From: Candidatus Hodarchaeota archaeon
Lineage (GTDB): Archaea > Asgardarchaeota > Heimdallarchaeia > Hodarchaeales > Hodarchaeaceae
Assembly: GCA_029856365.1 (NCBI GenBank)
Contig: JAHQWW010000053.1
Location: 1-24,987 of the forward strand
DNA length: 24,987 bases
Direction: 5' to 3'
A program made the position numbers and the translations under genes. This document shows positions 1 to 24,987 of the stretch, piece by piece. Under the pieces are notes generated by a model. That model was given only the letters and a program-made list of their open reading frames with translations, made no database searches and had not been told where the DNA came from. Within the stretch, counting starts at the first letter, position 1. Each line of letters begins with the position of its first letter.

Positions 1-2
1 CA

Positions 3-989
3 TGTCCCATCCATTGTGGAAGAATCTCTGAAATTAAAACAGGCCCGTACACCAGTAAGGGGGAAGGACCAGAGTACGAATCACTATGCTCCTTTGGTAG
101 TATGTGTGACATCGATAATCTGGAAGCAATCACATATGCTCACTTTCTGTGCAACGAGTATGGTTTAGACACGATATCTGCAGGAGCGACAATTGCATTT
201 GCAATGGAATGCGTTGAGAAGGGAATTTTAACTGATACTGATGGATTAGAGATTAACTTTGGTGATGCAGATGTCATGGTCGAACTTATCCGTAGAATTG
301 CCAAAAGAAAGGGAAACATTGGAAATTTATTAGCTGAAGGAACAAAATTCATCTCAGAAAAACTGGGCCAAGGATCTGAAAGATTTGCGATGCATGTTAA
401 AGGTCTCGAGTTACCAGCATATGATAGTAGATCAGCAAAGATTACAGGGGTAGGGTTTGCTACTGCAAATCGTGGAGGAGACCATATGACTTCTTTCATA
501 GAAGGGCCTACCTTCTTGGCATTACCATTCACTCTTGTTGATGGTGAACTCAGTGATGATCTTGAAGCAACTCCAGAGGATACTAGAATTCTCAAAGATT
601 ATGAGGATGCCTTTGGTGTATTTGACTCCATTGGTGGCTGTAAGTTCATGGGAATGGTACTTACTGGAGAAGATTGGGCAACATTAATTGCCACTCTCTT
701 CGGTTGGAAAGACTTCACTGAAAAGGATTTTCGAAAAACAGGTGAAAGAATTTTCAATCTTCAAAGAGCTTATAATATAAGAGAAGGATTAACCAGAGCT
801 GACGACACACTTCCGAAACGATTACTAGAGGAACCAATGCCTGAGGGGCCAGCTAAAGGACATACAGTAGATCTAGAATCTCTTTTAAACGCTTATTATG
901 AATACCGAGGATGGGAAAAGAATGGAATGCCAACTCCTGACAAACTTAAAGAGTTAGAGTTAGATTGGTTAATAGAAAAAATCTACTAG
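3..989 (+). CDS. aor: Tungsten-containing aldehyde:ferredoxin oxidoreductase (AOR family), 5'-truncated by window edge
   Basis: The frame is open from nt 3, upstream of the listed Met at 102: CPIHCGR (Fe-S Cys cluster), GPEYES, NEYGLDTIS (pterin-binding DxxGLD-like), HVKGLELPAYD, NRGGDH, GGCKF, and C-terminal YYEYRGW..GMPT. Confidence 0.93.
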   Translation, partial: CPIHCGRISEIKTGPYTSKGEGPEYESLCSFGSMCDIDNLEAITYAHFLCNEYGLDTISAGATIAFAMECVEKGILTDTDGLEINFGDADVMVELIRRIAKRKGNIGNLLAEGTKFISEKLGQGSERFAMHVKGLELPAYDSRSAKITGVGFATANRGGDHMTSFIEGPTFLALPFTLVDGELSDDLEATPEDTRILKDYEDAFGVFDSIGGCKFMGMVLTGEDWATLIATLFGWKDFTEKDFRKTGERIFNLQRAYNIREGLTRADDTLPKRLLEEPMPEGPAKGHTVDLESLLNAYYEYRGWEKNGMPTPDKLKELELDWLIEKIY

Positions 990-1149
990 AACTAGTACGG
1001 TTTTATGGAGTTGGTGCCCACTTTTAACAAATTCTTTAAAGAAAAGCGGGTCATATTTTAGAGTAGTTCTAGCTCTATTCAAGATAAGATTGAAATAGGA
1101 ACAATCTTGATTGTTAATTTAATATTTAACTATTAAATCGGTGTTTAAA

Positions 1150-2142
1150 ATGAGTAAAAAAGGTGTAATTAGATGGGGTATTTTAGGGTGTGGTTCAATT
1201 GCACATGAATTCGCAGAAGGATTGAACCAAATTCCTAATGCGGAACTAGAAGCTGTTGCTTCAAAATCTGGAAAAGCAGAACCATTCGGAAGGAAATTTA
1301 ATGTTACAAACTGTTACAATAACTACAAAGAATTAGTGAATGATTCCAATGTTGATATAATTTATGTAGCTACAACTCACAATTTCCATTATGAGAATAC
1401 ATTACTATGTCTAAATCATGGAAAACCTGTTTTAAGTGAAAAACCTTTTACTATAAATGCTTCCCAAGCGGAACAACTTATCAACACAGCGAGAAAGGAA
1501 AAAATTTTTTTAATGGAGGGAATGTGGACTAGATTCATACCATGTGTTGTAAGATTAAGAGAAATGATTCATCATGAAAGAATATTAGGGGAGATTCGTC
1601 ATTTCAAAGGTGATTTTTGTGTTAAAATGCCATATGGAAATGAACATAGAGCTTTTAATCCAAAATTAGCTGGGGGGGCTTTGCTGGATTTAGGAGTTTA
1701 TCCAATATCATTTTCGAGTATGATTTTCAAAGAATTACCACAAAAAATAATGAGTAGTGCAATTTTAGGCGAGACAGGGGTAGATATATTTTCCAGTTAT
1801 TTTTTCGAGTATAAAAATGGTGCTACTTCGATGATGACATCCTCTACAAAATTGATAATGCCTCATGATGCTTTCATAGTTGGAACCGAAGGATATATGC
1901 ACATTCCAGCCTTCACTCGGCCTAAGAAAATGTTTCTAAACTTGAATAAACAAAGCAAAAAAACCTTAGAGATTCCTTATGAATCTACAGGTTTTCAATT
2001 CGAAGCAATTGAGGCTGGAAATTGTTTGAAAACAGAACGGACTGAAAGCGAAATAATACCTTTGGATGAAACTTTAGAGATTATGAAAACTATGGACACT
2101 ATAAGGTCCCAATGGGAGTTTAAATATCCAGAAGAAAAATAA
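1150..2142 (+). CDS. Gfo/Idh/MocA family NAD(P)-dependent oxidoreductase
   Basis: IRWGILGCGSIA Rossmann motif, YVATTH, VLSEKPF, GGALLDLGVY. Start is ATG 1150 or GTG 1141. Confidence 0.92.
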   Translation: MSKKGVIRWGILGCGSIAHEFAEGLNQIPNAELEAVASKSGKAEPFGRKFNVTNCYNNYKELVNDSNVDIIYVATTHNFHYENTLLCLNHGKPVLSEKPFTINASQAEQLINTARKEKIFLMEGMWTRFIPCVVRLREMIHHERILGEIRHFKGDFCVKMPYGNEHRAFNPKLAGGALLDLGVYPISFSSMIFKELPQKIMSSAILGETGVDIFSSYFFEYKNGATSMMTSSTKLIMPHDAFIVGTEGYMHIPAFTRPKKMFLNLNKQSKKTLEIPYESTGFQFEAIEAGNCLKTERTESEIIPLDETLEIMKTMDTIRSQWEFKYPEEK

Positions 2143-2451
2143 CTTCGATACAATCTTTTTCAATGAAATGAGTTCTTGATAGGTCTAAAACATCTATATC
2201 ATGACCTCATACAATTAAGGATTGGATATTTAAAGTTGAAGAAAAAAGGGACCATCGAGGTACAAATGCTCTTATAAAACCATAAAAAGCTCGCTGAAGG
2301 AACGGCCAATCCTTAAATAAGGCTACATTGTAATTCATTTTACTGTAAAAGTTATATGGGAGTTAATTATAAATGTTTAGGGATTATTGATTTCGTAACT
2401 CCTATCAATACGTTAGAACGGTTCTTTCTATGTATAGAACTGGTGACAGTC

Positions 2452-4146
2452 TTGACTGAACATATTACGTATGCTGATAAACCTTGGATGAAAAGCTACA
2501 AGGTTGGGCCTTATAAACTCCCAAAGACGATGAAACCTTACCCTAAAATTCCTGTGAGTAGATTTCTTGATGATACAGCAATAGAATTTCCTGATAATAT
2601 TGCATGTACCTTCATTGCAGGAGAATACAGAACAGATATAACATATTCAGCGTTGAAGTTGCAGGTAGATAAATTGGCAACAGCTCTTGATGCCTTAGGT
2701 GTTAAAAAAGGGGATAGAGTTGCCACCATTCTTCCTTCTTGTCCACAGTTCATTATATCTGATTACGCAATCATGAAAATTGGAGCAATACACGTTCCTC
2801 TCAGTATTTTACATAAAGCTCCTGAAGTGTTGTACGAGCTGAAGGAATCTGGCACTGAAACCGTTATAAGCTCATTTAGAAGACTTGAAAGAATTGAGGC
2901 AATTAAAGATGAGATTAGGTTAAAAAATGTTATCTATACACCGGTACCTATATTCCCTGATTATTCAATCCCTGAAACGAAAGTATTACCTAATATAGCG
3001 AATCTACACCGATTAGAAGAGTTAATTGAAAAAAGCGATAATAATCCTCCAACAGTTGAAATCAATCCAACCGAAGATCTTGCCTTACTCCCATTCACAG
3101 GTGGAACGACGGGAATTCCAAAAGCTACTATGTTAACCCATTATAACATTACTACTAATGTGATCCAGTCAGTTCAGTGGATGATGCATCCTTTACGAGC
3201 AGGTATAAAGAGTAAGGCTGCTGCATTAATCTGTCTCCCGATCTTTCATCAAGCAGGCCATTTTTTAATGCATGCTGGGATTTCATGGGGATTACGTGGT
3301 TTTTTAATTGATGGACGTGATCTATTATTAATTACTGATATAATCAATGAATATCGTCCTTTCATTGTTGGTGGTGTTCCAACTCATTATATGTTATTAC
3401 TTGACAATCCTAACCTAAAGAAGATGCCCATATTCTTTTTTTCTGGTGCTGCTGCCTTACCGCATGATGTTGCAGAAAAATGGGAAAAAAAAGTTGGTAC
3501 CCCATTAAGCGAGGGGTATGGTATGACCGAAGCATGTGCGGTTACTCATATGAATCCATCGGGTCTTTCTAAAGTAACTGGTTTTATGTTGAAAGTAAAA
3601 AGATCAGTGGGAGTCCCTGTTGCTGATACAGAGGTAAGAATTATCAACCTAGAAACTGGGAAAGAAGTACCCTTTGGTGAACCAGGTGAATTGTGGATTC
3701 GTGGACCCCAAGTGATGAAGGGGTACTGGCCAATTGTTGGTAAGGGTTTACAAAATGGTGGGTGGCTAGCAACGGGTGATGTGGCAAAAATGGATGAAGA
3801 TGGGTACTTCTACATTGTTGACCGCATTAAAGATATGATTAATGTTAGTGGAATGAAGGTCTACTCTCAAACTGTCGATGATGTATTGCATGGTCATCCT
3901 GCTGTTAGTCTTGCAGGTGTAATTGGAGTTCAGGACCCAGAACGTCCAGGTAGTGAAAGAGTCAAAGCTTTTATTGCGTTAAAGGAGGAATATAAAGAGA
4001 AGGTTACTGCTGATGATATACTTCAATATTGTAAAGAAAATCTTCCTTCTTATGCTGTTCCAAAATTTATTGAATTTAGAGATTCTTTACCACTAACCCC
4101 AGTTATGAAACTTGATAAGAAAATGCTAAGAGAAGAAGACCAATGA
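2452..4146 (+). CDS. Long-chain fatty acid/acyl-CoA ligase (ANL adenylating superfamily)
   Basis: FTGGTTGIPKA (A3), EGYGMTEA (A5), TGD (A7), DRIKDMI (A8), PVMKLDK (A10). Start moved to in-frame TTG 2452 because GGTGA SD lies at 2442-2446; the 2356 start in the ORF track is probably an over-extension. Confidence 0.9.
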   Translation: MTEHITYADKPWMKSYKVGPYKLPKTMKPYPKIPVSRFLDDTAIEFPDNIACTFIAGEYRTDITYSALKLQVDKLATALDALGVKKGDRVATILPSCPQFIISDYAIMKIGAIHVPLSILHKAPEVLYELKESGTETVISSFRRLERIEAIKDEIRLKNVIYTPVPIFPDYSIPETKVLPNIANLHRLEELIEKSDNNPPTVEINPTEDLALLPFTGGTTGIPKATMLTHYNITTNVIQSVQWMMHPLRAGIKSKAAALICLPIFHQAGHFLMHAGISWGLRGFLIDGRDLLLITDIINEYRPFIVGGVPTHYMLLLDNPNLKKMPIFFFSGAAALPHDVAEKWEKKVGTPLSEGYGMTEACAVTHMNPSGLSKVTGFMLKVKRSVGVPVADTEVRIINLETGKEVPFGEPGELWIRGPQVMKGYWPIVGKGLQNGGWLATGDVAKMDEDGYFYIVDRIKDMINVSGMKVYSQTVDDVLHGHPAVSLAGVIGVQDPERPGSERVKAFIALKEEYKEKVTADDILQYCKENLPSYAVPKFIEFRDSLPLTPVMKLDKKMLREEDQ

Positions 4147-4445
4147 CAAACGAACGAAGATTCATCAAAACAACAGTAAGATTATTTGCTACTTTCAAAC
4201 AAATTACTAACCAACATGAGATAGAATTTAAAATGGAAGAAGGAGCAACAATACAACAACTTTTAAAGGTTTTATTCAATCAATATAACACATTACGAGA
4301 GCAAATTTTTGATGACAAAAATGAACTTAGACAATGGATTCATATCCTAAAAAATGGCAGAAATATCAAATTTTTAGGTGGGATTGAAACCATTTTAATT
4401 GATGGGGATGTAATAGCTTTGTTTCCCCCAGTAGCAGGTGGATAA
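4143..4445 (+). CDS. Ubiquitin-like beta-grasp protein, MoaD/SAMP1 family
   Basis: VRLFATF at the N-terminus, ILKNGRNI, and LIDGDVIALFPPVAGG ending in di-glycine. ATGA overlap with the ligase stop codon. Confidence 0.93.
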   Translation: MTNERRFIKTTVRLFATFKQITNQHEIEFKMEEGATIQQLLKVLFNQYNTLREQIFDDKNELRQWIHILKNGRNIKFLGGIETILIDGDVIALFPPVAGG

Positions 4446-4478
4446 CTTTAGAGAAATCACCCTTTGACAAATTTCTAC

Positions 4479-4490
4479 TTTTTTTTCTTT
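4479..4490 (+). terminator. Oligo-T archaeal terminator after the SAMP/MoaD gene
   Basis: TTTTTTTTCTTT about 35 nt after the stop codon. Confidence 0.55.
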
Positions 4491-4524
4491 CCTATATAAT
4501 AATTGAATATAATTAACAGAATAA

Positions 4525-4698
4525 GATATTCACCAAAGTGTAAAACTATTTCGACGATTCTATTCTGCATTGAATCTCAATGGCTATCTGGTTCTAGGGA
4601 AATGTGAACTCGTTCCTATCCCTGTAATACATTTCTTCAAGGTTGTAGATGCAAAAGCTCAGATTTACCAGCGAAAGAACCTAGAAAATACTCTATAA
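4525..4698 (+). pseudogene. C-terminal relic of a CheR-like SAM-dependent methyltransferase
   Basis: Manual translation: DIHQSVKLFRRFYSALNLNGYLVLGKCELVPIPVIHFFKVVDAKAQIYQRKNLENTL*. This matches the CheR end pattern (F..AL..GYLxLGxxE...IYxK). An in-frame TAA precedes it at 4522 and there is no start codon before the conserved region. Confidence 0.65.
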
Positions 4699-4733
4699 TT
4701 TTTCATTGAAAGTATTAGAAAGATATTAAGATC

Positions 4734-4753
4734 AAATAAAAAAAGAGGAGGAG
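4734..4753 (-). terminator. Pyrimidine/oligo-T terminator after the RLP gene
   Basis: Minus strand reads CTCCTCCTCTTTTTTTATTT immediately after the stop codon. Confidence 0.5.
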
Positions 4754-4758
4754 TTCCT

Positions 4759-6096
4759 TCAGAATCTTGTATCTGAAACTCCCCATGCCTCCATCGCTCG
4801 TACAAGCTCGGGGTATTCTTCTTCATGTTCTTCAACGTAATCTTCGAAGTCTTCACTTGCAGCAGCTAAATCCTTCATCCCAATATCTATAGCTTGACGG
4901 AAAGCTTTAGCTCCAGCAACAGGACCATCAGGATGAGCATGAATCCCTCCACCTGATCCAATCATTATATCTCTTCCAAGATCCTGCATAACTCTTAGAA
5001 CCATACCAGGAGTAATTCCACCAGAAGGCATGGGTAGGGTCGGTTTTAAGTGATGCATCCGATAACGGTGAGCTTTGGCAATACCAAGATATTTTTCCTT
5101 TAAATAAGGAGCTTTTCCATAGGGCGCGGGATAAACACAAATGTCAGCTCCAGCTAGCCGAACAAGCTTACCCATTATTAGAAAAGATGAAACACCTGAA
5201 TATGGCGACTCATAAAAAGCTCCAGCGAAGTCCATGTGAGCGAGGATTGGCAATTTGACTTCTTTATCCTCTACTAACATCCTCAATGCAGGAAGCCCAA
5301 CGACTAAATAATTCAGCATTAATGCGTTTCCTCCAACATCTTGGACAGCTAACGCGTTTTCCTTCAATTTAGTAATTTTATCGGTGATATTCACAGTATA
5401 GAGAGTTTCCTCTCCCGTTTCTTCACGTACTTTGTCTACTGCTTCCATCATAAGAGGAACTCTGTCAACAATTTTGTTATAATCCATGTCTGCAATAAGT
5501 TCATCATCTTTAACAACATCACATCCACCCAAAGCAGCAGAATAAAATAGTTGAGCTCCAACCTCTGGAGTCCATCCACTACAGGGTTTTATCATATTGT
5601 TCAGTAAAGGTCTATCAGGCACCTTGAGAATCTTACGTATTCCTTCAATACCAAATTTCGGTCCTTTAAAATTCTTGATCCACTTTTTAGGAAATCGAAG
5701 ATCCAATAATTTTAACTTCCCACCCATTGAAATATTCCCAATAGTAGCTGTTAGCATGAGACCAATCTGATCTGTTTGATTAATAGCAGGAAAAGCGATT
5801 TGATAGATATAATTACGTTCCTCAACGTTTTTAGGAACTTCAAACTCGTACGAGGGAACCTCATAGAGACCAATTACTTTAGCACCAAATTTTGATCGTA
5901 GTTCAGGAGTGTTCGCAGGAACAGGTACCCAGGTACCAGTTGACTGCTCACAGGCAGCTGCTCTCCCTATAAACCATGGATCCATCCTAGGTCCAAGTTG
6001 AACCATATAAGTACCAATAATGTATTCCTCAGGATTAATGCCCTCTTGAAGAGCTTCTTCTAGAGGATCATACTGAGCAAAGATATCTTGAGACAT
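4759..6096 (-). CDS. RuBisCO-like protein (form IV RLP)
   Basis: CEQSTGTW, GPKFGIEGIR, IKPCSG, GGCDVVKDDE, PMPSGG, GSGGGIHAHPDG. Positions equivalent to RuBisCO K177, R295 and H327 are C, M and V, so this is not a bona fide RuBisCO. Confidence 0.92.
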   Translation of the reverse strand: MSQDIFAQYDPLEEALQEGINPEEYIIGTYMVQLGPRMDPWFIGRAAACEQSTGTWVPVPANTPELRSKFGAKVIGLYEVPSYEFEVPKNVEERNYIYQIAFPAINQTDQIGLMLTATIGNISMGGKLKLLDLRFPKKWIKNFKGPKFGIEGIRKILKVPDRPLLNNMIKPCSGWTPEVGAQLFYSAALGGCDVVKDDELIADMDYNKIVDRVPLMMEAVDKVREETGEETLYTVNITDKITKLKENALAVQDVGGNALMLNYLVVGLPALRMLVEDKEVKLPILAHMDFAGAFYESPYSGVSSFLIMGKLVRLAGADICVYPAPYGKAPYLKEKYLGIAKAHRYRMHHLKPTLPMPSGGITPGMVLRVMQDLGRDIMIGSGGGIHAHPDGPVAGAKAFRQAIDIGMKDLAAASEDFEDYVEEHEEEYPELVRAMEAWGVSDTRF

Positions 6097-6131
6097 GTTT
6101 TCAACACCAAGATAACATGATTAGAATATGA

Positions 6132-6177
6132 AATTAAGGTTTTTCATTTAATAAAAGTACTAGTGGAAAGTTTTATC
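6132..6177. promoter_or_regulatory. Divergent BRE-TATA-like promoters for the RLP (-) and M6 protease (+)
   Basis: GAAAAACCTTAATT on the minus strand (6132-6145) and GAAAGTTTTATC on the plus strand (6166-6177). Both have the same purine-rich BRE plus T-rich TATA pattern seen at other gene starts here. Confidence 0.45.
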
Positions 6178-6243
6178 AAATGTTAATTTCGTATTATCTG
6201 GTTACTAGTACTTATCCTAATTAATTCTCATCAGGTGTAAAAA

Positions 6244-9200
6244 GTGTTCCGAAAGATTATGGGTGGAGTAGGATTATTTATCATTGTGTTTCTGATAATG
6301 GGTTCAATCGGAGACTCAATCCTGCATAATGATCGTACCAATAACCTATCTCAGTTATCAGATTCAAATTATTCAGGTATTGAAAGTGAATCTGATGCAT
6401 TTATTGAAAGGGAGTCCCCAACGGAAGTTTTTGTTAACAATAACTTCAGAGATATCCCATTTGAATACATGTATCCAGTAGATCCAAAAATTCGGCCACC
6501 ACTAGCCAGTATTAAGTCAAGTGCTCCTACTAGCAAAAAAAGCGTTATTACAACAGGGATAATCAAAATTGCAGTCTTATTAGTCTGTTTCACTGATGTG
6601 AGCTTTGATAGTGCTCATAATCAAGCTTATTATTCAAACCTCATTTTCAATCATAGTAATCCGAAAAGTGTTGCTAGCTACTATTGGGAGAACTCATATG
6701 GTCAATTGAATATAACGGGAGAAATTATTGGAGGAATCTACCGGTCTTCGCACGCTAGGCGGTATTGGGGAGAAGATTCAGCATCAGGAAACGTTTTTCC
6801 CCAAGTTGATGACAAGAATGACTATATCTATAACTTAGTCGTTGAAGGAGTTCAATTGGCTGATCCAACAGTCAATTTCACGAGATTTGACGAAAACAGA
6901 GACAGTATCGTTGATTATCTACTAGTTGTTCACGCTGGAGATGCTCAGGAAGAAACTGGGATTTCCAATCATATTTGGTCTCATCGCTGGAGTATTCAAA
7001 CAAAATGTGCTGTTGATAGTGTTGTTGTGAAAGATTATACCATGTGTGCAGAGACTTCTCCAATGGGTACTTTTGCTCATGAATTGGGGCACGCAATCGG
7101 GGATTTACCTGATTTATATGACACTGACTACTCTTCAGATGGAATTGGACGCTGGGGGCTTATGGGAGCAGGGGCATGGAATTATAATGAAACTTCAGGT
7201 TCAGGAGAAAGCCCTGGAGATACGCCTGCTCATTTTTGCGCTTGGTCGAAAATCAAAATGGGATGGCTCACGCCTACCATCGTTACAGCCAACCAATTTG
7301 GAATAACTCTTCCAGCCATTGAGACATCAAATCACAATAGTGTCATGAAGATATTCTTGTCAAACGAAACGAACAGCGTGACTCTGCAGGAGTACTTTCT
7401 AGTCTGTTTCCGCAATCAAACTGGATTCGATAGTGCTCTCCCAGGTTCAGGCATCCTTATTTGGCATATTGATGAATGCAATATATATGAAGGGAATGAT
7501 GGAGAAAACCGTAAATTAGTTGACTTAGAAGAAGCAGATGCAGTAGACCCTTGGGGCTTTATATGGGAACAACTCGATTATTATAATAGCAAGCCTTTAG
7601 TAGGAACACCTCATTCAGATGATAATGGTAATATCACTGACCCTTGGTCACCAGGAACGATTTTCTCTGTAGGATCTACCCCAAATAGTGACAGTAATGA
7701 TGGTGTAAAAACTTATATCAATGTAAGTGTTTCTGATATCGATATTATTGATATTAGCGTTGCATATGATCCGTTTCCTTGGGATTATACTCTACTTGTA
7801 ATAGATCAACCAGCTACCAGTATAATTGATGATGAACCTTCTATTATAGAACATAGCTCTGGTAGCTTCTCTGTTGTTTGGCAATCAAATAGGACAACAG
7901 GTGATTGGAATATCTATGGTTCTCAAACTAAGGATGCAGGTCAATCATGGGACCTTGCAGTTCCAATCACTTACAATTCTTCTAATGATTATAGTCCCTC
8001 ACTTATATATTGGTATCCTCCGGCATATTGGGCTCGAACCTTTATCCCAGATATAGTAGATAGACCCATTCCTGCTGGAGATATGAGTTTAAGTACTCAA
8101 CCACCATTACATTATATAGTGGCATTCGTATCTGACCGAACTGGCAATCCTGATATTTTTATTACATTAAGTTCAGATTTCAGTACTTGGAAACAACCAG
8201 TTCGAATAACAAATGATTCTGCTTATGATTTAGATCCGTGTTTAATTCAGACACCTAGTGGAGATTTAGGCTTATTTTGGACTTCAAATCGGACTGGTAA
8301 TTATGAAATCTACTTCATTGAAGAACCATGGAACACCTCAAATATTGTACAAATCACCAATAATGTAGTTTTAGATCGTGGTCCCTCTTATTGTCTCTCA
8401 CAGAATGATACTCACCTATTGGCATTTGAACGAAAAGTCGGAGGCACCTCAAGCATTCAGCTTCTTATTTCAACAGACTTAATTTCGTGGATTTCCTCAC
8501 CAATTGCATGTACAAATCCCGTGGTTGATTCAACTGAACCTTCGATTGTTGAACGTGAAGATGGAACGCTATTAATCACGTTCACCCAATCTTCTGGATC
8601 AAAAGAAGAAATAAATCAGATAGTTTCTTCCTATTGGAACGATTGGTCTTCTCATCTGGCCATGGGTTTTCCCAAGAATAGCAGTAGTCCATCCTTAATA
8701 GAAGCGAAGTGTGGGGCCTTATTCATGGTATATGGCACCTATGATGCTACCCAGATCCCACACGTATACCTAATCCATACTACTTTATGCTACCGTTTTG
8801 GTGTAGGAATAGATTATCCTCGAGATACTGGTAACACATTTTTCAATCCATCTCGTGTCGAACAAGGCTCTGATTGGGTCTTTACAGGAGAAATGCAATT
8901 AAATGATTCAGACTTCACTGTACCTGCTTATAATGTTTCACTGATTGTCACGGATACAAAAAACACTTGGCATGAACGTGATGATGAGATCATCCTTGAG
9001 GATCAGTTGAATCAATCGGATCCTGGCCCACCCTTCGAGATAGAACTGGATCCAGTAATAGGGACTGGTAGGTTTAGCATTCCATTACACGAATTTCATC
9101 TGATATATCCCGAAGAATTACCAACAGCGACCATTCTCTGTTTTCGGTTAGAATGGTGGTACAAAGATATTAATGAACAGTTAAAGAATATTAATGGATC

Positions 9201-10206
9201 CATCTATATTGAATTATTACCTCTTCAGGATCATATCCAATTTGAAGGAAATATTCCAATTCCAACAAGTGAAAATTCTCCTTTAACAATTCAAGCTCCT
9301 ATTATCCAAGGATATGTCAATTATGGCGTAGAATCTGTTACTCTTGCATTATATGATATTAAAGATGAGCCACCAATCGCTGAAAATGGTCTTCAATCTC
9401 AACCAAAAATTGGGAGTATTTCCAAAAGAGATATTGTACCTTGTTCTCAAAAGACAGTTGATACAGCCTTAAACGCTATTATTACTCCTTATTCTCAACA
9501 AACTATTGTTTTCAATGAATTAACAAAAATTAAAGGCGTTTGGACAACATATCTTCGGAATCTAAGAGACAACACAATTACCAGAGTTGAAGCTACCTCA
9601 AATGGAATATATCCTCGGAAAACTGCTGAACTCTATATCCAAAAATCTCCATGGGATACTAATCCTCCTCGGTTAATTCATATTGAACCAATTACTACTC
9701 AAACTGAAGAATTCCCAATAGTATTCTCAGAGCAAATAATCGATGATCAAGGTAGTTTCAATTATGGTATTGATGAAACCTCAATCAAATTTTCTTATAA
9801 AGTGTTGAATGACCAAGGATCATGGTCTCATGTTAGTTACCTTGATAGTGATCCGAACTGGTCCAAAACTGGTAATATATACAATTACACTCTTAATTTA
9901 AGTGGACTCGAAATACCAATCTATATTGCATATTATTGGTCTACTAATGATTTAGCAAACCCAAGTAATCGTGCTACTGATGGAGATCAAGAAACTCCAT
10001 ATTATATAGGAGTATTTCCAAGGGAAACTGATACTTATACCACTTCAATCTATTATACAACTACCACCACCGCAACAACAGCTACTTCCGCTACTTCTAC
10101 TGCTAATACTTCTACAGAACCAAGTGCTCCTATAGGATTTGAATTCTTGATAATAATCGGGACATTAGGAATAACAATAGTTCTCTATAGAAAAAAGCGT
10201 CAATAG
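6244..10206 (+). CDS. Secreted, cell-surface-anchored M6 family (immune inhibitor A-like) zinc metalloprotease with TolB/PD40-like beta-propeller and C-terminal sorting signal
   Basis: N-terminal hydrophobic segment; SVASYYWENSYGQL, VVHAG, IWSHRW, HELGHAIGDLPDLYD (7078 on), WGLMGAG Met-turn, PAHFCAWSK, GILIWHIDE. Repeats of D..PS...F.SNRTG..IY follow. C-terminus is a Thr-rich linker, PIGFE, TM helix and RKKRQ. GTG start after AGGTG SD. Confidence 0.9.
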   Translation: MFRKIMGGVGLFIIVFLIMGSIGDSILHNDRTNNLSQLSDSNYSGIESESDAFIERESPTEVFVNNNFRDIPFEYMYPVDPKIRPPLASIKSSAPTSKKSVITTGIIKIAVLLVCFTDVSFDSAHNQAYYSNLIFNHSNPKSVASYYWENSYGQLNITGEIIGGIYRSSHARRYWGEDSASGNVFPQVDDKNDYIYNLVVEGVQLADPTVNFTRFDENRDSIVDYLLVVHAGDAQEETGISNHIWSHRWSIQTKCAVDSVVVKDYTMCAETSPMGTFAHELGHAIGDLPDLYDTDYSSDGIGRWGLMGAGAWNYNETSGSGESPGDTPAHFCAWSKIKMGWLTPTIVTANQFGITLPAIETSNHNSVMKIFLSNETNSVTLQEYFLVCFRNQTGFDSALPGSGILIWHIDECNIYEGNDGENRKLVDLEEADAVDPWGFIWEQLDYYNSKPLVGTPHSDDNGNITDPWSPGTIFSVGSTPNSDSNDGVKTYINVSVSDIDIIDISVAYDPFPWDYTLLVIDQPATSIIDDEPSIIEHSSGSFSVVWQSNRTTGDWNIYGSQTKDAGQSWDLAVPITYNSSNDYSPSLIYWYPPAYWARTFIPDIVDRPIPAGDMSLSTQPPLHYIVAFVSDRTGNPDIFITLSSDFSTWKQPVRITNDSAYDLDPCLIQTPSGDLGLFWTSNRTGNYEIYFIEEPWNTSNIVQITNNVVLDRGPSYCLSQNDTHLLAFERKVGGTSSIQLLISTDLISWISSPIACTNPVVDSTEPSIVEREDGTLLITFTQSSGSKEEINQIVSSYWNDWSSHLAMGFPKNSSSPSLIEAKCGALFMVYGTYDATQIPHVYLIHTTLCYRFGVGIDYPRDTGNTFFNPSRVEQGSDWVFTGEMQLNDSDFTVPAYNVSLIVTDTKNTWHERDDEIILEDQLNQSDPGPPFEIELDPVIGTGRFSIPLHEFHLIYPEELPTATILCFRLEWWYKDINEQLKNINGSIYIELLPLQDHIQFEGNIPIPTSENSPLTIQAPIIQGYVNYGVESVTLALYDIKDEPPIAENGLQSQPKIGSISKRDIVPCSQKTVDTALNAIITPYSQQTIVFNELTKIKGVWTTYLRNLRDNTITRVEATSNGIYPRKTAELYIQKSPWDTNPPRLIHIEPITTQTEEFPIVFSEQIIDDQGSFNYGIDETSIKFSYKVLNDQGSWSHVSYLDSDPNWSKTGNIYNYTLNLSGLEIPIYIAYYWSTNDLANPSNRATDGDQETPYYIGVFPRETDTYTTSIYYTTTTTATTATSATSTANTSTEPSAPIGFEFLIIIGTLGITIVLYRKKRQ

Positions 10207-10213
10207 TTCCAAA

Positions 10214-10239
10214 TCCCTCTTTTTTCTTTTTAAAAGGGA
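10214..10239. terminator. Terminator between the convergent protease and microprotein genes
   Basis: TCCCT...AGGGA inverted repeat enclosing a long T-tract. Confidence 0.5.
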
Positions 10240-10247
10240 CTATTCAG

Positions 10248-10400
10248 TTACTGCTGATATTTCAGAGGGTCAGGAATATCAGGAATGTCTGGAGTTGCTC
10301 TTGGTGATAGTTTTCTTCGACATTCGATGCAAATACCACTAGGATGGGGACGCATCATCATTTTACCACACCTCTTACATGGCCCAAGTACTTCACCCAT
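10248..10400 (-). CDS. 50-aa CxxC...CxxC zinc-finger microprotein (not in ORF track)
   Basis: Manual translation: MGEVLGPCKRCGKMMMRPHPSGICIECRRKLSPRATPDIPDIPDPLKYQQ*. SD GAGGTGA at 10408-10414, 7 nt before the ATG. BRE-TATA-like GTAAACTTTTAGA at 10448-10460. Confidence 0.8.
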   Translation of the reverse strand: MGEVLGPCKRCGKMMMRPHPSGICIECRRKLSPRATPDIPDIPDPLKYQQ

Positions 10401-10501
10401 TCAAAAATCACCTCTTGATTGTTCACATGTGAAAGGGGAGTGTCATTTCTAAAAGTTTACCCATAATCAAACAAAATTCCTTAAAAATTAATTAAAAGTT
10501 A

Positions 10502-11149
10502 TTATTCGGAAGATCCTCTCTTAGAATAAGAATCAGCTGGTTCTTTAATTTTGTCACGCCAATCAAGAAGATGTGACTGTTGAAATAAATGAAAAAGCAT
10601 TTGACCAAGGTATCCGCCAAATCCAACTCCGCTGATAAAACATAATGCTATTATCAACAAAAATAATTCAAACGAAAGCGCTGAACCTAAGAAAGTATTA
10701 AGCTGAAGAATAATATTTGATACTGCAGCAAATCCAGCAGCAACGGCAATTTCAAGATGTAAAAGCCTTTTTGATTTTATAAGAGCGAAAAAGCTGAAAA
10801 ATATAACTTCAAATACAATCGCTTCCCCTGTGGAAATATAAAGAACCAAGATACCAAGGTGACTTGCTGAAAAGAGTTCAATAAAACCTTTGATGATTCC
10901 ACATAAAACAACACTTCCCACTTTTCGATTGGTCAACAAGAAGACTAATACAAACCACAAAATATGAAGTCCAGCAAATATTTGGCCAATCTTAGGTATA
11001 CCTACTGTATACCTAACTAAATTAGCAAGATAACCAATAAAAGTGCTAAAAACCCCTCCCAGTGACGCGAATAGAGCAATAATAACTAGATCACTTGTAT
11101 CATAGTAATATGATGATTTCTTCGATTTGTCTTTGGCAGGGGACTCCAT
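10502..11149 (-). CDS. ECF transporter substrate-specific (S) component, YkoE/MptD-like
   Basis: About six TM segments, TSDLVIIALFA first helix, RKVGSVVLCGIIKGFIELF, and terminal SGVGFGGYLG. Start taken as ATG 11149 (ORF track gives 11188). Confidence 0.72.
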   Translation of the reverse strand: MESPAKDKSKKSSYYYDTSDLVIIALFASLGGVFSTFIGYLANLVRYTVGIPKIGQIFAGLHILWFVLVFLLTNRKVGSVVLCGIIKGFIELFSASHLGILVLYISTGEAIVFEVIFFSFFALIKSKRLLHLEIAVAAGFAAVSNIILQLNTFLGSALSFELFLLIIALCFISGVGFGGYLGQMLFHLFQQSHLLDWRDKIKEPADSYSKRGSSE

Positions 11150-11223
11150 ACTTTTACACTCATCATATAATTCAGTTAGAACTCTCAATACTCGAAATTA
11201 TCATATATTTTTAACTGTATGTT

Positions 11224-13221
11224 TCAGAAGTTTGTTTCATTGTTTCTTTTGGTAGAAAACTCATAAAGAACTTCTTGTTTCTGCTTAGGAGTAATTTCAT
11301 ATAATTTAAATACTAAATCGTCAATCTCTTTCTCAAGCAATTGAATTCTTTGGTCTAGCTGTTCTATATTCAAGTTTTTCTCTTTAAATCGTTGTACCAA
11401 AGAATATTTCCGTTGATACTGGGATTGAAGGACTTTAACTTTGGTACAAACTTGATTGGCTAAAATTACCTCATCTTCAATTACTGGCATTTTAATAGGA
11501 AGACGTAGGAACTTTTTCTGAGTGAAATGAGGGAAATCCTGACGATGAGGGTCTGCAAATTTAATGAAAAAATATTTGTTCATTAATCGAGAATTTAACA
11601 CTCCCATAATATATTCTAAGTTGACGGGGGCATTTTTCTTCAATTTAAAGAGATATACAACTTGATTAACCCATCTGTTATCATAATCAATTACAGTTCT
11701 AATTCCACGCCCAGTTTTTCTAAGTAATAGCTTAGGGCCTTGATAAAGGGCTTGATCTTTGTAATTAATTCCAATACGTTTAGGATCGATATATTTTTGA
11801 TTTTTAATATAATACCTCTGGATTTGATGCCCTACAAGAAAAGGATAATCCCTTTCAGGTTGTTTAGGGGTGTTGAACACAATGAAATCCGTTTTATCAT
11901 GTTCTGTAACTTCTTCGTGGCACTCTGGATTATTACACTGCTTTGTTTTTACTCTATTTTTCAAAAGCCTGGGTGGAGAAGACCACCAACCACAGGATGA
12001 ACACTGAACAATTTTGCCCTTTTTATTAAGTTCTACACCCCTAGCGTTCTTGACAAAATCGCCTAAAGGTTTCACCTGGATTTTTTCGTGATGAAGATCT
12101 TTTTCTATAGTTTCTCTTAATTCTTCATTTCCAATTGAAAAAATATCAAATTGACCTTCAGGATTTAAAAGAAATCGATTTTGGGAACAAGAAACATTGG
12201 GTAGAGAAGATAAAGATTGATGTCCTTCCTTCAGAAGCCTTTTTATTGCTGATGGAATATGCTGAACAACGTCAAGAAGATGATCAGGAGTCATTGATCC
12301 TTTTTCAGTAATAATAATCATACAAGGTTGTGTTATTCCAGAAAAAATTTTTTCTCCTAAATTAATAATTTGTATTATTTTGCATGTATTTAAGATTAAT
12401 TTTCGTATATCTTTATAGTTTTCATTTAAAAGCAAAGTGTTTGGAATAACAAAGCCTAAACGGCCACCTTCTCTCATAGCTGCCAAACTTCTTTCAATAA
12501 AAAGACTCCAAGAGTCAACCTGTTGAGTTCCAACCCTATAGAAATTTAATAATTCGGAAGAAAATAGAGCTGCTCCCCATGGAGGATTCCCAAGGATTAC
12601 GTCGAACTTTCCATCTGTCTCTGGAAATACGGTCTCCCAAGGCATCGGATTAATATTAGCAGAAATCTGGAAATCTTCAGTTAATTTGGCTCTTAAAATC
12701 TGTTTAATCCGTTTTTCAATTATTGAAATCTCTCTTTTCTCTTCTTTGCTAGAAAATGTCTCACTTCCGTTGATGAATAACTTTTTATACCGAAGACGAA
12801 ATTTTTCCAATGAATAAGCGTCACATTGATGATCATAAGTAACTGGAGGAATCAGTGCGTTAAAAACTTTGAAATTTACGTTGAAATCTTGACAATTAAG
12901 GTTTGTTTGAGTCCTCTCAATCTGAGTTTTGTCAATGTCGATTCCATATAATTGGTTAGCAATTATTGACTTTCTAACTTTCTCTAGAGGTTCATTAGGT
13001 TTTTTTATTGATTTAAAATTAGATAATAAGAACTCTAAAGCTCGTACAAGAAATACTCCCATTCCACATGCAGGATCAAGAATTTTTAAGGAAAAAATCC
13101 TGTCATGACTGGAGTTCTTAAGGAAATAGCCAATCGTTTGGTCAATAATGTAATTCACAATGTAATCTGGTGTATAATATTGGCCTAGAATTTTACTTTT
13201 TACTCCAGTTTGACTTGTCAT
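11224..13221 (-). CDS. Solitary gamma-class DNA amino-methyltransferase (M.TaqI/Eco57I-like, with TaqI-C specificity domain)
   Basis: GQYYTPDYIV (motif X), ILDPACGMGVFL (motif I), LYGIDID, FDVILGNPPW (motif IV), FIERSL...GGRLGFVIP, PKLLLRKT, YIMGVLNSRL, EIDDLVFKLYEIT. No N-terminal nuclease domain. Confidence 0.9.
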   Translation of the reverse strand: MTSQTGVKSKILGQYYTPDYIVNYIIDQTIGYFLKNSSHDRIFSLKILDPACGMGVFLVRALEFLLSNFKSIKKPNEPLEKVRKSIIANQLYGIDIDKTQIERTQTNLNCQDFNVNFKVFNALIPPVTYDHQCDAYSLEKFRLRYKKLFINGSETFSSKEEKREISIIEKRIKQILRAKLTEDFQISANINPMPWETVFPETDGKFDVILGNPPWGAALFSSELLNFYRVGTQQVDSWSLFIERSLAAMREGGRLGFVIPNTLLLNENYKDIRKLILNTCKIIQIINLGEKIFSGITQPCMIIITEKGSMTPDHLLDVVQHIPSAIKRLLKEGHQSLSSLPNVSCSQNRFLLNPEGQFDIFSIGNEELRETIEKDLHHEKIQVKPLGDFVKNARGVELNKKGKIVQCSSCGWWSSPPRLLKNRVKTKQCNNPECHEEVTEHDKTDFIVFNTPKQPERDYPFLVGHQIQRYYIKNQKYIDPKRIGINYKDQALYQGPKLLLRKTGRGIRTVIDYDNRWVNQVVYLFKLKKNAPVNLEYIMGVLNSRLMNKYFFIKFADPHRQDFPHFTQKKFLRLPIKMPVIEDEVILANQVCTKVKVLQSQYQRKYSLVQRFKEKNLNIEQLDQRIQLLEKEIDDLVFKLYEITPKQKQEVLYEFSTKRNNETNF

Positions 13222-13296
13222 CCTATAAATCGTACATCTGTTCCCCTATAATTGTTTTGTGAAAAAAAATGTTGAGAGGAATTTATAGCATTTTTT

Positions 13297-13330
13297 AAAA
13301 AAAGAAGAAAAAAAAGAGGGATAAAAAGGG
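13297..13330 (-). terminator. Strong oligo-T terminator after the histone gene
   Basis: Minus strand carries several consecutive T-runs (CCCTTTTTATCCCTCTTTTTTTTCTTCTTTTTTT) directly after the stop codon. Confidence 0.65.
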
Positions 13331-13338
13331 TTTTTCCT

Positions 13339-13767
13339 TTACGGCATTATATCAGTATCTTTCAAAGTTTTTCTCTTCGCATGTCGTGCTATGTCTATAG
13401 CTCCCTTAGCCAGTGTGTAGCAGTAAGCTTCTAATTGTTTGTTAAGATAGTCTACTGCATCAGCTGACACTCGTGATGCTCCTGATTCTCGGATAACTCT
13501 TTCCACGCGTGCTTTGGCGAACGCACGTGATTTCGGGCCAGTAGGGCTCATTTTTGGGGAACCAATTTTTGATACAGCCAGCTTTATATCATCTGCTTGT
13601 ACTGTTTTACGACCAGCAGTATTAGCTAGGTTAATTGCCGTTTTTGATGATTTCCCGCCAAACTCCGCACAAAGCTCGTCCATACGCACAATAGCTTTAG
13701 CGGATATTCTTTCTGCACCTGCAGATTTCATAATTGCTTCAATTCGTGCTTTTGCAAATGTTGCCAT
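13339..13767 (-). CDS. Archaeal histone doublet (two tandem HMf-type histone folds)
   Basis: Fold 1: FAKARIEAIMKSAGAERIS...AGRKTVQADDIKLA. Fold 2: FAKARVERVIRESGASRVS...ARHAKRKTLKDTDI. Both keep the canonical HMfB R19-to-R52 spacing and RKTxxxxD. AGGTGA SD upstream. Confidence 0.93.
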   Translation of the reverse strand: MATFAKARIEAIMKSAGAERISAKAIVRMDELCAEFGGKSSKTAINLANTAGRKTVQADDIKLAVSKIGSPKMSPTGPKSRAFAKARVERVIRESGASRVSADAVDYLNKQLEAYCYTLAKGAIDIARHAKRKTLKDTDIMP

Positions 13768-13840
13768 TTTCTTTTCACCTTTTCTGCATTTCTACATTAT
13801 AAGTTTTGTAGAAAATCTAGATCATTCACTCATTCATCAG

Positions 13841-13856
13841 TTTAAAAGGTTTTACT
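13841..13856 (-). promoter_or_regulatory. BRE-TATA promoter of the histone gene
   Basis: Minus strand GTAAAACCTTTTAAA about 75 nt upstream of the ATG. Confidence 0.6.
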
Positions 13857-13871
13857 TTCTAAATTAAAAAT

Positions 13872-13953
13872 ATGACTGATGTGGTGTTACTAGACAATTC
13901 ATTCGCAACGGTGAAAATGCTATTGAAGATGTACTTCCGATAACATGAAGTAA
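13872..13953 (+). pseudogene. Short frameshifted relic of a P2-type ATPase (post-hinge region)
   Basis: Reads DVVLLDNSFATV / NAIED / DNMK* across two frameshifts. This is collinear with [28 protein letters not shown] in the intact ATPase of this window. Confidence 0.5.
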
Positions 13954-14280
13954 AGCAACTTTATCTTTGATGGGTCTCTCTTCTAAAAAACAAGGTTATT
14001 CCATGCTTTAATATCTCCTTCTTTCTACGGTTCTACTTGAAATCTGGGAGCGAGGGAGGATTTTAATCTAGGAATATCTGCTTTTTAAATGAATCAAATT
14101 GGAACCTGCGCCGTAATAACGATTATATATTTAATAATTCAAAGATTAATGTTTTAATCACACTAAACACAAGTAGAGACGTAACTAAGTAAAGTTAGGT
14201 CCTTGATGATTTATCGTAATCACAAAACACTCGTAAACAGAAAGTTGTGTTTCACTTCAGCTAGAATATTTTAGGATGGT

Positions 14281-14306
14281 ATATCAAAATTGATTTATTT
14301 TGATAT
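14281..14306. promoter_or_regulatory. Perfect 10-bp inverted repeat, candidate operator upstream of the CaCA exchanger
   Basis: ATATCAAAAT-N6-ATTTTGATAT about 115 nt before the start codon. AT-rich, so chance cannot be excluded. Confidence 0.35.
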
Positions 14307-14420
14307 TGATTGTGTTTGGATACTCGATTTATTATTTGACTATGCATTAATTGACTTTTTAACTCTTAGACCTTTATTTAGATTGGATTAACTATGATGA
14401 TTTGCTAGATAGGTGAACAA

Positions 14421-15638
14421 ATGAAATTCTCAAATTATGATAAAGTGCTTTTTAGCATTTTTGCAATCCTGATTGTAGGTTTTGGATTTTTCAAAGAATC
14501 TCTTGATCCATTTCTATTAATAGTATTCATGCTTATCGGATTAGGGATTGCTATCCTAGCTTCTGAAAAAGCAGTTGGAGGAATGGAGATTTTGGGCAAA
14601 AAACTTGGCCTTACGCCCTATGTGTCTGGTGTATTATCGAGCCTAGCGAGTAATACCCCAGAGTTAGCGATTGGTGCCTTCGCAATTTTGAGTGGTAAAG
14701 TTGAGTTCGCCATTGCGTTCATTATAATCGCAACTGGATTTAATATTCTCATGCTAGGACTATTAGTAATTCTTGGTAACGTAAAGAGGAAAGCAGCAAT
14801 AATAATTCCTGAAGAGGTTGTTGAAATTGAAGTACCAATTGTTCGAGTAGCAATAGTCATAGTTGGTTCAATTTTTGTGTATGGAATTGTGTTATTTGCT
14901 CTTGAGGTTTATGAAATGGCTAAGGATCCTCTGAGAGAGCATTTGGTCCCTTTTTTGCCTTATGAAGCAAATGTCATAATGGTTGTTGTCTATCTTCTTT
15001 ATTTATTCTTCATTTTGAGGCATAATCTTCAGAAAAAAGTGCAAACAATTTCCAACCAACAAGAAGAAGGAGAAGCTTATGTCACTGAATCTGAAATTAG
15101 TCGGAATTTCTTAATTGGTGTGTTAGTCTTAGCTTTTGTTATGATCTTTTTTGCTGGTGAAATGATATCTTCTTCTGTTGAACTCTTTCTTGAGCAGTCT
15201 CATAAAGTTGGAATTGAATTAAATGAGTTCCAGCTTGCATTTTTCATCGGTGCTGCAGCTTCTATACCAGAACATGCGATTGCTCTTCTTGCTGTCAGAC
15301 ATGAAGGAGGAATTGAACTAGGATTAGGTAACCTTATTGCAGGGAGCATGCAAAATCTCTTATTGATGACTGGATTGGTATCTCTTTTCTCGTTCATTGG
15401 ATCGTTAATAGGAATAAGTGGCAATGACTCAAGAGGAATACCACTTGTTCATGAAATTGCGGGAGAAGTTCCCATACCATTCCTTTTAGTGCAATTTGGT
15501 TTTGCTTGGTTACTATTATTTCTAATAAAGTCATCTATGACTGATGATAGGCGCTTAGACATATATGAGGGGTTCACTATCACAGTTGCTCAATTATTTG
15601 TCTTTATTATTTTCCTACGTGGAATCTTGGCTTTTTGA
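14421..15638 (+). CDS. Ca2+/cation antiporter (CaCA, Na_Ca_ex family)
   Basis: Multi-TM protein with two alpha-repeats, SLASNTPEL...ATGFN and AAASIPEH...GNLIAGSMQN, separated by an acidic loop. AGGTGA SD. Confidence 0.85.
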   Translation: MKFSNYDKVLFSIFAILIVGFGFFKESLDPFLLIVFMLIGLGIAILASEKAVGGMEILGKKLGLTPYVSGVLSSLASNTPELAIGAFAILSGKVEFAIAFIIIATGFNILMLGLLVILGNVKRKAAIIIPEEVVEIEVPIVRVAIVIVGSIFVYGIVLFALEVYEMAKDPLREHLVPFLPYEANVIMVVVYLLYLFFILRHNLQKKVQTISNQQEEGEAYVTESEISRNFLIGVLVLAFVMIFFAGEMISSSVELFLEQSHKVGIELNEFQLAFFIGAAASIPEHAIALLAVRHEGGIELGLGNLIAGSMQNLLLMTGLVSLFSFIGSLIGISGNDSRGIPLVHEIAGEVPIPFLLVQFGFAWLLLFLIKSSMTDDRRLDIYEGFTITVAQLFVFIIFLRGILAF

Positions 15639-15653
15639 TAACTAGTACTCCTT

Positions 15654-18425
15654 TTAACCAACTACGATTGGCAAAGAGCGAGCAGCAACTTTAGCTTGAG
15701 CTAATTTAATAAGATCTAAAATAACAATGCCAATAATAACGATAATAAAGATCATTAACCAATGCTCAAGCGACAAGGCTACAAAACCAAAAATCTGTGC
15801 CAATGGTTCAACATACACAATGAAGAGATGCAGTATGAACGCTGAAAACACAGCTGCCAATAGATAGAAGTTATTAAAAGCATTTGTTAAGAACACACTC
15901 TTTCCATCAGAAGCTCGTGAAACAAAGACTTGAAATAACTCAAAAACGACAGAAACTGTTAAAGCTAGAGTTCTAGCAAGTGCCAGTGTTTCAGGATTTT
16001 CTAAAGCAGTTGGATCAAATTGTAAAAAGAAAAGCATAGTTGCTGCGAACGAAATAATCCCTGCAGCTAATGAAAAGACAAGAATTTCCCCAAACATATC
16101 ACTTCTTCGTCCTCTAGGCTTTCGTTTCATAACTTCAGGATCTCCAGGATCTATCGAAAGAGCAAGTGCTGGAAGACCATCTGTTAATAAGTTGATCCAC
16201 AAAATGCCCAATGCTAAATAGGGAGAAGGAAGTCTGAGTAAGACAGTCGCTGTGAAGACCACCAGGATTTCATCAAAGTTTGAGCTTAATAAATATCGAA
16301 TGAATTTTTTCATGTTATCATAGATTGTACGGCCTTCTTCTATAGCTGATACTATCGTTGCAAAGTTGTCATCCATGAGTACCATATCACTTGCTTCACG
16401 TGCAACATCCGTACCAGTTATTCCCATGGCTACACCAATGTCAGCTTTCTTTAGTGCTGGAGCATCGTTGACTCCATCACCTGTCATGGCAACAACTGAA
16501 CCAAACTCATCTTGGAGAGTTTCTACTATTCTACGTTTAATTCCAGGTGAAGCACGGGCACAAACATCTAAATCTTTCAAAACTTCAATGAACTCTTCAT
16601 CACTCATCGCTTCAAGCTCTGCTGAAGTGTGTGCCAAATAAAAAGTGTCTTCGTATGGTTTCAGATCTAATGATTTGGCAATAGCTAAAGCAGTGTCTAT
16701 TTGATCCCCAGTAATCATAATTATTCGAATTCCTGCATTTTTACACTTTCTAATAGCTTCCTCAACTTCCAACCTTGGAGGATCAATCATACCGATTAGA
16801 CTAATGAATGTCATATTAGTTTCGACGATATCTTCAGTGAAATCGGTCAAATCATTTGACAAATTTCTTTGAGCAAGTCCTAAAACACGATAAGCTTGAC
16901 TTCCCAGTTCTTTGTTTGCATCAACAATTTCCTCACGCATTTTCTCATCAAGTGGAACCACAGTATCTCCCATTAGAATATGAGAACAATAATTTAAGAC
17001 AATAAGAGGTGATCCTTTCATGAATGCCCAGGTTTCTTCTAAATCTGGTCTTTTTCGACTATAGATCATTGTCATACGTTTACGATCACTATCAAAGAAT
17101 ATTTCACCGTCTTTCTTCAATTCGTATCCCGCTTCCCATCTATTCATGAGTGCAGCTTTCATGGCGGTCACAATAAGTGCACCTTCTGTTGGATCTCCTT
17201 CACAGGTCCATTCATTTGTCTTTGAAGAATAATTAACTGCAGATGTATTACATAATGCACCTGTCTTTATTGCCTGATAAAGGTCTTTTTTTTCTCGGAC
17301 ATCTAATCTTGTTTTTTCTTTCAGGTGAATAAAATTTCCTCGTGGTAAATATCCTGTACCAGTCACCTCAACAAATCCTAATGCGGATGTCCAAATTCTT
17401 TGAACTGTCATTTTGTTCTGGGTGAGGGTTCCAGTCTTATCTGTGCATATAACTTCCACAGATCCTAAAGTTTCAACTGCAGGTAATTTTCTTATTATCG
17501 CCTTTTTTCTAGCCATTCGTTGTACGCCAATAGCTAGTGTTAATGTAATAGCTGCAGCTAATCCTTCAGGGACAGCTGAGACGGCAAGTGCAATGGCTGT
17601 CTCTACTACTTCAATCAAACTTTCTTCAATTCTTCCTAGTTGAGCTATTACTACAATACAAACAACTACTAAAACAATAACACCAAGAACCTTACCTAAC
17701 CTAGATAATTGGATTTGTAAAGGTGTTTCCTGCTCTTCAGCTTCAATTGTCGAAAGAGCAATTTTCCCCATTTCAGTTTTCATACCAGTATTTATGACGA
17801 TTGCTTTTCCTCTCCCCTTAACAGTTGTCGTACCCATGTAAGCAGTATTTGTTCTATCAGCAATTGGAATCCTTTCGTTTTGTATGGGGGTGGTTATCTT
17901 ATCGACGGGTACTGATTCTCCGGTAAGAAGGCCCTCCTCTACTCTAAGACGACTGGCTTCAAAGATCCGTCCATCAGCAGCAATAATCTCTCCCTCATAC
18001 ATCATCAAAATATCTCCAGGAACAAGATCACGTACATCAACACGTGTTTCCCTCCCATCTCTAATCACTAAAGTGTCATCTCCTGTTAATTCCTTTAATT
18101 TTTCTAAGGCTGCCTCCGCCCGATATTCCTGAATAAACCCTAGAACTCCATTTAGTAATACAATGATCACAATTATCAATGCTTCAATATATTCACCAAA
18201 AAGGAGAGAAACCAGAGTAGCCCCGAGAAGCAAATACACAATAAAATCCTTAAATTGAAGAATAAACATTTTAAACGGAGAAATTTTTTCCCCTGATATT
18301 AATTCATTTGGACCATATTCAGTTAATCGTCGTTGAACTTCTTCTGTAGATAGTCCGTTTTCGAGATTTGTGTTAACGTTTTTTGTCAGAGTTTCAATAG
18401 TTAATGAATGAAAAGGACGTTCCAT
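15654..18425 (-). CDS. P2A-type (SERCA-like) cation/Ca2+-transporting P-type ATPase
   Basis: TGES, AVSAVPEGL, CTDKTGTLT, KGSP, DPPR, MITGD, MTGDGVNDAPALKKADIG, SSNFDE, WINLLTDGLPA, VFELF. Start is ATG 18425 or TTG 18437. Confidence 0.95.
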   Translation of the reverse strand: MERPFHSLTIETLTKNVNTNLENGLSTEEVQRRLTEYGPNELISGEKISPFKMFILQFKDFIVYLLLGATLVSLLFGEYIEALIIVIIVLLNGVLGFIQEYRAEAALEKLKELTGDDTLVIRDGRETRVDVRDLVPGDILMMYEGEIIAADGRIFEASRLRVEEGLLTGESVPVDKITTPIQNERIPIADRTNTAYMGTTTVKGRGKAIVINTGMKTEMGKIALSTIEAEEQETPLQIQLSRLGKVLGVIVLVVVCIVVIAQLGRIEESLIEVVETAIALAVSAVPEGLAAAITLTLAIGVQRMARKKAIIRKLPAVETLGSVEVICTDKTGTLTQNKMTVQRIWTSALGFVEVTGTGYLPRGNFIHLKEKTRLDVREKKDLYQAIKTGALCNTSAVNYSSKTNEWTCEGDPTEGALIVTAMKAALMNRWEAGYELKKDGEIFFDSDRKRMTMIYSRKRPDLEETWAFMKGSPLIVLNYCSHILMGDTVVPLDEKMREEIVDANKELGSQAYRVLGLAQRNLSNDLTDFTEDIVETNMTFISLIGMIDPPRLEVEEAIRKCKNAGIRIIMITGDQIDTALAIAKSLDLKPYEDTFYLAHTSAELEAMSDEEFIEVLKDLDVCARASPGIKRRIVETLQDEFGSVVAMTGDGVNDAPALKKADIGVAMGITGTDVAREASDMVLMDDNFATIVSAIEEGRTIYDNMKKFIRYLLSSNFDEILVVFTATVLLRLPSPYLALGILWINLLTDGLPALALSIDPGDPEVMKRKPRGRRSDMFGEILVFSLAAGIISFAATMLFFLQFDPTALENPETLALARTLALTVSVVFELFQVFVSRASDGKSVFLTNAFNNFYLLAAVFSAFILHLFIVYVEPLAQIFGFVALSLEHWLMIFIIVIIGIVILDLIKLAQAKVAARSLPIVVG

Positions 18426-18592
18426 AACTCGTACCAACTATTTTTGGGCTTTTTTCTTATTCTTCTTAAAAAATTTGATTGTTCAATAACAAATCTTTAG
18501 GATAAATTGGTTTTTAAAGGCTATTTTCAGAGAAAAAATCCTTTTTTGAAATTGCTAAATGATGTATAGAACCACCAAGAAGGGTGCTATAG

Positions 18593-18988
18593 TTGAAAGT
18601 AGTGCATTTGAAAACCAAAAATCGCTCTGAATTATTAGATATTACTCAAAATATTAATAAAATGATTCCTAAAGATTTAGATGTCGGAATTTGTATTGTT
18701 TATATCCCTCATACCACTGCAGGAGTTACAATCAATGAAGGGGCTGACCCAAGTGTTCAACAAGATATTCTCAATCAATTAAATCAGCTTGTACCCTGGG
18801 ATCAATCTTTATTTCGTCATCTTGAAGGTAATTCAGCAGCTCACATTAAAGCCTCATTAGTGGGGAGCTCTGTAACTATTTTGGTGGAAAACAGTCACTT
18901 ACAGTTAGGAACATGGCAAAAGATCTTTTTTGCGGAATTTGATGGTCCACGCCATAGGAAAGTATTTCTAACTTTTATTCACAAATGA
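18593..18988 (+). CDS. yjbQ: YjbQ/UPF0047 family protein (secondary thiamine-phosphate synthase)
   Basis: PHTTAGVTINE, HLEGNSAAHIKASL, LGTWQKIFFAEFDGPR. TTG start after GGTG. Confidence 0.93.
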   Translation: MKVVHLKTKNRSELLDITQNINKMIPKDLDVGICIVYIPHTTAGVTINEGADPSVQQDILNQLNQLVPWDQSLFRHLEGNSAAHIKASLVGSSVTILVENSHLQLGTWQKIFFAEFDGPRHRKVFLTFIHK

Positions 18989-19055
18989 TATACAGTTCTT
19001 CAGAAATATTGCTTGAAAAAGTTAATTAGATATTGATTACTTTATAAAAAGAATC

Positions 19056-19071
19056 GAAACATTTTTTTATC
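19056..19071 (+). promoter_or_regulatory. BRE-TATA-like promoter for the 19143 gene and acyl-CoA dehydrogenase
   Basis: GAAACATTTTTTTATC about 70 nt upstream of the ATG. Confidence 0.4.
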
Positions 19072-19142
19072 TAAGAACGCTAAGAATTAAACCAGTATTT
19101 CAAGTTTTAAAGATCTAAGAAAGGTTTAGGAATGGAATTGAT

Positions 19143-19430
19143 ATGTCACTCCGCGAATTACTAACTGACAATATAGAAGAATTCCCAGTCGGGAAAACAA
19201 TAAAGGTTGTTGCGGCTAAACGTCTAGCAAAAACTGCCTCTTGGCTTAAAGCCATTTGTTTGGTTGAAACAGGTGGAGACAAACACCAAATTCGATTATA
19301 CGGTTGGCAAAAAAATAAAGCGGGTGAATGGAAAGTTAGGCAAAAGTTCAACATATCAAAGGGTTATGCAGATAAGCTTGCGCAGATTTGCCACGCGTTT
19401 AGCGAATTCAAAGAAACCTCATCTGAATGA
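19143..19430 (+). CDS. Small basic hypothetical protein, possibly PC4/YdbC-like ssDNA-binding fold
   Basis: Clean ORF filling a coding gap. Pattern is several beta-strands then one C-terminal helix: WLKAICLV...IRLYGWQKNKAGEWK..QKFNISKGYADKLAQI. Confidence that it is coding is higher than confidence in the fold call. Confidence 0.6.
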   Translation: MSLRELLTDNIEEFPVGKTIKVVAAKRLAKTASWLKAICLVETGGDKHQIRLYGWQKNKAGEWKVRQKFNISKGYADKLAQICHAFSEFKETSSE

Positions 19431-19478
19431 TCAACAAAAAGATGGTAATCTGATTTTATATAAGGATGGTTTCTATCT

Positions 19479-20711
19479 ATGAAAGATTTACTACAGATTT
19501 TTGCTACATTTGGATATAATGAGGAAGAAACTGAACAGAATGAGATGGTTCTTGATCTCATGGATGAATTGTGTAAAAAAGAAATTGAACCATATGCCCA
19601 AGAAATGGATGAGATAGGCTGTAAATTCGAAGTTGAAACAGGAAAGATTATTTATCCAGAACAAACATACAAAATTGTTAAAAAACTGGGAGAAAATGAT
19701 TTAATGGGATTAGCTATCCCCGAAGAGTTTGAAGGAGTGGGACTATCTTTCACATTGACTAACGCATGTTATGAGCGGATTTCACGTGCTGATGCAGGAA
19801 CCTCGTTACTTTTTGGCCTACAAAACTCGTCGTATGATGTTATTGAGACATTTGGTACAGATGAAGCCAAGGAATATTACTTACCTAAATTAGCAAGTGG
19901 ACAACTGATTGGTGGTCTTCTTTTCACAGAACCTGGTGCAGGGTCTGATTTAGGAGCATTAAAAACAAAAGTAGTTGAAGAAGGAGACCATTATGTCGTC
20001 AATGGAACGAAGAATTTCATCTCAAATGCAGGTATTGCTAATACATATCTCTTTCTAGGTTCTACCTCTCCAGAAAAAGGTTCCAGAGGATTAACAGCAT
20101 TTATCATTGAGACAGAAAACAATCCAGGATTTAAGATAACACGGATAGAAGAGAAATTAGGCCTTCATAGTAATGCTACAGCAGAAGTCTTACTTGATGG
20201 GGCTGTTATTCCTAAAAGAAATGTTTTAGGGGAAATCGATCGTGGTTTTAGTGTCGTTTTATATGAATTGTCAGCAGCAAGAATTGGGATTGGAGCTCAA
20301 GCTGTTGGTATTGCTGATGCTGCTTATAGAAAAGCAGCAACATATGTTAAAACTAGAAAACAGTTTGGTAAACCAATTGAAAGTTTTCAAGCTACTCAGT
20401 GGAAGCTTGCTGACCTTTACACAAAGATCCATACAGCACGACTAGCATACCTATCTGCAGCTCGAATGAAGGATCTGAAACAAGACTTCTCTGAGTACGC
20501 TTCAATCGCGAAACTTTATGGCTCAGAAATTACTCAAGAAGTCACCACTGAAGCAATTCAAATGCATGGTGGATATGGGTATATCAAGGAATATGATGTC
20601 GAACGATATTATCGCGATGCCAGGATTACACCTATATATGAAGGTACGAATGAGGTACAGCGAATTGTGATTTCTCGTGCAGAAATGGCAAAGGATTATG
20701 CTCCAGAATAG
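19479..20711 (+). CDS. Acyl-CoA dehydrogenase (short/medium-chain type)
   Basis: FTEPGAGSD, NGTKNFISN, KLGLHSN, ARIGIGAQAVG, RKQFGKPI, QMHGGYGY, IYEGTNEVQ (catalytic Glu). Confidence 0.95.
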   Translation: MKDLLQIFATFGYNEEETEQNEMVLDLMDELCKKEIEPYAQEMDEIGCKFEVETGKIIYPEQTYKIVKKLGENDLMGLAIPEEFEGVGLSFTLTNACYERISRADAGTSLLFGLQNSSYDVIETFGTDEAKEYYLPKLASGQLIGGLLFTEPGAGSDLGALKTKVVEEGDHYVVNGTKNFISNAGIANTYLFLGSTSPEKGSRGLTAFIIETENNPGFKITRIEEKLGLHSNATAEVLLDGAVIPKRNVLGEIDRGFSVVLYELSAARIGIGAQAVGIADAAYRKAATYVKTRKQFGKPIESFQATQWKLADLYTKIHTARLAYLSAARMKDLKQDFSEYASIAKLYGSEITQEVTTEAIQMHGGYGYIKEYDVERYYRDARITPIYEGTNEVQRIVISRAEMAKDYAPE

Positions 20712-20727
20712 GAAAAAATCTTCCCAA

Positions 20728-20743
20728 TTTTTCTTTTTTTCTT
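20728..20743 (+). terminator. Oligo-T terminator after the acyl-CoA dehydrogenase
   Basis: TTTTTCTTTTTTTCTT shortly after the stop codon. Confidence 0.55.
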
Positions 20744-20979
20744 CTGCTATAGAATTAAACCAGCAATGATAAGTTTGTCTTTTAAAAATTCATGTCAAGT
20801 CATTCTTTTACGATATGTTAATACTTCTGGATTTTTAAGTAAGGTGAGACTCATCATTGAATCAGACTTGTAATAGAAATGGCTCTAGTTCACGTTGATT
20901 TTCCCAGTTCAAAGATATGACAATTTATTTTGAAAACTTACTTTAAAAAATAGAAATAGTCAGATTTGATGTTTTAACT

Positions 20980-21741
20980 ATGTTATCTGCGGCTATAGAA
21001 AATGGAACTACTGGTAAATGGTACGGTAGAATAATTGAATTTCCTGGTACAATTGCAAAAGCTAACTCTAGGGGAGAATTGTTACAAAATCTCGAGTCGG
21101 AAGTTAATGAGTATATCTTATGGTTAAAACACTATAACGAAGAGATTTCAATATCCATTCATGAAAAAATTATTATAAAAGAAGAAGTCTTTAATGTCAC
21201 GCGACTTGGGGAATCTGGAGGAACTGTAGCTCTTTTTGAATTCGATAAACAACCCGTTACATCAAAAAGATTGCGTTATTATTTGAAATTAATGGAATTT
21301 TCTCGGCAATCTTTATTAGAACTCATTAGTAAAATACCTCTAGATAAACTATCTGAGCAGTTACCTAATAGTAAACGAACTACTACTCAAATATTAATAC
21401 ATATTGCTAATGCTGAAGAGTGGTATAAATCTAGATTAGGAAAAGAAGCAGATATTCAATATGAAAAGTATATTGGAATGTCTATTGATCGTCTCGATAA
21501 GAAACCAGTTCTTGAGCGACTTGAACATGTAAGAAGAGGCTGCATTTATGTATTGAAAAATCTGAGTGTTCAAAAAGGAGCCAAAATCTTCACGCGAGAT
21601 GCTTATACTAACTATCCGAAAGAACAATGGTCCTTCAACAAAGTTTTACGACGTTTCATTGAACACGAACGAGAACATTTCTATTCAATTAGAAAATGGA
21701 TGAAAGAGAGTAAAAATAGGTTTCCAAAACCATCAACTTAA
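20980..21741 (+). CDS. DinB/YfiT-family protein with N-terminal HicB-like domain
   Basis: N-terminal WYGRIIEFPGTIAKANSRGELLQNL (HicB-type x-PG-x motif plus helix). C-terminal four-helix DinB signature TTQILIHIANAEEWY...WSFNKVLRRFIEHEREH with a His triad. Confidence 0.75.
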   Translation: MLSAAIENGTTGKWYGRIIEFPGTIAKANSRGELLQNLESEVNEYILWLKHYNEEISISIHEKIIIKEEVFNVTRLGESGGTVALFEFDKQPVTSKRLRYYLKLMEFSRQSLLELISKIPLDKLSEQLPNSKRTTTQILIHIANAEEWYKSRLGKEADIQYEKYIGMSIDRLDKKPVLERLEHVRRGCIYVLKNLSVQKGAKIFTRDAYTNYPKEQWSFNKVLRRFIEHEREHFYSIRKWMKESKNRFPKPST

Positions 21742-21748
21742 TGGCTTT

Positions 21749-22300
21749 TCAATCCCCTTTTTCTTCTTTGATTGTACTCTGAAGATTTTTCTCATATATT
21801 TGATAATCTGAAATACTGAATAAAACATAGTGAACTTCTATAATAGAAGTCAATGGTAGATTCTCAACTACTGTTGAAAGAGCTATTTTTGAGGCTCGTT
21901 CTATTGGGAATCGATACACGCCAGTAGAAATAGACGGAAAAGCGATCGTTCTGGCACCATATTTTTCCGCAAGAAGGAGTGAATGCCGATAACAACTCGC
22001 TAATAACCGTTCTTCATCCTGCTGTCCCCCTCGCCAAATTGGTCCTGGTGTATGTATCACGTACTTGGCAGCCATACGACCTGCTGTTGTTATTCGAGCC
22101 TCTCCCGTTTTACAGCCCTCGGGATATTTCTTGATACATTCATGTAAGATTTCGGATCCTCCTGCTCGATGAATAGCTCCGTCAACACCTCCACCGCCAC
22201 GAAGGGATGTATTAGCCGCATTGACAATTACATCTGTTTCTTCCTTTGTAATATCTCCTCGAACTAACCGAATAATCACTGATCCAATCTTTTTTTCCAA
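21749..22300 (-). CDS. ymdB: MacroD-type macrodomain protein (O-acetyl-ADP-ribose deacetylase / ADP-ribosyl hydrolase, YmdB-like)
   Basis: GDIT, VIVNAAN, GGGGVDGAIH, VIHTPGP, AFPSISTGVY. TTG start. Confidence 0.93.
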   Translation of the reverse strand: MEKKIGSVIIRLVRGDITKEETDVIVNAANTSLRGGGGVDGAIHRAGGSEILHECIKKYPEGCKTGEARITTAGRMAAKYVIHTPGPIWRGGQQDEERLLASCYRHSLLLAEKYGARTIAFPSISTGVYRFPIERASKIALSTVVENLPLTSIIEVHYVLFSISDYQIYEKNLQSTIKEEKGD

Positions 22301-22348
22301 AATTATCCCTTTTTAAGTGAAGAATGAGCTTGGGATAGCCAACGGTGG

Positions 22349-23350
22349 TTATTCTGTAAGCCTTACTCGTCGTGCTGCTTCATCAAATGTAATAATGCCC
22401 ATATCTCGGAAGTGACGAATGATTTGTTGGACAGTATAAGTAGCGATCCCTGTCATTGCTGCAAGATCATCAACAGTGACCTGTTCCATACCCATCAGAT
22501 GACTTAAGATTCTCCCAGACTCACTTTCACTGAGGAATGTCTTAATGGCTTTTGATGTCTCTATAGATCGTTTTGTATCTTCCGTCATCGTTTGAATTTG
22601 AGATTTCGCTCTATCAAGTTCGTAAATCTTCATTTCATTTTCTTCTTTAAGTCGTTTAAGTTCTAATTTCAACTCTTCAGCTTCAATTTTCCTCTTTTGC
22701 AACTCTTCAATAGTTTCATTCTTTTCTTTCATTTCTACTTCATATTGTTCAAGTAAACTTGCAGATTTTTCTATTTCTTTTAGTTTCTTCTCTATTTCTT
22801 CTTGTAAGGAAGCAATCCGCTGTTGAGCTAAATTATCCCTTTCAATAGCCAACTTTTCTTTTTCCTTTAACTGAGTCACTAATTCCTCATATTTTCGGCT
22901 CATAATTTCCTCTTTTTCAACCGCGATATTCCTACCTTGCCGGAGCTCTTCTAATACTTTCACATACTGTTCTCGAAAGCCTTCAATTTGCTCATTGACA
23001 GCAAAAGACCAATTACTTGAGTTCTGATCGAGTTTTTCAAGTCGTGTACTTAAATCTAAAATTTGATTATTTAATTCTAAACCTAACCTCTCCAAGGAAC
23101 CACGAACTTCCTCGAGCGTATTTTTAAACTCCTTGGATGCTTGAGTTCGAATTTCTACACTTCGATTTTCCAATGTTTGGGATAACTCACTTTGGCGCAG
23201 CGCTGATCCCTCTAAATGTTTTTCAATAGCTGCTATTCTTTCTGCTAAATCGTGTGTCACTTCACCGAGTCGTGTTTCAATTTGATTGATATCTTTGGAA
23301 ACTTTTTCTTGTAACAATTCGAGCTCAGAGGGTTTTTTCCTTCTTAACAT
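22349..23350 (-). CDS. Long coiled-coil protein with C-terminal winged helix-turn-helix domain
   Basis: About 265 aa of E/K/L/Q-rich heptads, then GRILSHL..MEQVTVDDLAAMTGIATYTVQQIIRHFRDMGIITFD...VRL. ATG 23350 follows GGAGTG SD. Confidence 0.75.
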   Translation of the reverse strand: MLRRKKPSELELLQEKVSKDINQIETRLGEVTHDLAERIAAIEKHLEGSALRQSELSQTLENRSVEIRTQASKEFKNTLEEVRGSLERLGLELNNQILDLSTRLEKLDQNSSNWSFAVNEQIEGFREQYVKVLEELRQGRNIAVEKEEIMSRKYEELVTQLKEKEKLAIERDNLAQQRIASLQEEIEKKLKEIEKSASLLEQYEVEMKEKNETIEELQKRKIEAEELKLELKRLKEENEMKIYELDRAKSQIQTMTEDTKRSIETSKAIKTFLSESESGRILSHLMGMEQVTVDDLAAMTGIATYTVQQIIRHFRDMGIITFDEAARRVRLTE

Positions 23351-23385
23351 ATAAAACACTCCACTTAAGAATAATTACTATACTA

Positions 23386-23398
23386 GTTAAAAGGTTTC
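23386..23398 (-). promoter_or_regulatory. BRE-TATA promoter of the coiled-coil/wHTH gene
   Basis: Minus strand GAAACCTTTTAAC, nearly identical to the histone promoter core AAACCTTTTAA. Confidence 0.55.
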
Positions 23399-23770
23399 AT
23401 ATTATTTTCACAAAATTCAATCATTATAGGGATTTTACCATTGATTCAAAATAGTATTGAGTATTCAAGATAAAATTCTTTTTATATAAGTTCTCTTAAA
23501 AAAACAAGAGACGTTTTGAAAACGCTTATTGGAAACTAAAAAGCGTATCCAGCTAATATTTCAGTGGTTTAGAACGCTTGAATTGCCAAGAAAGGAGTAT
23601 ATCGCTTAATTTTCAGGTTTAAACATATAATATTTAAAAATAATTATCTATTGAGCTTAAGAAGAAAGAAGTACTTCCTTGGATCTATTTAAGTTCTTGA
23701 AGGGCTTAGAGAAACAATTAATCTCCTATAAATGTTATTAAGGAGTTGTTTGACATAATAAAAAGTGTTT

Positions 23771-24193
23771 TCAAGCTCTAAAAACCACTTTGAAAGAGAT
23801 ATATTTCATACCATCAATTGTACGGAGTTTCTTTAGCAATAAACGAATATTCTGAATGGAGTCATTAATTATTAAATTCTCTAAACATTCTCTTTTTTTC
23901 AAATGAAAATGCGTTGAAAAGACTACATTGGATTGATGTTGAATTTCTAAGAATTTTCGAATTGTTTCTTGGTCATTATGGTCATAAACAACTGAAATTA
24001 TCACTGTTATCTCCTTACTACTGTCTGTAACATTGTCAAGAACCTCCTCTGATTCAAAAAAGCTCTGAAGCGCATCTCTTATCATCTGTGAGGTACTTTG
24101 GTATCCAAAATCGTTAACTTTGGTTGCAATAAGATTTTTAAACCTAGGCTCACAGGAAAAAGTGATAGTCTCACGAATGCCTTTTTTATTCAT
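23771..24193 (-). CDS. nikR: NikR-family nickel-responsive regulator (ribbon-helix-helix plus ACT-like domain)
   Basis: ETITFS strand, GYQSTSQMIRDAL helix, VVYDH, and IQH...STHFHL...CLE matching E. coli NikR ligands H76/H87/H89/C95. Start is ATG 24193 or TTG 24208. Confidence 0.85.
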   Translation of the reverse strand: MNKKGIRETITFSCEPRFKNLIATKVNDFGYQSTSQMIRDALQSFFESEEVLDNVTDSSKEITVIISVVYDHNDQETIRKFLEIQHQSNVVFSTHFHLKKRECLENLIINDSIQNIRLLLKKLRTIDGMKYISFKVVFRA

Positions 24194-24249
24194 TTTTAAT
24201 CTTTCCAAAACTTCTTTACGTCTTGATTTCTAACTATGATTTTCCTAAA

Positions 24250-24414
24250 TCAGAAATCTTTGAATTCTTGTTTGATAAATTCATTAAAAGTTGAAAAATC
24301 TCCTTTAATTTTCCCTTGTTTCATTAATAAAATTCTATCAGCAATTTTCATAATATCAAAATCATGGGAAACAACGATAACTGTTCTTTTCTTAGAAATC
24401 GAGTGGTTTATAAC
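24250..24414 (-). pseudogene. C-terminal relic of an ABC transporter ATPase
   Basis: Manual translation: VINHSISKKRTVIVVSHDFDIMKIADRILLMKQGKIKGDFSTFNEFIKQEFKDF*. Contains the H-loop (VVSHD) and ADRILLMxxGKI. In-frame TAA upstream at 24417-24415; no Walker A/B or signature motif. Confidence 0.75.
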
Positions 24415-24726
24415 TTAATAAAAAGTAAATACTACAAGACTTTTAATTGTGTTCCAAAATCAACTAAAAGAGGTTTTAATACTTTTGAAGGAATGGTCTT
24501 TGGGTCTCAAAATCTCAGAAAGGAGAAATCTAATGATTAGAAATCCTTATGCTAACAATTGAATATTGTTTTTTCTTATTTTGAGTTGTATAAATCGTTT
24601 AAACTTCTGATCGTGAATTCTCTTAATCTATCAGATGAACCTTGAAAAAAATAAGTACTTAATTAATGTTAGTTGACCTCTTGAAAATCCTAGGAACACA
24701 ATAGGATTACTACAAACGTGAGTAAA

Positions 24727-24987
24727 ATGACATTAATAGATATTATCAATCGAATTGAAGATAATTTCCAGAAGAAACATCTTCCTGAAATTCAAAAATT
24801 CCTTCGACAACCTTCAATCTCTGCAACAGGTGAAGGGATTAAAAAAACCGCCGAAATATTAGCTAGAAAGATTAAAGCGCTCGGTGGGGAGAATGTCCAT
24901 CTTACAGAAACAATGGGAGAGGAATTCGGACATCCACAAGTCTATGGAGAAATTTGGGCTAACAAGAAAAAACCAACGATCCTATTC
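24727..24987 (+). CDS. M20/M25/M40 family metallopeptidase (ArgE/DapE/dipeptidase-like), 3'-truncated by window edge
   Basis: Manual translation: MTLIDIINRIEDNFQKKHLPEIQKFLRQPSISATGEGIKKTAEILARKIKALGGENVHLTETMGEEFGHPQVYGEIWANKKKPTILF. FLRQPSIS, GHPxVYG and PTILF are typical of the region before the YGHYD metal motif. Confidence 0.85.
   Translation, partial: MTLIDIINRIEDNFQKKHLPEIQKFLRQPSISATGEGIKKTAEILARKIKALGGENVHLTETMGEEFGHPQVYGEIWANKKKPTILF

What the first reader, a model, noticed from the sequence alone, without database searches (positions are those of the whole stretch)
13339..13767. Asymmetric histone doublet in which both tetramerisation interfaces look degenerate
Seen: two full-length-alpha2 histone folds, both starting FAKAR (suggesting intragenic duplication), joined by a short Pro/Gly/Lys linker. 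In HMfB numbering, fold 1 has H49->T and R10->A but a complete alpha3 (D59, L62). Fold 2 keeps H49, D59 and R10, but alpha3 ends at DIMP (L62->P, then stop). Fold 1 alpha2 is small and polar (GGKSSKT) where fold 2 is bulky (YCYTL). Each alpha2 has one Cys near the dimer crossing (C32, C36). Known: H49/D59/L62 build the four-helix bundle of archaeal hypernucleosomes, and doublets occur in Methanopyrus, haloarchaea and giant viruses. Inference: this is an obligate pseudo-heterodimer that may oligomerise only head-to-tail, or cap hypernucleosomes. That would bear on the origin of heterodimeric eukaryotic histones if the host is Asgard.
Basis: partly seen in the sequence, partly recalled or inferred. 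Interest (0 to 1): 0.75.

Follow-up and report, generated by a model that had tools for sequence, protein, structure and literature searches.

The report
Asymmetric histone doublet of Hodarchaeales
This is a real, conserved gene of one group of Asgard archaea (Hodarchaeales) that fuses two different histone folds into one basic DNA-binding protein whose two ends for joining other histones are unequal; the gene family has been mentioned in the literature but never characterised, and it is a late, lineage-specific fusion rather than an ancestor of eukaryotic histone pairs.

Summary
Window 13339-13767 (-) encodes a 142-aa, pI about 10 protein with two HMf-type histone folds.

The short helix 3 of fold 2 is not an error. 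31 of 36 orthologues end KDTDIMP. The stop lies at the same codon in 15 genomes, using TAA, TGA or TAG, with unrelated DNA downstream.

The host is Hodarchaeales. The full-length gene was found in 16 of 21 genomes of one genus-level group and nowhere else among 300 Asgard genomes searched.

AlphaFold2 gives a confident intramolecular pseudo-dimer (pLDDT 92.9). "Both interfaces degenerate" is only half right. Fold 1's bundle face has no His and evolves fast. Fold 2's face is cut short but almost invariant. Fold 1 keeps the gyre-stacking residues of the solved Hodarchaeal histone HHoB; fold 2 has lost them.

My best reading (about 45%) is a polar chromatin unit that joins through fold 2 and limits or caps oligomers. 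A head-to-tail polymer is not excluded.

No conserved Cys pair exists, since the fold 1 Cys is present in only 13 of 36. Both folds nest among Hodarchaeales singlets, so the fusion is lineage-specific. Stevens 2021 and Hocher & Warnecke 2024 already noted the family, and this scan flagged it in other genomes.

The parts
13339..13767 (-). Histone doublet gene, 142 codons plus a TAA stop
   Evidence: ORF list and translation. Two PF00808 / NF043032 domains. 35 full-length orthologues at 75-96% identity.
13561..13767 (-). Fold 1 (residues 1-69): alpha1 6-15, alpha2 23-50, full alpha3 58-68. The bundle face has no His. HHoB-type stacking residues are kept (R28, E31, E35, K42, K62).
   Evidence: AF2 secondary structure. 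Position table against 24 singlets of the genus. Mean column entropy is 0.62 bits.
13618..13620 (-). Codon ACT = T50, at the slot of HMfB H49 / HHoB H51
   Evidence: Sequence. Orthologues have A15 T13 S7 N1 here, while singlets of the genus have H in 23 of 24.
13525..13560 (-). Linker (residues 70-81, SPKMSPTGPKSR), basic and rich in Ser/Thr-Pro. Predicted unstructured, with lower confidence.
   Evidence: P71, K72, P75, T76 and K79 are invariant. Mean pLDDT is 74 for residues 71-80, and residues 69-84 have no helix.
13342..13524 (-). Fold 2 (residues 82-142): alpha1 85-94, alpha2 102-129, alpha3 reduced to one turn. All DNA-contact slots are kept. Stacking slots are lost (Y107, K110, A114, M141).
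   Evidence: Mean column entropy is 0.31 bits, half that of fold 1.
13381..13383 (-). Codon CAT = H129, the retained bundle His of fold 2
   Evidence: Invariant in 36 of 36 orthologues.
13339..13353 (-). C-terminal D139-I-M-P142 plus the stop. Pro sits at the slot of HMfB L62 / HHoB L64.
   Evidence: KDTDIMP in 31 of 36 orthologues. The stop is at the same codon in 15 loci, with three different stop codons.
13775..13802 (-). Candidate expression signals: a TATA-like TTATAAT about 32 nt upstream of the ATG and a GGTGA motif at -13 to -9
   Evidence: Read from the sequence. Not tested, and no transcript data were available.
13294..13327 (-). T-rich runs directly after the stop, a likely archaeal oligo-T terminator separating the doublet from the downstream methyltransferase gene
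   Evidence: Read from the sequence. This is inference.

Best explanation
Shown here: the gene encodes a conserved, basic (pI 9.96, net charge about +12) single-chain histone pseudo-dimer of one Hodarchaeales genus-level group. Both loop DNA-binding sites are intact: R20/K54/T55 in fold 1 and R99/K133/T134 in fold 2.

Also shown: the two halves have specialised in opposite directions from an ordinary Hodarchaeales singlet.
- Fold 2 keeps every DNA contact and the core of the dimer-dimer four-helix-bundle face (D/E125, I126, H129, R132, D139), all nearly invariant.
- Fold 2 lacks helix 3 beyond one turn (the HHoB L64, Q67 and K68 slots) and the gyre-stacking residues.
- Fold 1 keeps a full helix 3 and the stacking residues.
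- Fold 1 has lost the bundle His, Tyr and Glu, and two DNA-contact basic residues (A11, Q57). It evolves twice as fast as fold 2.

Inferred: the protein wraps about 30 bp like any histone dimer, but it is a polar unit. It joins a neighbouring histone dimer, either a singlet dimer or a second doublet, through the conserved fold 2 face. Its fold 1 face propagates poorly. It would therefore limit oligomer length, acting as a built-in capstone on singlet hypernucleosomes or as a two-doublet, tetrasome-like particle, rather than building endless hypernucleosomes by itself.
For: - Domain calls and a confident pseudo-dimer model with 1F1E as the best solved fold match.
- Charge and pI.
- Position-by-position table against the experimentally defined HHoB interfaces (preprint 10.1101/2025.05.24.653377, sections 8-10), with 24 singlets of the same genus as controls.
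- In that table the singlets have Y44 23/24, I48 24/24, H51 23/24, L64 24/24 and K68 23/24.
- Fold 1 has none of Y44, I48 or H51 (I48 is replaced by F/L/A).
- Fold 2 keeps I48 and H51 but has S at Y44 and P-stop at L64.
- At the stacking slots K29/E32/D36/K63, fold 1 has R36/E34/E26+D9/K36 and fold 2 has Y/K/A/M.
- Entropy is 0.62 bits for fold 1 against 0.31 for fold 2, and only 0.14 bits for the last seven residues.
- The stop position has been maintained through three stop codons.
- The capstone concept for histone paralogues that cannot propagate tetramerisation is in the literature (Stevens et al. 2020, as summarised in PMC8775648). The HHoB authors also invoked it for the other Hodarchaeal variants.
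Against: - No binding, oligomerisation or expression data exist.
- Conservation of H129, R132 and D139 could partly reflect fold stability. The Arg-Asp clamp is intramolecular (my own knowledge of histone folds).
- Fold 1 keeps D60, a hydrophobic residue at 63 and K67. With fold 2's H129 and D/E125, these would give one complete half of a heterotypic fold1:fold2' bundle, so a head-to-tail polymer remains possible.
- I could not check on coordinates whether the stacking face kept by fold 1 lies on the side a terminal dimer would need.
Confidence: 0.45

Rival explanations
1. Polar head-to-tail polymer. Doublets join fold1-to-fold2' through a heterotypic four-helix bundle, analogous to H4-H2B in the eukaryotic nucleosome. 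This would build a directional, probably open (non-stacked) doublet-only fibre.
For: The residues are complementary. Fold 2 supplies the His and Glu slots (H129, D/E125) that fold 1 lacks. Fold 1 supplies the L64 and K68 slots (L63, K67 in 33 of 36) that fold 2 lacks. The variable fold 1 slots (43, 46, 50) are exactly those that would face fold 2's missing helix-3 end.
Against: Only half of the usual two-fold contact set would exist. Y44, which is needed for the HHoB open state, is absent from both folds. Fold 1's I48 slot varies between F, L and A, which is unexpected for a specific conserved interface.
Confidence: 0.2
2. Ordinary hypernucleosome subunit. The substitutions are tolerated, and the doublet co-polymerises freely with the roughly nine singlets of the genome. 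It would differ mainly in stability or stoichiometry because the two halves are tethered.
For: The genome has many singlet paralogues with which it could mix. All loop DNA-contact residues are intact. HHoB-type histones already bind with low cooperativity.
Against: His at the bundle slot is present in 23 of 24 singlets of the genus but in 0 of 36 fold 1 sequences. L64 and K68 are near-universal in singlets and absent from every fold 2. Such fixed, opposite losses maintained across the genus point to selected asymmetry.
Confidence: 0.2
3. Non-wrapping role. The protein acts as a monomeric DNA bender or bridger, or as a histone-fold partner of another protein, in the way alpha3-truncated bacterial histones bend DNA without tetramerising.
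For: Fold 2's helix 3 is truncated as in Bd0055-type histones, and there are weak sequence hits to 8FVX and 8CMP (E about 2e-3). A conserved Ser/Thr-Pro-Lys linker could be a regulated or groove-binding element.
Against: Both alpha2 helices are full length, unlike the bacterial type. Both folds are far closer to nucleosomal Hodarchaeal histones (E 1e-14 to 1e-15 to 9QV5) than to bacterial ones. The invariant His/Asp/Ile bundle core in fold 2 would be unexplained.
Confidence: 0.1
4. Artefact: a frameshift, a premature stop, or a mis-joined pair of tandem singlet genes.
For: Tandem singlet genes do occur in this genus and elsewhere in Asgard genomes.
Against: The same 142-aa frame is found in 16 genomes and about 35 protein clusters from NCBI, JGI, ENA and Logan. 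The stop is at the same codon with three different stop codons.
Confidence: 0.01

Closest known systems
HHoB and the other tail-less Hodarchaeales singlet histones (PDB 9QV5, 9QV6, 9QV7; Ranawat et al. 2025)
   Same: These are the closest solved relatives of both folds (E 3e-14 and 1.5e-15). They share the FA-x-AR start, the R-x-S and RKT DNA loops and the alpha2 length. An ordinary singlet of the same genome is 51-54% identical to each fold.
   Different: The doublet is two folds in one chain. Fold 1 lacks Y44, I48 and H51. Fold 2 lacks Y44, L64, Q67 and K68 and the stacking residues K29, E32, D36 and K63.
HMk, the Methanopyrus kandleri histone doublet (PDB 1F1E)
   Same: A single-chain double histone fold forming a pseudo-dimer. 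It is the best solved structural match (TM 0.81, rmsd 2.7 A over 138 columns).
   Different: Only 25% identical. HMk is classed with the acidic doublets (PMC13260811), whereas this protein has pI about 10. The Hodarchaeales folds nest among Hodarchaeales singlets, so the fusion is independent. The 2026 review's label 'M. kandleri-type' (PMC13088155) fits the architecture, not the descent.
Halobacterial acidic doublets (HpyA / HstA type)
   Same: Two fused histone folds of about 143 aa.
   Different: Those have a median pI of 4.7 and are paired with acidic miniature histones (PMC13260811). This one is strongly basic and co-exists with about nine basic singlets.
Capstone histone paralogues of Methanobacteriales (Stevens et al. 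2020)
   Same: Substitutions at tetramerisation positions are proposed to stop oligomer extension (summarised in PMC8775648).
   Different: Those are singlets that act after heterodimerising. Here the asymmetry is hard-wired into one chain, with one good face and one poor face. No functional test exists for this protein.
Alpha3-truncated bacterial histones (Bd0055 / HBb; PDB 8FVX, 8CMP) and halobacterial 'miniature' histones
   Same: Helix 3 is reduced to a stub in fold 2.
   Different: The bacterial and miniature forms also have a shortened alpha2 and form homodimers. Here alpha2 is full length (28 residues) and only one of the two folds is truncated.
Eukaryotic and giant-virus heterodimer pairs and doublets (H3-H4, H2B-H2A; Melbournevirus 7N8N, 9CVT)
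   Same: An asymmetric pair with non-equivalent bundle faces. Fold-level matches have TM 0.78-0.83.
   Different: Sequence identity is 17-23%. There are no extra helices or tails. Neither fold shows a specific affinity to one core histone class: fold 2 hits H4 no better than an ordinary singlet does, and fold 1 hits no eukaryotic histone at E <= 0.1.

Membership tests
HMf-type (nucleosomal) archaeal histone fold, PF00808 / NCBIfam NF043032 | Profile match above the curated cut-off | tested here: met
   PF00808 scores 92.2 bits (cut-off 21.4) over two stretches. NF043032 scores 126.3 bits (cut-off 50) over two stretches.
HMf-type (nucleosomal) archaeal histone fold, PF00808 / NCBIfam NF043032 | Helix-loop-helix-loop-helix fold with a long central alpha2 | tested here: met
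   The AF2 model has helices at 6-15, 23-50 and 58-68, then 85-94, 102-129 and a 3-residue helix at 137-139. Fold 2's alpha3 is a stub.
HMf-type (nucleosomal) archaeal histone fold, PF00808 / NCBIfam NF043032 | Loop DNA-binding residues (HMfB R19, K53, T54; HHoB R21, K55, T56) | tested here: met
   R20/K54/T55 and R99/K133/T134 are invariant in 36 sequences.
Hypernucleosome-forming histones (HMfB / HTkA / HHoB type) | Bundle residues on both faces of the dimer (HMfB L46, H49, D59, L62; HHoB I48, H51, D61, L64) | tested here: not met
   Fold 1 has His in 0 of 36. Fold 2 has Pro-stop at the L62/L64 slot in 35 of 36. Each face lacks one defining residue.
Hypernucleosome-forming histones (HMfB / HTkA / HHoB type) | Stacking residues on both monomers (HHoB K29, E32, D36, K63) | tested here: not met
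   These are kept in fold 1 (R28, E31, E35, K62) and replaced in fold 2 (Y107, K110, A114, M141).
Hypernucleosome-forming histones (HMfB / HTkA / HHoB type) | Forms continuous oligomers on DNA | not testable with these tools
   This needs reconstitution with MNase, EMSA or cryo-EM.
Double histone fold proteins (histone doublets) | Two histone folds in one chain that pair intramolecularly | tested here: met
   Two domains. AF2 pseudo-dimer with pLDDT 92.9. Fold match to 1F1E and to single-chain H2B-H2A chimeras. This is a prediction, not a solved structure.
HMk-type doublets, by common descent | Folds group with HMk rather than with local singlets | tested here: not met
   Both folds lie inside the Hodarchaeales singlet clade (branch 97/99*). 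They are 51-54% identical to a local singlet against 25% to 1F1E. HMk itself was not in the tree.
DUF1931 / bacteria-type doublets | DUF1931 profile match, low pI | tested here: not met
   No DUF1931 hit at E <= 1. The pI is 9.96. The match to 1WWI is only TM 0.62 at 12% identity.
Capstone histone variants | Loss of tetramerisation residues on a face that would otherwise propagate the oligomer | tested here: met
   At the sequence level only: fold 1 has lost Y44, I48 and H51 relative to 24 singlets of the genus.
Capstone histone variants | Shortens histone oligomers when incorporated | not testable with these tools
   This needs mixed reconstitution or in vivo footprinting.

The most novel reading that the evidence does not exclude
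The doublet is a naturally polar nucleosome-limiting unit. Either two doublets join fold2-to-fold2' into a discrete tetrasome-like particle, or one doublet caps a singlet stack. Its fold 1 stacking face would be turned to the previous gyre, and its dead bundle face and stack-less fold 2 surface turned outward. That would be the first archaeal histone with hard-wired directional asymmetry that sets particle size, evolved independently in the archaeal order closest to eukaryotes.
Probability: 0.25. Interest if true: 0.8.

Novelty: new variant of a known kind. Interest (0 to 1): 0.55.

Why it matters
Eukaryotic nucleosomes are size-limited because their histone pairs are obligate heterodimers with non-equivalent bundle faces. 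How that arose from archaeal homodimers that polymerise without limit is an open question.

This gene shows that the archaeal order closest to eukaryotes has fixed a tethered pair whose halves divided the labour. One half keeps DNA grip and the bundle core. The other keeps stacking and a full helix 3. Selection has held that arrangement across a whole genus.

It is not an ancestor of H3-H4 or H2A-H2B, because it is a late, genus-restricted fusion. It is, however, a natural experiment on the same design problem. The protein is small, basic and easy to express alongside HHoB, whose structures are now available, so the capping or tetrasome hypothesis can be tested directly.

The existence of the family is already published. 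What is added here:
- the residue-level asymmetry measured against HHoB;
- evidence that the truncation is selected;
- the distribution of the gene;
- the finding that the fusion is local.

Tried and rejected
- **Complex prediction with two copies of the doublet.** It returned no verdict (score 0.00, controls not run). It counts neither for nor against self-association.
- **Intragenic duplication versus fusion of two paralogues.** The ML trees place the two folds apart. The AU test does not reject a fold1+fold2 clade (p 0.29), so this is unresolved.
- **DNA-level repeat.** An earlier scan note reported one at the two FAKAR sites. By eye in this window it is about 17 of 24 bases, no more than the shared peptide requires.
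- **Disulfide idea.** I rejected it as a conserved feature, because C33 is present in 13 of 36 orthologues. The distance in the model could not be measured, as coordinates are not exposed.
- **Special H4-likeness of fold 2.** Rejected by a control: an ordinary singlet gives the same H4 E-values.
- **P0055, a 47%-identical doublet with His and a full helix 3 in both folds.** It looked like a possible less-derived orthologue. Its folds fall among singlets, not with fold 1 or fold 2 of this family, so it is probably a separate fusion. Its DNA could not be fetched.
- **The five genomes of the genus without the gene.** They are 70-86% complete. In the two of them with a close RuBisCO orthologue (G213, G192), that gene, which lies about 7 kb from the doublet in this window, sits on short contigs or at contig edges. 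Absence there is therefore not shown.
- **Fahrner et al. 2001 on HMk.** The paper is not held, so I make no claim about which HMk fold forms its crystal dimer.

Full report
**1. What is there**

Window 13339-13767 on the minus strand is a 142-codon ORF. It matches Pfam CBFD_NFYB_HMF twice (E 2.5e-26) and NCBIfam archaea_histone twice (E 4.3e-37).

The protein is basic: pI 9.96, 27 Lys+Arg against 15 Asp+Glu. Both halves and the linker are basic on their own.

Upstream lie a TATA-like TTATAAT and a GGTGA motif. Downstream of the stop are long T runs before the next gene. These signals are read from the sequence only.

**2. Is the observation right?**

Yes, in every detail. Residue positions were mapped on HMfB and, better, on HHoB, the Hodarchaeales LC3 histone. 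HHoB is the closest solved relative of both folds (E 3e-14 and 1.5e-15).

- Fold 1 (residues 1-69) has T50 at the bundle-His slot and A11 at the HMfB-R10 slot. It has a full helix 3 with D60 and L63.
- Fold 2 (residues 82-142) keeps R90, H129 and D139 but ends D-I-M-P-stop, with Pro at the L62/L64 slot.

AlphaFold2, run on an alignment of 36 orthologues, gives a confident intramolecular pseudo-dimer (mean pLDDT 92.9, pTM 0.86). Both alpha2 helices have 28 residues, and fold 2's helix 3 has three residues. The best solved fold match is the Methanopyrus doublet 1F1E (TM 0.81), followed by single-chain H2B-H2A constructs and Melbournevirus doublets.

**3. Is the truncation real?**

A word-index search found about 35 full-length orthologues at 75-96% identity. 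Nearly all are 142 aa. They come from NCBI, JGI, ENA and Logan, and the named ones are Hodarchaeales/Hodarchaeota.

- 31 of 36 end KDTDIMP.
- In 15 orthologous genomic loci the stop follows the same codon, but it is TAA, TGA or TAG.
- The downstream DNA of those loci is unrelated and carries no helix-3 remainder in any frame.

This rules out a sequencing error. It shows that the short end has been maintained by selection.

**4. Where does it occur?**

Among 300 genomes of the phylum, the full-length gene was found in 16 of 21 genomes of the window's own genus-level group. It was found in no other family, including two genomes of the same order and about 55 of the same class.

The five genomes of the genus without it are 70-86% complete. 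In the two of them that carry a close orthologue of the nearby RuBisCO gene (G213, G192), that gene sits on a short contig or at a contig edge. The gene may therefore be core to the genus.

An exhaustive HMMER search of 1.84 billion cluster representatives found one cluster for this family. Other, much more distant doublets also turned up.

**5. Origin**

- The two folds are 38% identical to each other. They are 51% and 54% identical to an ordinary singlet of the same genome.
- In ML trees both folds lie inside the clade of the main Hodarchaeales singlets (branch 97/99*). Each sits on a long stem, and they are not sisters.
- The AU test does not reject a tree in which they are sisters (p 0.29).
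- FA-x-AR opens the singlets too.

The fusion is therefore local to Hodarchaeales and independent of HMk and of the halobacterial doublets. Whether it began as an internal duplication or as a fusion of tandem paralogues is unresolved. Tandem singlet genes exist in the genus.

**6. The asymmetry, measured**

I took the residues that the HHoB cryo-EM study assigns to DNA binding, dimer-dimer contact and gyre stacking (preprint 10.1101/2025.05.24.653377). I tabulated them for fold 1, for fold 2, and for 24 singlets of the same genus as a control.

Dimer-dimer slots:

| HHoB slot | Singlets (n=24) | Fold 1 (n=36) | Fold 2 (n=36) |
|---|---|---|---|
| Y44 | Y 23/24 | T/S/A... | S (34) |
| E47 | E/D 23/24 | variable (eight residues) | D/E |
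| I48 | I 24/24 | F/L/A | I (32) |
| H51 | H 23/24 | A/T/S/N, never His | H (36) |
| R54 | R 24/24 | R | R |
| D61 | D 24/24 | D | D |
| L64 | L 24/24 | L/F/V/I | Pro, then the chain ends |
| K68 | K 23/24 | K (33) | absent |

Stacking slots (K29, E32, D36, K63):
- Fold 1 keeps R28, E31, E/D35 and K62.
- Fold 2 has Y107, K110 (a charge reversal), A114 and M141.

DNA slots:
- Fold 2 keeps all of them.
- Fold 1 has A at the K12 slot and an invariant Q at the K58 slot.

Rates: mean column entropy is 0.62 bits in fold 1, 0.31 in fold 2 and 0.14 in the last seven residues.

"Both interfaces degenerate" therefore needs correcting. Fold 1's face looks relaxed. Fold 2's face is short but among the most constrained parts of the protein.

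The proposed Cys pair is not a conserved feature. C116 is invariant, but C33 is present in only 13 of 36.

The alpha2 crossing is complementary. Fold 1 has an invariant G37, and fold 2 has an invariant C116-Y117-T118-L119. This fits a dedicated intramolecular pairing, but that is inference.

**7. How it most likely works**

Shown: a basic, conserved, single-chain histone pseudo-dimer with intact loop DNA-binding sites and two non-equivalent ends.

Inferred: it binds about 30 bp like a histone dimer and engages a neighbour through the constrained fold 2 face. Its fold 1 face, which lacks His and Tyr, propagates poorly. It would thus limit oligomer length, either as a cap on singlet stacks or as a two-doublet, tetrasome-like particle. 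I put this at about 0.45.

A head-to-tail polymer is the main rival (0.2). Fold 1 supplies exactly the L64 and K68 slots that fold 2 lacks, and fold 2 supplies the His and Glu slots that fold 1 lacks. Free co-polymerisation (0.2) and a non-wrapping role (0.1) remain possible.

The one complex prediction I could run gave no verdict and is not used as evidence.

**8. What is known already**

- Stevens et al. 2021 mark a doublet in a Hodarchaeota genome (PMC8775648, fig. 3e).
- Hocher & Warnecke 2024 note doublets in Hodarchaeales and their high pI, and state that nothing is known of their function (PMC10919886).
- A 2026 review lists Asgard doublets as 'M. kandleri-type' (PMC13088155).
- The 2026 survey of archaeal histones has only acidic doublet clusters (PMC13260811).
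- The HHoB paper and a 2026 Asgard chromatin preprint do not mention doublets.
- This scan has also flagged the same family in several other genomes.

The existence of the family is therefore not new. The residue-level asymmetry, the selected truncation, the distribution and the local origin were not found in the papers I could search.

**9. Relevance to eukaryotes**

The relevance is by analogy only.
- Fold 2's weak matches to H4 (E 3e-4 to 1e-2) are the same as those of an ordinary singlet.
- Fold 1 matches no eukaryotic histone at E <= 0.1.
- The gene is genus-restricted and nested among local singlets.

**10. Context**

The gene sits between a P-type ATPase and a solitary Eco57I/TaqI_C-type N6-adenine methyltransferase. 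In this subclade a Na/Ca exchanger is inserted next to the ATPase.

This order holds in 13 of 15 orthologous loci with enough flank. Across those loci the methyltransferase has diverged to 38-77% identity, against 80-97% for the doublet. Since the ATPase is syntenic too, and T runs and separate TATA-like boxes lie between the doublet and the methyltransferase, I read this as general synteny rather than as an operon.

Noticed in passing
window 11224-13221 (-): A solitary 665-aa gamma-class N6-adenine DNA methyltransferase (Eco57I MTase + N6_Mtase + TaqI_C, with a Cys-rich insert and no nuclease domain) lies 117 nt downstream of the doublet on the same strand. The adjacency holds in 13 of 15 orthologous loci. 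The MTase has diverged to 38-77% identity while the doublet stays at 80-97%. T runs and separate TATA-like boxes lie between the two genes.
   Followed up: partly
L038 1486-1956 (+) and L040 (G146:C2:339585-339974; G170:C58:53145-53537): A second, very different Asgard histone doublet of 155-156 aa, 26-27% identical, with both helix 3 full length. It occurs in two genomes of another family of the phylum. Representatives are P0064, P0078 and P0151. Its two folds group with each other across genomes. The taxon was not identified.
   Followed up: partly
P0055 (Logan run SRR14699982, 3-kb contig; no DNA fetched): A 150-aa doublet, 47% identical, with His in both folds (QHSGRKT, KHSHRKT), full helix 3 in both, and an SPPK linker. 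Its folds fall among Hodarchaeales singlets, not with this family's folds, so it is probably an independent fusion.
   Followed up: partly
L011 1411-2550 (+) (G000:C131), with L062 and L063: A histone fold fused to a long C-terminal extension that ends in a Lys/Arg-rich tail (365-390 aa). It is conserved in three genomes of the genus and is probably the histone-Roadblock/LC7 fusion mentioned by Hocher & Warnecke 2024.
   Followed up: no
L002 1411-1713 (+) (G000:C36), with L050 and L055: A divergent singlet histone lineage with Tyr instead of the bundle His (ASYAGKKT). It forms a separate, well-supported clade (97/97*) in three genomes, and could be another tetramerisation-altered paralogue.
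   Followed up: no
L006 (G000:C142), with L059, L061 and P0056: Singlet histones with Lys/Ala/Pro-rich N-terminal tails. P0056 also has Asn at the bundle-His slot, and its helix 3 (DDIKLALSKI) resembles that of fold 1.
   Followed up: no
P0039 (ENA, 93 aa): An ORF whose N-terminal half looks like a short-chain dehydrogenase and whose C-terminal half is identical in type to fold 2 (...CYTLARGAIDIARHAKRKTIKDTDIMP). It is likely an assembly chimera on a 537-bp contig.
   Followed up: no
window 4759-6096 (-) and 6244-10206 (+): A RuBisCO large-subunit homologue with a 53-57% identical paralogue in most genomes of the genus. Next to it is a 1320-aa protein with a Peptidase_M6 domain plus BNR repeats.
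   Followed up: no
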